This document shows, in pieces, positions 1 through 64,000 of a stretch of 64,000 nucleotides of DNA (within the stretch, counting starts at the first letter, position 1; each line of letters begins with the position of its first letter). The translations under genes and the position numbers were made by a program. The notes under the pieces were generated by a model. That model had not been told where the DNA came from. It searched no databases and saw only the letters and a list, made by a program, of their open reading frames with translations. The stretch comes from a phage. The DNA lies in the sequence record PX421306.1; one strand, given 5' to 3'.

Positions 1-82
1 AGAATTTAGATGTAGTCAGTTCAGCAGTCATTTTAGAAGTGGAAGCTTTAATCAAACGGGATTTTAAATCTGCAATAGACAT
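1..82 (-). CDS. uvsX: RecA-like recombinase UvsX, N-terminal fragment (gene runs off the window start)
   Basis: Minus-strand ATG at 82; translation MSIADLKSRLIKASTSKMTAELTTSKF matches the recalled T4 UvsX N-terminus. Confidence 0.75.
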   Translation of the reverse strand, partial: MSIADLKSRLIKASTSKMTAELTTSKF

Positions 83-159
83 TCATTTTTTCCATAGGCA
101 TCATCATATTTTCCTCACTGGTTAAAGATAGAGTAATTATAACACAATAAATTTAGGCA

Positions 160-1008
160 TTAATCAACTGCTATTGGATGAATAGCATTAAACTTATGAA
201 ACGCTTCTGATTTTTCTTTGCGCGAAACACACATGCGAAGAACCTTTAATGGCTCGTCTTCTTCACCCAACGATTTTCGTTTTTCAATATTAGAAGTTTT
301 CCAACGAGCTTGCTCTGGAAACTCTTTATTGATTTGCTCAAGAGCTCTATTATGTTTTGAATTACTACGAATTGAACTACATCCGCCTGGAGCTTGTGCT
401 TTTCCAGACACAACCAGATATTTGAACAAAGCCAAATGCGGATAACCTTGGTTAATTAAATTGAGAAATGCATACATATCTTCACATAAATCAATTTTTC
501 CATACCCAATTTGTTCTGTAGTAAGTTTTCCGAGGTCATACCATGTATTCGTGAATCCATATGAATTTTCACGATAATTACCCCAAGATGAAGTAATTTT
601 AAAAATAGGTAGACGAGCATGACCGTGATAATACCCGCAATCCATGGCATCTTCCACGTATTGAATCAATTCATAGAACTGTTCACGAGTTAACTGATTA
701 ATTTTATCTACGCAGCGACGATCATCTTTCTTTCGCATTGAACTCATACGAATAGTAGTATCATCATCAATCATCCAAATTCGTTGACCTGCATACATAT
801 CAGTAATTGCTTTACGAGTTCCAGCAATTCCATTAACATCATCAGGAATAGTTATAATTTTAGCTCTAGACCCGTAAGCGTCATAATAAGCTTTTTCTTC
901 GTGTTCACGTACTACAATATGAGGTTCATAATCAGTCGGAAACATATCAAGGGCAGAAACTGTCCCTACGCGTTGATAGCTTGGAATTACGAATTGAATC
1001 ATTTCCAC
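160..1008 (-). CDS. putative GT-A-fold glycosyltransferase at the beta-glucosyltransferase locus (DNA hmC sugar modification candidate)
   Basis: 282-aa ORF between uvsX and gene 42; N-terminal FVIPSYQR and IWMIDDD (DxD) motifs typical of GT-A enzymes; does not resemble T4 beta-gt. Confidence 0.55.
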   Translation of the reverse strand: MEMIQFVIPSYQRVGTVSALDMFPTDYEPHIVVREHEEKAYYDAYGSRAKIITIPDDVNGIAGTRKAITDMYAGQRIWMIDDDTTIRMSSMRKKDDRRCVDKINQLTREQFYELIQYVEDAMDCGYYHGHARLPIFKITSSWGNYRENSYGFTNTWYDLGKLTTEQIGYGKIDLCEDMYAFLNLINQGYPHLALFKYLVVSGKAQAPGGCSSIRSNSKHNRALEQINKEFPEQARWKTSNIEKRKSLGEEDEPLKVLRMCVSRKEKSEAFHKFNAIHPIAVD

Positions 1009-1739
1009 TCACCGTTATAATCTTTTTTCGCAATATGAGTTTCGCCAGTTTTCCACCAATGGTCAACCAAATAAAAATGACGGGAATACACATGAAGGCT
1101 TCCGACATTCCATATAATGGAACCTGCTTTATACTGACGAGTTGAATCACCTGCATTCAAATCAGATACTAATTTATCTAGTACGTATTTTTGCCATGCA
1201 TAATCATTACGGAATCCGAAGACCACGTCATTTGAACGCATGTTAACCACTGCATTAATTTTCTTATCACGAATCAGATACTGTACTGTATTCGTACACA
1301 TGAAATCTGACATGCCATCTTTATTGTAGTCAAACTGCATGGATGGACGAGTATAAATCATGATACCACGTCGAGAATCAGGATTTTGACCAAGTTCAGC
1401 TAAACACATATCATATTGGGCATAGTTATCTTCTGACCAGATGGCCCAACCATAATTCGAGTTAATTTCGCCTTTAGAAGATGCTACCTGCTGCCAAATC
1501 TTTGGTGTTTCACCTGGAATATCTTTAACAAACAGACTTTGAGACTTATACCATTCAAGTTCACGCTGAATGTATTCATCATTAAGAGCGCCAAAAATAA
1601 AAGGTTCATCTGCTACAAATGATGCACCAATAATTTCAATAGTTTTAACCCCGGTTTTATCAATTACGAAATCTTTTTCCTTTAATGCAAGACCCAAATC
1701 AAGACGGATTTCTTCAACTGTCATATAATCGTTAATCAT
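999..1739 (-). CDS. 42: dCMP hydroxymethylase gp42
   Basis: 246 aa, same length and near-identical to recalled T4 gp42; thymidylate-synthase-like fold. Confidence 0.92.
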   Translation of the reverse strand: MINDYMTVEEIRLDLGLALKEKDFVIDKTGVKTIEIIGASFVADEPFIFGALNDEYIQRELEWYKSQSLFVKDIPGETPKIWQQVASSKGEINSNYGWAIWSEDNYAQYDMCLAELGQNPDSRRGIMIYTRPSMQFDYNKDGMSDFMCTNTVQYLIRDKKINAVVNMRSNDVVFGFRNDYAWQKYVLDKLVSDLNAGDSTRQYKAGSIIWNVGSLHVYSRHFYLVDHWWKTGETHIAKKDYNGEWK

Positions 1740-1892
1740 TTAAACCTCAATTGATGCATTCATATTTAATTTGTAACAGTAATAAACTCCAACCTATAAT
1801 AAGTGGCGGAATCATAAGAGGAACTGTTACGCTATAGTATATACTTATTATAATCATCAAGATTAAAAGCAATACTGCTAAAATTTTGCTTT

Positions 1893-2144
1893 TCATTCCT
1901 TCTCTCTGATGATAATTACTTGATTTTGCTGTACAGATTTTTTAGTTTCACCTGCAATTGACCAAATAAATGTAATAAACCAACCAATGATTGACCAGTT
2001 AAACAGTAAAGATGTGAAAAAGATTCCTACTGTCGATTTTGACCCACGCATCAAGGCGATGAACCACGGAAGCATGTATATAATAATAGCCAACACGCCT
2101 GAAACTAAAACCATAAAAATTGAACCTGCTACTAAAGTTTCCAT
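1893..2144 (-). CDS. imm: superinfection immunity membrane protein Imm
   Basis: 83 aa, two hydrophobic helices, position between 42 and 43 as in T4. Confidence 0.8.
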   Translation of the reverse strand: METLVAGSIFMVLVSGVLAIIIYMLPWFIALMRGSKSTVGIFFTSLLFNWSIIGWFITFIWSIAGETKKSVQQNQVIIIREKE

Positions 2145-2151
2145 ATTTTCC

Positions 2152-2532
2152 TCACTTAGTCAAATTTTTTACACATGAATTATAAGAATTTACTACATAC
2201 TCCATCGGAGCATTTTTACCAGTACGCCATTGGTAATTATTAGCCCAATTTGCCCAAAGTTCAGCACAGTAGTTTTCAATTTTTTCTTCACGCGTAATCA
2301 CATCTGAATTACGATATGCTTGTGCAGATTCATCTGGACGAATAGCTTCGTCAAAATTCGCCTGCATTTGTTCTACTGTCTGTTTTGGAGCCTCTTTATA
2401 ACACTTGACGTTAGGATTATAAAATTTGCTTGAACAGTTTACAATTTTTCCTACATCAGACTGATTTACTACTGGTCCTTGAGCTACACATCCAGTAAGA
2501 CCCAATGCAATAACCAAAATAGCGATTTTCAT
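2152..2532 (-). CDS. hypothetical lipoprotein
   Basis: 126 aa; N-terminal signal with lipobox LTGC; several Cys; between imm and gene 43. Confidence 0.55.
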   Translation of the reverse strand: MKIAILVIALGLTGCVAQGPVVNQSDVGKIVNCSSKFYNPNVKCYKEAPKQTVEQMQANFDEAIRPDESAQAYRNSDVITREEKIENYCAELWANWANNYQWRTGKNAPMEYVVNSYNSCVKNLTK

Positions 2533-2542
2533 AATAATTTCC

Positions 2543-2779
2543 TCAAATACAAGTAGTAATTACTCCAGTAGTGCTTACACAGGTATTACCTAATTGAACA
2601 CCCAGCGTTCCATTAGTATTCATATGAAGATTATCATCAATTTTTGTTGATACTTTACCATTCATGTGAATAATAGTATTAGATTCAATCACATTCTGAG
2701 TGTCATTTTCAATATCAATAAATGGAACAGTTGCTAATGCAACTAAACACACTGCTAAACAACCATAAACAATTTTCAT
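2543..2779 (-). CDS. hypothetical small secreted protein
   Basis: Start trimmed to MKIVYG (signal-peptide-like N-terminus) with GGAG RBS; the track ORF extension is translated promoter/leader sequence. Confidence 0.5.
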   Translation of the reverse strand: MKIVYGCLAVCLVALATVPFIDIENDTQNVIESNTIIHMNGKVSTKIDDNLHMNTNGTLGVQLGNTCVSTTGVITTCI

Positions 2780-2804
2780 TTTATTCTCCAAATCCGTATC
2801 AGTT

Positions 2805-2868
2805 GATAGTTGTATAGTATCATGGAAGAACGGGAATGTAAACAGTTTTGTGAAAAAAATTTTTAATG
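2805..2868 (-). promoter_or_regulatory. T4-type early promoter with conserved leader cassette
   Basis: Minus strand: A/T-rich UP region, GTTTAC (2837-2842), 18 nt, TGaTACTAT (-10 at 2814-2819); leader nearly identical to the copy at 29258-29318. Confidence 0.6.
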
Positions 2869-2925
2869 AATTTACAGGACCTAGAATCATCTATTTTTCC
2901 TAAGTATAGATTTATATTACTTGTA

Positions 2926-2948
2926 TGAAAAAGGGACCCGGAGGTCCC
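2926..2948 (-). terminator. intrinsic terminator downstream of gene 43
   Basis: Minus-strand hairpin GGGACC-UCCG-GGUCCC followed by a U-run. Confidence 0.6.
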
Positions 2949-2961
2949 TAGATTTATTCTA

Positions 2962-5658
2962 TCAGCCAAACAGGAAGTCTAACGAAGCTTTTTCTTCATA
3001 GTCCATACCCGCCGATTCACACATACCCGCAAGCGGTTTAACAAACGATTTTTGGAACAAAGTTGAGTAGTCAATCCAAGATAGTACGTCAGAGCGAATT
3101 TCTTTTGGAAGTTCCGTACCCGACGGCCAAGCAATACACTTGTCACCAAATGGATTTCCCTCACGTAATGGAAGAACCATTACCTTATTTCCATCCAAAA
3201 TTGGAGCTACACCTAAACCACTAACAGCTCGACGATAAGTTAGTACACCACGAATATGGAACGGGCATTTAAACCCTGGCCAACCTTTATCGTCATATTT
3301 CGCTATATCGTTCGCGGTTTTTACTTCAGCAATAACTTTATAGTCAAGTTGACGGTATTCTTTCTCAAAGTTCTTATAGTATTCTTGGACAGACTCTTCG
3401 CCTTCCTGAAGAATACGACGAATACTTTCTTCGAGAGCTTCTTGTACTGCTTTTGGTGTTGAACTCTGCTGAGTTTCCATACCCATGATTTTTAGATGCG
3501 GTTCAGCAAATCGCTTATCTTCCATATCATAAACGTTCAGAGCATAACGTTTTTTCGCTTTCCAAAATCCACCAACACCCTTTGAACCAAGTGGAGGGCA
3601 AGAAATAGCTTCACGGTCCATATGCATCAGATGCTCGCGGTTATTCATATAATCACATAACTCACGATATGCAACATCAATCATAGGTTCCATCTTTTTC
3701 TTACCAAACTGATTCATGAATTCAACTAAATCATTTTGTTCTTTAAAGCGATCAAGACCTACTTTTTCAATTACTTTATCTACACAAACATATACCGAAT
3801 CAGTATCACCCGCGGCGATGAAATCTTCACCATCAGTTCCACATACTTTATTCAGATATTCATTAATTTTGCGAGCAATCCACTGAATACCGACTTGACC
3901 GAAAATTGTGATAGCAGTAGCATTTCGCAAATCATAGTAACGGAAATGAATATTACCAAGAGCACCATAAAGACTGTTGATAAGAATTTTACGGTTCAGC
4001 TGATTTGTGTTAGCAAGTGTAGCTGCTTTTTCACATTCTTCGATCAGACTATTAAGAACAGATTCGGTGTAATTCGATAATTCGTTTAAGAAATCATCAC
4101 TGAACTTAACATATCGTTCAACTTCTGGTTTAGTTGAGCAAGACCCTGCACCTTTCATAATAATCTTTTTAATAGCTTCGGCATTCATTTCTTCAGCGAA
4201 CATTTTCTTTTTCCAATCTTTACGCTGGAAAAATACTTTAGCGATTTCCTTTGGAATGATACCTTCTTGGTGCTTATCATACATCCATCCATTCGGAGAG
4301 CAAGAATATTCATCACTTGGCTTAGGAGCTGTTCCTGCGATATATTCATGAATTGGATGAACTTTAAACTGTCCACGAATAGTCTCAGGACTAATGTTAA
4401 CCTGACGAATAATGCTAGGATACAGAGACGTCAAGTCAAAACTCATAATGTATCGACGAGCAATCGGTTTAGGTTCAAACACAAATGCACCTGGAAAACT
4501 CTGTTTAACGTGCGAACCTTGTTGAGGAATAACCTTATGTTCACCTTTCAATGAGTTAAAAATAATAGCATCCCAAGTTTTAATAGGACTCATTACACCA
4601 GAAAAAGGCATTTTAGCATAATAAGACATACTTAAAACTAGATCGATAAACCCACGAATTTTATCAATTGCTTGAACTGATTCTACGTCAATAATGTTAT
4701 AACTAATGTATCGTTGATGATTAGTCTCACGAAGTTTATTAATAGGACCATCGTACGGCAATTTACCTTTTTTGGTTTCATGTTGAGCAACTGATTCCAA
4801 AGAGAACGATGGCAAATTAGTAAATGCGAATTTTTTGTACAAATCTAAATAATCAAGAATAGATACGCCATCAATAGAATAAATTTCTTTGCTACCGTAC
4901 ATATTTTGAATTAGTTTAGATTTTACTCGACCGATTGGAGAGAAGCGTTTCATACTGCGTTCGCCCAGAACCATTTTAACGCGATTCATGATATACGGAA
5001 CGTCAAATCCCTCAATATTCCAACCGGTAAAAATAGCAGGTCGTTTCTGTTCCCAGAGATTAATATATTCCATGAGCATATCACGCTCATTATCGAATGG
5101 CATATAAATTACTCGGTCAAGAATTTCTTGAGGAACTTCATCACCACCTTCACAGTCAAGCTTAGCAGCTAACTTTGCATCCCATTTTGATACTGAACCG
5201 TACATTGAATTCAACAAATCAAAGACGTAAAAACGGTCGTCAATTGAATCGTAATGAGTGATAGCATCAATTTCATATTCTGCTTTCATTGGGTCAGGAA
5301 ATTTATCACCAGTAACCTCAATGTCACAGTTAGCTACACGAACAAATTTTCGGTCATAAACAATTTCTGAACCATATGTATCACTGATATAAGCGAGTTT
5401 AAAATCGTTCATACCGAGAGCTTCGAGACCGATGTCTTCCATTCGTTTCATCCAATCTCGTGCATCTTTCATTGATGGAAATTTTTGAGGAGCACAGTTT
5501 TTACCATAAATGTCTTTGTATTTTGACTCTTCCTTACAATGCCTAAACATAGTCGGAAGATATTCTACTTCACGAGTACGTTCCTTTCCGTTTTCATCAA
5601 TATAACGCTCAACAATATTATTTCCGACTGTTTCGATAGAGATATAAAATTCTTTCAT
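2962..5658 (-). CDS. 43: DNA polymerase gp43 (family B, with 3'-5' exonuclease)
   Basis: 898 aa, near-identical to recalled T4 gp43 over its length. Confidence 0.97.
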   Translation of the reverse strand: MKEFYISIETVGNNIVERYIDENGKERTREVEYLPTMFRHCKEESKYKDIYGKNCAPQKFPSMKDARDWMKRMEDIGLEALGMNDFKLAYISDTYGSEIVYDRKFVRVANCDIEVTGDKFPDPMKAEYEIDAITHYDSIDDRFYVFDLLNSMYGSVSKWDAKLAAKLDCEGGDEVPQEILDRVIYMPFDNERDMLMEYINLWEQKRPAIFTGWNIEGFDVPYIMNRVKMVLGERSMKRFSPIGRVKSKLIQNMYGSKEIYSIDGVSILDYLDLYKKFAFTNLPSFSLESVAQHETKKGKLPYDGPINKLRETNHQRYISYNIIDVESVQAIDKIRGFIDLVLSMSYYAKMPFSGVMSPIKTWDAIIFNSLKGEHKVIPQQGSHVKQSFPGAFVFEPKPIARRYIMSFDLTSLYPSIIRQVNISPETIRGQFKVHPIHEYIAGTAPKPSDEYSCSPNGWMYDKHQEGIIPKEIAKVFFQRKDWKKKMFAEEMNAEAIKKIIMKGAGSCSTKPEVERYVKFSDDFLNELSNYTESVLNSLIEECEKAATLANTNQLNRKILINSLYGALGNIHFRYYDLRNATAITIFGQVGIQWIARKINEYLNKVCGTDGEDFIAAGDTDSVYVCVDKVIEKVGLDRFKEQNDLVEFMNQFGKKKMEPMIDVAYRELCDYMNNREHLMHMDREAISCPPLGSKGVGGFWKAKKRYALNVYDMEDKRFAEPHLKIMGMETQQSSTPKAVQEALEESIRRILQEGEESVQEYYKNFEKEYRQLDYKVIAEVKTANDIAKYDDKGWPGFKCPFHIRGVLTYRRAVSGLGVAPILDGNKVMVLPLREGNPFGDKCIAWPSGTELPKEIRSDVLSWIDYSTLFQKSFVKPLAGMCESAGMDYEEKASLDFLFG

Positions 5659-5676
5659 AGATATTCCTTAGTTTAT

Positions 5677-5694
5677 AGCCCGAGTTATTAGGCT
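5677..5694 (-). promoter_or_regulatory. gp43 translational operator hairpin (autogenous repression site)
   Basis: mRNA AGCCUAAUAACUCGGGCU hairpin 18 nt upstream of the gene 43 AUG, followed by AGGA RBS; matches the known T4 operator. Confidence 0.7.
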
Positions 5695-5736
5695 CTTGAT
5701 ATATTATACTCCAAATAAGGGGCCGAAGCCCCTTGC

Positions 5737-5970
5737 TTAAATTAATACCGTTTGTCGGTGAAAAATTGTCAATCCATCTGCATTAATTGACTTAACCACT
5801 GCGGTAAAGTGTTTTTGTTCTGGGTGAACTAATTTTTGAAATTCTACCTGAAATTTTAGTTGGAGATTTTCTGGTAAATCAAAAAGTGTTTCTGTTGCAG
5901 AAAGATTATATTTTTCTTTAAGAGACGCCATGTATTCTTGCGGGGTTATAGCAGTCATATTAATTACCAA
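5737..5970 (-). CDS. hypothetical protein between regA and gene 43
   Basis: 77-aa ORF followed by a GGGGC-UUCG-GCCCC hairpin; I do not recall an equivalent T4 gene. Confidence 0.35.
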   Translation of the reverse strand: MVINMTAITPQEYMASLKEKYNLSATETLFDLPENLQLKFQVEFQKLVHPEQKHFTAVVKSINADGLTIFHRQTVLI

Positions 5971-6328
5971 TCGTATATTTAGGAACGAGTTTCCATTCGT
6001 GTTTTTGTTTAAAAGAAATAACTCGGAAGTTATTGGTTAAATCTTTCATAAAAGTTCTTTGACCAGGAACGATTTCAATCAGTCCCCAATCTTCTAACAG
6101 CCATGCAATCGAATCACGACGAACTTCATCTTCTTCTGTCATTTCAACCTGACGGCCATCCATACGAAGCATTTCTTTAAAATGAACGATATAGTATAGT
6201 CCTTTTTTCTGAAGAATGTGGCAGGACTGATACAGAACTTTATCTTTATTATTAGCAATTCCCATGCGAGTCAAAGTTTCTTTTACTTTCAGAAAATCTT
6301 CAGGTTTTTTAAGAGTAATTTCAATCAT
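5960..6328 (-). CDS. regA: translational repressor RegA
   Basis: 122 aa, near-identical to recalled T4 RegA. Confidence 0.93.
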   Translation of the reverse strand: MIEITLKKPEDFLKVKETLTRMGIANNKDKVLYQSCHILQKKGLYYIVHFKEMLRMDGRQVEMTEEDEVRRDSIAWLLEDWGLIEIVPGQRTFMKDLTNNFRVISFKQKHEWKLVPKYTIGN

Positions 6329-6329
6329 T

Positions 6330-6893
6330 TTACCATTCCAATGCTAGTTTTTTGAGTTGTTTCTGTTCTTTTACGTTCTTAGTCACTTCTTTCAAAAAAT
6401 CATCCGTGACTAAACCTTTTAGTTCTTTTAATACTAAAGGAAGTTTTCCATTTTTAGTAAGAATTGATTTATAGTTAATTGCATCATTTGTATTAACTTG
6501 ATACCGCTTAGCAAGTAACTTAATAATCAATACTTCAGTAGAATCTTCGACCAGTTTTGCCCATTTACCATATCTTTTACCCCGAGGAACAGCAGCCATC
6601 AGATAATTAAAATGGGCTTCATCGCTTAAACCTGATCCAATTAAATTCATAGCATATACAGCTGGCATGCATTCAGGAAATTGTGATAATGCATTCTCAA
6701 CCATGTATTTTGAATAATCTTTTTGAGCAATAGAGCATTTAGTTTTATTATTAATAGCTCCAATTATTTCAAAAAACTCATTTTCAGCTTTTTCTTTAAA
6801 AGAATCAGCAGCAGATTGGACAGCTGTCCAATCTTTTGAATACCAAGCAACTTGATGCTCGTTTAATTGAATATCATCTTCAAATAAGCTCAT
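6330..6893 (-). CDS. 62: clamp loader small subunit gp62
   Basis: 187 aa, T4 gp62 length and position. Confidence 0.9.
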
Positions 6894-6894
6894 A

Positions 6895-7854
6895 TCACTT
6901 CCACTGCATTTCGCATGCCAATTGAATGAAAAGATATGCTAAATGTAATTCCGTATTAGCCGCAATTCCGTGATACTGGTTATTTTCACCAACAATTTCA
7001 TACATACGAATAATACTTTGTGGAGTTACGCGTGTATAGATTTCTTCGGCAAGTTTACCTACGAACCACGAATAATCAGCTGCATATTTTGGTGCTAAAG
7101 CTCTGAGCTGTTTAACATCTTTATTTTTGAGAGACTCAAGAACATCATCAATAGCACCACGATCGTTAGTAACCAGTGATAAAATACCAGCATCCAAAAC
7201 ACCTTTAGACGAATAACTATCGAGCTCACCAATAGTTTTACGAAAATCAGGAAAATTCTTTTTAACCAAAGCTGCTACAACTTTCATATCAGCTATAGCA
7301 ATTCCTTCATGCTTACAGATTTCAGTCAATCGACGAATCATCTGCTTCATCATTTCAATTTTATCTTCATCGGTCGGTTGACCGAACGTAATAACTCGGC
7401 AGCGTGACTGAAGCGGTTTAATAATACCATCAATATTGTTAGCAGTAATAATAATACTGCAGTTTGAACTATAAGCTTCCATAAAGGAACGAAGATGTCG
7501 CTGAGACTCTGCTAGCCCTGAGCGGTCAAATTCATCAATAACAATTACTTTTTGACGACCATCAAATGAAGCTGCACTAGCAAAATTAGTCAAAGGACCA
7601 CGAACGAAATCAATTTTACAATCTGACCCATTCACAAACATCATATCAGCATTTACATCATGACACAATGCTTTCGCTACGGTTGTTTTACCTGTTCCCG
7701 GAGAAGGAGAATGAAGAATAATATGTGGAATCTTACCTTTACTTGTAATAGATTTAAAGGTTTCTTTATCAAAGGCGGGAAGAATACATTCATCGATAGT
7801 AGATGGACGATATTTCTGTTCAAGAATGTGTTCTTTTTCATTTACAGTAATCAT
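6895..7854 (-). CDS. 44: clamp loader ATPase gp44
   Basis: Start trimmed to [11 protein letters not shown] (T4 gp44 N-terminus); Walker [12 protein letters not shown]+ clamp-loader motifs. Confidence 0.93.
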
Positions 7855-7888
7855 AATTTCCTCATTCAAGTTTTAGTGTAAATTATAA

Positions 7889-7902
7889 AGGGCCGAAGCC
7901 CT
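7889..7902 (-). other. stable tetraloop hairpin between genes 45 and 44
   Basis: GGGC-UUCG-GCCC on the minus-strand transcript. Confidence 0.5.
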
Positions 7903-7905
7903 CTA

Positions 7906-8592
7906 TTAAAAATCGTGGGTAGAATCAGCTTCAAGAGCTACTACATAATTCGCATGTTCACCTTCAAATTTAGCAGCGCCTTGTTTACCTTTTGCCCAGA
8001 GAAGAAGTTTATAATTTCCTGGTTGCATTTTCATATTTGCCATATTGATAATGAAATTAAATGTATTTTCACCATCATAATCACCAAGAGTCAAAGAATA
8101 TTTAACACGGGTCAAAGCAGAATCTTCTACTTTGTTAAAACCGTTAATTACAATTTTACCTTCTTTTACTGTGATAGCAATTGTATCAATCTGCAGACCG
8201 CGAGATACACGCAACAGCTGTTGAAGGTCTTCAGCTTTAATTTCAGTAACAACAGATGCTACCGGGAATGGAATTGGTTTATTAGGAGCAACTACTGTAC
8301 TCGGATCAGCTGCTGGCCAAAAAATTGTTGAACGGGCATCAGCAATTTTAATATTTCCATCTTCTGACTGGGAAATTTCTGCATCGTCATTAACTAGAGA
8401 CAGAATACCTAGAAAACCGTTCAAATCGTAAATTGCTACATCAAAATCAATAGTGTCAGAAATATTTGCTTCTGCATAAGTTGTACCATTAACCGCGCGA
8501 GTCATAATAAATTGACCGGATTTAAGCATAATACCGGAGTTAATAGTAGCGAAATTTTTAAGCAGAGCAGTAGTATCTTTAGACAGTTTCAT
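7906..8592 (-). CDS. 45: sliding clamp gp45
   Basis: 228 aa, T4 gp45 length and position. Confidence 0.93.
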   Translation of the reverse strand: MKLSKDTTALLKNFATINSGIMLKSGQFIMTRAVNGTTYAEANISDTIDFDVAIYDLNGFLGILSLVNDDAEISQSEDGNIKIADARSTIFWPAADPSTVVAPNKPIPFPVASVVTEIKAEDLQQLLRVSRGLQIDTIAITVKEGKIVINGFNKVEDSALTRVKYSLTLGDYDGENTFNFIINMANMKMQPGNYKLLLWAKGKQGAAKFEGEHANYVVALEADSTHDF

Positions 8593-8647
8593 GTAATTTC
8601 CTTCAATTCAAATGAGATTTAATTTTATAACTAATTTAATAAAGCAA

Positions 8648-9037
8648 TTAACGATTAAAATCAGCAGCAATTGTTTCCGCAACAATTTGAGCAGCGACAA
8701 TTAGGCGTTCATCTGCATTACCGCAATAATCATCTTCAAGGCGTTCACCGCATGAAGTCATAATAAATTTAGCACCAGCATTTAGAGATTCTGTCGTATG
8801 TTTGCGCATTAGTTCAATCCATTTATCACTCACTTCACGATCGATAGCTTCATAATACGCATGACGAGCAGGTGCAGATTTAATTTTATTCTGAATAACT
8901 TCCATCGCGTTATCAGAAAGAGACAAAACCCATGCTCGACGAATTTTATTTTGGTTTTGCGGATTTGATTCAGAACGCACGTGTTTTGGCTGAATATCTT
9001 TTACATCAACAGTATAATTCACAGTAATTTTAGTCAT
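8648..9037 (-). CDS. rpbA: RNA polymerase binding protein RpbA
   Basis: 129 aa, T4 position between 45 and 46. Confidence 0.8.
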
Positions 9038-9046
9038 AATACACCT

Positions 9047-9235
9047 TTAGTCATAATAATCAGTAACAGTCCAAGCTTCATTCCTGTTGGACATTATTTT
9101 CGTATATTCTGATTTAAATGCATTCTTAAGCATAGATTCAGTAACTATATGCTCTTCATTAGAAAAATTATTTCTCAGAATATATCGTTTTATTTCAGGA
9201 ATAGTTAATAGATGCTGTCCAGTTGAATATTCCAT
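9047..9235 (-). CDS. hypothetical protein (T4 45.2 position)
   Basis: 62-aa ORF in conserved position. Confidence 0.55.
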   Translation of the reverse strand: MEYSTGQHLLTIPEIKRYILRNNFSNEEHIVTESMLKNAFKSEYTKIMSNRNEAWTVTDYYD

Positions 9236-9290
9236 GTTTTTCCTCCATAGAGATTATACTCTAATAAATTAAAGCATAATCTCTTATAAA

Positions 9291-10973
9291 TTAAACCATT
9301 ACAGTAAACCGACCAACTTTCTTCATTTGAAGATGCTGACCATATGCTTGTGGGTCATGGTCTCTATGCGAAATAACAAAAACGTTAGTATTTTTTAAAC
9401 TATCTAAAATAGTTGAAATAGCTTTTACACCTTCAACATCGGTCGCTGAATCAAAAACTTCATCAAGAATTAATGTGTTTATTTTAACACCTGAAACTTT
9501 TTCAGCAATATCACGCCAAGTAAATAAAAGAGCAATATCAATTCGTGCTTTTTCACCTTGACTAAATGAAGCATAACTAAAATCTTCACGACCACGGGAT
9601 TTAATTGTCTCATTAAATTCTTCATCTAATGTAAACACATAATCCGCTTCCATTATTTTAAGATAATGGTTAATCTGCTTATTAAATAATGGAATGTACT
9701 TTTTAATAATAGCACCTTTAATACCAGAATCTTTGAGCATATCAGTCAAAATTCCTCTGTGGTATTTTTCCATTACTAAATTAGTTTTTGTCTTAACAAT
9801 TTTATCAAGTTCTTCTTGAAGCAGTGCTATTTCATCAGCATGGTCAATAAACTCAGATGATGCTTTTTCTATAGCTGCTTTAACTTTTTTAGCTTTATCT
9901 ACAGTCGTGATTAGAGATTGCTTTTTATTGCGAATATCATTTGCCAACGTCTGCTGGGTTTTAATATTATCTCGGTATTCATCAACAAGAACTTTTAAAT
10001 TATCACGATGTGTTGAAAGCTGTTCAAATGAATGCGTGCATTCAGAAACTTTATCTTTAATTTTAGAAACAACTTTATCACCGGAACTTAATTGTGACAA
10101 ACAGGTTGGACATAATCCACCTTCGTGATACATATTAATAACTTTATTATACGAGTCAATTTTTGATTTAATTAAAAATGCTTCTTGACCGATTTTATTA
10201 AATGCATCAGTCGGGTCTTCATCCAAAACAATATTAACTAATCTTTCATTAGCTTCTTCTATTTCCGATTTTAACGTTCTAGCTTCTTTTGCTAAATCAT
10301 CATACATATTCTGCAGACGAGTAAGATTATCACTAGTTAATTTTTTCTGGCGTTCAACGTTATCATTATATATTTTAATTTGTTGGATAATACTATCTTT
10401 TTTAACATCAAGCACTTGGTTTTGTGAATTTAATTCACGTATTAGTGCTTTATTAAGCTTATCCATTTCAGCTAATGTTCCTACCTCAAGCAGGTCTTCC
10501 ACAAGCTTTCTTCGCGCAGGGGTCGACAAACCCATGAAAGGGGTATACCCTGCTGTACCAAGGACAACAATCTGCTTGAAACTGGCATATGACATTCCGA
10601 TAAGCTGTTCAAATTCTGCTTGGAAATCTTTACTGCTGGCAGATTCATTAAGACGTGTACCGTTAACGGTGATTTCGAAAACGTTTGGTTTTTGTCCTCT
10701 TTTGATATAGTACTTTTTCTCATCATATTCCATCCACAGTTCAACTAAAAGTTCTTTCTTATTTGTGCTGTTTATTAATTGACCTTTCTTTACATCACGA
10801 AATGGCTTGCCAAAAAGCCCAAATGTGATGGCTTCTAACATAGTAGACTTACCACCGCCATTTCGTCCAGTAATAAGAGTTTTTTGAACCTTATCTAGTT
10901 GAATGTCAATAGGATTTCCACCTACTGACATTATATTTTGATACCTAACTCGGTTTAGTTTAAAATTCTTCAC
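9291..10973 (-). CDS. 46: recombination nuclease subunit gp46 (Rad50/SbcC-like ATPase)
   Basis: 560 aa; Walker A GRNGGGKST, long coiled-coil, zinc hook CPTC, ABC signature and D-loop. Confidence 0.93.
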   Translation of the reverse strand: MKNFKLNRVRYQNIMSVGGNPIDIQLDKVQKTLITGRNGGGKSTMLEAITFGLFGKPFRDVKKGQLINSTNKKELLVELWMEYDEKKYYIKRGQKPNVFEITVNGTRLNESASSKDFQAEFEQLIGMSYASFKQIVVLGTAGYTPFMGLSTPARRKLVEDLLEVGTLAEMDKLNKALIRELNSQNQVLDVKKDSIIQQIKIYNDNVERQKKLTSDNLTRLQNMYDDLAKEARTLKSEIEEANERLVNIVLDEDPTDAFNKIGQEAFLIKSKIDSYNKVINMYHEGGLCPTCLSQLSSGDKVVSKIKDKVSECTHSFEQLSTHRDNLKVLVDEYRDNIKTQQTLANDIRNKKQSLITTVDKAKKVKAAIEKASSEFIDHADEIALLQEELDKIVKTKTNLVMEKYHRGILTDMLKDSGIKGAIIKKYIPLFNKQINHYLKIMEADYVFTLDEEFNETIKSRGREDFSYASFSQGEKARIDIALLFTWRDIAEKVSGVKINTLILDEVFDSATDVEGVKAISTILDSLKNTNVFVISHRDHDPQAYGQHLQMKKVGRFTVMV

Positions 10974-11185
10974 AAAAGATTCCTTTTAATGTATCTTTTA
11001 GACCATTCTATCATATCATCATAATCTAAAAAGTATTCATCAAATTCAGCCATGCAAACAACACCTTGTGCTGCTTTTGATGTGATATAAATTATTCCAA
11101 CATATCTAGAATCTTCTTCGGTGTAATCAATATTTGCTATGAATTCATCGTTAATGTCAAATGTCGAAAACTTCACAGTATGCAT
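10970..11185 (-). CDS. hypothetical protein (46.1-like)
   Basis: Small ORF between 46 and 47; start trimmed to an internal Met to relieve overlap. Confidence 0.45.
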   Translation of the reverse strand: MHTVKFSTFDINDEFIANIDYTEEDSRYVGIIYITSKAAQGVVCMAEFDEYFLDYDDMIEWSKRYIKRNLL

Positions 11186-11420
11186 CCTTAATACAAGATA
11201 CAGCCATATCTTGTAATGATTTAGGTGTGTCATTATCTAAAATGTTGAAGTTAAAAGATACAGCCCAGTCAGTGCAGACCGTAACCTTTTTAATACAATT
11301 ATCTTCAACCTCTAACGGTTCAAACCAATATTCAATAATTTCTTTATGACCAATATCATCTTTTACTTCGCATTCAAAATGCTGGCTCATCATAACATTT
11401 TTAAATTCATCAAAAGTCAT
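11157..11420 (-). CDS. hypothetical protein (46.2-like)
   Basis: 87-aa ORF, stop overlapping the next start. Confidence 0.5.
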   Translation of the reverse strand: MTFDEFKNVMMSQHFECEVKDDIGHKEIIEYWFEPLEVEDNCIKKVTVCTDWAVSFNFNILDNDTPKSLQDMAVSCIKDAYCEVFDI

Positions 11421-12436
11421 TGTGTTGCCTCTACATATAACTGATTTGCATATTGAATAAGTGCTTCGCGATCAGAATCAGTGATGTCTGGAATTGCATT
11501 AATGTATTCTTCCATCAGCGTCTGAAGAGATTGAACTTCAACTTCTTCACTATCATCTGACTCGACAGAGTTATCAATCTTTGACACAACTCGTAATGAA
11601 TGCACAACTTTTTCTAGTTCAGATTCGAACTTCGTTAGATTTTTGTCTACCTCAGTTACTATAACACGTACTGATAGATTTGTAAAATCTTTATAGTCAA
11701 TTTTTCCCTTAAATGGATATTGAATTCGACGATGCCAGGTAGTGTTGTTTGGAATAAATTCCATTCGTTCTGTTTCTGTATCAAACACCCAGAACCCACG
11801 AGGGTCATTCTCGTCACCTGCAGTTAGTGTCCATGGTGTCCCAATATATCTGACGTTAGCAGCCTCAGAGATAGTATGGAAGTGACCAGACCACACTTCT
11901 TTATAAGTCTTAAGGAAATCAGGTTCAAGACCGTGAGATTTCATTCCTTTATAAAAATAAAATCCATTCAGCTCCCAGTGACCGACACAAAAAGAAGCAG
12001 ATGAAGTTTTGATGTGTTCAAGAATTTCACCAGTATTTTCTTCGCACATCCAAGGAATTAAATCAATCAAACATCCGTCAAAATCTACTGTAGTAGGCTT
12101 ATCATATACTTTAACATTAGGATATTTAGCCAAAAGCTCAGTAGAAGCATTTGGAGTTAAAGTATTTTTAAAGTGCATATCATGGTTTCCTACAACAGTA
12201 TGCAGGGTAATACCAGCATCATCAAGCATTTGAACTATTTCACGAGCGAACTCCATAGTTTTATGCGTGATTGCTTTTCGCACATCAAAAATATCGCCGT
12301 ATTGAATCCATGTAGTAATTCCATTTTTCTTAGAATATTCTATCGCCTGCTTAATTCCATCCAACTGGATTGATTGAACCCACTCATCATCGGCTTTAAC
12401 ACCTAAATGCCAATCACCTAAATTTAAAATTTTCAT
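11417..12436 (-). CDS. 47: recombination nuclease subunit gp47 (Mre11/SbcD-like phosphoesterase)
   Basis: 339 aa; calcineurin-like motifs DWHLG, GDIFD, GNHD. Confidence 0.93.
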   Translation of the reverse strand: MKILNLGDWHLGVKADDEWVQSIQLDGIKQAIEYSKKNGITTWIQYGDIFDVRKAITHKTMEFAREIVQMLDDAGITLHTVVGNHDMHFKNTLTPNASTELLAKYPNVKVYDKPTTVDFDGCLIDLIPWMCEENTGEILEHIKTSSASFCVGHWELNGFYFYKGMKSHGLEPDFLKTYKEVWSGHFHTISEAANVRYIGTPWTLTAGDENDPRGFWVFDTETERMEFIPNNTTWHRRIQYPFKGKIDYKDFTNLSVRVIVTEVDKNLTKFESELEKVVHSLRVVSKIDNSVESDDSEEVEVQSLQTLMEEYINAIPDITDSDREALIQYANQLYVEATQ

Positions 12437-12573
12437 ATATCAAGAACCGTCATTGAAATGCAAAATAAAATTATTGAAATAAATCCATCTGGAGTGCTAA
12501 AGAACCCAATCCAACATGCTTTAGTGAACAAATAAAACGCTAGAAAAAGTATCACATATCCAAGAAATATCAT
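12433..12573 (-). CDS. small hydrophobic protein (46 aa), not in the ORF track
   Basis: ATG with GGAG RBS; MIFLGYVILFLAFYLF... single TM helix; stop overlaps the gene 47 start (ATGA). Confidence 0.4.
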   Translation of the reverse strand: MIFLGYVILFLAFYLFTKACWIGFFSTPDGFISIILFCISMTVLDI

Positions 12574-12612
12574 TATATCAAACTCCGTATAAAGCTAAAG
12601 GGCCGAAGCCCT

Positions 12613-13815
12613 TTATTTTGTAATAATGTCAAACTGTTCTTTAAAGCAGAAGCTTGAATCTTGATGCTGATACAAAAATTCATAAGCTTTTTCACGTTCA
12701 CGGTCATAAAGAGCTCGGTCAGATGACAGTTCTTTAATACGTTCAAATGTTGATTCCATGTCATTTTCATCAAACCAAACGATACCGCTATCATGAGAAA
12801 TTAACGGAGTATTATCAACACGGAATTTTAAATTTTCGCCAGTAGATTTCCAAAATACTGGAATTGTTCCACATGCACCAAGCTCGAGATGAGTGTATTC
12901 TAAAGAACGCTGTAGATATTTTTTATCTAATTTACTCAGCTGATAACCAAATCCGGATTTACTCATGCGTTCAAGCATTTCGCTATTTACATAACGGTCG
13001 AGAATTTGCGTTGGCAAATTAGGAGCAATTTTAATTTGGTCTACTTGATGAAGACGATAATACTCGTATGGAATTCCTTTTTCTTTAATAGGAATGAATG
13101 CTGGAGAACGTTCCAGACCTTCCATAACAGTACTTAGTCCTGCGGGTTTAAGATGTTTTTCGTGAAAATCAAACATCTGATAAAAACCTTTCCATGTAGT
13201 AGTACGACCAATCCAACGGTTGATATTCATGTTAATTTCAGAAACATCTTTCCAGTAAGTTGATCGAACCTTCGCAATATCCATAGGAGGCTGAAAGTTA
13301 TATACGGTCGGTGCTTCTTCAATATCATCAAACAGAGAAACAGTTTCCGGATACCATTCTTTCATTAAAACTTTATTAAAATCACCATTATCAGAATGGC
13401 TAAAAATAACATCAGCTTGACGAACAGTTTCTTCTAATCCCAAATTTCGGCGCAAAGAAAGAGAAGAATGGTCATGTTGATAAACTACAACACGAACCGA
13501 AGGTTTAATGTTATCAATAATTTTTTTATAGTTATTAATTGTGTCTTCTTCAACTGAAGTAGCAGGAACTGAATTGATAATTAGAATATCACAATCATTT
13601 ACCAGTTTAAGTGTTTTATCGTATTCTTTTGCCAATAAAACCGGAATTGAAAATGATTTATAATCATGCGCGCAATTACGGGTAAATGATTTATCTTTAG
13701 CATAAACCAAAGTTACTTCATGACCATTTTTAATAAACCAATCACGCTGCTCAAGAGAAAATTTAGTTACGCCACAACCTTCAAGACCTCGAGCCATAAA
13801 AATGCATACTTTCAT
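12613..13815 (-). CDS. agt: DNA alpha-glucosyltransferase
   Basis: 400 aa, near-identical to recalled T4 a-gt (MRICIFMARGLEGCGVTKFS...). Confidence 0.92.
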   Translation of the reverse strand: MKVCIFMARGLEGCGVTKFSLEQRDWFIKNGHEVTLVYAKDKSFTRNCAHDYKSFSIPVLLAKEYDKTLKLVNDCDILIINSVPATSVEEDTINNYKKIIDNIKPSVRVVVYQHDHSSLSLRRNLGLEETVRQADVIFSHSDNGDFNKVLMKEWYPETVSLFDDIEEAPTVYNFQPPMDIAKVRSTYWKDVSEINMNINRWIGRTTTWKGFYQMFDFHEKHLKPAGLSTVMEGLERSPAFIPIKEKGIPYEYYRLHQVDQIKIAPNLPTQILDRYVNSEMLERMSKSGFGYQLSKLDKKYLQRSLEYTHLELGACGTIPVFWKSTGENLKFRVDNTPLISHDSGIVWFDENDMESTFERIKELSSDRALYDREREKAYEFLYQHQDSSFCFKEQFDIITK

Positions 13816-14230
13816 TTAATATCCTCATTGTTTTGGTTTATTTTACCAAAAATTTGTAAAGCAATATAGGAGCCGAAGCTCCTATCCGCATAATACACCG
13901 TACAGAGGCTCATTAGAGCTTCTAAATTTTATACGCTTATATGTTATAGTTCCTTCTGCTTTAGCTTTATCATGAGACTCTTTAAAGCGCCTCATCATTT
14001 CTACTTTAGAGGAACGAATTTTATTATAATCTATTTCAGAAGTCTGGGTGTTCATCTTTCACAGTTGCCACCATTTTTTGACTTGATAGGAATCAACCCA
14101 CACTTTCATATTAGGGTCTGCTCTTACAATAGGAGGATTAACTTCTTTAATTGAACTATCATGGTATTCTTTTTCAGAAATTTTCACGCAAAGATGACCA
14201 TTCAAAGATTCAGTAAATCCTGCATTAATT

Positions 14231-14548
14231 TTAAGACGCTTGAATTTTACGTGTGTAAGCATCAATCATATCCTCAATCTGCGATCTAGTAGTCTTCCAA
14301 AGAATACTAATAAGTTCATCGTTATATGGCTGTTTTAGAATATCCCGACTTTTCTTGATAGCATATTCGTATTGAGCAAAATTATTGTTTTCAGCTGCAA
14401 TCTGAGCGTGCTTGTAAAGACGGTTCAGTTCGCGTTTGTTTTTAGACAATAACTTATTTGCTTTTCTTTCTGCTTCAAGACGGTTCTTTTCTTCAATAGA
14501 AGAAATAAGCTTTTCCACTTCATCATTAATTTCGGGTTTATCAGTCAT
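14231..14548 (-). CDS. hypothetical protein
   Basis: 105-aa ORF between gene 55 and a-gt; charged, helical. Confidence 0.5.
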   Translation of the reverse strand: MTDKPEINDEVEKLISSIEEKNRLEAERKANKLLSKNKRELNRLYKHAQIAAENNNFAQYEYAIKKSRDILKQPYNDELISILWKTTRSQIEDMIDAYTRKIQAS

Positions 14549-14549
14549 A

Positions 14550-14768
14550 TTATTTCTCTAATATAAAATAAAAATCATCATCTGTTAAATGATACCGATA
14601 GTTTAATTCTACACCATTAGATTTAAAAGCGGTATCATACGGATTTTCTGGATCAATATCAATGTCAAGAGCTAAAACTTCCCTGAGATACATTTTAAGT
14701 AAATAGGGAATAGCTTCAACTTCAGGTATTTCTTCCAAGAATCCGGAGAGGTTAATCGTTAGCCTCAT
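14550..14768 (-). CDS. hypothetical protein
   Basis: 72-aa ORF directly downstream of gene 55. Confidence 0.5.
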
Positions 14769-15309
14769 ATAAAAAATCCAAACTAGGAGAATCGTCTACA
14801 ACACTTTTCTTTTCAGCCCCCGGTGTTCTATAGGTTGATTCTTCGTAATGCGTCATTTTATCGTAGATGTCTTGAATAAAAGTTTCATCTACTAACGCAA
14901 CCATATCGTCGTCACGACTGTCATAGACATTGTGAACGAAGTAACTATATTTCTTTGCAACTTCCTTACGTTCTTTTTTAATACGTTGGACGAATGCATT
15001 AAAACAAGCTTGAGTTATATATGCATGTGGGTTTTTATATTTCGTTTCATCAAAATTATGAAGCCCCTTAATAGAAGCTTCTATACCATCTGCAATCATT
15101 TCTTGTTTCCAGGATTGGGTGTATCCTGAAAAGTTGAAACGTTTAGATAAGCCTTCTGCAATAAGCATAATGGCCAATCCGATAGTATCATTCTGACGAA
15201 CTACTTTATTTGGGTCTTTATTATTTGCTAATTCTGTTTTCCAATCAATAATAGCTTGTAAAAGCTCTTTATTGTTTACGTAATTATATTTAGGCTTAGT
15301 TTCTGACAT
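14752..15309 (-). CDS. 55: late-promoter sigma factor gp55
   Basis: Start trimmed to [17 protein letters not shown], matching the recalled T4 gp55 N-terminus (185 aa). Confidence 0.92.
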
Positions 15310-15387
15310 TTTCACCTCTTAGCTCAATTCATAGATCTATTATATCATAATATTTGAAGATCTATCTTAAAGCATAGAGGGTATCAG

Positions 15388-15657
15388 TTATCTAAGTAAG
15401 CAGTATGCTTGGAACACTTTCTCCATCATCTTTTTAAATTCGTGAATATCTATATAATGACTAGTTAAATCAGCATGATATAAAAAGTCTAAAAACTTTT
15501 CATGTGTGCTAGCATATTCACTTTCATTTAATTCAGAAACATGGCTTTCCCAATATCCAACACCAGTCTTATTTGGGAAAAATGAAATTTTCATATATTG
15601 GTCAACATAGAAAATGCCATAATTTTCAATAGTAATAGAAATATTAATAAATTTCAT
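15388..15657 (-). CDS. hypothetical protein (55.x region)
   Basis: 89-aa ORF in compact operon. Confidence 0.5.
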   Translation of the reverse strand: MKFINISITIENYGIFYVDQYMKISFFPNKTGVGYWESHVSELNESEYASTHEKFLDFLYHADLTSHYIDIHEFKKMMEKVFQAYCLLR

Positions 15658-15875
15658 ACATTCATCAACTTAGCCGCTTCAAGAGCTGCATCTAGTGAAT
15701 CAAATTGGTCAACGTATTCAATCAATTCGCCATAATTAGCGTATAACCACCATTGGCTAAATTCATACTCAAGGATGAATCCATTTCCTTCAATTTGAGT
15801 TAAACCAATGCCATTTGTATTTACTTCATATCCGGCAAGACGTAAATCGTTAATAAGAGCTTCGTTCATATTCAT
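15654..15875 (-). CDS. hypothetical protein (55.x region)
   Basis: 73-aa ORF, start/stop overlap with neighbours. Confidence 0.5.
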   Translation of the reverse strand: MNMNEALINDLRLAGYEVNTNGIGLTQIEGNGFILEYEFSQWWLYANYGELIEYVDQFDSLDAALEAAKLMNV

Positions 15876-16198
15876 ACCTTAGCAATTTTCAGGTCAGCAA
15901 ATTTTTTCTTGCGTTGATTTTTCATACGACGAATAGTTTTATCGGAAATTTCATGTTTTTGATAAGCTTTAGATTCTACGCCAAAAGCTTTAACATCAAA
16001 TTCTGACAAGATATATTGAACCAACAATTCACGAACAGTATTTCGTCCAATCTTCTGATCATTCTGTTTCATCGTCTGATGAAGCTCTTTTTCCCATTTA
16101 TCCAAAATTTGAGGATTTACAATATCGCCTTTTTCTAACAAAGAAACTACTTTATCATATGCATAAGAATTGATGGCGTTTTTAATTTGAATAGTCAT
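15872..16198 (-). CDS. hypothetical protein (55.x region)
   Basis: 108-aa ORF, basic C-terminus. Confidence 0.5.
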   Translation of the reverse strand: MTIQIKNAINSYAYDKVVSLLEKGDIVNPQILDKWEKELHQTMKQNDQKIGRNTVRELLVQYILSEFDVKAFGVESKAYQKHEISDKTIRRMKNQRKKKFADLKIAKV

Positions 16199-16250
16199 AC
16201 ATTATCCTCAATTGCGTTAAAATTTTATTATCCAAAAAGGGCCGAAGCCC

Positions 16251-16451
16251 TTAGCTAAACTGTTTGGCACCCTTCCAGCCTTCGTACATCATTGCAGCTG
16301 ATATTAATATTGCTCCTGCGCATTTTGAATATTTGTGATTCCAAAACCAGTTCAGAAAAACTTCGTCATCAATACCTTGGGCTATCATATTTTCAAAGAA
16401 CTGACGACGAGCTTCAGCAATTCGTTGTGATAATTTAGATTCAGGATTCAT
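16251..16451 (-). CDS. hypothetical protein
   Basis: 66-aa ORF preceded by a GGGC-UUCG-GCCC hairpin (16238-16252). Confidence 0.45.
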   Translation of the reverse strand: MNPESKLSQRIAEARRQFFENMIAQGIDDEVFLNWFWNHKYSKCAGAILISAAMMYEGWKGAKQFS

Positions 16452-16583
16452 TTAAATTTTCCAGTTACCGTTTTCATCAATGAATTTAATCCAGTCATTT
16501 ACTGACCACTTGGTCGTATCGCCTTTTGGAGCAATATTTAAAGTGTATAATCCTTGTTTAAAAAGCATGCGTTTGATATTCAT
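16452..16583 (-). CDS. hypothetical small protein
   Basis: Start trimmed to the ATG that follows TGAGGAAAAT (stop of upstream gene plus RBS). Confidence 0.4.
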   Translation of the reverse strand: MNIKRMLFKQGLYTLNIAPKGDTTKWSVNDWIKFIDENGNWKI

Positions 16584-16590
16584 ATTTTCC

Positions 16591-16884
16591 TCAGCTGTAA
16601 CGATAGCACTCGTTTGATTTACGCTTAGCAACTCGTTGAGAAGTATTGTAATCAAAATCATCGTCAATGTAAACTGATTTTTTCAACTTTCTTACTTCAC
16701 CACGTAATTGACGATTTAACTCATCTTTAACTTCTGAATCAATGCCTTTCATTCTACGCCATTTATCTGAGCGAAAAATGTTTTCAACCATATCTTTATG
16801 ACTTACACCATCAGGAGCTTTACGCTTTCCGAAATAGTCATAATCACGTACTTTTAAATCTTTACGACGATACGTTTTACCCAT
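16591..16884 (-). CDS. hypothetical basic protein
   Basis: Start trimmed to MGKTYRRKD; Lys/Arg-rich. Confidence 0.45.
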   Translation of the reverse strand: MGKTYRRKDLKVRDYDYFGKRKAPDGVSHKDMVENIFRSDKWRRMKGIDSEVKDELNRQLRGEVRKLKKSVYIDDDFDYNTSQRVAKRKSNECYRYS

Positions 16885-17059
16885 GGAGTTTAATTTCCTT
16901 AGCAACTGAACTAAATACAGCACGATCACAAATCATCTGTTTATGTAACTTGAGTATAAGATAATAAACTTCAAAACCGTTTACATAAGTAACACGAACA
17001 ACATTACCATTAATAAAATAATATTGTCCCTTTTTAATTTCTTTATCAACCACAATCAT
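16877..17059 (-). CDS. hypothetical protein
   Basis: 60-aa ORF directly downstream of an early promoter. Confidence 0.45.
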   Translation of the reverse strand: MIVVDKEIKKGQYYFINGNVVRVTYVNGFEVYYLILKLHKQMICDRAVFSSVAKEIKLHG

Positions 17060-17084
17060 ATCAAATCCTCAAAGGCAATTCATA

Positions 17085-17125
17085 TGTTAATAATACCACA
17101 GTTTGAACTTCTTGTAAACAACTTT
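17085..17125 (-). promoter_or_regulatory. T4-type early promoter
   Basis: Minus strand GTTTAC (17114-17119), 18 nt, TGgTATTAT. Confidence 0.55.
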
Positions 17126-17197
17126 GTGAAATTATTTTAGGGAATGATAAGAAGGGAACGATAGCTTAGAATGGTAATATACAGAATGTGTGAAAGA

Positions 17198-17213
17198 AAG
17201 GCCCAGAGGGCCC
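17198..17213 (-). terminator. intrinsic terminator after nrdH
   Basis: GGGCC-CUCU-GGGCC hairpin then U-rich tract on the minus transcript. Confidence 0.5.
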
Positions 17214-17216
17214 GTC

Positions 17217-17525
17217 TTAGTCTTCTATGATATCTCTATCATATCCAAGTGAAATGAGAGTTTCTTTGAAGTGTTTAATGTTCTTTTGTCTAGAATCATT
17301 GATGAAAATGACTGGATAACGAATGTTAAGAGATGTGAATCCAGCGCGTTTAGCAAGAGATACAATCAGTGGACGATCATACTCAATCTTACCATTATTT
17401 GTAAGAACTTTATAGAAAGTAAAAGGAGCATTGAGCTCCTTTAGAAGTTTTGTAACTGATTGACATCCAGGACAACGACCTACTTCATCTGGAATTCCAT
17501 AGACTTCAATCTTGTTTTGTTTCAC
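17217..17525 (-). CDS. nrdH: glutaredoxin-like protein NrdH
   Basis: 102 aa; CPGC redox motif; adjacent to nrdG/nrdD. Confidence 0.65.
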   Translation of the reverse strand: MKQNKIEVYGIPDEVGRCPGCQSVTKLLKELNAPFTFYKVLTNNGKIEYDRPLIVSLAKRAGFTSLNIRYPVIFINDSRQKNIKHFKETLISLGYDRDIIED

Positions 17526-17527
17526 AA

Positions 17528-17764
17528 CTATTCCTTACTAAGAGCAGCATTCAGCTTATTAGTAATTTTATCCAGACGCTCATTGAACTCACTAGAAGAT
17601 AGTCCTTTTTCTGGAGAAATCAAACTAATCACGAAAAATATAGCAATAAAAGGAATAAGGAAAATAGCTCCAACTGCCATAAACAAAAAGAATGTTACGG
17701 TTGTAAGAAAATCAGCTAAACCTTTACGAAATTTATACGTATTTACCCTTAATTGATTAACCAA
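17528..17764 (-). CDS. hypothetical membrane protein
   Basis: 78 aa, one long hydrophobic segment. Confidence 0.45.
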   Translation of the reverse strand: MVNQLRVNTYKFRKGLADFLTTVTFFLFMAVGAIFLIPFIAIFFVISLISPEKGLSSSEFNERLDKITNKLNAALSKE

Positions 17765-17854
17765 GCATTGATAAGCACTAAACTATATTGCGAATAAAAT
17801 TCTGGACCAAAATGAAAAATCATATCATTTATAGTGTCCATAATATAATTCAAT

Positions 17855-18325
17855 TTAATCATGTTTCCACACCCCATCGGTATTTGACCAAAGTCGCTGA
17901 TTATCTGAACCTCGCCACAGCTTTTTGGTCGGAAGATTTTTCTCATACTTCCCATCAATAATAACATCAACATATTTAAGCATTTCTAGTTGTTTAATAT
18001 CTTCAAACTTATATCCTGTCCACAACCAAATGCTTTTATTCGGATAAAGATTTTTTACTGTTTGAACAATGCAATGAACAACATCTCGGTTATCTGGATA
18101 GAGAGGGTCTCCTCCAGTTATAGTTAATCCTTCTATATAATCATTATTCAAACATTTAATTAATTGTTCTAGTGTTTCACCAGTGAATGGAACGCCATTT
18201 CTAGCATTCCATGTTGATTTATTATAACACCCTTCACATTTATGCAAACAACCTGTAACGAAAAGAACGACCCTGCATCCAGGGCCATTCACAAAATCAC
18301 AGGGATAAAATCTATCGTAATTCAT
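17855..18325 (-). CDS. nrdG: anaerobic ribonucleotide reductase activating protein NrdG (radical SAM)
   Basis: 156 aa; CxxxCxxC-type cluster GCLHKCEGCYN. Confidence 0.9.
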   Translation of the reverse strand: MNYDRFYPCDFVNGPGCRVVLFVTGCLHKCEGCYNKSTWNARNGVPFTGETLEQLIKCLNNDYIEGLTITGGDPLYPDNRDVVHCIVQTVKNLYPNKSIWLWTGYKFEDIKQLEMLKYVDVIIDGKYEKNLPTKKLWRGSDNQRLWSNTDGVWKHD

Positions 18326-20139
18326 TGGTGTTTAACCCTATGCATGATTTCTTTATTTTTGCCGAGATTAAATCCGCGTTCATTCGGATTTCCCAAATAA
18401 CCACAAGTTCTTCTTATTGTGTTCATCTTTTTAGGATCAGTTTCTCCACAAATAGAACAAACAAATCCGTTTTCAGTAGGAGTCATTTCATGGGTACTTC
18501 CACACGTAAAACATTTATCTACTGGCATGTTAACACCAAAATAATCTAAATGTTGTGCAGCATAATCCCATACAGCCTCAAGACCTTTTAGGTTATTTTT
18601 CATATCAGGAAGTTCAACATAAGAAATGTGACCGCCTGTCGCAATGAAATGATATGGGGCTTCGCGAGAAATCTTTTCAAACGGAGTAATATTTTCTTCT
18701 ACTGAAACGTGGAAACTATTAGTGTACCAACCTTTATCAGTAACATCTTTTACGCTTCCATATTTTTCGGTATCAAGTTTACAGAAGCGATAGCACAGGT
18801 TTTCAGCAGGTGTAGAATACAAACTAAAAGCAAAACCAGTTCTTTCAGTCCACTGCTTAAGACGAGCATTCATTTTAGTTAAAATTTCCTGTCCAATATC
18901 ACGACCGACAAGAATATTCAATTCGTGAATACCAATGTATCCTAAGGACACTGAACTTCTACCGTTTTTAAATAACTCAATTATATCGTCATCAGGTTTA
19001 AGACGAACCCCGAATGCACCTTCTTGGTAAAGAATAGGAGCAACAGTCGCTTTAACTCCTTTTAAGGAACTAATTCTACACATCAAAGCTTCAAAACACA
19101 AATCCATTCGTTCATTGAACAATTCGGCAAATTTCTGTTCATTGAATTGTGTTCCAATATAAGAATCTAACGCAATGCGAGGAAGATTCAGTGTTACAAC
19201 GCCAAGATTATTACGTCCATCAAGAATTTCATTACCAGTCGAATCTTTCCATACGCTCAAGAAACTACGGCAACCCATTGGAGAAACAGGAATAGATGAA
19301 CCGGTGATAGCTTTATTGTTCTTAGCCGAAATGATGTCAGGATACATTCTTTTACTTGCACACTCTAGAGCAAGCTGCTTAATATCATAGTTCGGATCGT
19401 CTTTATAAAGATTAACACCTTCTTCAACGAACATAACAAGTTTAGGGAAAATAGGAGTTATCCCATCACGACCAAGGCCTTTAATACGATTTTTCAGAAT
19501 TGCTTTCTGAATCATTCGTTCAGTCCAGTCAGTTCCCGTACCAAATGTAATTGTTACAAAAGGCGTTTGTCCGTTTGAACTAAAGAGAGTATTTACTTCG
19601 TATTCATAAGCTTGGAACGCATCGTATACGTCTTTTTCTGTTTTAGATTGGGCATAATTCAACGCATCAGCGATTTGCCATTTTTCTGCATCCTCAATAT
19701 GTTTTGCATAGGTGCGTTTAACATAAGGAGAAAGGACTTTATCTACATTCGCAAAAGTCGTTCCACCATATTGATGGGAAGCAACCTGTGCAGTAATTTG
19801 TGCCATAATTGCAGTAGCAACACCGATTGATTTAGGAGTTTCAATCTGTGCATTACCGAGCTTAAATCCGTTCTCAAGCATTCCTTTTAAATCTACTAAA
19901 CAGCAATTAGTAAATGGAAGAGCAGGGGAATAATCAATATCATGGAAATGAATAATTCCGCTTTCATGCGCTTTCATAATAAAAGACGGGACCATATTTT
20001 TGGCAATGTGTTTAGACACAATACCAGCCATAAGGTCCCGTTGAGTTGGAAAAACACGAGAATCTTTATTAGCATTCTCGTTTAAAAGGTCTTTATTAGT
20101 TTTATGAATCAATCCTTCAATTTCTTTTTCAATTGTCAT
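18322..20139 (-). CDS. nrdD: anaerobic ribonucleotide reductase NrdD (glycyl radical enzyme), intronless
   Basis: 605-aa uninterrupted ORF; C-terminal glycyl radical motif RRTCGY; Zn-ribbon cysteines. Confidence 0.93.
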   Translation of the reverse strand: MTIEKEIEGLIHKTNKDLLNENANKDSRVFPTQRDLMAGIVSKHIAKNMVPSFIMKAHESGIIHFHDIDYSPALPFTNCCLVDLKGMLENGFKLGNAQIETPKSIGVATAIMAQITAQVASHQYGGTTFANVDKVLSPYVKRTYAKHIEDAEKWQIADALNYAQSKTEKDVYDAFQAYEYEVNTLFSSNGQTPFVTITFGTGTDWTERMIQKAILKNRIKGLGRDGITPIFPKLVMFVEEGVNLYKDDPNYDIKQLALECASKRMYPDIISAKNNKAITGSSIPVSPMGCRSFLSVWKDSTGNEILDGRNNLGVVTLNLPRIALDSYIGTQFNEQKFAELFNERMDLCFEALMCRISSLKGVKATVAPILYQEGAFGVRLKPDDDIIELFKNGRSSVSLGYIGIHELNILVGRDIGQEILTKMNARLKQWTERTGFAFSLYSTPAENLCYRFCKLDTEKYGSVKDVTDKGWYTNSFHVSVEENITPFEKISREAPYHFIATGGHISYVELPDMKNNLKGLEAVWDYAAQHLDYFGVNMPVDKCFTCGSTHEMTPTENGFVCSICGETDPKKMNTIRRTCGYLGNPNERGFNLGKNKEIMHRVKHQ

Positions 20140-20609
20140 TTTAAACTCTTTCTAAGCTGCTTCTTAAATGAAGCTATTAATTGTGTTTTAGTGTCAGATT
20201 CATTATATTCAAATCCTCTTTGAAGCATCTCAGCCATCATTTCCTCTTTTCCTAAACGAGAAAATTCCTTTGATTTATCTCCAACGAAGTTAGGGTGAAT
20301 ATTATTTTGGGTGTAATCGGATTTTAAATAAGTAAGTAAATTTTCTAGCCATTCAAGATAATCAACACCTTGTCCCTTTAAGCCAGAACGATTGAATTTA
20401 TGCTTCATTTGACCTTCTGCAGCATTACAGAGATTACATAGCAACCCACGTACCTTTCCTGCTTTTGGTCCATTTAATTCATGGTCATGGTCAAGGTGAT
20501 TAGCTTGAACATCAGGATTTAGTTCTCGTTGGCAAATTAAGCATTTACCGTTTTGTGCATCATAAAATTTTTGTTTTTCTTCTTTGTATAATTTGCCAGT
20601 CAATAACAT
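20136..20609 (-). CDS. 49: Holliday junction resolvase endonuclease VII gp49
   Basis: 157 aa; Cys-rich N-terminus and HNH-like NHLDHDHELNG motif as in T4 endo VII. Confidence 0.9.
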   Translation of the reverse strand: MLLTGKLYKEEKQKFYDAQNGKCLICQRELNPDVQANHLDHDHELNGPKAGKVRGLLCNLCNAAEGQMKHKFNRSGLKGQGVDYLEWLENLLTYLKSDYTQNNIHPNFVGDKSKEFSRLGKEEMMAEMLQRGFEYNESDTKTQLIASFKKQLRKSLK

Positions 20610-20659
20610 AATAAATACCCTTACCTTGAATAGATAAGGGTATTTATTATTTTCAAGTA

Positions 20660-21124
20660 TTAAAACGCTCGGTCAGAAAAAGAAATTTGAGTTTCAAGCC
20701 ATTCAATATATTCTGCCGCAGCTTGCATCAAATTTCCTTCGTAATCATCAATTTCTTTTTTCAACGCCGATTTAGATAATGCATATGAAATGCGTTCACC
20801 TTGAAAAGCGGCTTTAGGTTTATGAATAGCTTGATCAACTCGTTCTACAACTTCTTCAATTTCGCCATTTTCTACTGATTCAGTATTCCATAAGCACCAA
20901 TACGTAATTGGCTTATCGTAGATGTTAATAATCTTTCCATCAGAAAGTTCAATTTCAATAATTCCAGTATCAGGTTCTATATCATCTTCGCATTCTTTTG
21001 CGAGTTCACGAACTTTAAAGACAGTACCTGCACTAAGTTCCGGCCAATAATTACACAACCCTGTATCAGCACGATTAATTCTAAACCACTTATCTACTGT
21101 AATCATGTCCCATCTCCATATCAA
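20660..21124 (-). CDS. hypothetical protein at the T4 pin (Lon inhibitor) position
   Basis: 154-aa ORF upstream of gene 49; assignment by position only. Confidence 0.4.
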   Translation of the reverse strand: MIWRWDMITVDKWFRINRADTGLCNYWPELSAGTVFKVRELAKECEDDIEPDTGIIEIELSDGKIINIYDKPITYWCLWNTESVENGEIEEVVERVDQAIHKPKAAFQGERISYALSKSALKKEIDDYEGNLMQAAAEYIEWLETQISFSDRAF

Positions 21125-21229
21125 TTAAGTCATTTATCGTAGGTTCATTATATACTGTTTCTTCATCAGTGTAAACCGGTTCTTCCGGCTCTGGCTCTAC
21201 AGTTTCCCATCTAGCCGCCCACCAAGGTT

Positions 21230-21550
21230 TTATAGCGTAATCCATTCTCGTATTGTCTGAGTTACTACGCGTTCACGAGGCTCGACTAGTTCAACAGTTG
21301 GAACTGCATAATACCAGTCAGAATGGTAAGAACCTGAGCGAGATTCATTTACGGAAACATGTACATTATGTTTCGGACTAAAATAAACGCACTGCCGATA
21401 TTGGCATTTGCCATCTTGTACCCAATCTTCTATTTCGACAGGTTTAAGATAATCCGAAAAATCGAAATCATAATTTTCTGAAAATGCATCATGGTCTTCG
21501 ATGATTTCACTCAGAACTGCATCAACATCTAATTTATTTTCAATATTCAT
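21230..21550 (-). CDS. hypothetical protein (49.x region)
   Basis: 106-aa ORF. Confidence 0.5.
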   Translation of the reverse strand: MNIENKLDVDAVLSEIIEDHDAFSENYDFDFSDYLKPVEIEDWVQDGKCQYRQCVYFSPKHNVHVSVNESRSGSYHSDWYYAVPTVELVEPRERVVTQTIREWITL

Positions 21551-21561
21551 TTTTCACCACT

Positions 21562-21771
21562 TTAATTTCGCAATTTATTAAGTTCTTCATAATCAATCCA
21601 GGATTCTAATCCTGATGGCAAATCAGATTCAATTTCCCAAAGAAGCTCTTCAATTTTCTGAAGACGATCTAATTCTTCAGCAGGAATAGTAACCATTGAC
21701 GGAGTTCTTGATACACTAATATCGTAAATCATATTTACCCCAGTTTGACCATGCAATCGCCGTATTTCCAT
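21562..21771 (-). CDS. hypothetical protein (49.x region)
   Basis: 69-aa ORF; true start may be internal. Confidence 0.4.
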   Translation of the reverse strand: MEIRRLHGQTGVNMIYDISVSRTPSMVTIPAEELDRLQKIEELLWEIESDLPSGLESWIDYEELNKLRN

Positions 21772-21950
21772 TTAGAAATAGACTTTTCACCGTTAGAATA
21801 ATAAACTTCGAGTTTAGCACGATTATTTTTAATTTGAATAACCTTTGCTGTCATCAAAGTTCCATACCCGTAATAAACTGCAACCTCATCACCTACATAT
21901 ACCGCGCTTCCGCGGTAGTCATGGATATAATCAGTTCCTTCGAGCATCAT
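21735..21950 (-). CDS. hypothetical protein (49.x region)
   Basis: 71-aa ORF, stop overlapping nrdC region. Confidence 0.45.
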   Translation of the reverse strand: MMLEGTDYIHDYRGSAVYVGDEVAVYYGYGTLMTAKVIQIKNNRAKLEVYYSNGEKSISKWKYGDCMVKLG

Positions 21951-22210
21951 TTAAAGTATTCCCGCAATTGGTCAAATCCACCAATATGACTTCCATCAGG
22001 AGCAAATACTTGTGGCATTGTCAAACCAATTTGAGTATCACGACCCAGTTTAGTTAGAAGCTCAGCGATTTTCTCATCATCAAAAACACCTTTTTCCGGC
22101 ATAATGTTGATAAATTCAAACGGCTGTTTCTTCACAGTCAAAAGACGTTTTGCATTATCGCAATACACACATTTATGGATGCTGCTATCATAACCATATA
22201 CTTTAAACAT
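21947..22210 (-). CDS. nrdC: thioredoxin/glutaredoxin NrdC
   Basis: 87 aa; CVYC active site; near-identical to recalled T4 NrdC. Confidence 0.9.
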   Translation of the reverse strand: MFKVYGYDSSIHKCVYCDNAKRLLTVKKQPFEFINIMPEKGVFDDEKIAELLTKLGRDTQIGLTMPQVFAPDGSHIGGFDQLREYFK

Positions 22211-22211
22211 A

Positions 22212-22454
22212 TTATTCCTTAATTCCTAGTACTTGTTTAAAAGTCTCGTCGTAATCAAGACTTTGACCTGTTTGTTCTTTATGTTTGTATATAATATCAC
22301 TTACTTCTGATAGCATATTTTTATATGAACGAGTTAAAGCAGATTTAAGCACGCTGTATCTATCAGGAAATTTACCATGTTCATTATAATACGCTATTGC
22401 TAATTCACGGACTGCCTTTTCAGCAATCTCCATATATTCTTTACGCTTTGTCAT
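22212..22454 (-). CDS. hypothetical protein (nrdC.1-like)
   Basis: Start trimmed to [13 protein letters not shown] with stop/start overlap. Confidence 0.45.
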
Positions 22455-22455
22455 T

Positions 22456-22845
22456 TTAATCCAAAATATTATTAGGCATTGGTTGAACACTCGCAAGTTC
22501 TTTAAAGAACTCAGTAGAGTCAGGTAATTTAACCATTTCCGGAGCATGCTTACTAAATTTATGTTTGCAATGACGGCATTTATATTCAAGTTCCGGTTTA
22601 CGCCAGTTAATCAATTGAACCTGTTCAGTACCGCATTCAGGACAATTAGGAACGTTTTTAGAAGCCCTTTCGCGGCGTTCAACCATAACCATAATGGCAT
22701 CCCAGGCTGGAGGTTTAAAATCTAAATCATCACAACCATGAATCTTTCCACGCATTTCTAAATCGTCTTCTTCACCAGCCATAATAATTTTAATTAGACT
22801 GGAATTACTTGAAGCTGCAATATCTTCTAATAGACGCTTTTTCAT
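22456..22845 (-). CDS. hypothetical zinc-ribbon protein
   Basis: 129 aa; CPECG...CRHC four-Cys motif. Confidence 0.5.
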
Positions 22846-23771
22846 TTCAGTACCTCAATAGCATTACGTAAACCATTTGCTTTTGCATTAAGAGCTTTTA
22901 ACAATTTAGTGTGTTCGGCAATTTGGGCTTCAACTTCAATCAAACGAGCATTGAGATATTCGCGTTCTTCGCTCAAGCTATCAACCTTTTCTACTTTAGG
23001 TTCTTTTACAACTGGCTTATATGTATTAGGGTTCTTCAGTTTAATTAGAATACGTGAACTGTATAACATTGAACCATTATTTTCGATTTCGTCATACATT
23101 TCTACTACGTCCATGATTTTTAACATCATGCGGAGTTTATAAGATAACGAACGAATAGTTTTGTTGTGCTTATTAATTTCTCTAGCTGTCATGGTGCCGA
23201 GATTACGTGAGTAATAATAAGGAACCTGGATATTAATTAATACTGATGAACCACCTGGCTTGTGTGTTACTTCATCAGCAATAACCCAGTCCTTAACATG
23301 AACTGTATTTGTACGGTCATCGCCCGCGGTAAATAGTTTACGAGCATGCTTAAAAAGCATATTCACTTGGTCATTGAATTGACAAGCAAATTTATCAGCA
23401 AATTTAGTTTCAGGAATGGTAGATAACCAATCAGCCAAATGGGTCTTTTTAACATCGTTAACAATAGTAAATTCAACCAAATCAGTTATAGATGTCTCAG
23501 ATTTAATAAAGCTCGGCTTCATAAAGTTTTTAATGTTATCGCGAGCTACAGTAGAAGATAACATACGAGAACGTTTAAACCATTGAAGCAAATTGCCCAA
23601 CGAATGAGAATAAGCGTTCTGTGTATCTTTACAGATATGATTTTCCTGGCCAACATACTGAAGGAAATCACGAAGAATATTATTGATTACTGCTCTGTGT
23701 CCGATCTGATAATTACGGTGTTTAGTAATAAGACTGTCAAAATAATCAATATAATGTTTACGAGTTTTCAT
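22842..23771 (-). CDS. hypothetical protein with C-terminal coiled-coil tail
   Basis: 309 aa; last ~35 residues heptad-like (LNARLIEVEAQIAEHTKLLKALNAKANGL). Confidence 0.55.
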   Translation of the reverse strand: MKTRKHYIDYFDSLITKHRNYQIGHRAVINNILRDFLQYVGQENHICKDTQNAYSHSLGNLLQWFKRSRMLSSTVARDNIKNFMKPSFIKSETSITDLVEFTIVNDVKKTHLADWLSTIPETKFADKFACQFNDQVNMLFKHARKLFTAGDDRTNTVHVKDWVIADEVTHKPGGSSVLINIQVPYYYSRNLGTMTAREINKHNKTIRSLSYKLRMMLKIMDVVEMYDEIENNGSMLYSSRILIKLKNPNTYKPVVKEPKVEKVDSLSEEREYLNARLIEVEAQIAEHTKLLKALNAKANGLRNAIEVLK

Positions 23772-23823
23772 GTTCTTCTCACTTGGTTAATGATTTATAC
23801 TCCGAGCCATCCTTGGCTTTAAA

Positions 23824-24825
23824 TTACTTAATTAACTGTAAAGCTTGTTCAAGACGATCCAGGCGATTAACAGATTCTTCCCAAATCCTTTTAGCCTGCT
23901 CATATTCTTTCTGCGCTTTATTAGAAATTTCTAGAACTTCTTTATAAGCCTTTTCTAGTGCAATAACTTCTGGACGAATTTCTACAGGTTCAGACGAATC
24001 ATCAAGATTATCCATTAGTTCCTCAAGTGTAATTTCTTCTTTAGGAGTATTCACAATTTCATCACATTTTTGTTGGTAAATTTCTTTATCAGTCGGTGAG
24101 TACGCACATTTCACTTCACGAAGACTAACTACAATTTTATATCCTTCCCAACCGCATATATTCTTAAAAGGATACGTATGAATATTTTCTACTGTTTCCA
24201 TACAAAGTAATGCGGTTTCTAATTGACGAGTTATAGTGCTAGCAATTGAGAAAAATTTATTAATGTTCTTTTGGTTAGTTTCTGGTGTAAAAAATCCATA
24301 ATTCACAAAAATAGATACTTTATTTTTATCAAGTTCATATTCTTTTATGATAATCATATCAGAAGCCAAAGGATGAATTTGACGATAATCGCCATAACAT
24401 AATTTAGAAGCTGATTTTAGAATCTGTCCTTTGAAAAGTCTGAAATTACTAATCCAACGACGAGTAAAAATATTCTCAGGGTCTTCTTTATTATTAAGAT
24501 GATAAGAATTAACATCACCGAACCAATTATATCCTACTACATCTTTGGTTCGTTTAATTTCTTTCCCAAAATTACCAAGAATATCCCGATTAACCAAATA
24601 TGAAAGAAGACGAGACTCTTTAAAGGTTTTCTTGATAAGATCTTTATCTACACGGCTAGAAATTTTACGAATTTCATGAATAAATTTAGTAGAAGAAACA
24701 ATACCTGCATCAACACTATTGAGCCATTGATTGATAATAGAAAGAACGCTATTTTGGCCAAACATCGGTATAGCTTTATCATCAATAACGCTATTGAATG
24801 ATTTGATATATTCGTTACGAGTCAT
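23824..24825 (-). CDS. hypothetical protein with C-terminal coiled-coil tail
   Basis: Start trimmed to MTRNEYIK; C-terminal heptad segment; early promoter immediately upstream. Confidence 0.55.
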   Translation of the reverse strand: MTRNEYIKSFNSVIDDKAIPMFGQNSVLSIINQWLNSVDAGIVSSTKFIHEIRKISSRVDKDLIKKTFKESRLLSYLVNRDILGNFGKEIKRTKDVVGYNWFGDVNSYHLNNKEDPENIFTRRWISNFRLFKGQILKSASKLCYGDYRQIHPLASDMIIIKEYELDKNKVSIFVNYGFFTPETNQKNINKFFSIASTITRQLETALLCMETVENIHTYPFKNICGWEGYKIVVSLREVKCAYSPTDKEIYQQKCDEIVNTPKEEITLEELMDNLDDSSEPVEIRPEVIALEKAYKEVLEISNKAQKEYEQAKRIWEESVNRLDRLEQALQLIK

Positions 24826-24847
24826 ATTAATCTCCTCAGTAGAAAGT

Positions 24848-24890
24848 AAGAACATTATACCACATCCTTGTGGCAAAGTAAACTAGTTTA
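24848..24890 (-). promoter_or_regulatory. T4-type early promoter
   Basis: Minus strand GTTTAC (24878-24883), 18 nt, TGgTATAAT (24854-24859). Confidence 0.6.
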
Positions 24891-25911
24891 GTGCATTTAG
24901 TGCGTTGTTCAGTTTAGAACGTTGCTTCGTAAGATTTTTGACTTTTTCTTGAGCTTTTTCTAGCATCTTTTCAGCTTCTAGCACTTCATTAGTTGCTTTA
25001 ACGAGTTCATCATCTACTGCCTTGATAGACTTCTCAATCGCATCGGCATGCCATTTTTCAACAGGTTTAAGACTCGGATTTTCAACAGGAAGAAAATTCA
25101 CTTTATTGAATTTCCATGAATCCTTATTACCTGAACTATACATCCAAAATTTAGGATCGTTTGATGAGTAATTAGATAAATTTAAATTTAAGTTATCTTG
25201 CACTTCTTGCTTTTTCTCTTGCGTGACTTCGTCCTTTCTCAAAAAATCGTATTTAAATGAAACGATCATATCAAGTTCATATGTTGTTGTTTCTAATTTA
25301 AATCGTTCGAAATGTTGTGAAATCTTAGACTGAACAGCGGCAACAACATCCATATACTTAAATGCTTCTGTCAACTGCGATTTAAGGCATTCGCAAATTG
25401 AAAGAGAATTTTTTGTATTAGGTTTAAAGCTAATTCGTGCAGTTCTGTTATTTTCTTTTAATGGTCTTACTTCCATCTGAAGAGTATAACCATCAAATTT
25501 CAGGTTCTTTAAGTTAATATCAGAACCTTTTAATCGACTCGCAGTTGATAAAATTTGCTTTAATTGTCTACGGAACAGAGCAATAAATCTCCATTCAATA
25601 CGATAATGATTTGGATTGAAAAATCCAGATGATAAATCGACCTTACTTTGACCAACGCCTTGAACAAATAAAGGATTTTTATAATCAATAGTTTTACAGA
25701 AATCGGTGAGTTGCTCACGAGCAGTCATTTGTGTAATATAACCCGCTTTACTAAAATTACGCACCCATTCACTGCTATTCGTATACTTAAAGTGATGAAT
25801 AACACGATTAACTTTATCAGGGTCTAAATTATTTTCACACAAAAATGTCATAACATCACGAGTATAGCTGGCGTTACGAACCATATCTTCAATTTGAGAA
25901 CGAGTTTTCAT
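24883..25911 (-). CDS. hypothetical protein with C-terminal coiled-coil tail
   Basis: 342 aa; C-terminal LEAEKMLEKAQEKVKNLTKQRSKLNNALNALN. Confidence 0.55.
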   Translation of the reverse strand: MKTRSQIEDMVRNASYTRDVMTFLCENNLDPDKVNRVIHHFKYTNSSEWVRNFSKAGYITQMTAREQLTDFCKTIDYKNPLFVQGVGQSKVDLSSGFFNPNHYRIEWRFIALFRRQLKQILSTASRLKGSDINLKNLKFDGYTLQMEVRPLKENNRTARISFKPNTKNSLSICECLKSQLTEAFKYMDVVAAVQSKISQHFERFKLETTTYELDMIVSFKYDFLRKDEVTQEKKQEVQDNLNLNLSNYSSNDPKFWMYSSGNKDSWKFNKVNFLPVENPSLKPVEKWHADAIEKSIKAVDDELVKATNEVLEAEKMLEKAQEKVKNLTKQRSKLNNALNALN

Positions 25912-25919
25912 GGTGTTCC

Positions 25920-26822
25920 TTAAGATTTAAGTAAATCAACAATTTTAATTAACTTTTCACGCTCAGATTTAGCTTTACTACTCAATCCAGATAGTCTGAA
26001 AATTTCATCGTCATATTGTTGAATAGAAATATTCAGCTCTTCAATCTGCTTATTAAAATAATCAATTTGTTCAGAATGTTTTTCATTACTACGAACTGGT
26101 ACAGGTTTTGCAGGCAATGTAGTTGAACTGGATTCATTCGGGCGATAAATTAAAATACAACTTGAACCAATAGGGCATTTTGCACCAGATGAATATTCTA
26201 ATGTTCCAGCTTCTTTTAAAACTTCAAAAGCTAAACAGAGATGATGCCCCATATTAACATAATCTGTAGAGTGAGCTCTGATGTAATAATCATCTCCACG
26301 AATACTAAATTTAAAGCATTTAAGGTCTTCTGTATTATTGGTCTTAAAAATCATTTGTTTATCTAGACCTTTAGCTAATCGAGCGCCCAATGCTAATAAT
26401 CGTCGTTGATTTTCCCACAAATCTGCAATCATTTGGTCAAATGATAACTTCGGCATTAGTCGACCATAAAGGTCATATCCTTTATTATAATTACGAAGGA
26501 TTTCACTCGCGTTAATACGAGACAATGCTCCAATTTTATTAAGGGCTTTCATAATACGATTAGATAAACCCATTCCAGACCCGTTTGTTCGCTGTAAATG
26601 TTTTTCTAATCCAAATCCAATATCAACTTTAAACTTATCTAAAATTTCGGCGTGAACATCTCTGTCGATAACATTCAAATCCAAAGTTGGGTTAAATCTA
26701 TGAAAAAATTTATCTGACTCTCCACGACGAAGTACAGTCCATTCATTCAATTTTTTATTAACTAAAGATTTAATTACTGCATTGACATTATTAATTACTA
26801 CTGACATATTTTCCTCACTCAA
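25920..26822 (-). CDS. hypothetical protein with C-terminal coiled-coil tail
   Basis: 300 aa; C-terminal heptad segment. Confidence 0.55.
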   Translation of the reverse strand: MSEENMSVVINNVNAVIKSLVNKKLNEWTVLRRGESDKFFHRFNPTLDLNVIDRDVHAEILDKFKVDIGFGLEKHLQRTNGSGMGLSNRIMKALNKIGALSRINASEILRNYNKGYDLYGRLMPKLSFDQMIADLWENQRRLLALGARLAKGLDKQMIFKTNNTEDLKCFKFSIRGDDYYIRAHSTDYVNMGHHLCLAFEVLKEAGTLEYSSGAKCPIGSSCILIYRPNESSSTTLPAKPVPVRSNEKHSEQIDYFNKQIEELNISIQQYDDEIFRLSGLSSKAKSEREKLIKIVDLLKS

Positions 26823-27216
26823 TTTTACTGATTATGCGGAATAAGATTGAACAGACTATATAAGTACCACATATAGACTGAACTAATGCCATTCCAAAGA
26901 ACCAAACAATATTATCAAACCATGTCTGTTTTACGTCGAAAGGACGTAAACTTACAGTAATATTATCACCTTTTTCTATTGAAGAATACATCTCTGGGGA
27001 AATATATTCACTAAATCTATAACCGTCTTTGAGTTCATATACGGCAATAAACGATAAACTAGACCCTTTTCCTTGTGTTCCTGTAATGGTATTAACTACA
27101 GTAACATCATAATCTTTATAATGCATATAATCATTAATTGCGTAATAACCGTATGCAACTACTACACATAAACAACATATCAATAAATTCAATCTTTTAA
27201 TTATCAACTGTTTCAT
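26815..27216 (-). CDS. hypothetical membrane protein
   Basis: 133 aa; N- and C-terminal hydrophobic helices. Confidence 0.5.
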   Translation of the reverse strand: MKQLIIKRLNLLICCLCVVVAYGYYAINDYMHYKDYDVTVVNTITGTQGKGSSLSFIAVYELKDGYRFSEYISPEMYSSIEKGDNITVSLRPFDVKQTWFDNIVWFFGMALVQSICGTYIVCSILFRIISKIE

Positions 27217-27271
27217 AATAATCTCAATTAAAAGGGCTTAGAACCATTATACCATCCTTGGTATAAAGCGG

Positions 27272-27799
27272 TTATGCGAGTACCGTCTTTAACCGTTCTT
27301 CAAACTTCCGAAGAGTATTTTGGCGTTCAGCTCTTTGCTTTTTGTAAGTTTCAATACGCTCTGAAATGAGAGTGTATCGTTCATTTACTGATTCTTTCAT
27401 AAAATCAGGAATTTCACGAGAAGCTTTAATCTCGTCAAATTTATCAATAACAGCTTGCTCTTCAGCAATTAAGTTATCATACATTAAAATATCTTTCTTG
27501 ATGAACTCAATATCTTCTTGAGTTACACGAGATAATTTAGATGCTTTATCCTTTTTGTACTGTTCGTTAGTATCACGAGACCAGTGTAATGTACGATTTT
27601 TATTCGTATTTTTGTAAATTTCTACAATACCGATCTCATCAATAATAACGATCCAATTCCAACGCGATTTGTAAATTTGTCCTCCATCAACAGTGATTTC
27701 ACCTCCGATTGAGATGTCATTAAAGAACTTGCTTTGTGCTTCAGATTTAAATTTACCATCGTTGTAATTTACCAAGTTGAAAATATCTTTAGCGTTCAT
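27272..27799 (-). CDS. hypothetical protein
   Basis: 175 aa; charged helical C-terminus; early promoter upstream. Confidence 0.5.
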   Translation of the reverse strand: MNAKDIFNLVNYNDGKFKSEAQSKFFNDISIGGEITVDGGQIYKSRWNWIVIIDEIGIVEIYKNTNKNRTLHWSRDTNEQYKKDKASKLSRVTQEDIEFIKKDILMYDNLIAEEQAVIDKFDEIKASREIPDFMKESVNERYTLISERIETYKKQRAERQNTLRKFEERLKTVLA

Positions 27800-27819
27800 T
27801 TTCTGTTCCTCCGTAGTTG

Positions 27820-27865
27820 ATAGTTGTATAGTACCACAGAGAAACAGTCTTGTAAACCACTAAAA
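27820..27865 (-). promoter_or_regulatory. T4-type early promoter with conserved leader
   Basis: GTTTAC (27852-27857), 18 nt, TGgTACTATAC. Confidence 0.55.
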
Positions 27866-28174
27866 GAAACTTCTTTCACAATTTTTTCCACTGAACCATG
27901 CGCTCACTGCTTTCTTAGTCTCAGGAGCAGTGTTATCCATAAACCATTCAAAGGCAGCCTTTTTATGATTCTGGAGGGCTTCTCGGGCTTTAATCTGCTC
28001 ACGGTCTATTAACACTAACATATGAGCCTTTCTTGTCACCATGGGCTTCTTATGATTTTTTGAATACTCCCAGTCATTTGTCCATCGCATTGTCGTTGCG
28101 AACTGAAATACTGCTTCTTTAATTTTAGTTTCGTAAATTTCACGAGCCTTTGAGTATAACATCATTACCTCCAT
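27860..28174 (-). CDS. hypothetical protein
   Basis: 104-aa ORF. Confidence 0.45.
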   Translation of the reverse strand: MEVMMLYSKAREIYETKIKEAVFQFATTMRWTNDWEYSKNHKKPMVTRKAHMLVLIDREQIKAREALQNHKKAAFEWFMDNTAPETKKAVSAWFSGKNCERSFF

Positions 28175-28263
28175 TCACCAGTTTAATTCTAGTCATCTTT
28201 TTAATGGCAGTCCATATAATCTATTTCTGAACTGCCTTTTTGTCATAGAAGTCCTCTTATGAA

Positions 28264-29232
28264 TTATTTCAGAAGAGTAACCTCAGCAATTTCTTCCCAA
28301 CCGTTTTTGTCGGTCATAATAAAGTCAGCAAGATAAAGAGCAGTACGCAGTGAAACATTGCGTAAACGGTTAACATTAACTTTCATCCATGATAATGCTT
28401 TATAAGTTTCTTCATCAGAAAGACCACGCTTTTGCATCATGTCAGTTGAAAGAATAACATCTTCAACCCTGACCATAATTTCTTCATTAGTGTGAACACC
28501 CAAATCCAAATAAACCGAGCGGGACACTAATGCTTGTAAATGTGGAGCAAGTTTAGTACCACGGTCTAATTCGCGGTCAATGTCAACGTTTGTGATAAAA
28601 ACAATCGTTCCTTTAAATTCAAACTCACGGTCAATGCCTTTTTCTTCTAAGTAAGAAGACGCAGTGCTCCAGCAGACTTTACGGGTCTCTCCAGTGTCCA
28701 GAGCAGCTTTTAGAAGATTAAGAATGTCCATATCAGAGAAAACATCCACATCATCAATTAAAAGGACAGAATTCTCTTCACGATTATTCCAAAGCTGCTC
28801 ATAAAGACCAATACCAGAGATTTTACCATTAATGCTTTTATATTCAATGTATCCAATATCATTTGCTTTATTTAAAGCTTTATCTAAAGAATACGTTTTA
28901 CCAATACCTGCTGCGCCAGAGATAATTAATGAACGAATATTTCCATTAATAATACCGTTCGTCATCATTCCCATAACATTAAATCTTTTATTAATGCGGG
29001 TTTTCATATCTTCATATGATTCTTTAACTTCTTCAACTTTTACACCATCATATGAAATATCTGATTTGTAAACCCAAACACCGCGACGTTTACCGTCAAT
29101 TTCAACAAAAACTTTACCATCTCCTTGTGCATCTACCGGAGCATTATCTGGGAACCATTCGCCTAAGAGCTCAAAAGTTCCAGAGATTTCTTTACCGAAG
29201 TAGATACCCTTATTGATAGTTACAGTTTTCAT
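28264..29232 (-). CDS. P-loop NTPase (AAA-like ATPase), function unknown
   Basis: Start trimmed to MKTVTINKG; Walker A GAAGIGKT and Walker B VLLIDDVD. Confidence 0.6.
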   Translation of the reverse strand: MKTVTINKGIYFGKEISGTFELLGEWFPDNAPVDAQGDGKVFVEIDGKRRGVWVYKSDISYDGVKVEEVKESYEDMKTRINKRFNVMGMMTNGIINGNIRSLIISGAAGIGKTYSLDKALNKANDIGYIEYKSINGKISGIGLYEQLWNNREENSVLLIDDVDVFSDMDILNLLKAALDTGETRKVCWSTASSYLEEKGIDREFEFKGTIVFITNVDIDRELDRGTKLAPHLQALVSRSVYLDLGVHTNEEIMVRVEDVILSTDMMQKRGLSDEETYKALSWMKVNVNRLRNVSLRTALYLADFIMTDKNGWEEIAEVTLLK

Positions 29233-29257
29233 TTTATTCTCCAAATCCGTATCAGTT

Positions 29258-29318
29258 GATAGTTGTATAGTACCATAAAGCTTTATGCTTGTAAACAGTT
29301 TTGTGAAAAAATTTTTGA
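29258..29318 (-). promoter_or_regulatory. T4-type early promoter with leader cassette (duplicate of 2805-2868)
   Basis: GTTTAC (29291-29296), 18 nt, TGgTACTATAC; leader through the ATG nearly identical to the copy upstream of 2543-2779. Confidence 0.6.
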
Positions 29319-29321
29319 AAT

Positions 29322-29346
29322 AAAAAAAGGGAGCCCGAAGGCTCCC
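29322..29346 (-). terminator. intrinsic terminator
   Basis: GGGAGCC-UUCG-GGCUCCC then U7 on the minus transcript, just after the stop of the 29349-30362 gene. Confidence 0.7.
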
Positions 29347-29348
29347 TA

Positions 29349-30362
29349 TCATTTATAATAACTTCGATGGTTTTCAAGATAAACCCTCTCAAGGAAGTCA
29401 TCCCAGAAACCCATGTCTACTTTTTGCTGCATACCGTTCTTAGAAGCTTCAATAGATGCTGCTTCTACTTGATCGACCACATCTTCCAAAAACTCTTGAA
29501 CAGTTTTAAATGGGTGTTTACCCAGCTTCACGTCGAGAATAAATGGAGCGTCTTGAAGTGGATAGACTAAGTCACCAGTTTTGTAAATTTCCAATAGTTG
29601 GAGTCCACCACGACAAGCATGACTCAGAGCTTTCCAGTCAATACCTTCATTAGCTTCAGCCTTACGAGCGCGCTCGCCATATTCAGCATCAAGTTTATTC
29701 AGGGATTGCTTGAGCTCTGTAATTGATAACGTTGTTTGGTACTTACGTCCGAGAACAGTATAGAACGTTTGTGGACCTGTTTTCTCATGGTTATGGAATA
29801 CCCATTCACAGAATTCGTTTTCTGGAAGACGGTGTTTAATATCTGCAATTTTAGTACGACGTTGTCCTTGTGTTCCATCTTCTCGGTAATCAATCCACTG
29901 CTCAGGGATTTGATTAACTACTTTCAATACATCACGTAATGCAGCCAAACGAGAACCTTTGACACCGTATTTAGAAGCTTGCTTGCGGACATATCCTAAA
30001 TATGATTTCATGTTAGTTGTATAAAAACGAGAACGGTTGTCTTGAATAAACTTCCACACATCAGGTAAATCAGATTTAACCACTAGTTCAGGTGGAGTGT
30101 GAAGCATATCTAATGCTACGGTTTCACCATCTGCTGCTAATTTAAAGAAATATTTAAGACTGTATAGTTCATGGTCAATATCATCTTTAGTGTTTTTAGA
30201 TGATGTGTTGTTAGTGTTTTTACTCATATGCTCTTTAACATTTCCGATAAGAATATCACGAGCAGGAGGAACAAAGATTTCTTTAAAATCTACATCAGAT
30301 TCTGGAGTAGAAGTTCCATAAAGATGACTACCAAAATAGCTTTTCATTACTGTTTTCATCAT
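29349..30362 (-). CDS. nucleotidyltransferase-fold (pol-beta superfamily) protein, function unknown
   Basis: 337 aa; GSHLYGTSTPESDVDF matches hG[GS]x9-13DhD plus a downstream Asp (ALDMLH); long C-terminal extension. Confidence 0.6.
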   Translation of the reverse strand: MMKTVMKSYFGSHLYGTSTPESDVDFKEIFVPPARDILIGNVKEHMSKNTNNTSSKNTKDDIDHELYSLKYFFKLAADGETVALDMLHTPPELVVKSDLPDVWKFIQDNRSRFYTTNMKSYLGYVRKQASKYGVKGSRLAALRDVLKVVNQIPEQWIDYREDGTQGQRRTKIADIKHRLPENEFCEWVFHNHEKTGPQTFYTVLGRKYQTTLSITELKQSLNKLDAEYGERARKAEANEGIDWKALSHACRGGLQLLEIYKTGDLVYPLQDAPFILDVKLGKHPFKTVQEFLEDVVDQVEAASIEASKNGMQQKVDMGFWDDFLERVYLENHRSYYK

Positions 30363-30820
30363 TCAGCCTTATATTCAATAACAGGACATACTTTAGCTTT
30401 ACGCGCTTTTAAAAATTCGACGATAATAGATTTCTTTGGTTGAATAGGAGGTAAACCTTTATACGCCCTATCAATATTTTCTACATGTAAAGCATAATCC
30501 TTTTTCCATTTATAATCTTTATATTTTTCATGCAGTTGTGCAGGAATAACAAATGAACCAATAATAAGTAAAACAAGCAAAATAGCAAGTATAAATGCTG
30601 ATGGAATAAGAGTCCATAAACTACCAAAAATAAGCCATTTCTGCATGATTTCTGCGCAGATGATAGTTAGACCTGCGAGTATAGTACATCCGAAAAAAGA
30701 AACGAAAAATGTAGGGATAACAATAGACCAAAAATATGCACACAGTGTCTTAGGTCGTTTCCATTCGTCGTTAAACATTTTGAATAATTTATAGTGCCAA
30801 GAGCTTTCATTAATAATCAT
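30359..30820 (-). CDS. hypothetical polytopic membrane protein
   Basis: 153 aa, 3-4 predicted TM helices; stop overlaps the NTase start. Confidence 0.5.
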   Translation of the reverse strand: MIINESSWHYKLFKMFNDEWKRPKTLCAYFWSIVIPTFFVSFFGCTILAGLTIICAEIMQKWLIFGSLWTLIPSAFILAILLVLLIIGSFVIPAQLHEKYKDYKWKKDYALHVENIDRAYKGLPPIQPKKSIIVEFLKARKAKVCPVIEYKAE

Positions 30821-30822
30821 AA

Positions 30823-31344
30823 TTATCCTTTCATTGAAGGTGTAACAGTTGTTAAATACTTAATCATAGCTTCAGCTTCTGATTTTGATAATGAAATTTC
30901 TCCATTGTTTTGACGAATAGAAATAAAATCCGGATGACGGTCACCACCAGCTTTTAAAATACACATATAAGTATCAGTTTCATCTTCAATATCTGAAATG
31001 ATTGAAGCAGTTCCGCATGAATGTGGTTTTTGATAAATCAATGCAGCTTTTCTTCCACCGTTTGACTGTTCATAAACTTTTAACACATCAAACAAATCAC
31101 TTCTTTTATCAATAGCTAAGATGTTGTTTTCATCTTCAATGTTAAATCCTTCGGATACTTCATAAAGTGTCACCCATAAATCGCCAATATCAATGACAGC
31201 ATTCACCTTTCCATGATTTTCAAGAGCATTACAAATTTTCTTAATTTCATCATAACTCATTTTAATAATATCATCTCCTTGAATAAGGAAGATGTCATTT
31301 TTAAATTCAACACGAATTAAACTGCTTTCACTTGAAATAAACAT
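30823..31344 (-). CDS. hypothetical protein (paralog of 31351-31902)
   Basis: 173 aa; shares GFNIEDE and C-terminal A.L.KYLT.V.PSM motifs with neighbour. Confidence 0.5.
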   Translation of the reverse strand: MFISSESSLIRVEFKNDIFLIQGDDIIKMSYDEIKKICNALENHGKVNAVIDIGDLWVTLYEVSEGFNIEDENNILAIDKRSDLFDVLKVYEQSNGGRKAALIYQKPHSCGTASIISDIEDETDTYMCILKAGGDRHPDFISIRQNNGEISLSKSEAEAMIKYLTTVTPSMKG

Positions 31345-31350
31345 ATTTCC

Positions 31351-31902
31351 TCACTTTGAAATCATAGTTGGAATGACAGAATCAAGATAAGTCTTTAATA
31401 AAACAGCTTCTTCTTTGTTTAATACAACAACATTAACATCATTTACCGATTGACGAATAGTTAAGACATCTCCTTCTTCGTAACACTTTGATACATTTAA
31501 AACAGTTTCATAATTTTGATTACAAGCGTTAGTAATAATAGCATTGCAATTTTTAAACCATTTTAAACCATGTTTTCTTTCGTTAGAATAATAAAAATAT
31601 TTAATTTTAGTTATAAAATTATCCCAATTATTAATTGATAAGCATATTGACTCGCTTTCAATGTTAAATCCTGGGCATAAAGAATAGAAATGAATTTTAT
31701 GCTCATCATTAATGCTTACAATTTTATCAGTATAAGGTTTTTCAATTTGGGTTAAATGAATAATTTCACTAGGTGTAAAATACAGCATATCGTCTTCTTG
31801 CGTCAAACGATACATATTATTTACTTTTTCTATAGCCAATTCACCAAAAAGTGAACTAACTTCTAGTACTAATCGTTTCATATTAATCCTTTTTATTGGC
31901 AT
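31351..31902 (-). CDS. hypothetical protein (paralog of 30823-31344)
   Basis: 183 aa; GFNIESE and C-terminal LLKTYLDSVIPTM. Confidence 0.5.
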   Translation of the reverse strand: MPIKRINMKRLVLEVSSLFGELAIEKVNNMYRLTQEDDMLYFTPSEIIHLTQIEKPYTDKIVSINDEHKIHFYSLCPGFNIESESICLSINNWDNFITKIKYFYYSNERKHGLKWFKNCNAIITNACNQNYETVLNVSKCYEEGDVLTIRQSVNDVNVVVLNKEEAVLLKTYLDSVIPTMISK

Positions 31903-32161
31903 GAATTTTTTCTAAAATTTTAGAGTATTCCTTTGTATCAGATTTACGCACAATCGATACACTATAAGGCATACTATCAGTGTCTTTTATAAAGCGTTCC
32001 AAATGACACTCTAATAAAATTTCTGGATTATAAATCGTGTACATCAAATTACCTGTTGCTCCACGATATTGGCAGATTTCTACTGATTGAGCATCATTCC
32101 ACAATTTTGTTAAGACTAAATCACCTACTTCTAATTTCGGAAAGCTCACATTATTCACCAA
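31883..32161 (-). CDS. hypothetical protein
   Basis: 92-aa ORF with non-ATG start in track; true start uncertain. Confidence 0.35.
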   Translation of the reverse strand: MVNNVSFPKLEVGDLVLTKLWNDAQSVEICQYRGATGNLMYTIYNPEILLECHLERFIKDTDSMPYSVSIVRKSDTKEYSKILEKIHANKKD

Positions 32162-32342
32162 TTAAAGTTTCAATTAATTCTCTTAACTTAAAAGCTTGTT
32201 CATTTGTCATTACATACTCCTTTGAATAATATCAATAATGTTGTTCACTAGATTATAAGTAAACATTGGGTAATTATATTGAATCATCACATACACAACA
32301 AACAAAATTTTCATTCTCTTCTCCTTGGCAGTTGACAAGATT

Positions 32343-32372
32343 ACTATACCATAACCTTGCCAACTTGTAAAC
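32343..32372 (-). promoter_or_regulatory. T4-type early promoter
   Basis: GTTTAC (32367-32372), 18 nt, TGgTATAGT. Confidence 0.5.
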
Positions 32373-32374
32373 CA

Positions 32375-32548
32375 TTAAATGACGTTTTCAATAAAATTCT
32401 GAAGCTTTGTGTGAGCATCAACCATGATTTTCATTTCTTCCTTTGCGAAAGCTGTACCTCTTTCACGAGAAGAATACTCATAGTCAGAAACTGCATTAGC
32501 ATATTCTTCAATTAGCTTCATTAAAAACATCTGCTTTTCAGTTTTCAT
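32375..32548 (-). CDS. small protein (57 aa), not in the ORF track
   Basis: ATG preceded by AGGTGG RBS embedded in the end of the upstream gene. Confidence 0.4.
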   Translation of the reverse strand: MKTEKQMFLMKLIEEYANAVSDYEYSSRERGTAFAKEEMKIMVDAHTKLQNFIENVI

Positions 32549-32732
32549 TATTCCACCTAATCATTTCAAGATATTGAACTAACTTAGCTTTGGATTTATC
32601 CAAATCCTTTTTAGCTGCTTCTATACCATCGTATGAATATCCTTCACAATGCTCAACTGCCAATTGGTATGAATCTATTTCAATATCACGTGCTAATTTA
32701 ATGATTTTTTCAAACTGTTCACGTGTTAGCAT
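32538..32732 (-). CDS. hypothetical protein
   Basis: 64-aa ORF. Confidence 0.45.
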   Translation of the reverse strand: MLTREQFEKIIKLARDIEIDSYQLAVEHCEGYSYDGIEAAKKDLDKSKAKLVQYLEMIRWNNEN

Positions 32733-32734
32733 AC

Positions 32735-32938
32735 TTAAACTCTCGTATTATGATCGATAATTTCATCAAGAAACATATCTAAAGCTTCTACAGCATTATC
32801 AACTTTAGCTTCAAGTTCTTCAGCGCCTTTATTTGCAATGCCTGCCGAAAACCAAGCAAAGTCACTAAGTTCCTCGTCTGCTTTGCGAATTAAAGCTACC
32901 AATTCTTTAATTTTATCTGCTTGTTCGATACTAATCAT
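32735..32938 (-). CDS. hypothetical protein
   Basis: Start trimmed to [13 protein letters not shown]; acidic helical protein. Confidence 0.45.
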   Translation of the reverse strand: MISIEQADKIKELVALIRKADEELSDFAWFSAGIANKGAEELEAKVDNAVEALDMFLDEIIDHNTRV

Positions 32939-33126
32939 TATTCCACCACATATGAAAGAGAGAATATTGCACACGCCATATGAGTTGCAGCTTCATCACA
33001 CATATCATAACGTTTCTTAAGAAGTTTTTCAAGTTCTTCACTGGTAACTTCATCCATGTCGACGAAAAAATCACCATTAATGATGACGTAGATATTTCCT
33101 TCTTGATTAAGTGCTTCAATTTTCAT
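32938..33126 (-). CDS. hypothetical protein
   Basis: Start trimmed to [10 protein letters not shown] with GAGGAG RBS; track extension covers the promoter leader. Confidence 0.45.
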
Positions 33127-33149
33127 GATGTTCTCCTCTTTATCCGATA

Positions 33150-33190
33150 GTTGTATAGTATCACAGCTCAAATGGAAAGTAAACCGGTAA
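33150..33190 (-). promoter_or_regulatory. T4-type early promoter with conserved leader
   Basis: GTTTAC (33179-33184), 18 nt, TGaTACTATAC (33155-33160). Confidence 0.55.
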
Positions 33191-33199
33191 AATGAAAAA

Positions 33200-33217
33200 A
33201 GTCTCCCGAAGGAGACT
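33200..33217 (-). terminator. intrinsic terminator
   Basis: AGUCUCC-UUCG-GGAGACU then U-run, immediately after the stop at 33222. Confidence 0.6.
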
Positions 33218-33221
33218 AATG

Positions 33222-33608
33222 TTATTCGAGGGAAAGAAGATATTTACTTTGATAAAACATCCCAGTAATATCATCTATCGTGCTTTGAATGGCTGGAGGC
33301 ATTTCTTTATAAATGCTGTTAGATTGGTCTAGTATGCGATCAATCATTTTAATTGTGTCGGTAGGAAGTTTACTAGCATCTGGAATTGAAGGTGTATATT
33401 TTCTACCAGAATACCCTAAATATTGCTCACCAAATTTATCAATCAAATCTGGCAACTCAGAGAAAATAAAATCGTATGCCTTGTGTCTAGCATAACTTTT
33501 AGTTTCAAAATGCGCAGAATGAAAATAAGCTTGTGCAGCCATTAATAAACCTAAGTATTCATCTGCCTTTGAAGGTTTTCCACTTTGTGAAAAGTCGCTG
33601 AATTTCAT
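33222..33608 (-). CDS. hypothetical protein (rI.-1 position)
   Basis: 128-aa ORF directly downstream of rI. Confidence 0.5.
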
Positions 33609-33898
33609 TCAGTCTCCAATTTAATGTTCATAATTCTAGCGTATGATTGTGCCATCTCCGCGCCTCGCTCTATACATTCAAAATCGGAAGAGCACGGGTC
33701 ATTTTTATAAGTCGTTCGCATAAAACTATAGAACTGTTCAGATGATTCTACGCTTTTATTTTCAAAAAGCATATAAACATGTCTAATGCCAGATTCCATA
33801 AATTTATCAAAATGAGGATCGACATTTGCTTCAATCGGTGGAGATAAAGCAAACGCTAATCCTAGCATGGCAAATAGTGCCGTTGCTTTTAAGGCCAT
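33605..33898 (-). CDS. rI: lysis inhibition regulator RI
   Basis: 97 aa with signal-anchor; near-identical to recalled T4 RI. Confidence 0.85.
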   Translation of the reverse strand: MALKATALFAMLGLAFALSPPIEANVDPHFDKFMESGIRHVYMLFENKSVESSEQFYSFMRTTYKNDPCSSDFECIERGAEMAQSYARIMNIKLETE

Positions 33899-33910
33899 AA
33901 AGGCCTCCTA

Positions 33911-34123
33911 TCATTTTTGTCCTGTATTTACTTTGTGCCGATGCACGGCCTTAACTTTATCAAGGTATTTTTCAAAATTTCGCAATCTAGTATAGTCTGC
34001 CGGAGATTGGTTGAGTGATACTTCTCGACGCAAAGCTGAAATGATATTTCCAACTTCCCTACGAATTTCATCTAATTGAAGAACAGTAAGATTGCGAAGT
34101 TGCTTTTCAGTTAATTGTAGCAT
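33911..34123 (-). CDS. hypothetical protein (rI.1 position)
   Basis: 70-aa ORF between tk and rI. Confidence 0.5.
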
Positions 34124-34165
34124 ATATACCCCTTTAGTTAGATAAACCTATTTATAACTTTTGCA

Positions 34166-34747
34166 CTAACCGAGCTTTTTAGTTAATTCATTCCAATGTT
34201 TTCTGCACAAAGAAACATAAATTTCATCACCAATACAGATTTGATTACCTTCTTTAACTGGTGTTCCATCTTCCATTAATCGAGCTGTCATAATCGCTTT
34301 TTTACCACAATGACAAACTGCTTTTAGTTCAATAAGTTTATCTGCAATCGCCAAAAGTTCTTTAGAACCTTCAAATAATTTTCCAGCGAAATCAGTCCTT
34401 AGTCCATAAGCCATAACAGGAACATTGTATGTATCGACAATTCGGCTTAATTGATGCACCTGTTCAGTTTTTAAAAACTGAGCTTCATCTACAAATACGC
34501 AATGAATATCTTTTTGTGCTTCAGCCCATTTATAGAACTCAAAAATATCCATATCATCCGTAATAATATTCGCTTCCTGTTTAATTCCAATGCGAGAAAC
34601 GACTTCACAGACAGAATCGCGAGTATCAATAGCAGGTTTAAGAACTAATACACCCATTCCGCGTTCTTTATAATTATGCGCAGCAGTCAAAAGAGAAGCA
34701 GATTTTCCAGCATTCATTGCTGCATAAGTAAAAATTAAACTCGCCAT
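34166..34747 (-). CDS. tk: thymidine kinase
   Basis: 193 aa; P-loop NAGKSASLL; C-terminal Zn-binding cysteines. Confidence 0.92.
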   Translation of the reverse strand: MASLIFTYAAMNAGKSASLLTAAHNYKERGMGVLVLKPAIDTRDSVCEVVSRIGIKQEANIITDDMDIFEFYKWAEAQKDIHCVFVDEAQFLKTEQVHQLSRIVDTYNVPVMAYGLRTDFAGKLFEGSKELLAIADKLIELKAVCHCGKKAIMTARLMEDGTPVKEGNQICIGDEIYVSLCRKHWNELTKKLG

Positions 34748-34756
34748 ATCACCTTC

Positions 34757-34942
34757 TTAAAGCGTATTCACATAATCTATTAATTCGTTTTCTTTCTTAT
34801 CAAACCGGTCAGCAAATTCTTCTTGCTGTTCGGGAGATAGCGGGCCGTATTCATCATAAAAGGTGTTTGCTTCTGTATGCTCATCTAGAAGTTCATGGAT
34901 AAGCTCAAACAATTTATCTTTTTGTTCTTTGCTTAGGCTCAC
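34757..34942 (-). CDS. hypothetical acidic protein (tk.1 position)
   Basis: 61-aa ORF. Confidence 0.45.
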   Translation of the reverse strand: MSLSKEQKDKLFELIHELLDEHTEANTFYDEYGPLSPEQQEEFADRFDKKENELIDYVNTL

Positions 34943-35111
34943 AGTATGTTAATCCCCAAAAGTTTTAAAATGACTCGTTTCTGATTCATAACCGCTACGA
35001 TTGAATGACCGTTGGGGTCTTTTTGACCCGATCCAATTATAAATCCTTTTTGTGCAGAAAGTTCAATCAAAACATCAAGTTCACGTAATAATTGATATTT
35101 TAAATCATCAT

Positions 35112-35339
35112 TCATTTTGGTTTACCTTCTTTAACGAAATCAGGATAAGGATAAAATCCTGAATAAAATCCTTCACCTTTATGATTGATGCATCCTTTAT
35201 TAGAACAATAGCACCAATAATCGAAATCACAAGCCATTTCATCATTACATAAAGCAAAAACAACAGGCCATTTACACTTTTCACAATGGGCATTTTTAAG
35301 AATACTAGTTTGGCTCATAACCATGTAACCTTTAAGCAA
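35112..35339 (-). CDS. hypothetical Cys-rich protein
   Basis: 75 aa; CEKC...CxC...CSNKGCINH suggests metal binding. Confidence 0.4.
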   Translation of the reverse strand: MLKGYMVMSQTSILKNAHCEKCKWPVVFALCNDEMACDFDYWCYCSNKGCINHKGEGFYSGFYPYPDFVKEGKPK

Positions 35340-35527
35340 TATTCTTCTACATGTTGTTTACGACCTTTCCTATCAATAAAGGTATATTCAACGAATGTTC
35401 CAATATAGTCTTTATCTACATCATGAGGACTATTAATTGGGCATTTAGTACGGCAAATGCGTTCCCATTGACGAATAATTTCTGCTTTGTTTTTAGGATC
35501 AAACGGATGCGGGTAATGTACTTTCAT
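35315..35527 (-). CDS. hypothetical protein
   Basis: 70-aa ORF with stop/start overlaps. Confidence 0.45.
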   Translation of the reverse strand: MKVHYPHPFDPKNKAEIIRQWERICRTKCPINSPHDVDKDYIGTFVEYTFIDRKGRKQHVEEYCLKVTWL

Positions 35528-35978
35528 AATCCACCACTATCAAATCAATATCAGGAGTAAACATGTCGATTAATTTAGAAACCTTATCCCAATCACCGCC
35601 AGCAATACCACAACCTATGCGTGGAATGTAAATTACTGGTTTAAACAAAAGGGTCTCTGCCTGTAGATTTAATTCTATCATGCAGTTTACTAAAGCACCA
35701 TAATCAAGATTAGGACCCGGTTCGTATTGCGTATAAAGGTTATAGCATATACCAAATCCTGTAGGACTGTGTTTAAAAACAATAGACATATCGCCTAATT
35801 TATCACGAGAACCGTACTCGGTAGTGGTTTTATCTATTTCTAAAATTTTGGGATAGGCTTTTGCTAATTGACCTGCTACGCCAGAGCCCATTGTGTGGAA
35901 GCAATTGCACCCGTGCGCAATAATATTACCTTGAAGAAATAGGGCGACAATATCGCCCTTGATATATTTTACAATCAT
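35499..35978 (-). CDS. macro-domain protein (ADP-ribose binding/hydrolase fold)
   Basis: 159 aa; GDIV...NIIAHGCNC...MGSGVAGQLAKAYP and IGCGIAGGDW align to macro-domain signature motifs. Confidence 0.6.
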   Translation of the reverse strand: MIVKYIKGDIVALFLQGNIIAHGCNCFHTMGSGVAGQLAKAYPKILEIDKTTTEYGSRDKLGDMSIVFKHSPTGFGICYNLYTQYEPGPNLDYGALVNCMIELNLQAETLLFKPVIYIPRIGCGIAGGDWDKVSKLIDMFTPDIDLIVVDYESTLPASV

Positions 35979-36316
35979 CTAGTACTCAATCCTCGATTAT
36001 AAGAATCTACTAAACGGTCAACCATTGAATGACAAGCGGCTTTATCTTTCTCCTCCGCAACTGAACATTCTAAGGTATTCCACTTTTTAGCATATCGTTT
36101 TAATAAAGTATCGTTCTTGTATCTGCTTGATTTATCTCTTTCTCCGTCTTTATATGCATATATTAATTTCTGCGCAAATTCAGCTTGGCATGCTTTATTT
36201 TTCCCACAATAATCCGCGGCAGTACGGTTTACATACTCTCTAACTTCAGAATATGATATATCTGCTAACGCAGAAAATGAAATTAATCCTACACATAAAA
36301 CCAAAATTTTAGTCAT
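35975..36316 (-). CDS. hypothetical secreted protein (vs locus)
   Basis: 113 aa with signal peptide MTKILVLCVGLISFSALA and several Cys. Confidence 0.5.
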   Translation of the reverse strand: MTKILVLCVGLISFSALADISYSEVREYVNRTAADYCGKNKACQAEFAQKLIYAYKDGERDKSSRYKNDTLLKRYAKKWNTLECSVAEEKDKAACHSMVDRLVDSYNRGLSTR

Positions 36317-36854
36317 TTACTATTTCCAACAGTTTATTATTTTTAAGGTAGTTAGCCTTTTCTAGGACTTCAGAAGCATATTTAGAACCTGCTTTAACAT
36401 TCCATCCCGAATTATAAGAGGATATTGCCTTTCTTATATCGCCCTTATGTATATTTAACCAATAAGAAAGTTCAATGTACGCCCAGGAAGCTGAATTGGA
36501 CCGTTTATTCAACATTCTTTTTATTTCGGCATCGGTCATATTATAACCAAGTTCCTTAACTCTTGCACGCATGGTTGGCAAATAATTTTGGAACATTCCG
36601 TAGGCATGATGTTTTGGTTTAGATTTTAAATTAACTCCGGCAGAGCTTTCTTGCCATAAAATGGCAGCCATTATATGACCTAATCCGCTCTTGTGGATAT
36701 TTTTGTGTGTTTTATATTTTCCATCCTTAGAAAATTGTTCCCCGAATTGATACGCGTAACGCATGTTATCGAGTTGGACATTACTGAAAGTATGCTCGGA
36801 GCTATGTGCCATCATAGAAATGGCCAATAGACCAGCGAGTAGTGCTTTTCTCAT
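36309..36854 (-). CDS. secreted lytic-transglycosylase-like (SLT domain) protein
   Basis: 181 aa; signal peptide; ILWQESSAG ... YGMFQ resembles the SLT catalytic Glu region. Confidence 0.5.
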   Translation of the reverse strand: MRKALLAGLLAISMMAHSSEHTFSNVQLDNMRYAYQFGEQFSKDGKYKTHKNIHKSGLGHIMAAILWQESSAGVNLKSKPKHHAYGMFQNYLPTMRARVKELGYNMTDAEIKRMLNKRSNSASWAYIELSYWLNIHKGDIRKAISSYNSGWNVKAGSKYASEVLEKANYLKNNKLLEIVND

Positions 36855-36861
36855 GCTTACC

Positions 36862-37323
36862 TCATTGAGTTTTAATTACTGCTTTAGAAGCCTTTCCTGG
36901 TAAACGACGACTGTTAATAATTGCCATCCTGCACTGAAGCGACGGGTCTTTGAACTTCGCATTAGGTTTACAAACTGTAAATCCAAGCCAAAGATTTCCA
37001 TCTGTGATTTCTAAACGTCCAGGACGATATTCAATCCCATCAATAAAATCCTCGTCAATGTCAGGACGCGGAGGCATACTCAGGAATTCATTAACTTCTA
37101 AAACATGGTCTTTTATTTTATGGAATAATTCAAAAACATATGTCTCATCAATCTCCCGTTGAATTGCACGATCAAGAAGATGTTGAGAATATTTTAGATG
37201 AAACGATGAGACCCCTGCTGCTTTTGATGCCTCACGAATCTCATTGTTAATTTGACGAAACTCCGACTCAAAGTGACGACGGAGCTTATTTCGACGGATA
37301 AAAACTTCTGTGTTGATAGTCAT
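36862..37323 (-). CDS. regB: site-specific endoribonuclease RegB
   Basis: 153 aa, near-identical to recalled T4 RegB. Confidence 0.88.
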   Translation of the reverse strand: MTINTEVFIRRNKLRRHFESEFRQINNEIREASKAAGVSSFHLKYSQHLLDRAIQREIDETYVFELFHKIKDHVLEVNEFLSMPPRPDIDEDFIDGIEYRPGRLEITDGNLWLGFTVCKPNAKFKDPSLQCRMAIINSRRLPGKASKAVIKTQ

Positions 37324-37344
37324 GTTATTCTCCTCTTAACTGAT

Positions 37345-37385
37345 AGAAAAATTATACCACAGTCAAGAGGAAAAGTAAACAGTTA
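37345..37385 (-). promoter_or_regulatory. T4-type early promoter upstream of regB
   Basis: GTTTAC (37375-37380), 18 nt, TGgTATAAT (37351-37356). Confidence 0.6.
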
Positions 37386-37703
37386 TTCTTTAAATCTAAT
37401 CAATTTATTCATAGACTTTGAAACTTCTGCACGAACCTCATGTAGGTTTTTGAGCTGTTCAAGACGTTGCTCATAGTAAGCAATTTCATCTTCTTCGAGA
37501 CAGTCCTGTGAATCTTCTTTTAGATAACGCGCATAGTCCTGGAAAGCTTTACGGACTACTTCCTGGAAGTCATCAAGACTTTGAATTTTCTTAGGAGCAA
37601 CAGATACACGACGAGGGGCAGTATAATACTCATAACCAAACCCTGCGCTTAATTGAGCCATTAATATTTTTCCTCTGGTTGGAACACAGCACGACAAGCC
37701 CAC
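37383..37703 (-). CDS. hypothetical protein (vs.3 position)
   Basis: 106-aa ORF. Confidence 0.5.
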
Positions 37704-37927
37704 ATACTGGCTTCTTTGAGTTTCGTTTTAGCAATAGTTAACTGATCAAGACTTTCAGCATAATTCTTCGCGAATTCACAGTCTTCACAATTATCTAGTG
37801 CTTCCCAGAATTCATCATATAAAGCATCAAAGATAAGTCCTAAACGAACTTCAGCATCTTTGATAGCATTCACTTTACCGATTTTCTCTTCAGTGTGCGG
37901 CTTATAACCCTTAATATCTTCAATCAT
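37661..37927 (-). CDS. hypothetical protein at the T4 vs.4 position (possible Acb2-type cyclic-nucleotide sponge)
   Basis: 88-aa ORF; assignment by position only. Confidence 0.35.
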
Positions 37928-38141
37928 ATTCTACTTCCTCACCAGTACATAAATCATATTCAACTAAACGAATAGGTTCATGAATGCCATATCCCTGAAC
38001 AGAAATTTCTGTCGTAGGATAAATTCCATCAATATCACCCATATTCCATGCTTCATTAAATTGCTGTTCGCCTGAATTACTAAACCACTCGGCGAAAGCA
38101 TTTAGCACATCTTTAGAACCTTCAATAATTATCTTTGCCAT
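37920..38141 (-). CDS. hypothetical protein (vs.5 position)
   Basis: 73-aa ORF. Confidence 0.45.
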   Translation of the reverse strand: MAKIIIEGSKDVLNAFAEWFSNSGEQQFNEAWNMGDIDGIYPTTEISVQGYGIHEPIRLVEYDLCTGEEVEYD

Positions 38142-38515
38142 TACAGACTCTCGGTAAAGGTACGAGCGATAACGTCGCGCTGCTGTTCCGGAGTCAGAGA
38201 GTTAAAGCGAACTGCATAACCGGATACACGGATGGTCAGCTGCGGATATTTTTCTGGATGCTTAACTGCATCTTCCAGAGTTTCACGGCGCAGAACGTTA
38301 ACGTTCAGGTGTTGACCACCTTCAATTTTAACTGTAGGTTGTGTTTCAATTTCAATTTCACGGGCATGCAAACCGTAGAAAATTTCTGGGTCTACAAAAG
38401 AGTCCTCTTTAAAGGTTTTAGAGACAATAATTCGTGCTTGAATACCGTCTTCAAAATAAATAGTACCTTTATGCGTGCCTTCAAGAATTTGATATGCTTT
38501 CATATAACCTCTCAA
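38141..38515 (-). CDS. autonomous glycyl radical cofactor, GrcA/YfiD-like (T4 Y06I homolog)
   Basis: 124 aa; C-terminal half [60 protein letters not shown] essentially identical to recalled E. coli GrcA incl. glycyl radical motif RVSGY. Confidence 0.85.
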
Positions 38516-38892
38516 TTAGAAAATAAATTTATCCAAGACTGTTCTTTAATTAAAAATGGCTCAGAATCATATGCCATTAAACTTTGGGTGATTAGTCCTT
38601 TAAAAGGTCCATCAATAAATTCCATGGTAAAATATGGAATTTTATTCATTAATCTTGCATTAGGAGCAGTGCACAAAACTCTGCATCCTTTGAATACGCC
38701 TTTTTGTAATTTGTATTGCTTAGGATAAAATTCGCTCAAGACGTTATTATTTGCCAAAATTTCAAAATGATTCACCAATTTATTTTTAATAGTTTTTGGC
38801 GAAAAATAAAGATATTCGAAAAGTTGCGTGTCTGTCATCATTGCATTCCGATTATGAAAAACTGTGGACGAGTAATACCACCAATGCAGCAT
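38512..38892 (-). CDS. hypothetical protein
   Basis: 126-aa ORF; true start probably internal (MMTDTQLF). Confidence 0.45.
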
Positions 38893-39425
38893 TTACTATT
38901 GCAACAGTGGTGCACAGTTTCAATATGAATATCGTAAATTTTATCCATATCAGGAGATTTAACAGGCTCATCGATTATATACAAAATCCGCGAAAGCGAT
39001 AAACCTCTGAACTTGCTTCCTTTATTACCGATAAAACTACGGACAGAATCGGTAAATAAGCGGAATCGAATATCATCGCCAGAATAACGAGAAAATTCTT
39101 TTTTAATGTGGCCCGCAGAAATTTTAGCGTAAGCTGAAGTATTAGAAAGAACAATAACTGTTCCACCGTCATATAACCAATTAGCGGCAAAATTAGTTAC
39201 TGCAGTTGATTTACCGGATTGACGTCCACCATCTAAACGAAGTGTGCAATACTGCTTAAGTAAGTCTTCAAATGGTGGGATATAATCGTTTTTACAAATT
39301 TCTTCTACTCTAGCATCAGAATGGTGTGTAAAAGCATTCATCAGGGATAGATAAGGACCAGTTAAAAATGTTCTCATTTTATTCTCTCTAAATTTGGGCC
39401 ATTCCATGGCGCATGAATTGTCCAT
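38838..39425 (-). CDS. P-loop NTPase-like hypothetical protein
   Basis: 195 aa; Walker A GGRQSGKST and Walker B-like ILYIIDEP. Confidence 0.5.
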   Translation of the reverse strand: MDNSCAMEWPKFRENKMRTFLTGPYLSLMNAFTHHSDARVEEICKNDYIPPFEDLLKQYCTLRLDGGRQSGKSTAVTNFAANWLYDGGTVIVLSNTSAYAKISAGHIKKEFSRYSGDDIRFRLFTDSVRSFIGNKGSKFRGLSLSRILYIIDEPVKSPDMDKIYDIHIETVHHCCNSKCCIGGITRPQFFIIGMQ

Positions 39426-39517
39426 TTCTGTATTTACCCATTACCGCACTTGGGCTCGACCTTATTACAGGTTGGCGGAATCCCTCACAGAATCATGAGG
39501 TCCAGGTTGTTCCCATA

Positions 39518-39991
39518 TTATTTGAATGATTTGACGTACTGAATAGAACCTTTACTATTCACGAAAGCGATTTTACCATTCTTATTATACATGGTAGCAG
39601 TACGCTGATAGCCATAAGTTTGCTTACCGGATTGATAACCAACTAATGCGAAATTATCTTCACCCATTTTATTCTGTTTAGCACGAATACGTTCATGACC
39701 GTGTGCCATAAGAACCTTAGCATCACCAGTTGAAATTGATCTACGAGTTTTTTCATCTTCAACTGTATTAACAAAGTCGTCAAATGAATCAAATTTAGCA
39801 TGGGATTTATTATACAGTTTTCCATCTACTGCATAATTATATCCCTGTACATCCATCTCAACTTCTGTACCATCATCCAATACAGCAGTGATTTTTTGAC
39901 CTTTTTTAAATTTCAAAAGATCAGTAAAAGATTCAGCAATAATTTGAGAATTAATAGCTGCTTCAGTAATAAATTCTTGATATGTTTTCAT
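39518..39991 (-). CDS. capsid-targeted internal protein (IPIII position, divergent)
   Basis: 157 aa; N-terminal capsid targeting sequence MKTYQEFITE with LxE cleavage motif. Confidence 0.65.
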   Translation of the reverse strand: MKTYQEFITEAAINSQIIAESFTDLLKFKKGQKITAVLDDGTEVEMDVQGYNYAVDGKLYNKSHAKFDSFDDFVNTVEDEKTRRSISTGDAKVLMAHGHERIRAKQNKMGEDNFALVGYQSGKQTYGYQRTATMYNKNGKIAFVNSKGSIQYVKSFK

Positions 39992-40005
39992 GTGTATCCT
40001 TTAAT

Positions 40006-40323
40006 TTATTCTTTAGGGAAGTTTTTAGAATATGCATCATAAAGCTTATTTCCAATACGGCGGAAAACTCTAGCCGCAAAACGATTTTCTGGGTTTTTAA
40101 TCATGATTTGCATCATATAAGTACCCGCGTCAGAAAGAGCTTCTTCATAGTACCCATTAATTTCTTTAAGAGTCCTACGTTTACCACCAGGACCATCAAC
40201 AGTAATTTTCCATTTACCTGTAGAAGTGCGGCTCGGTGGCTCAACTTGTTCAATCCAAATATAACCTCCTTCTACACGTTGTCCTTGGGCAGATTCTGCA
40301 ATAAATTCTTTATACGTTTTCAT
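40006..40323 (-). CDS. ipII: internal protein II-like
   Basis: 105 aa; N-terminal MKTYKEFIAE targeting sequence; position adjacent to denV. Confidence 0.65.
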   Translation of the reverse strand: MKTYKEFIAESAQGQRVEGGYIWIEQVEPPSRTSTGKWKITVDGPGGKRRTLKEINGYYEEALSDAGTYMMQIMIKNPENRFAARVFRRIGNKLYDAYSKNFPKE

Positions 40324-40332
40324 ATGTTTCCT

Positions 40333-40749
40333 TTAAATGTAAATATTTTTGCCGTAATACTTGTACCAGTGTGGCTTCATTAAAATTTTTTCATCGAGTC
40401 GTTGTTGACTCAATTTAATAGCTGATTTGCATGGATTATAATCATTTTTCCATTCTGCTGGAATATCACTGATGTCAGGAACTTCAGTATCTTTTATACT
40501 AAACCCACGTTTTAAGCATTCCGTTATAATGTCTGATTGACGCTTTCGCAAAAATTCTAACTTATCGTAAAAGAACGTAACATGACCAGAACCTAAAATA
40601 AACTCGGAAGATATTTTAAAATCTTTAACCCGCTTACCATTTGCCACGTGTTTACGAACTATACCAAAAACACGTGGCAATTCACGGTATTCTGCGATTA
40701 AATGCTGATCAGCAAGTTCAGATACTAAAGTCAAATTAATACGAGTCAT
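40333..40749 (-). CDS. denV: endonuclease V (pyrimidine dimer DNA glycosylase/AP lyase)
   Basis: 138 aa; [17 protein letters not shown]...WYKYYGK matches recalled T4 endo V. Confidence 0.92.
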
Positions 40750-40769
40750 TTTATCCCTCCAAGTAACTG

Positions 40770-40808
40770 TGAATATACTATCACAATTCTAGGAGAAAGT
40801 AAACCACT

Positions 40809-40810
<2 letters not shown>
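40770..40810 (-). promoter_or_regulatory. T4-type early promoter upstream of denV
   Basis: GTTTAC (40799-40804), 18 nt, TGaTAGTAT (40775-40780). Confidence 0.55.
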
Positions 40811-41339
<529 letters not shown>

Positions 41340-41795
41340 TTAAAAGAGGCTGTTCATTATTCGGTAAAGTGAAGGACCCATCACATATTGCCACTGAGTA
41401 CGAGGAATAAGGGCAAAAGCATCCATCTCTGGAATCATAACACCATCTTTATTTTCAAAATAAGACTCGCAATGGCAATTTCTAAACATCTCATGCTCTA
41501 CTGGAATCGTATAATAAAATAACTGTAAGTCTTTATTACTAGAATATTTAAATACACCTAGGTCTTCTAGAAGGTCTGGACTATAATTGCTAAAACCGGT
41601 CTCTTCTAAACATTCTCTTCGTGCTGCATCTAGTGCGCTTAAATCAGAATTTTCTACGCGCCCCCTTGGAATATCCCAGCGATGTGCCATCATTCCAGGC
41701 TTACGAGAACCAGTAACTCGTCCCATAAATAAATCTTTATCTTCTGTCATAAAGATAATACCAGCTGATAATGTTTTCATTTTAATTTCCTGCAT
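41340..41795 (-). CDS. nudE: Nudix hydrolase NudE
   Basis: 151 aa; Nudix box GRVENSDLSALDAARRECLEETGF. Confidence 0.85.
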   Translation of the reverse strand: MQEIKMKTLSAGIIFMTEDKDLFMGRVTGSRKPGMMAHRWDIPRGRVENSDLSALDAARRECLEETGFSNYSPDLLEDLGVFKYSSNKDLQLFYYTIPVEHEMFRNCHCESYFENKDGVMIPEMDAFALIPRTQWQYVMGPSLYRIMNSLF

Positions 41796-42265
41796 TCGGT
41801 GATAAAATTATTTAAATTTTGAGTATATTTCTTTTCATCAAAAATCTTTTGCTGCCTACGTAACCGCCATGGCATTTCAATGAACACGCACCATATTCCT
41901 GATAGTACTGCTGCTGTAAAAATATTAACAAGTATAATTAAAAGAATCCAATCTTCCGTTCTGCCTACTGGACTTTCTCCAAAGAAGCAAAATACAAATG
42001 ATGTCACAGGAAAACTAATAATATACCACAGAATAACCTTCTTATCTGTGAACCAATCAGCGTTCGTTAACTTAGCGCGACCATTTCGAATACACACGAA
42101 TTTATCATCTGTTACAGTAGATGGCTTAACTGCTTGATATCCCATTCTAAACTCCCTAATCAGCAAATTTTTCATATCTTCGGAACAGCCATTCCAGTCA
42201 ACTCTATCGACTGAAATGCCATCGTCCCCATCATCTAAATCATACCAGCGAGTTTTTAAAATCAT
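41777..42265 (-). CDS. hypothetical membrane protein (paralog family, C-terminal CRK motif)
   Basis: 162 aa; TM helices; C-terminal FITECRKLK. Confidence 0.45.
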   Translation of the reverse strand: MILKTRWYDLDDGDDGISVDRVDWNGCSEDMKNLLIREFRMGYQAVKPSTVTDDKFVCIRNGRAKLTNADWFTDKKVILWYIISFPVTSFVFCFFGESPVGRTEDWILLIILVNIFTAAVLSGIWCVFIEMPWRLRRQQKIFDEKKYTQNLNNFITECRKLK

Positions 42266-42516
42266 TTAATTTTCCTACAATCACTCACAAACTCTTCCAT
42301 TGATTCTTTTTCAATATAAGACATGTAGTTATTATATTCCTTTAATTGTATTTTGTAATCCTTTTTTCTTTGCCAATTTATTTTAAAATTATCATAATGA
42401 AAATATAACATGGTACCAAAGAATGAAAATAATGAAATCGCTATAGTATAACGAAGTTCACTCCAAACCTCTGTTATAATTACTGTGCCGTCGATGTTTA
42501 AAATAATACAGTCCAA
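42262..42516 (-). CDS. hypothetical membrane protein (paralog family)
   Basis: 84 aa; TM helix; C-terminal FVSDCRKIK. Confidence 0.45.
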   Translation of the reverse strand: MDCIILNIDGTVIITEVWSELRYTIAISLFSFFGTMLYFHYDNFKINWQRKKDYKIQLKEYNNYMSYIEKESMEEFVSDCRKIK

Positions 42517-42606
42517 TTAACAATCCAATAAGACTACCAGCAAGAGCTGCAAATACTGACACGGCAAGAATTAATAGTGCCTCAGGAAACGAATATTTGA
42601 CTTTAT

Positions 42607-43020
42607 TTAGTTTTGGCTTTTGCATCGTGATTCCTTAACAAATTTCATAATTTCATTAAATTCATGCATATCAAGTTTAAGCTGGTGTTCCTTTTTAATC
42701 TTTTTACACTGAGCTTTCCATTCGCGTACGCGTTTACGATAATGTCTTCCTTGATACCAGTATCCTACCCAATTTACAGGTACTAATAAAAGTGGAACTA
42801 TTAATGGAAGAATTAGCATTAACACAAGTATTTCGCCAGAATCAATATCAGTCATAACATCTAAAACACCTCCAATAATCAATAGAATTACAAATGATAT
42901 GAGTATAACAGGACCTATTAATACATCAGTAGAAATTAGCTGACGCTTTGGTTCATACTTCACAGGTTTACTTGGAAGGTATAGTGATGGCTTTGACATA
43001 TTCTCTACATTCCTTAACAA
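42607..43020 (-). CDS. hypothetical membrane protein (paralog family)
   Basis: 137 aa; two TM helices; C-terminal FVKESRCK. Confidence 0.45.
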   Translation of the reverse strand: MLRNVENMSKPSLYLPSKPVKYEPKRQLISTDVLIGPVILISFVILLIIGGVLDVMTDIDSGEILVLMLILPLIVPLLLVPVNWVGYWYQGRHYRKRVREWKAQCKKIKKEHQLKLDMHEFNEIMKFVKESRCKSQN

Positions 43021-43573
43021 ATTTTTCTAATAATAAATCGCTTTCAAAATTAGGATTTTCCACGAATTTATCAAAAAGATCATCAACGATAGTTAAGATA
43101 TTCTTTTTACTAAGAATACGCTTATTTTCATATTTTGTTTCAGAGTCAACTATAAGAGTAAAGAAATATTTCTTTCCCTGAAATTTTACCGTAGTATCAA
43201 TATAGAACAAATTTGACTTTTGTAAATTACGTTTAAACCATGCGTCACTTAAACTGTAAACGCCAAGATAATCATAATCGTCATTTAAATAACAAACTGT
43301 CCATTCAGGAGAAATGAAATCAGTAAATTCAACATCAAAATCACACGTCAATGAATGAATTGATTCAATACTTTTAATGAGTATTCCAGGACGTATTAAA
43401 GACTTTTTACCTTTATAAAATCCAGAAAGACTTTCATCAGTTTCATATGAAGACCCCCAATAGTAATTACGTCCTTCTGCCATACGTTTAAGAGCATTTA
43501 GTAATTGGTCTGGAACATCAATCTGTCTTTGGAACTCTTCAAACATTGAATTGAAATCACTTTGCATTTTCAT
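42968..43573 (-). CDS. hypothetical protein
   Basis: 201-aa ORF. Confidence 0.5.
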   Translation of the reverse strand: MKMQSDFNSMFEEFQRQIDVPDQLLNALKRMAEGRNYYWGSSYETDESLSGFYKGKKSLIRPGILIKSIESIHSLTCDFDVEFTDFISPEWTVCYLNDDYDYLGVYSLSDAWFKRNLQKSNLFYIDTTVKFQGKKYFFTLIVDSETKYENKRILSKKNILTIVDDLFDKFVENPNFESDLLLEKFVKECREYVKAITIPSK

Positions 43574-43614
43574 TCCTATTTACTCCAAGTAATAGGGGCC
43601 GAAGCCCCTTATCA

Positions 43615-44208
43615 TTATTTCAGAGAATTAATGTATTCCTGAACATCGGCAGAGGTAGTTTCAACCCCAGAAATATTGCCGTTAAAAGTTTCAACTCGAG
43701 CAAGGGTATCTTCAATATCAACCTTAGTCAGTGCTGCAATTTCAACTACATCATCGGCAGTACTAATTCCAAGGGCATTTGCCGCACGAGTTTCACGGAT
43801 ATATTCCAATTTAACTGCAAGTTCTTGGCGAGCATCATCTAACTCAACTACTTTCTTGGCGATTTCAATTCGCATTTCAGCATAACCGTCAGCTTTAGTA
43901 GTCAACTGCTCAGCTGTTCGACGATATAGCAAACCGAGTTTAGCATGCATTGTTACATCTTGACCTTCGGAAAGAAGTTTACGAATTTCACGCTCTTTTG
44001 ATTCGGCCTGTCGATTCTTTTCGATAACAAGTTCACGAATACGTTTTTCTTCATTAATAGATTTAATAGAAGCAGTTTTTAGATCTTTAATTTTATCAAG
44101 TAATTTTGCTGCTGCAGCAGTATACTGTTCTTCGACAGATAGATTTTTAGCCATAGCAGAACCAAGTTTAGTGCGAATAAACTCAACAATTTTCTTCAGT
44201 GTGTTCAT
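43615..44208 (-). CDS. hypothetical alpha-helical coiled-coil protein (weak PspA/IM30-like pattern)
   Basis: 197 aa, predicted long helices; resemblance to the PspA family is speculative. Confidence 0.45.
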
Positions 44209-44244
44209 AGTATTTCCTTAGGTTGATTGAAATTTAAAATCCAT

Positions 44245-44285
44245 GGAAGTATTATATCTTGTTCTCCAAGGGATGTAAACATGTT
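44245..44285 (-). promoter_or_regulatory. T4-type early promoter
   Basis: GTTTAC (44275-44280), 18 nt, gaTATAAT (44251-44256). Confidence 0.55.
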
Positions 44286-44679
44286 ATTTCATTTTTGCGA
44301 GGCAGATTTCATTGGCTTCCCATTGGGCTTGCTTAATAATAGCTTTGGATACAGGAACCTTTTGACCATAAGTTTTTGATGTTGAGAGAACAATATATTT
44401 GTTTGCCTCATTATGCCAACCCCACGATTTTTCACCATGAGTACCTTTAACTACAGCTGACACCTCAACAGAACAACCATCAGCTCCAATCTTGGTATCC
44501 ACAATCCATTCATTTCTCTCGGCAGCTTCATTTTCCGATCTCATTTTTTCTTCATACACGGCGGCCCAATCAGTTTTTGTCAAGCTTAAACTAAGAGCTT
44601 TCTCTAATTCTTTGGCAGCTTTTTGTTGTTCGGGTGTTAATGAATTATATAACTCTCGCATTTCTTTATCTTCACTCAT
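44284..44679 (-). CDS. hypothetical protein
   Basis: 131-aa ORF. Confidence 0.5.
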   Translation of the reverse strand: MSEDKEMRELYNSLTPEQQKAAKELEKALSLSLTKTDWAAVYEEKMRSENEAAERNEWIVDTKIGADGCSVEVSAVVKGTHGEKSWGWHNEANKYIVLSTSKTYGQKVPVSKAIIKQAQWEANEICLAKMK

Positions 44680-44737
44680 AACAGTTTCCTCATATTGGCA
44701 TAATTAGATAATATCACGTTTCCAATAGATTGTAAAC

Positions 44738-45073
44738 TTATTCTTCGTCTAGTTCATCGATAAAGGCGTCGATGGCCTCGACAACGGCATCATTGATAGC
44801 CAATAAAATAAAATCATCGTCAGTACCTTTAGAAGATTCTAAAGCATTGATATATGCTTGGTTGGCGAGTTCCCAAGCCTTTTTAAAATAAGGAGCTTCA
44901 TCATCAGGACAAATATCCCGCACACCTTCAAAGATACGATTGGCATAATCTAACACCCATTGTACAGGCATGTTTTGAGAACGTTCATTAAACTCTTTAA
45001 AGTCCTTAGATTCAAAAAGCTCTTCAGGATAATCATTTCTATTACAAAAATCTTTGCTAAAGTTACGTTTCAT
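44738..45073 (-). CDS. hypothetical acidic protein
   Basis: 111-aa ORF. Confidence 0.5.
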   Translation of the reverse strand: MKRNFSKDFCNRNDYPEELFESKDFKEFNERSQNMPVQWVLDYANRIFEGVRDICPDDEAPYFKKAWELANQAYINALESSKGTDDDFILLAINDAVVEAIDAFIDELDEE

Positions 45074-45351
45074 ATTGTTTTCCTTTGTGATGATAAGTCT
45101 ATAGTAACGCCTTCATACTTAGATGTAAACTATTTTAACGTCGCCTTTTGCTGCTTTATAACCTTCAGCCCAAGATATAACCGACTTCTTATCTGAAGAT
45201 TCAAAGTCAGGCATTGGACTTTCATCAATGTTCACACAGTATGTTTCTTCATTTTCGTCAAACCAAATAGTTAAAGTAGTCATTTATTTCTCCGCTTCTG
45301 TGATTGTTTTGATAAATCTATAATAACACCATCCTTGGTGTTTGTACACAT

Positions 45352-45615
45352 TTATTTCATATTATTGAAATATTCTTCTGCGATTTCGTCGTTATCATGA
45401 TAAACTTTAGAAGACAGTTTAACATAACCTTCTGCTGTGAACATGTTAATCACAACCTTTACAGTATACCACTGACCGTCTTCATTACCCATTACTGCGT
45501 AAGTTTCAAACATCGGATGATCAGGACCGATAACTTTAATATCATTCACTGTACGACCGAAATCTTCTGAAACGCATTTCATAAAGAAGTTGAACAGTTC
45601 GCCGTAATTATCCAT
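45352..45615 (-). CDS. hypothetical protein
   Basis: Start trimmed to MDNYGELF with GGAG RBS; track extension covers the promoter leader. Confidence 0.5.
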   Translation of the reverse strand: MDNYGELFNFFMKCVSEDFGRTVNDIKVIGPDHPMFETYAVMGNEDGQWYTVKVVINMFTAEGYVKLSSKVYHDNDEIAEEYFNNMK

Positions 45616-45654
45616 TTCATTCTCCAAGTTGTTTTTCTGTATCAGTAGTTGATA

Positions 45655-45695
45655 GTTGTATAGTACCATGGAAGAACAGGGATGTAAACAGTTTT
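45655..45695 (-). promoter_or_regulatory. T4-type early promoter with conserved leader cassette
   Basis: GTTTAC (45684-45689), 18 nt, TGgTACTATAC; same cassette family as 2805-2868 and 29258-29318. Confidence 0.6.
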
Positions 45696-45822
45696 GTGAA
45701 AAATTTTTTAAAAAGTTTTAGGGAATTCTAGGGAAGGGAGGGGCAATTAAAAGGTAGGATAATATATTATAAAGGGTATAAACTAAATGATGCCTAGAGA
45801 GATCCAGAAAGGCCTAGATGCC

Positions 45823-45847
45823 AAAAAGCCCTATCATTTAGATAGGG
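45823..45847 (-). terminator. intrinsic terminator
   Basis: CCCUAUC-UAAAU-GAUAGGG then CUUUUU on the minus transcript, after the stop at 45856. Confidence 0.6.
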
Positions 45848-45855
45848 ATTTAAAA

Positions 45856-46419
45856 TTATTTATCTAGTTTAGTTATTATAGCTTCTGCGGCAGCTTTTAG
45901 CTTAGATGCGGTGTTAATACGATTTTTAATTTCAGTATACGCATCGCCAAGAACATCAAGGCTATCAGAATAAACACTTACGCTATTGCGTTCGCTATTT
46001 GAAATAGAACCTTTAGTTTTACGATCAAAATCGGTGTACACGTCTTGAAGATCACGGGCTGCCTTCTTTGCATCATCCAATGCATCAAGAGCTTTATTCA
46101 AAGCATTAACGTATTTTTTAGTGTCGAACATATTCTTAGAAATTTTAACAGGTGCGCGTTCAGGAGTAGCTAATGCAGATTTAGGAACCTGAGCGCCAGA
46201 TGCCAATTTCTTAGAAATTTTGAAAAACGCTTTATTGAATTTATTTTCTTGACTCATCGTAAAAGAACTATTATCGATGTTGTACATTTCAATAGCTTTA
46301 GCTTTCCACTTAAGAAAATCGCCGCGGTCTTTTGGGTCCAAGTGGAAGAATACTTTAGTAAGATCTGCTTCAGATGGTAATTTTGCTGCTTCGGTTAAAA
46401 ATTCGGCATAGGTTTTCAT
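45856..46419 (-). CDS. capsid-targeted internal-protein-like protein (extra IP)
   Basis: 187 aa; N-terminal MKTYAEFLTE targeting sequence with LxE motif; Lys-rich. Confidence 0.6.
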   Translation of the reverse strand: MKTYAEFLTEAAKLPSEADLTKVFFHLDPKDRGDFLKWKAKAIEMYNIDNSSFTMSQENKFNKAFFKISKKLASGAQVPKSALATPERAPVKISKNMFDTKKYVNALNKALDALDDAKKAARDLQDVYTDFDRKTKGSISNSERNSVSVYSDSLDVLGDAYTEIKNRINTASKLKAAAEAIITKLDK

Positions 46420-46510
46420 TTAAAATCCTTGAAATAATCTATCGGTTGGTTATTAATTATTTATTACTTTGTTATTATCCGTAACAGCATTCTCTATGTG
46501 ATTCAAACTA

Positions 46511-46534
46511 AAAACCCCAACCTTTCGGTCGGGG
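46511..46534 (-). terminator. intrinsic terminator (duplicate of 47077-47102)
   Basis: CCCCGACC-GAAA-GGUUGGGG then U-run on the minus transcript. Confidence 0.6.
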
Positions 46535-46543
46535 CTAAGAATG

Positions 46544-47017
46544 TTATTTGATTTGTTTAGCAGACCAAATGCGGTCTTTGATGATTTTTTGGATGTCTTC
46601 AACATACTCTAGGTCATGAGCATGTGGGTTATCTTTGAAACTATAAGCACGAGCTAGTTTTTGGCCTTCAGTTTTGATTACTAAAAGCTCTTTAAGGATA
46701 GCTTCATATTTAGCGATAATTCCTTTAACAATATTTTTTTCTTGTGCAGCTTTAGGATCTGCTTTAGGAGCAGGTTTACCCGAAGCCTTTGCAAAAGCAG
46801 CACCAGTAGCAACTAAACTTTTCCAGGCCATACTAACCGCATTTCCTGTAAATCCTTCTGCTTTCATGTCGCGAGCAAACTGGAATCGTGATTCGTCAGA
46901 AGCATCTTTATAGGAATATTTACCCGCTGCAATGGCTGCTTTTGCGACAGCTTGAATTTCGGTGCTAGATGCTTCATTTAACACCGCTTCATTTAAAAAT
47001 TGAGCATATGATTTCAT
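46544..47017 (-). CDS. capsid-targeted internal-protein-like protein (extra IP)
   Basis: 157 aa; N-terminal MKSYAQFLNE targeting-like sequence; Ala/Lys-rich. Confidence 0.55.
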   Translation of the reverse strand: MKSYAQFLNEAVLNEASSTEIQAVAKAAIAAGKYSYKDASDESRFQFARDMKAEGFTGNAVSMAWKSLVATGAAFAKASGKPAPKADPKAAQEKNIVKGIIAKYEAILKELLVIKTEGQKLARAYSFKDNPHAHDLEYVEDIQKIIKDRIWSAKQIK

Positions 47018-47056
47018 CTTATTTCCTGTTTTAATTCGTGATTTAATATACTACTA

Positions 47057-47064
47057 TATTTATA
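47057..47064 (-). promoter_or_regulatory. late promoter TATAAATA
   Basis: Exact TATAAATA on the minus strand 39 nt upstream of the 46544-47017 start. Confidence 0.5.
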
Positions 47065-47076
47065 CTAAAAAGCCCC

Positions 47077-47102
47077 AACCTTTCGGTCGGGGCTAAGCCT
47101 TG
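47077..47102 (-). terminator. intrinsic terminator
   Basis: AGCCCCGACC-GAAA-GGUUGGGGCU then U5. Confidence 0.6.
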
Positions 47103-47104
47103 CG

Positions 47105-47400
47105 GCAACCTTGTCGGGGTTCCACCTGCTAAGGCAAGTGTTTGTACGAAACGCCGGGATTCGAACCCGGTTATTAAGCAGTTGACGCTACTTAATATTT
47201 TTAAAAGGCCATATCTCGACCATATCCGAACGTTCCGTCAAAAACGCTACTCGGCTTACGGCAAAGATATTTCCTCGAATCGATAATTCGGTGCGCCGTT
47301 TCTGCTGTGATGTAAGAGGGCATCAACAAATCATAAAGATTTATTAACACAATTCCTTACCCAGGGAACATCAGTCCGACGACTTACCGGTAGCGACCCG
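47105..47400 (-). ncRNA. candidate small stable RNA(s) adjacent to the tRNA cluster (T4 species 1/2 analogue)
   Basis: No ORF of 60 aa or more; GC-rich, tRNA-like T-arm CCGGG-UUCGAAU-CCCGG at about 47150-47170 but no complete cloverleaf. Confidence 0.35.
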
Positions 47401-47405
47401 GTTTC

Positions 47406-47756
47406 TTAATATTCTTTTAAAGCATCAATCTGTTCACGGCGTTTACGCCATAAATCAATTGCTTCATACGCAGATTCAGCATTTCGAATTGGACGGCATT
47501 TATATAAAGACTTATGATTTTGATATTGTGTAGATAACGGAATTTTATCTAAAAGGTCTTTACGTTCAAAGTATTCGTAACCATCTAAGCCAAATGAACG
47601 ATTTTTGAGAAATTGCCAATGACCGTATTCGTTTTCGACATAAACATAATCTGCGTGCTGATAAAGCAAATTAATTACGCGTTCAGAAATAACAGTGTCA
47701 TTATGATTAAAATAGAATGTTAAATCATGAACTACTAAATAAACATTACCTTTCAT
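47406..47756 (-). CDS. hypothetical protein
   Basis: 116-aa ORF between tRNA-Arg and the small-RNA region. Confidence 0.5.
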   Translation of the reverse strand: MKGNVYLVVHDLTFYFNHNDTVISERVINLLYQHADYVYVENEYGHWQFLKNRSFGLDGYEYFERKDLLDKIPLSTQYQNHKSLYKCRPIRNAESAYEAIDLWRKRREQIDALKEY

Positions 47757-47772
47757 ATTTTCCTCACTTAAT

Positions 47773-47848
47773 TGGTCGAGGCAGTAGGGATCGAACCTAC
47801 GACCTAGGACTTAGAAGGTCCTTGCTCTTCCTTCTGAGCTATGCCTCG
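47773..47848 (-). tRNA. tRNA-Arg (anticodon UCU)
   Basis: 76 nt cloverleaf folded by hand; anticodon loop CUUCUAA; GGUUCGAUCC T-arm; encoded CCA. Confidence 0.85.
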
Positions 47849-47852
47849 GATT

Positions 47853-47927
47853 TGGCGGACGTGATAGGATTCGAACCTATAACCAATCGCTTAACAGGCG
47901 ATCGCTCTGCCATTGAGCTACACATCC
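47853..47927 (-). tRNA. tRNA-Asn (anticodon GUU)
   Basis: 75 nt; anticodon stem ATCGC/GCGAT, loop CUGUUAA; TTCGAAT T-loop; encoded CCA. Confidence 0.8.
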
Positions 47928-47931
47928 AAAT

Positions 47932-48018
47932 TGGTGGGGAGTGATGGAGTCGAACCACCCGAGTCGCAATGACAATGGATTTACAGTCCACACCGCTACC
48001 TCTACGGGATAACTCCCC
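47932..48018 (-). tRNA. tRNA-Tyr (anticodon GUA)
   Basis: 87 nt with long variable arm; anticodon loop CUGUAAA; encoded CCA. Confidence 0.75.
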
Positions 48019-48031
48019 TTAATTCTTAATT

Positions 48032-48106
48032 TGGTGGCCCTGGGTGGAATTGAACCACCATCTGGCGATTATGAGTCGCTTGCTTGAACCTTCCAGCTAC
48101 AGGGCC
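48032..48106 (-). tRNA. tRNA with CAU anticodon (Met, or Ile if lysidine-modified)
   Basis: 75 nt; perfect 7-bp acceptor stem; anticodon loop CUCAUAA; encoded CCA. Confidence 0.75.
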
Positions 48107-48107
48107 T

Positions 48108-48183
48108 TGGTGCTGATTGACGGAATCGAACCGCCGACCTTCTCATTACAAGTGAGTTGCTCTACCTACTAAGCTAAATCAGC
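48108..48183 (-). tRNA. tRNA-Thr (anticodon UGU)
   Basis: 76 nt; anticodon loop CUUGUAA; GGCGG-TTCGATT-CCGTC T-arm; encoded CCA. Confidence 0.85.
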
Positions 48184-48188
48184 AAAAC

Positions 48189-48278
48189 TGGCGGAGGCGA
48201 TAGGATTTGAACCTATGAGTCGCCGGAACGACTGCCGGTTTTCAAGACCGGTGCATTAAACCACTCTGCCACGCCTCC
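48189..48278 (-). tRNA. tRNA-Ser (anticodon UGA)
   Basis: 90 nt with long variable arm; anticodon loop CUUGAAA; encoded CCA. Confidence 0.8.
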
Positions 48279-48280
48279 AG

Positions 48281-48354
48281 TCTCCATACAAGGATTTGAA
48301 CCTTGGACCTCCTGATCCCAAATCAGGCGCTCTACCAAACTGAGCTACACGGAG
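48281..48354 (-). tRNA. tRNA-Pro (anticodon UGG), CCA not encoded
   Basis: Anticodon loop UUUGGGA; only 2 nt from tRNA-Ser (dimeric precursor as in T4). Confidence 0.8.
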
Positions 48355-48364
48355 TAAATTAAAT

Positions 48365-48438
<74 letters not shown>

Positions 48439-48443
48439 AAATT

Positions 48444-48530
48444 TGGTGCGAGAAGTGGGACTCGAACCCACAAGGAAATCATTCCGCAGCATTTTAAGTG
48501 CTGTGCCTTTACCAATTTGACCATTCTCGC
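48444..48530 (-). tRNA. tRNA-Leu (anticodon UAA)
   Basis: 87 nt with long variable arm; anticodon loop CUUAAAA; encoded CCA. Confidence 0.8.
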
Positions 48531-48531
48531 G

Positions 48532-48604
48532 CTGGGAATAAAGGACTCGAACCTTTGCATCCTGGAATCAAAATCCAGTGCCTTACCAACTTGGCTAATT
48601 CCCA
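48532..48604 (-). tRNA. tRNA-Gln (anticodon UUG), CCA not encoded
   Basis: Anticodon loop UUUUGAU; 1 nt from tRNA-Leu (Gln-Leu dimeric precursor as in T4). Confidence 0.8.
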
Positions 48605-48701
48605 ATTATTAACAAAGGCTCTCAAGCAAGAACCCTTGATGATAGAGGGTATTAATCAGTGCGATATGAGTTAATAATAACAAATAATTCTTAAAGCATA
48701 T

Positions 48702-48989
48702 TTACCATTTATGATAATACATATTTACGATGCATTCAAGACCCAAAGGATTCTTGAAAATATCATATTCAAGAGGACCTTTTTCCGTTTCAATAAAGAA
48801 ATCAAAATTTACTGTATTAAATTTACGGTCTTCCTTCACTAATTTAACTTGAGAAGATGAACGATCAATGTAAACCTTTTCAACTTCAAAACATGTTAAA
48901 ATGCCATAATCATCAATCAAGGCTTTAGCTGCTTCTTGATCATATTTATATCCATTTTTAATGGATGATACTTTCGCATAAAGAATCAT
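48702..48989 (-). CDS. hypothetical protein
   Basis: 95-aa ORF between ipI region and tRNA cluster. Confidence 0.5.
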   Translation of the reverse strand: MILYAKVSSIKNGYKYDQEAAKALIDDYGILTCFEVEKVYIDRSSSQVKLVKEDRKFNTVNFDFFIETEKGPLEYDIFKNPLGLECIVNMYYHKW

Positions 48990-48991
48990 TA

Positions 48992-49408
48992 TTAACCTTT
49001 ATCAACAATAGTATGTGTATGGGCATTTACGATTTGCCACCAGTCAAAACTATCGCCAAATCGTTTTGATTTATTGTCTTCAATAATTTGGCGTAATTCA
49101 TCTTCTGTTTCAGCATACGCAATCAAATCATCATATCCACCACGAGGATAATAATTATCACCTGCAAAAAGTAAAAAGTTTGGTTTAATATTATTGAACT
49201 CTTCAAGAGTAATAACTTTTCCTGATGGTAGTTGAACAATCTCTACATATTTATATCCTAATTTTTGAGCAGCATCTACTGCTTCAAGCAAAGTATCATG
49301 AGCCCATCCAATTTGACAACCTGGCTTTTCAGATGGATTAGCCTGATAATCCGCATACACTTTATACATTCTATTCACCTTTAGAAATTTTATCCATAAC
49401 GATAGCAA
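48992..49408 (-). CDS. hypothetical protein
   Basis: 138-aa ORF; true start may be MYKVYADYQ. Confidence 0.5.
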   Translation of the reverse strand: MLSLWIKFLKVNRMYKVYADYQANPSEKPGCQIGWAHDTLLEAVDAAQKLGYKYVEIVQLPSGKVITLEEFNNIKPNFLLFAGDNYYPRGGYDDLIAYAETEDELRQIIEDNKSKRFGDSFDWWQIVNAHTHTIVDKG

Positions 49409-49556
49409 TTAAACCAATTAAAAATGCTACTACAAGTGAAAACACATTTTCTGCTGTAGTCAATAATCCGCATATAAATCCAACAAACATTGAAAAACTA
49501 AAAGCAGAAGCAGAAATTGCAATAGCAACATTTCGAATTAATTCACAGCGTTTCAT
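49371..49556 (-). CDS. hypothetical small membrane protein
   Basis: 61 aa, two hydrophobic helices; early promoter upstream. Confidence 0.45.
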   Translation of the reverse strand: MKRCELIRNVAIAISASAFSFSMFVGFICGLLTTAENVFSLVVAFLIGLIAIVMDKISKGE

Positions 49557-49579
49557 TTTATTCTCCTCGGTAGTTGATA

Positions 49580-49620
49580 GGGTAATAGTATCACAACTAA
49601 AACCCTATGTAAACAACTTT
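49580..49620 (-). promoter_or_regulatory. T4-type early promoter
   Basis: GTTTAC (49609-49614), 18 nt, TGaTACTAT. Confidence 0.55.
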
Positions 49621-49632
49621 GTGAAATATTTA

Positions 49633-49920
49633 TTACAAAAGATTTTTAGCAATAATCTTGAGATGTGCCGCAGAAATGTGTTTAGCTTTAAACAACGCAG
49701 TTTCTTCAGCAGGAGAGATAATGATTGTAGCACCATCCTTTTTAGCAGACCACCCATCACCTAGGTAAACAGTACCTTTGATTTCTTCGCCATCAACCAA
49801 ACTAATCATTGGTTTACCTTCTCGTCCTTTATTTGCTTTAATAACTTCAGAAGTAAGAGTAGCTTCAGTAATAGTAGAAACCGGGGTAGTTGTAGAAGTA
49901 AATTCTTTGAAAGTTTTCAT
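49633..49920 (-). CDS. ipI: internal protein I (injected inhibitor of GmrS/GmrD-type restriction)
   Basis: 95 aa; C-terminal 75 residues match the recalled T4 IPI mature sequence; N-terminal targeting sequence MKTFKEF. Confidence 0.85.
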   Translation of the reverse strand: MKTFKEFTSTTTPVSTITEATLTSEVIKANKGREGKPMISLVDGEEIKGTVYLGDGWSAKKDGATIIISPAEETALFKAKHISAAHLKIIAKNLL

Positions 49921-49944
49921 TTTATTTTCCTAATTAATTTTGAT

Positions 49945-49985
49945 GAGATAATAGTATCACTACCTCATCAACGTGTAAACAACTT
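49945..49985 (-). promoter_or_regulatory. T4-type early promoter upstream of ipI
   Basis: GTTTAC (49975-49980), 18 nt, TGaTACTAT (49951-49956). Confidence 0.55.
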
Positions 49986-49992
49986 TGTGAAA

Positions 49993-50689
<697 letters not shown>

Positions 50690-50690
<1 letters not shown>

Positions 50691-51403
50691 TATAGTACCT
50701 TTAGTGTATTTTTAATTTTAGAAAAAAGTTCTTCAAGAGAACCATCATTTGTAATTACTAAATCACCATCACGAATTGGCAATCCAGCTTCTGTAATATG
50801 AGTATCATTGGATTTTTGACCAGGACGAACTACATGAATTACTGTAGCACCCATCGCCCTAGCCGCATCCATTTCATGATCTTGACGAGTATCAGGAACG
50901 ATATAATAATCATAACCTGAATTAAATTTATCAAGATAATCTAAAGCAAATAATTTTACCCAATACATGCGGTCGAAGTTATTAACAATCAAATCCGTAC
51001 CTAGGGCTTGCATCAGACGACGGACTGACCATTGATCTTCAATATTATTTATAACGTCAGCAATCTTGTTAAATGCTACGAAATTAACTGCGTCATCAAA
51101 AACAAACACACCTTTAATTGGGCTTTTACTATTAAGATAGCAAAATGCTTGTTCCATAATCGTAATTACTTCTAATTTAGTCAGATTTAAATTAGTCTCA
51201 CGATCATAGTCAATTCCTTCAAACTCTTTACGAGTTAAGCAAGGATAGTCAGTGTTTGCTGCAAATACACCCCATGCATAAGCCAATGCATCCTTAATAG
51301 GACCAGCAAGTTGATATTTAACTGCAGAATAATTATTCATAATAAAATCTGCAGTAGTATCTTTTCCACTACGCTTTACACCACTTAAAAAGATTAGTTT
51401 CAT
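50690..51403 (-). CDS. 1: deoxynucleoside monophosphate kinase gp1
   Basis: 237 aa; P-loop GVKRSGKDT. Confidence 0.9.
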
Positions 51404-51452
51404 ATGTTTCTCCTCAAATTTAGTTAAGATTATAACACATGAAACTGAAGCA

Positions 51453-51983
51453 TTAAACTTCTGCTATAATTTTGCCATCTTTTTCTACTTGAAAATACGT
51501 ATAAGGAATCGTTGCTGTACATACTAAAGCTGGGTCTGAATCTTCCGTGTAGCTAAATTCTACTTCAGACAGGTCAGAAACCCAAGGCTTATAAAAATTT
51601 ATTGACATCACGATTTCAGTTTTACTGTTATCTAAAATGTAAAGCGTAATGTATTCAGGACCTGTTTTTTGGGCAGTATTTTCGCCTGTAAGATAGTTAC
51701 TAGTTCCTAGCATCCATTCATACATTCCTATCCACGACTTAAGCTCTTCATCAACTATAAATCTCACAATGAGTGGGTCGTACTCAAATGTAACTCCTGG
51801 ACGCTGTGCTCGGCCTAGTCCAAACGGCCCAGTCACGGTATCAGTAACAGGTATCCTAATTCCCGGAATAGGAACTGACTGAGCATTTAAAGTAAAAGCA
51901 GATGTAGTATTACTATGTGGTATTGATACTACAAAGTTAGTTGTATTTGCTTGGTTAAAAATTTGTTGTAGTGCTTGCGACAT
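51453..51983 (-). CDS. 3: tail completion / sheath stabiliser gp3
   Basis: Start trimmed to MSQALQQIFNQ (176 aa as in T4 gp3). Confidence 0.85.
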   Translation of the reverse strand: MSQALQQIFNQANTTNFVVSIPHSNTTSAFTLNAQSVPIPGIRIPVTDTVTGPFGLGRAQRPGVTFEYDPLIVRFIVDEELKSWIGMYEWMLGTSNYLTGENTAQKTGPEYITLYILDNSKTEIVMSINFYKPWVSDLSEVEFSYTEDSDPALVCTATIPYTYFQVEKDGKIIAEV

Positions 51984-52089
51984 ATATTCCTCATAATGCT
52001 TCATAAATGTTGGTGGTATAATGGGTCTAAGTCCCTTCCATTCAATTCCAATTAGAACAAACAATAGAAAAGAATGGAAGATAATAGAA

Positions 52090-52914
52090 TTAGATATTTG
52101 ACCAGACTTTGTTTGCAGAGAAACGTTTTCCTTTTGAAACGAACTGCTGAAGTGGCATTAATACAACGTTCGCCCAGTCTTTCGGGGCGATTTCAACAAG
52201 GCTACCCATAATATTACCAGGTATATATGCCTTAATCATTTGGTCTGCACCCCTAAATCCTTTCACTTGACTCCAATCAATTTTTAATTTCGTTTTATTA
52301 GTAATAGTAGGTGTATTTGAATATTGCTTTAAAAGCTCTTCTAGAAATTGCTGACGAGCTTTAGGTGGAATATAGTGCAAGTTCAATCCATACATTAAAT
52401 TATGTTTACCTAAACCGAGGTAAATTATCAAAGGAAATTTATCCCAATAAGGAAGAGTTTCCTTGTGTTTAGCATCATAAGCAAAAGCATATATTCGTCC
52501 CGGCTGCGGGCGAACAACTTTATGTCCTTTTACTTGCTTAATAGTTTCAGCAAACCACTTTCTGGTTTTATTATTAATTGCTGCACCTTCATTACGAATT
52601 TTATCACGCAACGTTTGCCTGAATGAATTTATCATAAGCAGTTGTCTTTCTTGCTTATTGAGTTTATTCATTGGTTTTGATTCAAGCTTTTGAATCTTTT
52701 CAGCCGTTTTAATTCCTGAAGCATATTTTGACATTGCCGAAGTAAACGTAGAATATTTAATTCCTCTTTCTTCAGCAAATTGCTTTCCTGTCATTCCTTT
52801 TGCTTTGGCCTTTTTGTATTCAAGACCTATCTGAATCCATTTCTTTTCGTTTAATGATTGCTTAACCTTTGGAACTTGGGGAGTGCTTTCATTAATTATT
52901 TGAAAAATAGCCAT
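52090..52914 (-). CDS. 2: DNA end protector gp2
   Basis: 274-aa ORF, T4 position and length. Confidence 0.85.
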
Positions 52915-53366
52915 TATGCCCCCTTAAAGCCAAGAGCTCGTAATCCATCTTCTGTTAGAATTCTAAATTTTATTCCACGCTTTTCAGCTAAAGCTTGCGC
53001 TGCTTTCCATTTATCAGTGTTAACAGAATATGTATAAATTTCATTCATAAATCTTTTCTTCGCTGCGGTTGTTAGATGTGCTGGTTTAACTGGTGGTTGT
53101 GTTTCTTTTTTAGGTTTTATTTCAATAAAAAATTCTTGTCCAGAAGAATCTTTCATCCAAATATCCATGAAGTATCTACGTTTTTTCCCTTCTGCATTAC
53201 AAAAATAAGGAATTACTGCTGTTTCACTACCCCATGCAATAATTTCTGGATTTTTATCTAACCATTCAAAAAAGAATTTTTCCCAATTTGATCTATACGT
53301 AATTTTTTTAGGGTCACCTCTGTATTTTGATATATTTTTAGGAACCCATTTTCCAGAATATGCCAT
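52914..53366 (-). CDS. 4: head completion protein gp4
   Basis: 150-aa ORF, T4 position and length. Confidence 0.85.
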
Positions 53367-53377
53367 TGGATTCTCCT

Positions 53378-53400
53378 TATAAATAGATAATATATTTATA
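53378..53400. promoter_or_regulatory. divergent late promoters between genes 4 and 53
   Basis: TATAAATA on the plus strand (53378-53385) for gene 53 and on the minus strand (53393-53400) for gene 4. Confidence 0.7.
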
Positions 53401-53413
53401 AACAGGAGGGCCC

Positions 53414-54004
53414 ATGCTCTTTACATTTTTTGATCCGATTGAATATGCGGCCAAAACGGTGAATAAAAACGCGCCGACTATTCCTATGACAGATATTTTT
53501 AGAAACTATAAAGACTATTTCAAACGCGCTCTTGCGGGATATCGCTTACGTACTTATTATATTAAAGGTTCACCACGCCCGGAAGAATTAGCAAATGCTA
53601 TATATGGAAATCCGCAGTTGTATTGGGTTTTATTGATGTGTAATGATAATTATGATCCGTATTATGGATGGATTACTTCGCAAGAAGCTGCTTATCAAGC
53701 ATCTATACAAAAATACAAAAACGTAGGTGGAGACCAAATAGTATATCACGTGAATGAGAATGGTGAAAAATTTTATAATTTAATATCATACGATGATAAT
53801 CCATATGTTTGGTATGATAAAGGCGATAAAGCTAGAAAATATCCTCAATATGAAGGAGCACTTGCTGCGGTCGATACGTATGAAGCTGCTGTTCTTGAAA
53901 ATGAAAAACTTCGTCAAATAAAAATAATAGCAAAATCAGACATCAATTCATTTATGAACGACCTTATACGTATAATGGAGAAATCTTATGGAAATGATAA
54001 GTAA
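53414..54004 (+). CDS. 53: baseplate wedge protein gp53
   Basis: 196 aa, T4 length; GGAGGG RBS. Confidence 0.9.
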   Translation: MLFTFFDPIEYAAKTVNKNAPTIPMTDIFRNYKDYFKRALAGYRLRTYYIKGSPRPEELANAIYGNPQLYWVLLMCNDNYDPYYGWITSQEAAYQASIQKYKNVGGDQIVYHVNENGEKFYNLISYDDNPYVWYDKGDKARKYPQYEGALAAVDTYEAAVLENEKLRQIKIIAKSDINSFMNDLIRIMEKSYGNDK

Positions 54005-55715
54005 TAACCTCAACTGGTTTGTTGGTGTTGTTGAAGATAGAATGGACCCATTAAAATTAGGTCGTGTTCGTGTTCGTGTGGTTGGTCTGCATCCACCTCA
54101 AAGAGCGCAAGGCGACGTAATGGGTATTCCAACCGATAAATTGCCATGGATGTCAGTTATTCAACCTATAACTTCTGCAGCAATGTCTGGAATTGGAGGT
54201 TCCGTTACTGGACCAGTAGAAGGAACTAGAGTTTATGGTCATTTTTTAGACAAATGGAAAACTAACGGAATTGTCCTTGGTACTTATGGCGGAATAGTTC
54301 GCGAAAAACCTAATAGACTTGAAGGATTTTCTGACCCAACTGGTCAGTATCCTAGACGTCTAGGAAATGATACTAACGTATTAAACCAAGGCGGAGAAGT
54401 AGGATATGATTCGTCTTCTAATATTATTCAAGATAGTAATCTAGACACTGCGATAAATCCTGATGATAGACCGCTATCAGAGATTCCAACTGATGATAAT
54501 CCAAATATGTCAATGGCTGAAATGCTTCGCCGTGATGAAGGATTAAGACTAAAAGTTTATTGGGATACCGAAGGATATCCGACAATTGGTATTGGTCATC
54601 TTATCATGAAGCAGCCAGTTCGTGATATGGCCCAAATTAATAAAGTTTTATCAAAACAGGTTGGTCGTGAAATTACCGGAAATCCAGGTTCTATTACAAT
54701 GGAAGAAGCGGTAGCTTTATTTGAACGTGATTTGGCTGATATGCAACGTGACATTAAATCACATTCTAAAGTTGGCCCAGTTTGGCAGGCAGTTAATCGT
54801 TCTCGTCAAATGGCGTTAGAAAATATGGCATTTCAAATGGGTGTTGGCGGTGTAGCTAAATTTAACACAATGTTAACTGCTATGTTAGCCGGAGATTGGG
54901 AAAAAGCATATAAAGCCGGACGCGATTCATTGTGGTATCAACAAACAAAAGGCCGTGCATCCCGTGTTACCATGATTATTCTTACAGGGAATTTGGAATC
55001 ATACGGTATTGAAGTGAAAACACCGGCTAGGTCTTTGTCTGCAATGGCTGCTACTGTAGCAAAGTCTTCTGACCCGGCTGACCCTCCTATTCCGAATGAT
55101 TCAAGAATTTTATTCAAAGAACCTGTTTCTTCATATAAAGGTGAATATCCGTATGTTCACACAATGGAAACTGAAAGCGGTCATATTCAGGAATTTGACG
55201 ATACCCCGGGACAAGAACGATACAGATTAGTTCATCCGACTGGAACATATGAGGAAGTATCACCGTCAGGAAGAAGAACAAGAAAAACTGTTGATAATTT
55301 GTATGATATAACAAATGCTGATGGTAATTTTTTAGTAGCCGGCGATAAAAAGACTAACGTCGGTGGATCAGAAATTTATTACAACATGGATAATCGTCTT
55401 CACCAAATAGATGGAAGCAACACAATATTTGTGCGTGGCGATGAAACTAAGACAGTTGAAGGTAATGGAACTATCCTAGTCAAAGGTAATGTTACTATTG
55501 TAGTTGAAGGTAATGCTGACATTACAGTTAAAGGAGATGCTACTACTTTAGTTGAAGGAAATCAAACTAATACAGTAAATGGAAATCTTTCTTGGAAAGT
55601 TGCTGGTACAGTTGATTGGGACGTTGGTGGCGATTGGACAGAAAAAATGACATCTATGAGTTCTATTTCATCTGGTCAATACACAATTGATGGATCGAGG
55701 ATTGACATTGGCTAA
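53988..55715 (+). CDS. 5: baseplate hub/tail lysozyme gp5
   Basis: 575 aa; internal lysozyme domain (MAEMLRRDEGLRLKVYWDTEGYPTIGIGHL) and C-terminal VxGxxxxx beta-helix repeats. Confidence 0.95.
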   Translation: MEMISNNLNWFVGVVEDRMDPLKLGRVRVRVVGLHPPQRAQGDVMGIPTDKLPWMSVIQPITSAAMSGIGGSVTGPVEGTRVYGHFLDKWKTNGIVLGTYGGIVREKPNRLEGFSDPTGQYPRRLGNDTNVLNQGGEVGYDSSSNIIQDSNLDTAINPDDRPLSEIPTDDNPNMSMAEMLRRDEGLRLKVYWDTEGYPTIGIGHLIMKQPVRDMAQINKVLSKQVGREITGNPGSITMEEAVALFERDLADMQRDIKSHSKVGPVWQAVNRSRQMALENMAFQMGVGGVAKFNTMLTAMLAGDWEKAYKAGRDSLWYQQTKGRASRVTMIILTGNLESYGIEVKTPARSLSAMAATVAKSSDPADPPIPNDSRILFKEPVSSYKGEYPYVHTMETESGHIQEFDDTPGQERYRLVHPTGTYEEVSPSGRRTRKTVDNLYDITNADGNFLVAGDKKTNVGGSEIYYNMDNRLHQIDGSNTIFVRGDETKTVEGNGTILVKGNVTIVVEGNADITVKGDATTLVEGNQTNTVNGNLSWKVAGTVDWDVGGDWTEKMTSMSSISSGQYTIDGSRIDIG

Positions 55716-56244
55716 TATACTTCCAATGAGCGCTGATTTAGGAGAATCCATGGAAGGTTCTTCTATCGACGTCACCTTTACCGCTCAATTAGAAACAGGT
55801 GAAACGTTAGTATCTATAAATATAACTAGTTACGAAGAAACTCCTGGGGTTTTAGTAGAAGAAAATCGTTTATATGGAACGTATGAATCTGTATTTGGAT
55901 TTGGAAATGACGCATTGAAATATCGTTTAGATAATGAATTTAAAACTGCTGCTTCATGGGAAGACCTTCCAACTGATTCTAATACTCAGTTATATCTATG
56001 GAACGCTCCTCAAAACCTCCAGAAGACATTCACTTACGAAGTAACATTAATATATGACTACCAAGAACAAAGTGAATCTGGAGGTTCTGGCAGTAATTCT
56101 AGGTCATCTTCTGATACTACTGAACCAACGAATCCTCCAGCTCCAATAAGAAAAACTCTTGTTAAAAATTATACAAAAACTATAGTTGGAAATTGGAGTC
56201 GTTGGGCTAATAAATTGAGAAGCTATGTGTATGAGAGGCCATAA
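55687..56244 (+). CDS. 5.1: hypothetical protein gp5.1
   Basis: 185-aa ORF between 5 and 5.4. Confidence 0.6.
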   Translation: MMDRGLTLANILPMSADLGESMEGSSIDVTFTAQLETGETLVSINITSYEETPGVLVEENRLYGTYESVFGFGNDALKYRLDNEFKTAASWEDLPTDSNTQLYLWNAPQNLQKTFTYEVTLIYDYQEQSESGGSGSNSRSSSDTTEPTNPPAPIRKTLVKNYTKTIVGNWSRWANKLRSYVYERP

Positions 56245-56538
56245 ATGTCAGGATTAAGTTACGATAAGTGTGTTACTGCTGGCCATGCTTCATGGCCTCC
56301 AACAGTTGTGAATGCCACACAAAGTAAAGTATTCACTGGAGGAATTGCTGTTCTCGTAGCAGGTGATCCAATTACAGAACATACAGAAATTAAAAAGCCA
56401 TATGAAACACATGGCGGAGTGACACAACCTAGAACTTCTAAGGTATATGTCACTGGAAAGAAAGCTGTTCAAATGGCTGATCCAATATCATGCGGTGATA
56501 CTGTGGCTCAGGCATCATCTAAAGTATTCATTAAATAG
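56245..56538 (+). CDS. 5.4: PAAR-repeat spike tip protein gp5.4
   Basis: 97 aa as in T4 gp5.4. Confidence 0.85.
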
Positions 56539-56546
56539 GATTTAAA

Positions 56547-58529
56547 ATGGCAAATACCCCTGTAAATTATCAATTAACAAGAACAGCAAATGCTATTCCC
56601 GAGATATTCGTCGGGGGTACATTTGCTGAAATAAAACAAAACCTCATTGAATGGCTTAATGGTCAAAATGAATTTTTGGATTATGATTTTGAAGGCTCGA
56701 GATTAAACGTTCTATGCGACCTTTTGGCTTATAATACATTGTACATTCAGCAGTTTGGTAATGCTGCCTTGTATGAAAGCTTTATGCGTACTGCTAACTT
56801 ACGTAGTTCAGTAGTTCAAGCGGCACAAGATAATGGATATTTACCTACTTCAAAATCGGCTGCTCAAACTGAAATTATGCTAACTTGTACAGATGCATTG
56901 AATAGAAATTACATTACTATTCCTCGTGGTACTCGCTTTTTAGCATATGCAAAGGATACTTCTGTTAATCCTTATAACTTTGTATCTACCGAAGATGTTA
57001 TTGCTATTCGTGATAAAAATAACCAATATTTTCCGCGTTTAAAATTAGCCCAGGGACGTATAGTAAGAACTGAAATCATTTATGATAAATTAACACCTAT
57101 TATCATTTATGACAAAAATATAGATAGAAACCAAGTTAAACTATACGTTGATGGAGCAGAATGGATTAACTGGACAAGAAAGTCAATGGTTCATGCTGGT
57201 TCTACATCAACAATTTACTACATGCGTGAAACTATTGATGGAAATACTGAATTTTATTTTGGTGAAGGTGAGATTTCTGTTAACGCGGCAGAAGGAGCAT
57301 TGACCGCTAATTATATTGGAGGTCTTAAACCTACTCAGAACTCTACGATTGTTATTGAGTACATCAGTACTAACGGTGCAGATGCGAATGGCGCAGTCGG
57401 ATTTTCATACGCAGATACATTAACAAATATAACTGTCATCAATATTAATGAAAACCCAAACGATGACCCAGATTTTGTTGGGGCAGATGGCGGCGGCGAC
57501 CCAGAAGATATTGAACGTATTCGCGAATTGGGTACTATTAAACGTGAAACCCAGCAACGCTGCGTAACTGCGACTGACTATGATACATTCGTTTCAGAGA
57601 GATTTGGTTCTATTATTCAAGCAGTTCAGACTTTCACTGATTCTACTAAACCTGGTTATGCATTTATTGCTGCTAAACCTAAATCAGGTCTGTATTTAAC
57701 TACTGTACAACGCGAAGATATTAAAAATTATCTCAAAGACTATAATTTAGCTCCTATTACGCCATCAATTATTTCTCCTAATTATCTTTTTATTAAGACT
57801 AATTTAAAAGTCACATATGCTTTAAATAAGCTGCAAGAATCTGAGCAGTGGCTCGAAGGTCAAATAATTGATAAAATTGATCGTTATTATACCGAAGATG
57901 TAGAAATTTTTAACTCATCTTTCGCTAAATCTAAGATGTTGACATATGTAGATGATGCAGATCATTCTATCATTGGCTCATCCGCGACAATTCAAATAGT
58001 ACGTGAAGTACAAAACTTCTATAAAACGCCTGAAGCAGGTATTAAATACAATAATCAAATAAAAGATCGTTCTATGGAATCTAATACGTTTTCATTTAAT
58101 TCTGGACGAAAGGTTGTAAATCCTGATACTGGTTTAGAAGAAGATGTATTATATGACGTTCGTATAGTATCAACAGACCGAGATTCTAAAGGAACTGGTA
58201 AAGTTATTATTGGTCCATTTGCTTCTGGCGATGTTACAGAAAATGAAAACATTCAGCCATATACAGGCAACGATTTTAACAAATTAGCAAATTCTGATGG
58301 ACGCGACAAATACTATATTATCGGTGAAATAAATTATCCAGCTGATGTGATTTATTGGAATATCGCTAAAATTAATTTAACATCTGAAAAATTTGAAGTT
58401 CAGACTATTGAATTATATTCTGACCCAACAGATGATGTTATCTTTACTCGCGATGGTTCACTGATTGTATTTGAAAATGACTTACGTCCACAATACTTAA
58501 CTATCGATTTGGAGCCTATATCACAATGA
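56547..58529 (+). CDS. 6: baseplate wedge protein gp6
   Basis: 660 aa, T4 length and position. Confidence 0.92.
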   Translation: MANTPVNYQLTRTANAIPEIFVGGTFAEIKQNLIEWLNGQNEFLDYDFEGSRLNVLCDLLAYNTLYIQQFGNAALYESFMRTANLRSSVVQAAQDNGYLPTSKSAAQTEIMLTCTDALNRNYITIPRGTRFLAYAKDTSVNPYNFVSTEDVIAIRDKNNQYFPRLKLAQGRIVRTEIIYDKLTPIIIYDKNIDRNQVKLYVDGAEWINWTRKSMVHAGSTSTIYYMRETIDGNTEFYFGEGEISVNAAEGALTANYIGGLKPTQNSTIVIEYISTNGADANGAVGFSYADTLTNITVININENPNDDPDFVGADGGGDPEDIERIRELGTIKRETQQRCVTATDYDTFVSERFGSIIQAVQTFTDSTKPGYAFIAAKPKSGLYLTTVQREDIKNYLKDYNLAPITPSIISPNYLFIKTNLKVTYALNKLQESEQWLEGQIIDKIDRYYTEDVEIFNSSFAKSKMLTYVDDADHSIIGSSATIQIVREVQNFYKTPEAGIKYNNQIKDRSMESNTFSFNSGRKVVNPDTGLEEDVLYDVRIVSTDRDSKGTGKVIIGPFASGDVTENENIQPYTGNDFNKLANSDGRDKYYIIGEINYPADVIYWNIAKINLTSEKFEVQTIELYSDPTDDVIFTRDGSLIVFENDLRPQYLTIDLEPISQ

Positions 58530-61500
58530 CAGTAAAAGCACCTTCAGTCACTAGTCTCAGAATTTCCAAGTTATCCGCAAATCAGGTGCAAGTACGCTGG
58601 GATGACGTTGGTGCTAATTTCTACTATTTTGTAGAAATTGCTGAGACAAAAACAAACTCGGGGGAAAATCTCCCGAGTAATCAATACAGATGGATTAACT
58701 TAGGATATACTGCAAATAACAGCTTCTTTTTTGATGATGCTGACCCATTGACATCATATGTTATTAGAGTAGCTACAGCTGCGCAAGATTTTGAGCAGTC
58801 TGATTGGATTTATACCGAAGAGTTTGAAACTTTTGCTACAAATGCTTATACATTTCAAAACATGATTGAAATGCAATTAGCTAATAAATTCATTCAGGAA
58901 AAATTTACTCTTAATAATTCTGATTATGTCAATTTTAACAATGACACTATAATGGCTGCATTGATGAATGAATCGTTCCAATTCAGCCCGTCATATGTTG
59001 ATGTTTCATCAATAAGTAATTTTATTATTGGTGAAAATGAGTATCATGAAATACAAGGTTCTATTCAGCAAGTATGTAAGGATATTAACCGAGTTTATTT
59101 GATGGAATCAGAAGGGATTCTATACCTTTTTGAGCGTTATCAACCTGTAGTTAAAGTATCCAATGATAAAGGACAAACTTGGAAAGCTGTAAAGCTCTTC
59201 AATGACCGCGTAGGATATCCTTTATCTAAGACAGTATATTACCAATCTGCGAACACAACATACGTTCTAGGATACGACAAGATTTTCTATGGCCGCAAAT
59301 CGACTGATGTTAGATGGTCAGCTGACGATGTCAGATTTAGTTCACAGGATATAACATTCGCTAAACTCGGTGACCAATTACATCTAGGATTTGATGTAGA
59401 AATTTTTGCCACTTACGCAACTTTACCAGCTAATGTATACCGTATTGCAGAAGCTATTACTTGCACCGATGATTACATTTACGTTGTCGCCAGAGACAAA
59501 GTTAGATACATAAAAACGAGTAATGCACCTATAGATTCTGATCCATTATCTCCGACATATTCGGAAAGACTTTTTGAACCTGATACAATGACTATAACCG
59601 GAAATCCTAAAGCAGTATGCTATAAAATGGATTCTGTCGGTGATAAAGTTTTTGCTCTTATTATTGGTGAAGTTGAAACATTAAATGCTAATCCTAGAAC
59701 ATCAAAAATAATTGATTCTGCTGATAAAGGAATATATGTTTTAAATCACGACACAAAAACATGGAAAAGAGTTTTTGGCAACACTGAAGAAGAAAGAAGA
59801 CGTATTCAACCAGGGTATGCGAATATGTCAACTGATGGTAAATTAGTTTCTCTATCATCGAGTAATTTTAAATTTTTAAGTGATAATGTTGTTAATGACC
59901 CTGAAACTACAGCAAAATATCAGTTAATCGGTGCTGTTAAATATGAATTTCCTCGTGAATGGTTAGCTGATAAGCATTATCATATGATGGCATTTATAGC
60001 AGATGAAAAGTCTGATTGGGAAACTTTTACTCCTCAGCCGATGAAATACTATGCAGAACCATTCTTTAACTGGTCTAAAAAATCCAACACACGTTGTTGG
60101 ATAAACAACTCTGATAGGGTTGTAGTAGTTTATGCTGATTTAAAATACACCAAAGTTATAGAAAATATTCCGGAAACATCACCAGATAGATTAGTTCATG
60201 AATACTGGGACGATGGCGATTGCACTATAGTAATGCCAAATGTTAAATTCACTGGATTTAAAAAATATGCATCTGGGATGCTTTTCTATAAAGCCTCTGG
60301 TGAAATAATTTCTTACTATGATTTTAACTATCGTGTTAGAGACACCGTAGAAATTATTTGGAAACCAACTGAAGTATTTTTAAAAGCATTTTTACAAAAC
60401 CAAGAGCATGAAACTCCTTGGTCGCCTGAAGAAGAGCATGGATTAGCTGACCCTGATTTAAGACCATTGATTGGCACAATGATGCCTGATTCTTATTTGC
60501 TACAGGATTCAAATTTTGAGGCATTTTGCGAAGCATATATTCAGTATCTTTCTGATGGATATGGAACTCAGTATAACAATTTACGAAATTTAATTCGTAA
60601 CAAATATCCACGAGAAGAGCATGCATGGGAATATTTGTGGTCAGAGATATATAAAAGAAACATTTATTTGAATGCTGACAAACGCGATGCTGTTGCAAGA
60701 TTTTTCGAATCACGCAGCTATGATTTTTATTCCACTAAAGGAATTGAAGCATCATACAAATTTCTTTTTAAAGTTCTTTATAATGAAGAAGTTGAAATTG
60801 AAATTGAATCTGGGGCTGGTACTGAATATGATATAATCGTTCAATCTGATTCTTTGACTGAAGACTTAGTAGGACAAACAATTTATACAGCTACAGGAAG
60901 ATGTAATGTTACTTATATAGAAAGAAGCTATTCTAATGGTAAATTGCAATGGACTGTAACTATTCATAATCTTTTAGGAAGATTAATTGCCGGTCAAGAA
61001 GTTAAAGCAGAAAGACTCCCTAGTTTCGAAGGCGAAATTATTCGTGGTGTTAAAGGAAAGGATTTGCTTCAAAATAATATAGACTATATTAATAGAAGTC
61101 GATCATATTATGTAATGAAAATTAAATCCAATTTGCCTTCTTCCCGCTGGAAATCTGACGTTATTCGTTTTGTTCATCCAGTAGGATTCGGATTTATAGC
61201 AATTACTCTTTTAACAATGTTTATTAATGTTGGTTTAACTCTTAAACATACAGAGACTATAATTAATAAATACAAAAACTATAAATGGGATTCTGGATTG
61301 CCTACTGAATATGCTGATAGAATAGCTAAATTGACTCCAACCGGTGAAATTGAGCATGATTCGGTAACAGGCGAAGCAATTTATGAACCTGGCCCAATGG
61401 CTGGTGTAAAATATCCTCTTCCTGATGACTATAATGCTGAAAATAATAATTCAATATTTCAAGGTCAATTGCCATCTGAACGACGTAAATTAATGAGTCC

Positions 61501-61624
61501 TTTATTCGATGCATCTGGAACAACATTTGCACAATTTAGGGATTTAGTTAATAAACGTCTAAAAGATAATATAGGAAATCCAAGAGACCCTGAAAATCCA
61601 ACACAGGTTAAAATAGATGAATGA
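58526..61624 (+). CDS. 7: baseplate wedge protein gp7
   Basis: 1032 aa, T4 length and position. Confidence 0.92.
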   Translation: MTVKAPSVTSLRISKLSANQVQVRWDDVGANFYYFVEIAETKTNSGENLPSNQYRWINLGYTANNSFFFDDADPLTSYVIRVATAAQDFEQSDWIYTEEFETFATNAYTFQNMIEMQLANKFIQEKFTLNNSDYVNFNNDTIMAALMNESFQFSPSYVDVSSISNFIIGENEYHEIQGSIQQVCKDINRVYLMESEGILYLFERYQPVVKVSNDKGQTWKAVKLFNDRVGYPLSKTVYYQSANTTYVLGYDKIFYGRKSTDVRWSADDVRFSSQDITFAKLGDQLHLGFDVEIFATYATLPANVYRIAEAITCTDDYIYVVARDKVRYIKTSNAPIDSDPLSPTYSERLFEPDTMTITGNPKAVCYKMDSVGDKVFALIIGEVETLNANPRTSKIIDSADKGIYVLNHDTKTWKRVFGNTEEERRRIQPGYANMSTDGKLVSLSSSNFKFLSDNVVNDPETTAKYQLIGAVKYEFPREWLADKHYHMMAFIADEKSDWETFTPQPMKYYAEPFFNWSKKSNTRCWINNSDRVVVVYADLKYTKVIENIPETSPDRLVHEYWDDGDCTIVMPNVKFTGFKKYASGMLFYKASGEIISYYDFNYRVRDTVEIIWKPTEVFLKAFLQNQEHETPWSPEEEHGLADPDLRPLIGTMMPDSYLLQDSNFEAFCEAYIQYLSDGYGTQYNNLRNLIRNKYPREEHAWEYLWSEIYKRNIYLNADKRDAVARFFESRSYDFYSTKGIEASYKFLFKVLYNEEVEIEIESGAGTEYDIIVQSDSLTEDLVGQTIYTATGRCNVTYIERSYSNGKLQWTVTIHNLLGRLIAGQEVKAERLPSFEGEIIRGVKGKDLLQNNIDYINRSRSYYVMKIKSNLPSSRWKSDVIRFVHPVGFGFIAITLLTMFINVGLTLKHTETIINKYKNYKWDSGLPTEYADRIAKLTPTGEIEHDSVTGEAIYEPGPMAGVKYPLPDDYNAENNNSIFQGQLPSERRKLMSPLFDASGTTFAQFRDLVNKRLKDNIGNPRDPENPTQVKIDE

Positions 61625-62621
61625 TTCAAGTGTTATCTATCGTGCGATAGTTACTTCAAAATTTAGAACAGAAAAAATGTTGAATTTTTATAATTCAATT
61701 GGAAGTGGTCCGGATAAAAACACTATCTTTATCACATTTGGAAGATCAGAACCATGGTCATCAAATGAAAATGAGGTGGGATTTGCCCCACCTTATCCTA
61801 CCGATTCTGTATTAGGTGTAACTGACATGTGGACTCATATGATGGGAACCGTGAAGGTTCTTCCATCAATGCTTGATGCAGTTATTCCTCGCAGAGATTG
61901 GGGAGATACTAGATATCCTGATCCATACACATTTAGAATTAACGATATTGTAGTGTGTAACTCAGCTCCTTACAATGCTACTGAATCAGGCGCAGGCTGG
62001 TTAGTATATCGCTGTTTAGATGTTCCTGATACTGGAATGTGCTCAATTGAGTCTTTAACTAATAAGGATGAATGCCTTAAGTTAGGTGGAAAATGGACTC
62101 CTTCTGCTAGGTCAATGACTCCTCCTGAAGGTCGAGGAGATGCTGAAGGAACAATTGAACCCGGAGACGGGTATGTGTGGGAATATCTATTTGAGATTCC
62201 GCCTGATGTATCTATAAATAGATGTACGAATGAATATATCGTGGTTCCTTGGCCTGAGGAATTAAAAGAAGACCCGACTAGATGGGGATATGAAGATAAT
62301 CTCACTTGGCAACAAGACGATTTTGGATTAATTTATCGGGTTAAGGCAAATACTATCCGTTTTAAAGCATATTTAGATTCAGTTTATTTTCCTGAAGCTG
62401 CATTGCCAGGAAATAAAGGATTTAGACAAATATCAATAATCACGAATCCTCTTGAAGCTAAAGCTCATCCAAATGACCCAAACGTTAAAGCTGAAAAGGA
62501 TTATTATGATCCGGAAGATTTAATGAGGCATTCGGGCGAAATGATTTATATGGAAAATAGGCCACCTATTATCATGGCAATGGATCAAACAGAAGAAATC
62601 AATATTCTGTTTACATTTTAA
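61617..62621 (+). CDS. 8: baseplate wedge protein gp8
   Basis: 334 aa, T4 length and position. Confidence 0.92.
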   Translation: MNDSSVIYRAIVTSKFRTEKMLNFYNSIGSGPDKNTIFITFGRSEPWSSNENEVGFAPPYPTDSVLGVTDMWTHMMGTVKVLPSMLDAVIPRRDWGDTRYPDPYTFRINDIVVCNSAPYNATESGAGWLVYRCLDVPDTGMCSIESLTNKDECLKLGGKWTPSARSMTPPEGRGDAEGTIEPGDGYVWEYLFEIPPDVSINRCTNEYIVVPWPEELKEDPTRWGYEDNLTWQQDDFGLIYRVKANTIRFKAYLDSVYFPEAALPGNKGFRQISIITNPLEAKAHPNDPNVKAEKDYYDPEDLMRHSGEMIYMENRPPIIMAMDQTEEINILFTF

Positions 62622-62626
62622 ATTAA

Positions 62627-62649
62627 GGGAGCCCATGGGCTCCCTTTTT
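62627..62649 (+). terminator. intrinsic terminator after gene 8
   Basis: Palindrome GGGAGCCC-AU-GGGCUCCC followed by U5. Confidence 0.65.
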
Positions 62650-62652
62650 CTT

Positions 62653-62660
62653 TATAAATA
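62653..62660 (+). promoter_or_regulatory. late promoter TATAAATA upstream of gene 9
   Basis: Exact TATAAATA 24 nt upstream of the gene 9 ATG. Confidence 0.65.
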
Positions 62661-62684
62661 CTATAAACTCATAAGGAAACCGCT

Positions 62685-63551
62685 ATGTTCATTCAAGAAC
62701 CAAAGAAATTGATTGATACCGGCGAAATTGGTAACGCTTCTACTGGTGATATCTTATTCGACGGTGGTAATAAAATTAATAGTGATTTTAACGCAATTTA
62801 TAATGCGTTTGGCGATCAACGTAAAATGGCAGTAGCAAATGGAACTGGAGCAGATGGCCAAATTATCCATGCTACTGGATATTATCAAAAGCACTCTATT
62901 GCAGAGTACGCAACTCCAGTAAAAGTTGGCACTAGACATGATATTGATACCTCTACTGTAGGTGTTAAAGTTATCATTGAAAGAGGCGAACTTGGCGACT
63001 GCGTTGAATTTATTAACTCAAATGGATCAATATCAGTTACTAATCCTTTAACGATTCAAGCTATTGATTCAATTAAAGGTGTTTCGGGTAATTTAGTAGT
63101 AACTAGCCCATATAGTAAAGTAACTTTACGCTGTATTTCATCTGATAATTCTACATCGGTGTGGAATTATTCTATTGAAAGTATGTTTGGCCAAAAGGAA
63201 TCACCGGCCGAAGGTACATGGAATATTTCTACATCTGGGTCAGTTGACATTCCATTATTTCATCGTACTGAATATAACATGGCTAAATTGTTAGTTACAT
63301 GCCAATCGGTAGATGGAAGAAAAATTAAAACGGCAGAAATAAATATTCTTGTGGATACTGTTAATTCAGCGGTCATTTCTTCTGAATATGCTGTCATGCG
63401 AGTTGGGAATGAAACCGAAGAAGACGAAATCGCTAATATTGCATTTAGTATTAAAGAAAATTATGTAACGGCGACTATAAGTTCTTCAACTGTCGGTATG
63501 AGAGCAGCAGTTAAAGTTATCGCTACGCAGAAAATCGGGGTGGCTCAATAA
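62685..63551 (+). CDS. 9: baseplate protein gp9 (long tail fiber socket)
   Basis: 288 aa, T4 length and position. Confidence 0.92.
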   Translation: MFIQEPKKLIDTGEIGNASTGDILFDGGNKINSDFNAIYNAFGDQRKMAVANGTGADGQIIHATGYYQKHSIAEYATPVKVGTRHDIDTSTVGVKVIIERGELGDCVEFINSNGSISVTNPLTIQAIDSIKGVSGNLVVTSPYSKVTLRCISSDNSTSVWNYSIESMFGQKESPAEGTWNISTSGSVDIPLFHRTEYNMAKLLVTCQSVDGRKIKTAEINILVDTVNSAVISSEYAVMRVGNETEEDEIANIAFSIKENYVTATISSSTVGMRAAVKVIATQKIGVAQ

Positions 63552-64000
63552 TGAAACAAAATATTAATATCGGTAATGTTGTTGATGATGGTACCGGTGA
63601 CTACCTGCGTAAAGGTGGTATAAAAATAAATGAAAACTTTGATGAGCTTTATTACGAGCTTGGTGATGGAGATGTTCCATATTCAGCCGGTGCCTGGAAA
63701 ACTTATGATGCTTCATCTGGTCAAACACTAAAAGCCGAATGGGGAAAATCATACGCTATTAATACCTCTTCTGGAAGAGTAACTATAAATCTTCCAAAAG
63801 GAACTGTCAATGATTACAACAAGGTAATTAGAGCTAGAGACGTATTTGCTACATGGAACGTCAACCCAGTTACACTAGTAGCTGCTTCCGGCGATACGAT
63901 TAAAGGGTCTGCAGTACCAGTTGAAATTAATGTTCAATTCAGCGATTTGGAATTAGTGTATTGCGCCCCAGGACGTTGGGAATATGTCAAAAATAAACAA
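63551..64000 (+). CDS. 10: baseplate wedge / short-tail-fiber attachment protein gp10, N-terminal part (runs off window end)
   Basis: ATG overlapping the gene 9 stop (TAATG); open to the end of the window. Confidence 0.75.
   Translation, partial: MKQNINIGNVVDDGTGDYLRKGGIKINENFDELYYELGDGDVPYSAGAWKTYDASSGQTLKAEWGKSYAINTSSGRVTINLPKGTVNDYNKVIRARDVFATWNVNPVTLVAASGDTIKGSAVPVEINVQFSDLELVYCAPGRWEYVKNKQ

Follow-up and report, generated by a model that had tools for sequence, protein, structure and literature searches.

The 64,000-nucleotide stretch of phage DNA analysed here (record PX421306.1, called the window throughout) carries an open reading frame between uvsX and gene 42, in the slot that holds beta-gt in T4. 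Which enzyme occupies this slot, and which sugars would it place on the hmC of the phage DNA? With a probability of roughly 95%, the frame encodes the β-glucosyl-HMC-α-glucosyltransferase of the T2/T6 type (gene ba-gt), which adds a second glucose to give gentiobiosyl-hmC. This assignment is based on the orthology, family, fold, motifs and synteny observed here together with the co-occurrence of a-gt and gene 42. A preliminary description made from the letters of the window had placed the frame between uvsX and gene 42 and had noted a T4-like alpha-gt and a dCMP hydroxymethylase in the same DNA, and these partners and neighbours are all found. The features are as follows.

1 to 82, minus strand: 5' end of uvsX, downstream of ba-gt and cut by the window edge (translation MSIADLKSRLIKASTSKMTAELTTSKF; synteny with T2, T6 and SA21RB)
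160 to 1002, minus strand: ba-gt (= TAGT), 280-residue coding sequence assigned as β-glucosyl-HMC-α-glucosyltransferase from the open reading frame, T2/T6 identity, PF20691, PHROG 842 and the GT-A model
760 to 780, minus strand: IWMIDDD, residues 75-81, holding the DxD motif D79-D80-D81 (sequence; invariant residues)
970 to 993, minus strand: FVIPSYQR, residues 4-11, N-terminal GT2-type first strand and loop (sequence; residues invariant in homologs)
999 to 1739, minus strand: gene 42, dCMP hydroxymethylase, upstream of ba-gt (Pfam Thymidylat_synt, E 4e-16; annotated so in orthologous loci)
12613 to 13815, minus strand: a-gt, α-glucosyltransferase of 400 residues (PF11440, 782.7 bits, E 5e-236)

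On the minus strand, positions 160 to 1008 form an open frame without interruption, which comprises 282 amino acids when counted from a GTG at 1008, as in the preliminary description. While the frame is real, its start moves by two codons: the ATG at 1002 was chosen and the GTG dropped because this ATG shares an ATGA with the stop codon (TGA) of gene 42, is preceded by the Shine-Dalgarno-like GGTGAGTGG and is equivalent to the position at which ba-gt begins in the annotations of T2 and phage SA21RB. The resulting gene has 843 nucleotides including its TAA stop codon (160-162) and a product of 280 amino acids. Scanning window positions 1 to 2200 for sigma-70 promoters and terminators returned sites no commoner than in shuffled sequence.

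The order gene 42 - ba-gt - uvsX, with uvsX beginning MSIADLKSRLIKASTSK... from nucleotide 82 downward, is identical in the window, T2, T6 and SA21RB; T4 carries beta-gt and segA between gene 42 and uvsX. Gene 42 of the window is 94.5% identical in nucleotides to the T4 gene 42 region. Searches with T4 beta-gt gave nothing significant, either against the whole window (tblastn, best E = 8) or against the ba-gt protein (blastp, best E = 3.3 over 8 residues). Over its first 25 kb, the window shows 96-98% identity to numerous T2/T6-like coliphages and Shigella phages, including SH-1, SA21RB, ime09 and HY01, and it belongs to a Tequatrovirus.

Product names in this family are unreliable. The records of RB55 (KM607002) and RB59 (KM607003) label a T4-type beta-gt 'beta-glucosyl-HMC-alpha-glucosyl-transferase', an apparent misannotation, as these loci are 99.9% identical to T4 over the end of beta-gt, segA and uvsX, while in many records the true ba-gt is called 'hypothetical protein' or 'glucosyl transferase'. 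Record names were therefore never used alone as evidence of identity, and the protein was compared directly with the T2/T6 reference phages, a comparison that the preliminary description had proposed. Over all 280 residues, end to end, its identity amounts to 98% with two T2 records and to 97-98% with two T6 records. At the DNA level, 479 phage records contain the gene at 90-99% identity, near-full-length in 475, and 'beta-glucosyl-HMC-alpha-glucosyl-transferase' is a frequent label among them. The protein matches PF20691 (Pfam 'TET-associated glycosyltransferase', TAGT) with 39.7 bits, above the gathering cutoff of 27.5 bits, over profile positions 2-205 of 205, and PHROG 842 'beta-glucosyl-HMC-alpha-glucosyltransferase' with E 2e-89. 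Among 5.8 billion proteins searched, the homologs form a compact family at 99, 77, 63-65, 48-51 and 30% identity, and nearly all of them carry PF20691. A second Pfam match, 'RNA_binding' at residues 218-273, was below threshold (E 0.15) and was discarded as noise. Among the sugar patterns that the preliminary description had considered, a second sugar added to α-glucosyl-hmC as in T2/T6-type phages is the one supported by the near-identity to the T2/T6 enzymes, by PF20691 and by synteny.

A sequence search of the PDB with the ba-gt protein yielded chance matches only (E about 1) and no detectable solved relative; the fold was therefore assessed with a model. The AlphaFold2 model built on the family alignment (mean pLDDT 72.6, pTM 0.75) has an alternating β/α N-terminal half; three of its loops (residues 140-149, 191-211 and 241-251) are of low confidence. 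In the family alignment, which spans homologs down to 30% identity, the invariant positions include I6-P7-S8-Y9, R11, M77 and D79-D80-D81, and likewise D121, D175, G206-G207 and R212. The motifs FVIPSYQR and IWMIDDD, on which the preliminary description had based its GT-A/DxD assignment, are read directly in the sequence, and this assignment is independently confirmed, with GT-A as the predicted fold and the acidic DxD conserved in the family; neither the model nor the invariant motifs point to a non-GT fold. Analogy with GT2 enzymes suggests that the uridine of the nucleotide-sugar is bound by the IPSYQR loop, and the metal and the diphosphate by D79-D80-D81. The catalytic base may plausibly be D175 (in CEDMY), which is likewise invariant.

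The chemistry proposed for ba-gt, i.e. use of UDP-glucose and β-1,6 transfer onto α-glucosyl-hmC, is one that we infer from published biochemistry of T2 and T6 and from LC-MS data on related phages. In the T-even pathway, which leads from gp42 over a-gt to ba-gt and is summarised in PMC6024577 and PMC13216743, gp42 would make hm-dCMP, from which the modified base derives and which the phage polymerase would put into DNA. The a-gt product would then place glucose, donated by host UDP-glucose, on hmC in α linkage, providing the α-glucosyl-hmC that serves as acceptor for ba-gt, and ba-gt would add the glucose of a second UDP-glucose to the α-glucosyl residue in β-1,6 linkage, giving gentiobiosyl-hmC. 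This last step is probably metal-dependent through D79-D80-D81. It is also probably inverting, as in GT2 enzymes, because a β product would arise from UDP-α-glucose.

The likeness to T2/T6 ba-gt thus extends over sequence, the gene 42/uvsX slot, the partner genes a-gt and gene 42, the motifs and the predicted GT-A fold. Six substitutions distinguish the window protein (R11, T14, K92, I101, K226, P251) from that of T2 (H11, A14, R92, V101, R226, S251), and in the window protein none of the six alters a family-invariant residue. Cellular GT-A enzymes of the GT2 family (TarP 6h1j, WrtF 9omh, BcsA, K4CP, SpsA) share only 7-16% sequence identity with ba-gt and act on polysaccharide, lipid or teichoic acid, whereas the acceptor of ba-gt would be a sugar on DNA. 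T4 beta-gt resembles ba-gt in its slot beside gene 42, in the use of UDP-glucose and in forming a β linkage on modified phage DNA. However, T4 beta-gt (GT63, PDB 1JG7) has a GT-B fold (PMC13216743) and bare hmC as its acceptor, while ba-gt is predicted to be GT-A, has no sequence similarity to it and would act on α-glucosyl-hmC. The arabinosyltransferases of RB69 and DLP3 are likewise DNA-sugar transferases of T4-like phages, and some of them stack a second sugar on the first. They are set apart from ba-gt by their published description, which has them transferring arabinose to 5-hydroxycytosine and being GT-B-like (PMC13326640); the GT-B-like fold of the RB69 type, resembling GT4 enzymes such as sucrose-phosphate synthase and PimA, is not found in ba-gt.

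T4 itself retains a trace of ba-gt. Positions 24238-24262 of NC_000866 are a 25-nucleotide remnant of its 3' end, identical at 24 of 25 positions to window 158-182, and correspond to the last seven codons and the stop; the remnant lies between beta-gt and segA, three bases ahead of the start codon of segA. Phages with the arrangement ba-gt - segA - uvsX (PD112, CE1, ESh36, LH2, 235Ecol030PP) show 97-99.7% identity to T4 that sets in precisely at this vestige, and phages with a T4-type beta-gt lacking segA match T4 only on its other side. The vestige and these match boundaries therefore place the junction of the T4 beta-gt/ba-gt exchange inside the 3' end of the former ba-gt gene.

Comparison with the reference phages also revealed irregularities in the T2 and T6 copies. 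Both T2 records (LC348380, AP018813) have His11 in place of the Arg11 of the IPSYQR motif (codon at window nucleotides 970-972), a residue that is invariant in the window, T6 and all homologs down to 30% identity. In T2, 5% of hmC is gentiobiosylated and in T6 72%, although the enzymes are almost identical (PMC6024577). That R11H might explain this low value in T2 is a tentative and rather doubtful idea, a speculation from the alignment that is complicated by lesions of the gene in both T6 records; if it were true, the phage of the window would be of the high-gentiobiosyl, T6-like type. In T6 MH550421 an in-frame TAG is present at codon 10 of ba-gt (there ggt) and the coding sequence is annotated from Met20, so that the first β-strand motif is lost, while in T6 AP018814 a 3-nucleotide deletion costs one Asp of the invariant DDD. 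The differing lesions suggest decay in laboratory stocks or dispensability on laboratory hosts, and are odd given the 72% gentiobiosyl-hmC reported for T6.

As the frame fills the locus held by beta-gt in T4, and as an inverting GT2-like enzyme is expected to give a β-linked product, one could imagine a non-homologous replacement of beta-gt that glucosylates bare hmC directly and leads to T4-like α/β monoglucosylation. The 97-98% identity to the T2/T6 enzymes argues against this, as does the composition of T2/T6 DNA, in which about 25% of hmC is unglucosylated and β linkage occurs only within gentiobiose (PMC6024577); moreover, LC-MS shows no β-glucosyl-hmC in Tequatroviruses with a-gt and TAGT (PMC13390438). 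We regard such a replacement as extremely improbable. It appears no less far-fetched that ba-gt transfers some non-glucose sugar, such as the arabinose of RB69-type phages, or uses a different acceptor. PF20691 is a broad family, and distant TAGT homologs in phages without a-gt and beta-gt probably have other specificities (PMC13216743), but the window protein is nearly identical (98%) to a glucose-transferring T2/T6 enzyme, and the RB69/DLP3 arabinosyltransferases are GT-B-like (resembling sucrose-phosphate synthase, PimA and BshA; PMC13326640) while ba-gt is predicted to be GT-A.

A different concern is that ba-gt is intact and yet contributes little, either with di-glucosylation as a minor modification, as in T2 with about 5%, or with the gene dispensable and drifting. 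T2 reaches only this level of gentiobiosyl-hmC with an almost identical gene (PMC6024577), and the lesions in the laboratory T6 records suggest dispensability on laboratory hosts. On the other hand, ba-gt of the window is full length and its product has all family-invariant residues, including R11, which is His in both T2 records, the gene is kept at at least 90% identity in 475 near-full-length phage records, and natural isolates with the same gene set have roughly 40% gentiobiosyl-hmC (from the ratio of 1:2:2, PMC13390438). A minor role is thus unlikely, and we favour a functional T2/T6-type ba-gt that would make gentiobiosyl-hmC, a reading that no direct evidence contradicts.

Two further parts of the window were noted. 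Ten tRNA genes are present on the minus strand at 47773-48604 (Gln, Leu, Gly, Pro, Ser, Thr, Met(CAT), Tyr, Asn, Arg); T4 presumably has eight, so that Tyr and Asn would be extra here. A variable slot between imm.1 and gene 43 holds an open reading frame of 115 amino acids (2543-2890, minus strand), of which only 2772-2862 matches T4, at 89%. SA21RB has the same 348-nucleotide gene in this slot, T2 a hypothetical gene of 252 nucleotides, and T6 and T4 have nothing annotated.

Everything in the assignment of ba-gt has been published before: the window carries an ordinary copy of a long-known enzyme, and its identification, which will not surprise specialists, has little consequence beyond correct annotation. 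The preliminary description saw something unusual in the locus because T4 was taken as the reference. However, the pairing of α-GT with β-GT seen in T4 is rare, occurring in 6 of 753 genomes (PMC13216743); the arrangement of a-gt with ba-gt is the majority state in Tequatroviruses, and T4 is the exception. In natural Tequatroviruses that have alpha-gt and TAGT but lack beta-gt, LC-MS detects hmdC, α-glucosyl-hmdC and α-gentiobiosyl-hmdC, in three of them in a ratio of about 1:2:2, and no β-glucosyl-hmdC (PMC13390438). The virion DNA of the window's phage is predicted to be a T2/T6-like mix of hmC, α-glucosyl-hmC and gentiobiosyl-hmC, in proportions that may vary as widely as between T2 and T6, and would be free of β-monoglucosyl-hmC and hence not of the T4 type.

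Follow-up and report, generated by a model that had tools for sequence, protein, structure and literature searches.

Near-identical T4-type early promoter and leader cassettes at two loci of a Tequatrovirus genome, and the exchange of small genes around them

Two segments of about 92 nt in the 64,000-nt stretch of phage DNA analyzed here (PX421306.1, hereafter the window) carry nearly the same early promoter, leader and start codon in front of two different genes. These segments, copy 1 at 2773-2864 and copy 2 at 29226-29317, lie on the minus strand, 26 kb apart. We consider them best explained, with a probability of about 0.85, as T4-type immediate-early expression cassettes with a RegB-type leader, which form an ancestral pair and at which recombination drives the exchange of small genes. 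The anatomy of the cassettes, their membership of a larger promoter family, and the breakpoints and mosaics seen in related genomes carry this reading.

The region of the window around the copies matches Escherichia phage vB_EcoM_SA21RB at 99.9% identity and hundreds of Tequatrovirus (T4-like) genomes at 90-99%, and the source of the window is evidently a Tequatrovirus (T4-like coliphage). Its early genes are on the minus strand, where all cassettes were read. Copy 1 is preceded by the end of gene 43 (DNA polymerase) and followed by a small ORF, imm.1 and imm, and copy 2 sits between nrdC.11 (RlaP-type nucleotidyltransferase) and nrdC.10 (Table 1).

Table 1. Features of the two cassettes, their cargo genes and related cassettes in the window.
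Feature	Coordinates	Strand	Basis or detail
Intrinsic-terminator-like hairpin, gene 43 end	2932..2949	-	7 pairs, 5 G-C, then T-run; annotated terminator in OL960580
Copy 1 A/T-rich UP-element-like tract AAAAATTTTTTTCACAAAACT	2844..2864	-	19/21 identical to copy 2
Copy 1 core promoter	2814..2843	-	GTTTAC(A) -35 at 2843-2837; 17-nt spacer ending TG; -10 TACTAT at 2819-2814
Copy 1 predicted 5' leader	2780..2807	-	predicted start A2807, 7 nt past -10; identical to copy 2
Copy 1 Shine-Dalgarno GGAGAATAAAA	2779..2789	-	last A is the A of ATG
Copy 1 cargo, ORF-X, 78 aa, phrog_4189	2543..2779	-	PHROG profile and GenBank annotations
imm.1, after ORF-X	2152-2532	-	position
Terminator hairpin, nrdC.11 end	29328..29347	-	8 pairs, 6 G-C; T-run merges into copy 2 UP tract
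Copy 2 A/T-rich UP-element-like tract CAAAAATTTTTTCACAAAACT	29297..29317	-	alignment to copy 1
Copy 2 core promoter	29267..29296	-	GTTTAC(A); spacer AAGCATAAAGCTTTATG; TACTAT at 29272-29267
Copy 2 predicted 5' leader	29233..29260	-	predicted start A29260
Copy 2 RegB-type Shine-Dalgarno GGAGAATAAAA	29232-29242	-	consensus match
Copy 2 cargo, nrdC.10 homologue, 322 aa, phrog_1250	28264..29232	-	PHROG profile, T4 map
Third close member, upstream of e.8 (ATG 45615)	45616..45712	-	91% identity to copy 1 over 66 nt
Member upstream of nrdC.8	27800..27880	-	has GGTACTATACAACTATCAACT in common
More distant member, upstream of mobD.5-like gene (ATG 33126)	33127..33207	-	terminator hairpin directly before
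Two further early-promoter cassettes, -35 at 49980 and 49614	49557..49993	-	flank ipI, precede trna.4

The initial annotation had described two nearly identical promoter and leader stretches differing only between the -35 and -10 elements, and a gapless alignment anchored at the G of GTTTAC (2843 vs 29296) confirms this, with best boundaries a few bases off the earlier coordinates. All the elements it had named, an A/T-rich UP tract, GTTTAC, TACTAT, a shared leader and the ATG, are present. The copies agree at 19/21 positions of the UP tract, 6/6 of the GTTTAC -35, 7/8 of the TGn plus -10, 33/33 of the transcribed leader up to the ATG and 7/7 of ATGAAAA. The 17-nt spacer matches at 6/17 positions, giving 11/17 mismatches there vs 3/75 in the flanks (Fisher p = 7e-8), and the 12 nt of coding sequence that follow ATGAAAA match at only 4/12. 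Outside the ~92 nt, no homology between the copies was seen.

The longest exact run common to both copies extends for 47 nt, from the -10 box to ATGAAAA (TACTATACAACTATCAACTGATACGGATTTGGAGAATAAAATGAAAA). Among the 120 pairs formed by the 16 GTTTAC-N17-TAnnnT early promoters on the minus strand of the window, the next-best shared run is 27 nt and the median 9 nt, which shows that the likeness goes well beyond the generic early-promoter consensus. Had it been confined to that consensus, the initial annotation would have counted its own reading as refuted. A 20-nt leader core, CTGATACGGATTTGGAGAAT, is found at exactly two places in the window, copies 1 and 2 (expected 0.01). The -10/start block TACTATACAACTATCAAC occurs exactly at four (2802, 27816, 29255 and 45648; expected 0.08 in the window), and once more, with 3 mismatches, at 33143.

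Both copies belong to a family of related cassettes. Those proposed earlier to precede the genes starting at 45615, 33126, 27799, 49556 and 49920 were all located, together with one extra at 17119. The e.8 cassette has copy 1's UP tract, spacer type and -10/start block, a leader with an insertion, and a terminator-like hairpin at 45829-45847 (minus strand), 139 nt before its -35. The spacer and leader of the nrdC.8 member recur at the imm.1 slot of other phages, and the cassettes at 49980 and 49614 and the promoter at 17119 have a common upstream type, TTTCACAAAGTTGTTTACA. TTTACA-N17-TACTAT is present at 2842-2814, 29295-29267, 45688-45660 and 27856-27828 (minus strand), sites that independent annotators label as T4-type early promoters. 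At relaxed stringency, the family was found at ~3090 places in 682 phage records of the GenBank phage collection, typically with 4-7 cassettes per Tequatrovirus genome. The exact 20-nt leader was recovered in IMG/VR at 5 loci on 4 contigs, which are too few for a census.

Both A/T tracts read like what we take to be a full UP element. The spacer of copy 1 is of the e.8 type (ATTCCCGTTCTTCCATG), and in both copies GGAG is followed by 7 nt and then by the ATG. The gene 43 hairpin lies 88 nt from the copy 1 -35, and the nrdC.11 hairpin 31 nt from the copy 2 -35, forming a compact terminator-promoter unit. Given a start at the A seven bases past the -10, the predicted leader length would be ~28 nt. 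Folding of four leader variants gave z-scores of -2.0 to +1.0, with the focal leaders not significant (z between -1 and +1), and comparison of 2400-3100 with Rfam (E<=1) yielded no family for the leader, returning a chance Rhizobiales sRNA match only; a structured RNA in the leader was rejected on these two grounds. A hairpin inside the focal cassettes that would hide the Shine-Dalgarno in read-through RNA was likewise rejected, being not significant at 2843 or 29296 (z +0.7). Such an internal hairpin is strong in other cassettes. A further 22 nt of the leader (AACTATCAACTGATACGGATTT) fit no known consensus and are not common to the window's other early leaders; their identity in the two copies is only partly accounted for by the reading favored here.

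The Shine-Dalgarno sequence GGAGAATAAAA is an 11/11 match in both copies to GG*AGRAYARAA (asterisk, cut position), the strong RegB/S1 cleavage consensus (Durand et al. 2006, as given by Uzan and Miller 2010, PMC3014915). Three matches occur in the 64 kb (expected 0.39), in copies 1 and 2 and in the trna.4 leader, and regB itself was assigned, by position against the T4 map, to 36862-37323. The sites at 2779-2789 and 29232-29242 both lie in early translation-initiation regions and are predicted to be unpaired. Like strong RegB/S1 cleavage sites, both leaders carry the exact consensus, and they are predicted sites of the enzyme.

The two cargo genes begin downstream of the starts given in the mechanical ORF list, in which the reading frames 2543..2890, 28264..29352 and 45352..45669 run through the promoters. 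The initial annotation had suspected over-extension of this kind, and these three ORFs are indeed too long: PHROG profiles begin at 2779, 29232 and 45615, and the annotations of T4 and other GenBank records agree with these starts. The closest GenBank record carries an over-extended, 348-nt version of the first gene (2543-2779), and the lesson for annotation is that ORF callers lengthen small early genes through these promoters. For nrdC.10, P-loop/AAA-like (AAA/STAND) matches fall below the Pfam cut-off (23 bits vs 27), and the ATPase label is plausible, not established.

We surveyed the imm.1 slot, which holds ORF-X in the window, in ~510 Tequatrovirus records, and a small sample, ~10 genomes per slot, was read base by base. 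ORF-X is present in 318 of the ~510 records, and the remainder are empty or contain ORF-Y, a gene of similar size (83 aa, phrog_18567) unrelated to ORF-X. T4, RB32 and ime09 have an empty slot, and in T2, Ac3, PhiZZ30 and KFS-EC3 ORF-Y takes the place of ORF-X. In a five-way alignment, the sequences stay collinear from gene 43 across the promoter as far as CAACTATCAACT, diverge completely, and rejoin at the imm.1 ribosome site GAGGAAATTATTATG. In T4 the leader is fused straight to ATGAAAATCGC of imm.1. Both ORF-X and imm.1 start with ATGAAAAT, and the T4 empty state would be the outcome expected of a deletion between the ATGAAAAT repeats, requiring only this 8-nt microhomology.

Typing of the imm.1-slot cassette in ten genomes distinguished three spacers, each found with both kinds of cargo. 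Type 1 (AAGACTGTTCTTCCATG) precedes an ORF-X-type gene in fPS-65 and ORF-Y in Ac3; type 2 (AAGACCGTTCCTCTGTG), which is also the spacer of nrdC.8 in T4, precedes them in AndreasVesalius and PhiZZ30, respectively; and type 3 (ATCCCTGTTCTTCCATG), which is also the spacer of e.8 in the window, in the window and KFS-EC3. The occurrence of all six combinations of spacer and cargo implies crossovers within the invariant block of ~21-45 nt that lies between them. The leader before ORF-Y (CAACTACGGAGGAACACAAAATG) is the nrdC.8 leader, and in PhiZZ30 the sequence is the same as that of the nrdC.8 cassette of T4 all the way from GTTTAC to ATGAA, which points to exchange between different loci and not between alleles only. 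By this typing, copy 1 of the window is a mosaic, an e.8-type spacer joined to an nrdC.10-type leader. Across phages, the imm.1-slot promoter carries three different leaders without apparent harm. Ordinary homologous recombination between orthologous loci of co-infecting phages could account for most of this reassortment of spacers and cargo, without the cassette having any special part in it.

At the nrdC.10 slot, the window, T4, T6 and RB32 have no extra gene, but many other records carry inserts. In SA21RB, one extra 66-aa gene (phrog_6200) is joined directly after CAACTATCAA, and nrdC.10 then follows with another leader. ECML-134 and EcNP1 have two extra genes and then a second early promoter, and in EcNP1 a window-type leader plus ATGAAAACT is fused to a foreign gene. 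In T2, a ModB-like ADP-ribosylase gene lies between two terminator-promoter units that have TTTTATTTCAAAAATTTTTCACAAA (~27 nt) in common. Over this ADP-ribosylase module, from its own UP/-35 region to the stop codon, T2 and the Salmonella phage STML-198, a Gelderlandvirus, are 96.8% identical, and the flanking nrdC.11 and nrdC.10 homologues of the two phages are only 66.7% and 75.2% identical. In STML-198, the module is followed by a 47-nt -10 plus leader of 95.7% identity, which lacks the -35 and stands before yet another gene. A promoter-bounded ADP-ribosylase module common to two genera points to recent transfer.

Across these phages, the same leader stands in front of five or more different genes. 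The upstream junctions of all variants read base by base fall inside the cassette, some in the UP/-35 region and others after CAACTATCAA(CT) or at ATGAAAA, and none of the inserted genes examined is an endonuclease by PHROG profiles. A comparison of cassette-flanked genes across T4-like genomes, proposed earlier as a check, finds small-gene indels and replacements with junctions in the cassette at both loci. By this comparison, both slots are hotspots at which genes have been inserted, deleted or replaced, and the breakpoints lie within the cassette.

The pair itself is old. In T4, imm.1, nrdC.10, e.8 and nrdC.8 are preceded by the same cassettes, and the same two copies are found at the same loci in T4, T2, SA21RB and IMG/VR contigs. 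The nrdC.10 spacer AAGCATAAAGCTTTATG is identical in all nine slot records examined, which include the window, T4, SA21RB, T2, ECML-134, EcNP1 and two IMG/VR contigs. Since T4 shares the cassettes and the nrdC.10 spacer is identical across records, the pair is best regarded as ancestral to the genus and inherited, with locus-specific spacers, and not as a fresh duplication. The earlier description of the cassette as duplicated stands insofar as there are two near-identical copies; it does not stand as a recent event, given that T4 and T2 hold both copies at the same loci with locus-specific spacers. A duplication model with a uniform rate of change is unfit, because 11/17 differences in the spacer lie beside 0/47 in the adjoining run. 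The flanks may be either under strong constraint or homogenized by exchange, and the comparison shows that exchange occurs.

The principle is already known from papers of 2010 and 2014, and T4 itself has the promoters. In phages RB49 and phi1, promoter-early stem-loops (PeSLs) consist of an AT-rich tract, a strong early promoter, a stem-loop, a Shine-Dalgarno and a start codon; their promoter and terminator activity has been demonstrated, and the stretch from the -10 to the ATG is one of the places where the crossovers of RB49 mini-circles lie (Arbiol et al. 2010, PMC2839356). The model was later widened to PST/T4, with the promoter TTTACW-N17-TAYWAT, and PeSLs were tied to gene exchanges in hyperplastic regions (Comeau et al. 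2014, PMC4122927). Both papers credit the idea to work on internal-protein loci, which they attribute to Repoila et al. (1994). T4 early promoters have an UP/-35/TGn/-10 "uber" architecture with additional consensus regions (Hinton 2010, PMC2988021).

The window cassettes resemble PeSLs in several respects. They fit TTTACW-N17-TAYWAT, with an AT-rich tract and with a Shine-Dalgarno and start codon at the 3' end, they lie beside small variable genes with indel and replacement junctions in the element, and the -10-to-ATG crossovers that we infer match those of the RB49 mini-circles. The STML-198 copy without a -35 resembles the "half" PeSLs of Comeau et al. 2014 (PMC4122927). The assignment of the cassette to the promoter-early stem-loop type holds for the form of the promoter. 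Hairpins lie upstream of the three closest copies, but a stem-loop just before the promoter is seen cleanly at the nrdC.10 copy only, a compact unit with the hairpin 31 nt before the -35; at the 2843 and e.8 copies the distance is 88 and 139 nt. The RB49/phi1 elements differ in having near-perfect TTGACA/TATAAT promoters and stems of G/C tracts, and are analogues of the window cassettes, not homologues. The cassette had also been called mobile, which the comparison supports in the sense of a substrate for homologous or microhomology recombination, but nothing shows an autonomous element.

The same UP/-35/TGn/-10 layout is found in the T4 early promoters (Pe), and the T4 imm.1, nrdC.10, e.8 and nrdC.8 sites have the same sequences; nothing essential sets the window apart, except that its imm.1-slot copy precedes a gene that T4 lacks and carries an e.8-type spacer. 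T4-early-promoter repeats also bracket swappable small genes at the internal-protein (IP) loci, as far as the work of Repoila et al. (1994) is represented in the later papers, and ipI of the window is arranged likewise. The IP-type cassettes (49980 and 49614) belong to another subfamily, of the TTTCACAAAGTTGTTTACA upstream type and with hairpins spanning the -10, whereas the focal copies have no such hairpin. The likeness to integron cassettes (attC/attI) is a functional analogy only, in that short conserved linkers permit the promoter-proximal gain and loss of single genes. In contrast to integrons, the window cassettes have neither an integrase nor attC, each has its own promoter, and exchange proceeds through general homologous or microhomology recombination.

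Could the likeness be a matter of convergence, with each element independently at its optimum for RNA polymerase, ribosome and RegB, and no common descent or exchange? T4 early promoters do carry consensus regions beyond the -35 and -10, the Shine-Dalgarno part fits a functional consensus and many of the window's early genes begin with ATGAAA, yet a 47-nt exact run against a median of 9 over 120 promoter pairs, taking in the ~22 nt of AACTATCAACTGATACGGATTT that other early leaders lack and a 20-nt core confined to the two copies, makes this highly improbable. Flanks identical at 72/75 positions would also fit a segmental duplication of recent date, or an error of assembly, in this genome alone; such an origin is scarcely credible when the same copies occupy the same loci in T4, T2, SA21RB and IMG/VR contigs, the spacers differ at 11/17 positions yet are conserved within each locus, and homology stops at ~92 nt.

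Two further readings concern the leader and the slots. The leader might be a regulatory RNA or an operator, for example a site bound by a translational repressor of the phage or by a small RNA, whose function keeps it identical. Its perfect conservation between paralogues, its conservation at 46 of 47 positions in the Gelderlandvirus copy and the 22 non-consensus nt with no assigned role would all fit, but the leader has no significant secondary structure or Rfam match, three leaders are tolerated behind the same promoter at the imm.1 slot, and the Gelderlandvirus copy adjoins a 96.8%-identical module, indicating recent transfer rather than long-term constraint; we judge this reading decidedly unlikely. 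It is also unlikely that the slot polymorphisms stem from homing endonucleases or random illegitimate recombination, with the cassettes as bystanders. T4-like phages are rich in homing-endonuclease genes, some nrdC.10/nrdC.11 slot variants (H40, H42 and H44) contain them, and the T4 empty state would need no more than an 8-nt microhomology. Against this stand the upstream junctions, which lie inside the cassette in every variant read base by base, the inserted genes examined, which are not endonucleases, and the T2 module, which is bounded by repeated cassette sequence.

We thus favor immediate-early expression cassettes that double as sites of recombination-driven exchange, for which promoter activity, start site, RegB cleavage and recombination pathway are predictions. 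Host sigma-70 RNA polymerase would be recruited by the UP tract, GTTTAC(A), the 17-nt spacer ending in TG and TACTAT, and transcription would start at the A ~7 nt past the -10 (2807 and 29260), yielding an unstructured leader of ~28 nt. Translation of the downstream gene would begin immediately and, within minutes, be ended by the RegB/S1 cut of GGAGAATAAAA, with the upstream terminator hairpin insulating the unit. The blocks flanking the spacer are common to several promoters, and the phage recombination system can cross over within them, in exchanges among co-infecting relatives as well as from one locus to another, producing chimeric promoters. The small genes that follow are inserted, deleted or replaced, each arriving with a promoter and ribosome site, and the flanks would be kept alike by function and exchange, leaving the spacers as locus-specific alleles.

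A more speculative extension, to which we give long odds, is that the invariant block GGTACTATACAACTATCAACT and the non-consensus leader form a preferred crossover or gene-conversion site, perhaps recognized by a phage factor or driven by promoter opening. If true, spacers, leaders and cargo would reassort as independent units across loci and even genera, an integron-like capture of genes without an integrase.

To the published principle, the window and its relatives add an imm.1 slot in which spacer, leader and cargo form a mosaic, with two spacer alleles matching other loci, the exact RegB-site match and the cassette-bounded module present in two genera. Their value is illustrative, as a clean example of accessory-gene gain and loss in T4-like phages. 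Short promoter and leader repeats of this kind may serve as ready-made expression signals and crossover points in one, which helps to account for the hyperplastic regions of T4-like genomes and for the quick turnover of their small genes without known function.

In the early cassettes before nrdC.8, at regB and at position 40804, the Shine-Dalgarno region is complementary to the -35/-10 spacer of the same promoter, so that a hairpin extending across the -10 element and masking the ribosome site is predicted for RNA reading through from upstream. The predicted minimum free energies are -22.6, -22.4 and -18.8 kcal/mol (z-scores -5.8, -4.9 and -2.9, respectively). In RNA started at the promoter itself the ribosome site is predicted to be open, its probability of being unpaired rising from 0.0 to 0.35-0.89 over these three cassettes. 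The spacer/Shine-Dalgarno hairpin is absent from the two focal copies, before the small gene and nrdC.10.

Features discussed in the text; positions refer to the window unless another DNA is named
Feature	Position	Strand	Remark
nrdC.8 cassette, spacer complementary to Shine-Dalgarno	27788-27857	(-)	predicted fold
regB promoter cassette, same	37312-37380	(-)	predicted fold
Cassette of promoter at 40804, same	40738-40804	(-)	predicted fold
Late-promoter-like motif TATAAATC	2909-2916	(-)	7/8 match to T4 late-promoter motif TATAAATA
Small gene start AUGAAAAUUGUUUAUGG	2762-2779	(-)	read from sequence
ModB-like ADP-ribosylase gene with own early promoter	250-1060 of L014 (phage T2)
Same	1500-2200 of L020 (Salmonella phage STML-198)
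Terminator hairpins AAAA(A/G)CCCCAACCTTTCGGTCGGGGCTAAG	46510-46539, 47068-47097		two, 30 nt, G/C stem; family D16
GGGCCGAAGCCC-type terminator hairpins	7881-7906, 12591-12616, 43587-43612		three; family D6

The ModB-like ADP-ribosylase gene, together with its early promoter, is 96.8% identical between T2 (Tequatrovirus) and STML-198 (Gelderlandvirus), vs. 67-75% for the genes adjoining this module. In T2, the 10-nt AAGCATAAAG occurs both 3′ of the ADP-ribosylase stop codon and inside the nrdC.10 promoter spacer, and the arrangement following the ADP-ribosylase gene in STML-198 lacks a -35 element. A deletion between the two AAGCATAAAG copies in a T2-type layout would give rise to this -35-less arrangement.

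Stem-loops are also repeated in the window. The AAAA(A/G)CCCCAACCTTTCGGTCGGGGCTAAG hairpins (97% identity, 558 bp apart) bracket a single ORF, 46544..47017, which has repeated stem-loops rather than promoters at its borders. The GGGCCGAAGCCC-type hairpins, with A/T flanks that are alike among all three, make up another small repeat family of terminators.

In the closest public record, OL960580, the small gene upstream of imm.1 is annotated as 348 nt (SA21RB_049), crossing the promoter and equivalent to 2543-2890 (-) in the window. A 237-nt gene starting at 2779 is supported by the PHROG profile and other records. The sequence at this start, AUGAAAAUUGUUUAUGG, resembles the SELEX consensus of the RegA translational repressor, AAAAUUGUUAUGUAA. 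The late-promoter-like TATAAATC, which is unchanged in 5/5 phages of the imm.1-slot alignment, sits downstream of the gene 43 terminator and ahead of the small gene's cassette. Because of this invariance, the motif is a candidate late promoter that may serve the imm.1 region.

Follow-up and report, generated by a model that had tools for sequence, protein, structure and literature searches.

Phage proteins that counter host defences offer several points of comparison for the genes described here. The closest is T4 nrdC.5, which overcomes Dsr1 and allows plating again on cells that carry dsr1 (Srikant, Guegler and Laub, eLife 2022; PMC9391042). That study treats it as a single uncharacterised early gene, without paralogy, coiled-coil tail or fold, and our literature search on DUF7235 and anti-Dsr1 found no paper. 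The phage protein DSAD1 inhibits the SIR2-domain abortive-infection protein DSR2, reportedly by binding it, and it resembles nrdC.5 in neutralising a protein of this kind. DSAD1 comes from unrelated Bacillus phages, with DSR2 rather than Dsr1 as target, and we found no sign of a coiled-coil tail or paralogue array. The T-even internal proteins IPI, IPII and IPIII likewise form a small non-essential family with a short conserved module on variable bodies, and IPI and IPIII, at the least, counteract defences of the host (summary in PMC9391042). However, what they share is a capsid-targeting sequence at the N-terminus, and they enter the cell with the injected DNA, whereas nrdC.3-nrdC.6 share a C-terminal coiled coil and lie among early, non-structural genes. 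We saw no sequence relationship between nrdC.3-nrdC.6 and IPI, IPII or IPIII.

The window, the whole 64,000-nucleotide stretch of Tequatrovirus DNA analysed here (PX421306.1), carries an nrdC.5 orthologue that is 95% identical to T4 nrdC.5, occupies the same position and belongs to DUF7235; the other three proteins of the array are its paralogues. The T4 reference annotation confirmed the gene names. The array has nrdC to one side and nrdC.7-nrdC.11 to the other, and shares its strand with the early genes. All four open reading frames of the initial annotation are present on the minus strand (Table 1). For nrdC.6, the TTG at 26822, which would add 5 aa, is less likely to be the start than the ATG at 26807, because all orthologues begin MS[QV].IN. 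The nrdC.4 start is supported by the sequence MTRNEYI, conserved across all orthologues. The array had also been called unusual for a T-even genome, which it is not, since nrdC.3-nrdC.6 are the canonical block of T4 and of hundreds of relatives. Of 746 matching phage records, 487 cover 80% or more of the 6-kb region, and orthologous three-gene arrays occupy the same genomic place in Mosigvirus, Gaprivervirus and Dhakavirus. The block itself is long known and barely studied.

Table 1. Features of the nrdC.3-nrdC.6 array (window coordinates)
Feature	Position	Strand	Description	Basis
nrdC.3	22842..23771	-	309 aa; divergent allele of the family	ORF; T4 annotation
nrdC.4	23824..24825	-	333 aa; ATG start at 24825	ORF
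nrdC.5	24883..25911	-	342 aa; Pfam DUF7235	ORF
nrdC.6	25920..26807	-	295 aa from ATG 26807 (MSVVIN...)	ORF
nrdC.3 C-terminal heptad helix	22845..22979	-	aa 265-309 (SLSEEREYL...)	
nrdC.4 C-terminal heptad helix	23827..23973	-	aa 285-333 (...NRLDRLEQALQLIK)	
nrdC.5 C-terminal heptad helix	24886..25050	-	aa 288-342 (...KQRSKLNNALNALN)	
nrdC.6 C-terminal helix	25923..26084	-	kink at SGLSS (...SEREKLIKIVDLLKS)	
Head motif 1, nrdC.4	24562..24624	-	shared motif (FKESRLLSYLVNRDILGNFGK)	profile alignments
Head motif 1, nrdC.3	23517-23579		equivalent	
Head motif 1, nrdC.5	25693-25755		equivalent	
Head motif 1, nrdC.6	26481-26543		equivalent	
Head motif 2, nrdC.4	24388..24423	-	shared motif, helix then G-D (ILKSASKLCYGD)	
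Head motif 2, nrdC.3	23319-23357		equivalent	
Head motif 2, nrdC.5	25519-25554		equivalent	
Head motif 2, nrdC.6	26361-26396		equivalent	
Promoter-like site	24854..24882	-	TTTACT-17-TATAAT with upstream TG	consensus match only

The four genes have stood as "hypothetical" on the T4 map for decades, and three databases split them into three unrelated families. Both nrdC.3 (E = 1.8e-116) and nrdC.4 (E = 6.7e-168) matched phrog_1435 over the whole profile, and precomputed annotation assigns PF26897 to all nrdC.4 homologues. The match of nrdC.5 to DUF7235 (Pfam PF23882) spanned model positions 1-307 of 307 at 421.8 bits, above the gathering threshold (a Pfam cut-off of 30 bits). nrdC.6 matched phrog_2257 over its full length (E = 3.1e-152), and 105 of 105 of its homologues carry PF26899 in precomputed annotation. 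Many records label nrdC.3-nrdC.6 homologues "thioredoxin". We reject this identity, since the Pfam scan gave no match to a thioredoxin family for any of the four proteins; the name was probably carried over from nrdC, a neighbouring gene.

Comparison of the heads indicated that the three families are related. Although the N-terminal domains had been described as dissimilar, nrdC.3 and nrdC.4 are plain homologues by BLASTP (E = 4e-8 over 270 aa; both phrog_1435) and by hhalign (E = 7e-14, probability 97-98%), while nrdC.5 and nrdC.6 are probably remote homologues of this pair, with the tie of nrdC.6 the weakest. For nrdC.5, hhalign gave E = 6e-5 over 130 columns against nrdC.4/3 and, using enlarged families, a full-length alignment with nrdC.3 of 231 columns that was colinear to the last residue (E = 1.4e-5, probability 80%); probabilities for nrdC.3/4-nrdC.5 were 65-80%. 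Alignments of nrdC.6 with the other families were weak alone (E = 0.003-0.1), with mutually consistent register. Three independent pairwise profile alignments of nrdC.4, nrdC.5 and nrdC.6 recovered the same motif of ~21 residues, also in consistent register. That the heads are variable held up: they have diverged strongly, to 12-25% identity across paralogues.

The AF2 model of nrdC.4 (pLDDT 80.7) contains six N-terminal helices (residues 3-84), an α/β core (88-235), a low-confidence linker (261-283) and a single helix (285-332); that of nrdC.6 (pLDDT 76.7) ends in helices 242-271 and 277-294. Derived from independent alignments, the two models have an identical order of secondary-structure elements, and in BFVD both match the same uncharacterised full-length proteins of 300-370 aa (A0A7G3KGN9, A0A0A0PZG4, A0A345AUV5, E5E4A2 and E5EPQ6; E = 1e-8 to 1e-4) from Enterobacter, Pectobacterium and Acinetobacter T4-like phages. 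The finding of a common fold applies to these two models. Membership of nrdC.6 in the family is suggested by the predicted structures, its sequence tie being weak alone. The four are best read as paralogues whose heads keep a single, diverged fold, with colinearity extending between the helices of the N-terminus and the C-terminal end, and tandem duplication followed by divergence is the probable origin of the array. Unrelated heads bearing a shuffled tail module are not supported, given the colinear similarity in BLASTP, hhalign and the models.

As modelled, the core has an α-ββ-α-ββ topology that resembles, putatively, that of tail terminators. Known tail-terminator and tail-completion proteins (lambda gpU, T5 p142, Mu, SaPI1 DUF3168 and GTA) have no sequence similarity to the nrdC proteins, and scans of Pfam, PHROGs and NCBIfam, together with PDB sequence searches, gave no tail-terminator family match for any of the four. 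Beyond the core, the nrdC proteins have three parts in addition to what tail terminators show: a helical domain at the N-terminus, a linker and a coiled coil. Moreover, unlike gpU-like genes, nrdC.3-nrdC.6 lie in an early accessory region rather than a late structural module and can be deleted in T4 (PMC9825161). Membership in the gpU-like family is thus rejected on sequence and on gene location and essentiality.

A common C-terminal coiled-coil module, which the initial annotation had proposed, is borne out by a shared register and by the end motif L-x-x-[A/I]-[L/I/V]-x-x-L-K at the C-terminus of all four proteins. Heptads are present in each, although the tails are helices of 45-55 residues in a single unbroken register rather than the ~35 residues first estimated. 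Using a heptad score of our own (a heuristic, not COILS or MARCOIL) on the C-terminal 45 aa of the 102 window proteins, we found nrdC.5, nrdC.3 and nrdC.4 at ranks 1, 3 and 4 and nrdC.6, whose best-scoring segment lies slightly upstream, at rank 8. None of 67 further T4 proteins reached the level of the tails. When the last 50 aa were shuffled preserving composition, the observed score was matched in 3 of 500 shuffles for nrdC.3, 0 of 500 for nrdC.5, 1 of 500 for nrdC.6 and 25 of 500 for nrdC.4, which is just marginally above its shuffles. By this heuristic score, the tails have at least four heptads with hydrophobic a and d positions, beyond what composition gives. Similarity between the C-termini beyond composition was evident in end-anchored tail profiles, as all six pairs scored above column shuffles (p ≤ 0.009). 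Against the stricter shuffles that preserve heptad class, it stood for four of six: nrdC.3-nrdC.5 (p < 2e-4), nrdC.3-nrdC.6 (0.020), nrdC.3-nrdC.4 (0.029) and nrdC.4-nrdC.6 (0.030), with nrdC.5-nrdC.6 (0.08) and nrdC.4-nrdC.5 (0.17) not clearly above them. Across genera, conservation peaks in the tail for nrdC.4 (62% vs 41-53%), nrdC.6 (63% vs 40-45%) and nrdC.5 (39% vs 23-31%). Within Tequatrovirus, the tail of nrdC.5 is not the least variable region, with 35% of positions variable vs 19% in the core. In the T4 reference, a frameshift has removed the tail of nrdC.6, with no obvious laboratory harm. The neighbouring nrdC.8, rank 2 of the 102 proteins, also ends in a heptad helix, with no detectable similarity to the four.

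Copy number varies across the family. Tequatrovirus has four copies, Mosigvirus three (6/5/3), Gaprivervirus and Dhakavirus three (6/5/4), and Jiaodavirus and Lazarusvirus one; single-copy relatives occur in Klebsiella and Acinetobacter phages, and no copy was seen in RB43. Natural deletion and fusion variants also exist. The nrdC.3 of the window shares 61% identity with its T4 counterpart and 77% with that of Mosigvirus. Compared with T4, identity is 81% in the N-terminal helices and tail, 49% in the core and 33% in the linker. We conclude that the core and linker were swapped as an allele, the window allele being nearer the Mosigvirus copy. The earlier description of exchangeable effectors is partly apt in view of this swap, and an effector role fits the anti-Dsr1 activity of T4 nrdC.5; it fails insofar as it implied shuffling of unrelated heads. 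Within one Acinetobacter phage genus, homologues are either 95-99% or ~36% identical. Searching 1.84 billion representatives with a profile recovered just 10 clusters, and divergence therefore outruns sequence detection.

Starting from an array of paralogues with heptad tails that is spread across phage genera, we favour, at a probability of roughly 0.55, the reading that nrdC.3-nrdC.6 are tandem paralogues of one Straboviridae family in which diversifying anti-defence or host-range heads sit on a conserved oligomerising tail. Each protein would comprise an N-terminal helical domain, an α/β core, a short, variable and probably disordered linker and an amphipathic C-terminal helix of 45-55 residues. 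Judged from its sequence, the tail may self-associate as a coiled coil, so that at least two heads are held out on flexible tethers. Each head, chiefly through its fast-evolving α/β core, would bind a host protein directly. For nrdC.5 the target would be the sirtuin defence protein Dsr1 or its pathway, while divergence may have turned nrdC.3, nrdC.4 and nrdC.6 against other host factors involved in defence or exclusion. The family is non-essential, nrdC.1-6 being lost in a viable genome-reduced T4 (PMC9825161), lies on the early-gene strand and, in its varying copy number, allele swap and divergence, has an accessory, arms-race character. Close to the array, gene 49.2 encodes an inhibitor of the OLD defence system (PMC13096335).

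The same heptad register and an identically placed motif at the exact C-terminus of all four proteins would also suit a docking peptide for one common host or phage partner, or mixed bundles of paralogues that make the array one multi-headed complex. Strong conservation of the tail between genera and similarity above a generic coiled coil in four of six pairs speak for this reading, which we regard as possible though doubtful, as the tails are family-specific except for the last two heptads and no candidate partner was found. Single-copy phages also keep the tail, and hetero-assembly is therefore not obligatory. The putative tail-terminator likeness of the modelled core would allow a further reading. 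The heads could be early mimics of tail terminators, acting as decoys: they would fill immune sensors of the fold-recognising kind (Avs-type or Dsr-type TPR) without activating them. We consider this rather unlikely. In its fuller form, which is also unlikely, several mimics on a coiled-coil stalk would silently plug Dsr1- or Avs-type sensors, with each paralogue or core allele tuned to a different receptor; if true, the heads would be a structural decoy family against bacterial pattern-recognition immunity.

The proteins might instead serve the phage's own biology, in assembly or scaffolding tied to the tail-terminator fold, in exclusion of competitor phages or in nucleotide metabolism. The modelled core and the thioredoxin labels point in this direction, but Pfam and NCBIfam scans of the four proteins found no thioredoxin or other enzymatic domain, the genes lie on the early strand among accessory neighbours, they are deletable (PMC9825161), variable in number and not seen in RB43, and the anti-Dsr1 phenotype of nrdC.5 has been demonstrated (PMC9391042). 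We judge such a role quite improbable. Least credible, and already contradicted by the homology results, is that the four are unrelated and their charged helical C-termini a compositional accident of an AT-rich genome. The heptad end of nrdC.8 and the marginal nrdC.4 tail would fit an accident; three of the four tails ranking within the top four of the window, the lack of matches among the 67 further T4 proteins and the homology of the heads by BLASTP, hhalign and shared BFVD matches do not.

Under the preferred reading of diversifying heads on an oligomerising tail, a single fast-diverging family with one anti-defence member makes nrdC.3, nrdC.4, nrdC.6 and the single-copy Klebsiella and Acinetobacter relatives candidates that can be screened for new defence and counter-defence pairs. 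This architecture offers a testable design principle and is relevant to predicting the host range of therapeutic T4-like phages. Within the array, the promoter-like site lies in the spacer between nrdC.5 and nrdC.4, directly before the nrdC.4 start codon.

The four ORFs proposed as a tandem array are present in the window and correspond to nrdC.3 to nrdC.6. However, the end set for nrdC.6 in the initial annotation probably does not hold: the codon at 26822 is a TTG, and the conserved ATG that we took as the more likely start lies five codons downstream of it. For nrdC.4, we assigned the ATG at 24825 because the N-terminus MTRNEYI is invariant in all orthologues. A promoter-like site, TTTACT-17-TATAAT, lies at 24882-24854, where longer versions of the nrdC.4 ORF would start. 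Since promoter and terminator scans were overall no better than shuffles (43 sites compared to 38.2 expected), this single strong site before nrdC.4 is the only one that we report from them.

Coordinates of the four heptad-tail genes in the window
Gene	Position	Strand	Start
nrdC.3	22842-23771	minus	
nrdC.4	23824-24825	minus	
nrdC.5	24883-25911	minus	
nrdC.6	25920-26807	minus	conserved ATG

The array had also been considered unusual for this part of a T-even genome, which comparison of the locus contradicts. Gene order on the minus strand (nrdD, 49, pin, 49.x, nrdC, nrdC.1 to nrdC.11) is identical to that of the T4 reference, and 487 of the 746 phage records that match the 6-kb region cover at least 80% of it, with Escherichia phage Ge15 the top match (96.7%). 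Elsewhere in this gene order, nrdD (window 18322-20139) is a single unbroken 605-aa ORF, while T4 nrdD is split by a group I intron with I-TevII. The P-loop AAA/STAND-like nrdC.10 and the RlaP-type nucleotidyltransferase nrdC.11 form a conserved pair (28264-30362), with a strong hairpin terminator at their junction (29328-29347).

The coiled-coil tails were borne out. Using a simple heptad-scoring scheme of our own rather than COILS, the last 45 residues of nrdC.5, nrdC.3, nrdC.4, and nrdC.6 ranked 1, 3, 4, and 8 among 102 window proteins; the best-scoring 28-residue window of nrdC.6 sits just upstream of this segment. None of 67 further T4 proteins attained the values of the nrdC tails. Each protein keeps one register throughout its last 45-55 residues, and the observed score was reached by 3 (nrdC.3), 25 (nrdC.4), 0 (nrdC.5), and 1 (nrdC.6) of 500 same-residue shuffles. 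All four tails share a register and an end motif, L-x-x-[A/I]-[L/I/V]-x-x-L-K (for example, KLIKIVDLLKS), whose uniqueness among 169 proteins is descriptive and not a test, as the motif was defined after the sequences were seen. End-anchored tail profiles were more similar than column shuffles in all six pairs (p <= 0.009), and in four of the six they also exceeded shuffles that keep heptad classes, most strongly nrdC.3-nrdC.5 (p < 2e-4). AlphaFold2 predicted a 48-residue terminal helix for nrdC.4 and a kinked helix pair at the nrdC.6 C-terminus.

The protein ranked second by heptad score, nrdC.8 (window 27272-27799; 175 aa), has a C-terminal heptad helix of 41 residues. We considered it as a fifth family member and rejected it: its tail heptads are significant, but it is no more similar to the four than heptad-preserving shuffles are, and it was matched by none of the profiles.

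The heads, described in the initial annotation as dissimilar, appear to be related, with profile similarity that is strong between nrdC.3 and nrdC.4, moderate between these and nrdC.5, and weak for nrdC.6. nrdC.3 and nrdC.4 are assigned to one PHROG (phrog_1435) and align over 270 residues with 25% identity (E = 4e-8; hhalign probability 97-98%). A combined nrdC.4/3 profile matched the nrdC.5 profile over 130 columns (E = 6e-5), and when Mosigvirus sequences were included, nrdC.3 and nrdC.5 profiles stayed colinear over 231 columns, up to the final residue (E = 1.4e-5, probability 80%). Profiles made from heads alone linked nrdC.4 to nrdC.5 (E = 4.8e-4) and nrdC.5 to nrdC.6 (E = 3.3e-3). One head motif recurs in mutually consistent register across the three pairwise comparisons of nrdC.4, nrdC.5, and nrdC.6 (FKESRLLSYLVNRDILGNFGK, FSKAGYITQMTAREQLTDFCK, LNKIGALSRINASEILRNYNK), and a second motif downstream, a helix with a terminal G-D, is present in all four proteins. 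No other paralogues were found within the window.

Predicted structures agree with this relationship. Models of nrdC.4 and nrdC.6, built from independent alignments (pLDDT 80.7 and 76.7), have the same order of elements: paired helices, α-α, ββ, α, ββ, a low-confidence linker, and the terminal helix. In BFVD, both matched the same full-length uncharacterised proteins of T4-like phages of Enterobacter, Pectobacterium, and Acinetobacter (E = 1e-8 to 1e-4, 12-17% identity). Structures named beside the model comparison were SaPI1 9mu2, Mu 9khy, T5 8bcp, lambda gpU 3fz2, and pyocin collar 6u5f.

More distant relatives were few. Word-indexed searches returned orthologues only, the 10 clusters recovered from 1.84 billion representatives with a HMMER profile were without exception nrdC.3/4-like or fragments, and a scan of viral contigs gave five near-identical loci. 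Pfam and NCBIfam scans assigned no function, yielding only DUF7235, the family of nrdC.5, and sub-threshold noise; searches of PDB sequences turned up nothing beyond designed helical repeats and generic coiled coils. Residues 30-86 of nrdC.3 (window 23517-23685) weakly resemble the N-terminal SAM-like domain of tyrosine recombinases, far below cut-offs (NCBIfam E = 0.0014, Pfam E = 0.063).

The set of genes differs between genera. All four are present in Tequatrovirus, while Gaprivervirus and Dhakavirus carry nrdC.6, nrdC.5, and nrdC.4, and Mosigvirus carries nrdC.6, nrdC.5, and nrdC.3 (hmmsearch E = 4e-42, 6e-20, and 3e-165, respectively). One Klebsiella Jiaodavirus and one Acinetobacter Lazarusvirus each have a single ~330-aa heptad-tail gene in the same region, directly adjoining nrdC in the Lazarusvirus; these were assigned by position, tail, weak colinear profile matches, and a Foldseek match to a protein of 335 aa from the Acinetobacter phage. 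In the region examined of RB43, we saw no family gene.

When genera are compared, every orthologue group is best conserved in its tail; within Tequatrovirus, this is true of nrdC.4 and nrdC.6 but not nrdC.5. The window is 93-99% identical to T4 DNA but only 58-77% at 22300-23700, a divergence island covering nrdC.2 and most of nrdC.3. Identity of nrdC.3 to its T4 counterpart is 81% for the N-terminal helices and tail but drops to 49% for the α/β core and 33% for the linker, and the allele resembles the Mosigvirus copy (77%) more than that of T4 (61%). Within the island, nrdC.2 (22456-22845) encodes 129 aa with 62% DNA identity to T4, where the annotated CDS is shorter (315 nt); it matches Pfam Zn_ribbon_8 below cut-off (E = 1.5e-5). 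Since the single-copy Acinetobacter homologues (L010:18394-19401 and relatives) are either 95-99% or ~36% identical within one genus, their sequences suggest allele replacement there too.

Natural variants include P0119, a homologue on three contigs that fuses nrdC.5 residues 146-274 to nrdC.3 residues 137-309 and thus deletes nrdC.4, and P0121 of Shigella phage Sf25, an nrdC.6 in which ~80 residues are duplicated internally. The T4 reference nrdC.6 (L014:7567-8394) is frameshifted after about residue 259 and ends, at 275 aa, in unrelated residues; because of this it lacks the coiled-coil tail, which is retained in the window and in other phages.

The simplest interpretation is that nrdC.3-nrdC.6 form one family of early accessory proteins that act in host range. 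The conserved tail would oligomerise and display flexibly tethered heads, which may vary through duplication, divergence, and exchange of alleles and so match different host factors, presumably by binding targets directly; nrdC.3, nrdC.4, and nrdC.6 would share in this role. The sole proven case is nrdC.5 against the SIR2-domain defence protein Dsr1. Dsr1 is the reason why a T4 deletion mutant cannot grow on ECOR17, and nrdC.5 in trans restores plating on MG1655 with dsr1 (Srikant, Guegler and Laub; PMC9391042). Gene 49.2, a neighbour of the block, inhibits the OLD defence system (PMC13096335), and nrdC.1-6 are among the large fragments lost from a viable genome-reduced T4 (PMC9825161).

That the tails instead share a common docking partner, or form mixed complexes, is unlikely but deserves consideration beside their common register and end motif. 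According to a 2026 preprint, EcDsr1 detects the major capsid protein by means of a TPR sensor, and tail terminators are recognised by another family of receptors (PMC12803255); we think it rather improbable that the heads are structural decoys of the tail-terminator fold. A function of nrdC.3-nrdC.6 not related to defence, to be set against the Dsr1 result, seems to us very doubtful.

The genes themselves are already known, although nrdC.3 to nrdC.6 are seldom mentioned in the literature we searched, where no paper turned up on DUF7235 or under anti-Dsr1; that they make up a single family of this architecture appears to be undescribed there. Many GenBank and UniRef records name homologues of nrdC.4, nrdC.5, or nrdC.6 'thioredoxin' (P0017, P0061, P0066, P0138, and others). 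No thioredoxin domain is detectable, and the label was probably carried over from nrdC, the gene next to the block.

Follow-up and report, generated by a model that had tools for sequence, protein, structure and literature searches.

A divergent allele of the T4 anti-defence gene tk.4 (adfM) encodes a predicted lysine-free, ALC1-like macro domain

The bacteriophage T4 gene tk.4 has been linked to DarTG2 resistance by genetics. In a transposon library of T4 on a DarTG2-expressing host, tk.4 was the single significant hit, and a clean tk.4 deletion sensitised the phage to DarTG2; the gene was renamed adfM, for anti-DarT factor Macrodomain (bioRxiv 10.1101/2025.11.20.689424, November 2025). Enzymatic removal of ADP-ribose from DNA by T4 Tk.4 was the inference of the same authors (bioRxiv 10.1101/2025.11.20.689424). 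T4 lacking adfA and adfN remains DarTG2-resistant, and a further factor was predicted (PMC11825919). A second phage protein named AdfM, PhiKZ gp104, strips DNA of DarT2-made ADP-ribose in vitro, an activity that the N23A substitution reduces (PMC13309987). The Streptomyces coelicolor macro domain SCO6735 carries Gln85 in the position of the catalytic Lys, and Q85A or Q85E abolishes activity. On DarT-modified ssDNA it releases thymidine-linked ADP-ribose more quickly than DarG or TARG1 do, and it leaves the guanine-linked form intact. It also rescues E. coli exposed to DarT, and the mechanism proposed for it is substrate-assisted and mediated by water (PMC9411070).

We analysed a 64,000-nt stretch of phage DNA (PX421306.1; hereafter the window), which belongs to a Tequatrovirus and is collinear throughout with T4 coordinates ~25.5-88.5 kb. 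The ORF listing gave a single ORF with an ATG start at 35499-35978 on the minus strand, encoding 159 aa. Its translation contains the motifs GDIV (residues 8-11), NIIAHGCNC (18-26), MGSGVAGQLAKAYP (30-43), and IGCGIAGGDW (121-130). The protein matched Pfam Macro (PF01661; E=1.4e-7, 31.9 bits against a gathering cut-off of 22) over profile positions 2-117 of 118 (116/118 covered), as well as PHROG 335, which is named 'phosphatase' (E=5e-72). These results agree with a first-pass annotation, which had described a 159-aa macro-domain ORF with the quoted motifs in the tk-vs region. The flanking genes are indeed tk (34166-34747) and vs (35975-36316), 99% and 96% identical to the T4 proteins. The vs stop and the start of the macro ORF share an ATGA overlap (35975-35978, minus strand) through which the two genes are probably translationally coupled, and the 3' end of the macro ORF overlaps tk.3 by 29 nt. 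Such close packing of genes is typical of T4 early regions.

In T4, tk.3 and vs flank tk.4 (NP_049723, 155 aa), annotated 'phosphatase; contains A1pp phosphatase motif'. Its product and that of the macro ORF share 59% identity over 155 aa (full length, E=6e-71). Because of this full-length identity and the same tk.3-vs position, we assigned the macro ORF as the positional orthologue of T4 tk.4 (AdfM). The surrounding 3.5 kb is 97-98% identical to many Tequatrovirus genomes (e.g. Shigella phage KRT47, Salmonella phage pSe_SNUABM_01, and Escherichia phage teqdroes), and near-identical GenBank proteins from several of these are already labelled 'macro domain protein' or 'phosphatase'. The macro-domain gene of the window is therefore a known one, tk.4/adfM, an ordinary and widely annotated anti-defence gene. 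The first-pass annotation was right about the macro domain but missed both this identity and the existing GenBank annotations.

Homology searching returned 767 protein clusters at E<1e-5, from which 56 homologues were taken for a family alignment. Structure prediction had been suggested in the first-pass annotation as a check on the macro fold. AlphaFold2 run on the 56-homologue alignment produced a three-layer alpha/beta/alpha macro fold (pLDDT 93.2, pTM 0.88), with disorder only at residues 155-159. Top Foldseek matches of this model in the PDB were TARG1, Poa1p, the DarG proteins of T. aquaticus and M. tuberculosis, BT1257, and SCO6735. Searching PDB sequences with the family profile gave a similar set (BT1257, 1.5e-20; TARG1, 2e-17; SCO6735, 1.6e-16; Poa1p, 2e-14; DarG, 1e-11). 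The closest relatives by both sequence and structure belong to the ALC1-like class, clearly ahead of MacroD, viral, and PARG types, and we place the predicted domain in this class (TARG1/DarG/SCO6735/Poa1p). The Gly-rich loops predicted to bind ADP-ribose and its phosphates are present: every macrodomain compared has G31 and G33 (of MGSG) and G122, and GCGIAGG is conserved within the family.

Four segments of the gene, all on the minus strand, make up the predicted active site. The first strand and loop, H22-G23-C24-N25-C26, is encoded at 35901-35915. N25 aligns with N23 of PhiKZ gp104 and with the DarG 'TVN' motif, and the His-to-Asn spacing fits His24/Asn27 of SCO6735 (PMC9411070), a correspondence drawn from spacing rather than direct alignment. 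The predicted GxG ADP-ribose-binding loop, M30-G31-S32-G33, is encoded at 35880-35891; G31 and G33 are the sole residues of this stretch that are invariant across the macro ORF, T4 Tk.4, BT1257, TARG1, both DarG macrodomains, and PhiKZ gp104. The CAA codon of Q84 lies at 35727-35729, and the predicted phosphate-binding loop, G122-C-G-I-A-G-G-D-W130, occupies 35589-35615. Q84 is kept in 56/56 homologues, as are H22, G23, N25, C26, G33, N80, Y82, G122, G124, and W130. A126, G127, and G128 are at least 90% conserved.

DarG requires Lys80, and TARG1 uses Lys84 together with Asp125. Profile alignment placed the family motif NLYTQ ('nlYtq') over TARG1 'yLITK' and BT1257 'NMIGQ', and MAFFT put Q84 in the column of the Lys of TARG1 (K84), both DarGs (K80), and PhiKZ gp104. 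GCGIAGG fell over TARG1 GCGLDRL, with A126 aligned to D125. On the basis of these columns, Q84 replaces the Lys and A126 the Asp of TARG1. By alignment, then, the putative active site is not DarG-like: its catalytic Lys is replaced by Gln, as in SCO6735. The equivalence of Q84 and SCO6735 Q85 is transitive, through TARG1 K84 and BT1257.

Differences from the described systems extend beyond this residue. T4 Tk.4 has the same locus, a similar length (155 vs 159 aa), and identical H22, N25, Q84, and GxG, but 41% of residues differ. Its phosphate loop reads GAGIGKGNW instead of GCGIAGGDW, and it lacks four C-terminal residues that are disordered in our model; the anti-DarTG2 phenotype is known for the T4 allele only. 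SCO6735 and the Bacteroides protein BT1257 (PDB 5E3B, 2FG1/2AFC) share the Gln at the Lys position and ~27% identity with the macro ORF. Their 'mobile loop' is 5-6 residues longer, appearing in the family profile as a 6-residue gap against BT1257 'YKDskglppIRY'. Compared with DarG (T. aquaticus 5M31, M. tuberculosis 5M3I), the macro ORF has Gln84 for Lys80, lacks the C-terminal DarT-binding domain, and has tk.3 and vs as neighbours rather than a darT gene. The NCBIfam DarG model (NF048014) was matched at 28.2 bits against a cut-off of 250, over model positions 2-142 of 338, which is the macro part only. Since this match is far below the cut-off, we rejected a DarG assignment.

PhiKZ gp104 is likewise a phage-encoded, stand-alone, acidic macro domain acting against DarTG2 and has the same conserved Asn (PMC13309987). 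In sequence, it matched DarG at E=9e-25 and has retained the lysine of FPTK, whereas BLASTP against the macro ORF gave 23 bits over 23 residues only. By these comparisons we assign gp104 to a Lys-type, DarG-like lineage and Tk.4 to a Gln-type one, such that the name AdfM is common to both through function and fold, not lineage. One name for two macro lineages could mislead annotation transfer.

A promoter scan left tk.4 itself without an assigned promoter: no convincing candidate lay immediately upstream of the macro ORF, and sigma-70-like sites were fewer than in shuffled sequences. Nearby, only one sigma-70-like site is strong, the one ahead of regB (37379-37351), and from this we infer that regB-vs.1-vs-tk.4-tk are co-transcribed. 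A terminator scan picked out, on both strands, a perfect 8-bp GC-rich hairpin at 35941-35959, within codons 7-13. The 96 nt around it fold no better than shuffles (z=-1.5), and we took the hairpin as chance or coding-driven. The vs gene lies directly upstream of the macro ORF here (35975-36316, minus strand) and encodes the valyl-tRNA synthetase modifier; of all T4 genes it showed the strongest depletion in minimal medium in the HIDEN-SEQ study (bioRxiv 10.1101/2025.11.20.689424). In T2, the host sRNA ArcZ was reported to pair with tk.4 mRNA (bioRxiv 10.64898/2026.06.19.733364).

The identity to T4 changes abruptly at this gene. Flanking proteins are 93-99% identical to their T4 counterparts (Tk 99%, Tk.3 93%, Vs 96%, Vs.1 99%, RegB 99%), compared with 59% for the macro ORF. 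Nucleotide identity is 42-75% across a segment of about 35510-35900 (minus strand), and rises to at least 93% at 35330-35480 and at least 95% from 35947 on. The tk.4 allele has been replaced between the window phage and T4. Homologues occurred in ~2,790 of 50,697 phage-collection records: 319 had the window allele at 90% identity or more and 110 a 60-80% relative, while 224 had the T4 type at 90% or more and 159 a type 80-90% identical to T4. The phosphate loop of the window allele, GCGIAGGDW, is the family consensus; that of T4 is the unusual one. A second interval replaced relative to T4 is tk.1-tk.2 (34757-35339, minus strand), which holds three small ORFs. Two encode 61 aa (DUF7438, 54% identical to T4 Tk.2) and 58 aa (phrog_3452, no Pfam match); the third encodes a Cys-rich, 70-aa 'Phage zinc binding domain' protein (PF23895, E=2.6e-29) for which the T4 stretch compared (rI.-1 to vs.4) has no equivalent.

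Cassette-like polymorphism is frequent at T4 accessory loci, and the allele pattern at tk.4 is compatible with an arms race. With alleles 59% identical, differing phosphate loops, and neighbourhoods 93-100% identical, the locus might be a swappable counter-defence cassette. The window and T4 alleles would then be kept because they neutralise different ADP-ribosyltransferases, either distinct DarT2 variants or RNA- or protein-targeting enzymes. Allele type would in that case predict which host defences a T4-like phage overcomes. We regard this extension as doubtful.

Outside phages, relatives with 33-44% identity were present at no fewer than 505 bacterial loci, mostly from marine Rhodobacteraceae, Verrucomicrobia, Desulfobacterales, and Planctomycetes. 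They are stand-alone genes of ~150 aa; the Pelagimonas relative, as one example, sits among housekeeping genes. We searched the best 80 of these loci for DarT by tblastn with P. aeruginosa DarT2, a single query of limited sensitivity, and obtained no DarT (best E=0.68). A Pfam scan of 114 ORFs flanking the same 80 loci likewise revealed no DarT family and no recurrent neighbour; it did reveal two NADAR, two PRPP-synthetase, and two integrase neighbours. An origin as DarT-linked operonic antitoxins is thus unsupported. Given these loci without DarT or a recurrent neighbour, the Tk.4 family looks like a group of orphan genome guardians in the style of SCO6735, not captured DarTG antitoxins.

Taken as a whole, the comparisons point to a probable role for the macro ORF product as an early-expressed, stand-alone ADP-ribosylglycohydrolase that would strip DarT2-made thymidine-ADP-ribose from phage ssDNA with a Gln-dependent, lysine-free active site. 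In the proposed mechanism, Tk.4/AdfM, a small stand-alone macro domain, would be produced early in infection from the gene run regB-vs.1-vs-tk.4-tk. The host DarT2 toxin would ADP-ribosylate thymidines of single-stranded phage DNA, and the Gly-rich cleft of Tk.4 (MGSG and GCGIAGG loops) would hold the ADP-ribose. Hydrolysis of the N-glycosidic bond would then free ADP-ribose and regain a replicable template. In place of a catalytic Lys, the invariant Q84 may position substrate and water together with H22 and N25. The reaction probably follows the SCO6735 proposal rather than DarG chemistry. A lysine-free enzyme doing this job has biochemical precedent, since SCO6735 is Gln-type and BT1257, the best solved match to our family, is 54% identical to it (PMC9411070).

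The first-pass annotation had proposed reversal of DarT-type ADP-ribosylation. This is supported, for the T4 allele, by the loss of DarTG2 protection in the tk.4 knockout (bioRxiv 10.1101/2025.11.20.689424), and the function established for the T4 orthologue is the proposed one rather than an unrelated one. We infer that the 59%-identical window allele acts in the same manner, and enzymatically; its family-consensus phosphate loop favours this. Several points count against certainty. The T4 evidence for tk.4 function is genetic only and comes from a preprint, and the 41% residue difference from T4 includes four phosphate-loop positions. The family has neither the Lys of DarG and TARG1 nor the longer mobile loop of SCO6735 and BT1257. 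The DNA-contacting Lys34 and Lys89 of SCO6735 are apparently absent as well, with residue spacing placing S32 and G88 there (Ser/Ala and Gly in the phage family). The protein is also acidic (pI 5.0; family median ~6), compared with the basic BT1257 and the electropositive SCO6735. We gave acidity no weight in judging DNA binding: PhiKZ gp104 is just as acidic and is nonetheless a proven DNA-ADPr hydrolase.

Other substrates can be weighed against the same evidence. The protein could act on small soluble ADP-ribose derivatives in place of modified DNA, such as ADP-ribose-1''-phosphate, O-acetyl-ADP-ribose, or immune signals and toxins (e.g. Thoeris cyclic ADPR isomers). Poa1p, the yeast ADP-ribose-1''-phosphate phosphatase (PDB 6LFQ), uses a soluble tRNA-splicing by-product and is among the best sequence and structure matches. 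Its His23 and Ser30, the residues mutated in PDB 6lfs and 6lft, align with H22 and T29 of the macro ORF, but its Phe152 is replaced by A126 (aligned to the 6lfu F152A chain). The 'phosphatase' labels long attached to the T4 gene (A1pp motif) and to PHROG 335 fit such a substrate, although ADPr-1''-phosphatase is a common macro-domain side activity. Two bacterial homologues adjoining NADAR genes and two adjoining PRPP-synthetase genes also fit, and processing of soluble ADP-ribose derivatives has been favoured on comparative grounds (PMC9503650). However, DarTG2 sensitivity is the sole phenotype reported for the T4 orthologue, and the papers we found record no Thoeris or RES-toxin phenotype. 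We consider a soluble substrate unlikely. Still less weight goes to reversal of protein or RNA ADP-ribosylation, whether of Glu/Asp marks (as by TARG1 and SCO6735), of marks made by RNA-targeting host ADP-ribosyltransferases, or of the products of phage Alt, ModA, and ModB. The latter enzymes modify arginine, a linkage that macro domains of the ALC1-like class are not known to cleave, and T-even phages are still sensitive to CmdTAC. TARG1 and SCO6735 do de-modify Glu/Asp-ADP-ribosylated proteins, but SCO6735 strongly prefers DNA over protein substrates (PMC9411070). Candidate sources of such marks exist in the ADP-ribosyltransferases of T-even phages and in RNA-targeting host enzymes such as CmdTAC (PMC11618068), yet this role is without genetic support.

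The remaining alternative, which we rate lowest, keeps DarT2 as the target but makes protection mainly non-catalytic, with the toxin bound and inhibited or its product shielded. Catalytically dead SCO6735 (Q85A), DarG (K80A), and TARG1 (K84A) all still inhibit DarT in vitro, SCO6735 most strongly (PMC9411070), and a sharp allele replacement is the pattern expected of a protein matching a variable partner. Invariance of every putative active-site residue in 56 diverse homologues nevertheless argues for retained catalysis, and the macro ORF has no DarG-like C-terminal DarT-binding domain. None of these three alternatives has genetic support for Tk.4. The other ideas of the first-pass annotation, degradation of ADP-ribose-derived signals or action on the phage's own ADP-ribosyltransferases, are less likely than DarT reversal.

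Elsewhere in the window, ORFs at 41340-41795 and 49993-50448 (both minus strand) occupy the T4 NudE and 57B/Acb1 positions, with orthology assigned by T4 collinearity only. NudE is a Nudix hydrolase annotated as active on ADP-ribose, and 57B/Acb1 is an anti-CBASS nuclease. NudE could consume the macro-domain product. If both assignments are true, the window has several counter-defence genes related to nucleotide signals or ADP-ribose. At the T4 beta-glucosyltransferase position (160-1002, minus strand) is a 280-aa beta-glucosyl-HMC-alpha-glucosyltransferase (phrog_842, E=6e-89; Pfam TAGT), and this replacement points to phage DNA decorated with sugars in a T2/T6-type pattern. Four window-specific ORFs, at 39518-39991, 40006-40323, 45856-46419, and 46544-47017 (all minus strand), start with MK(T/S)Y-(Q/K/A)-(E/Q)-F, a beginning similar to the capsid-targeting N-terminus of T4 internal proteins. 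One belongs to phrog_3155 ('internal virion protein') and two are paralogues in phrog_2280. These four may be alternative injected internal proteins, possibly with anti-restriction cargo function.

The window lacks counterparts of the T4 homing-endonuclease genes mobB, mobC, I-TevII (with the nrdD intron), mobD, segB, and segC. Their junctions relative to T4 fall at 13806-13831, 18305-18325, 19599-19604, 30364-31325, 47407-48086, and 56241-56246. A membrane protein and a y05I-like ORF replace mobD (30359-31344), and a 116-aa ORF of no assigned function replaces segB (47406-47756).

For the T-even phages, our results fit the already published picture of layered enzymatic erasers of DNA ADP-ribosylation, with AdfN for guanine and Tk.4/AdfM for thymine. 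For biochemical work, the lysine-free mechanism of SCO6735 should serve as the model for the Tk.4 family in preference to DarG. The allele replacement bears on host-range prediction for phage therapy, with ~320 sequenced phages carrying the window allele and ~220 the T4 type, for which the phenotype is known.
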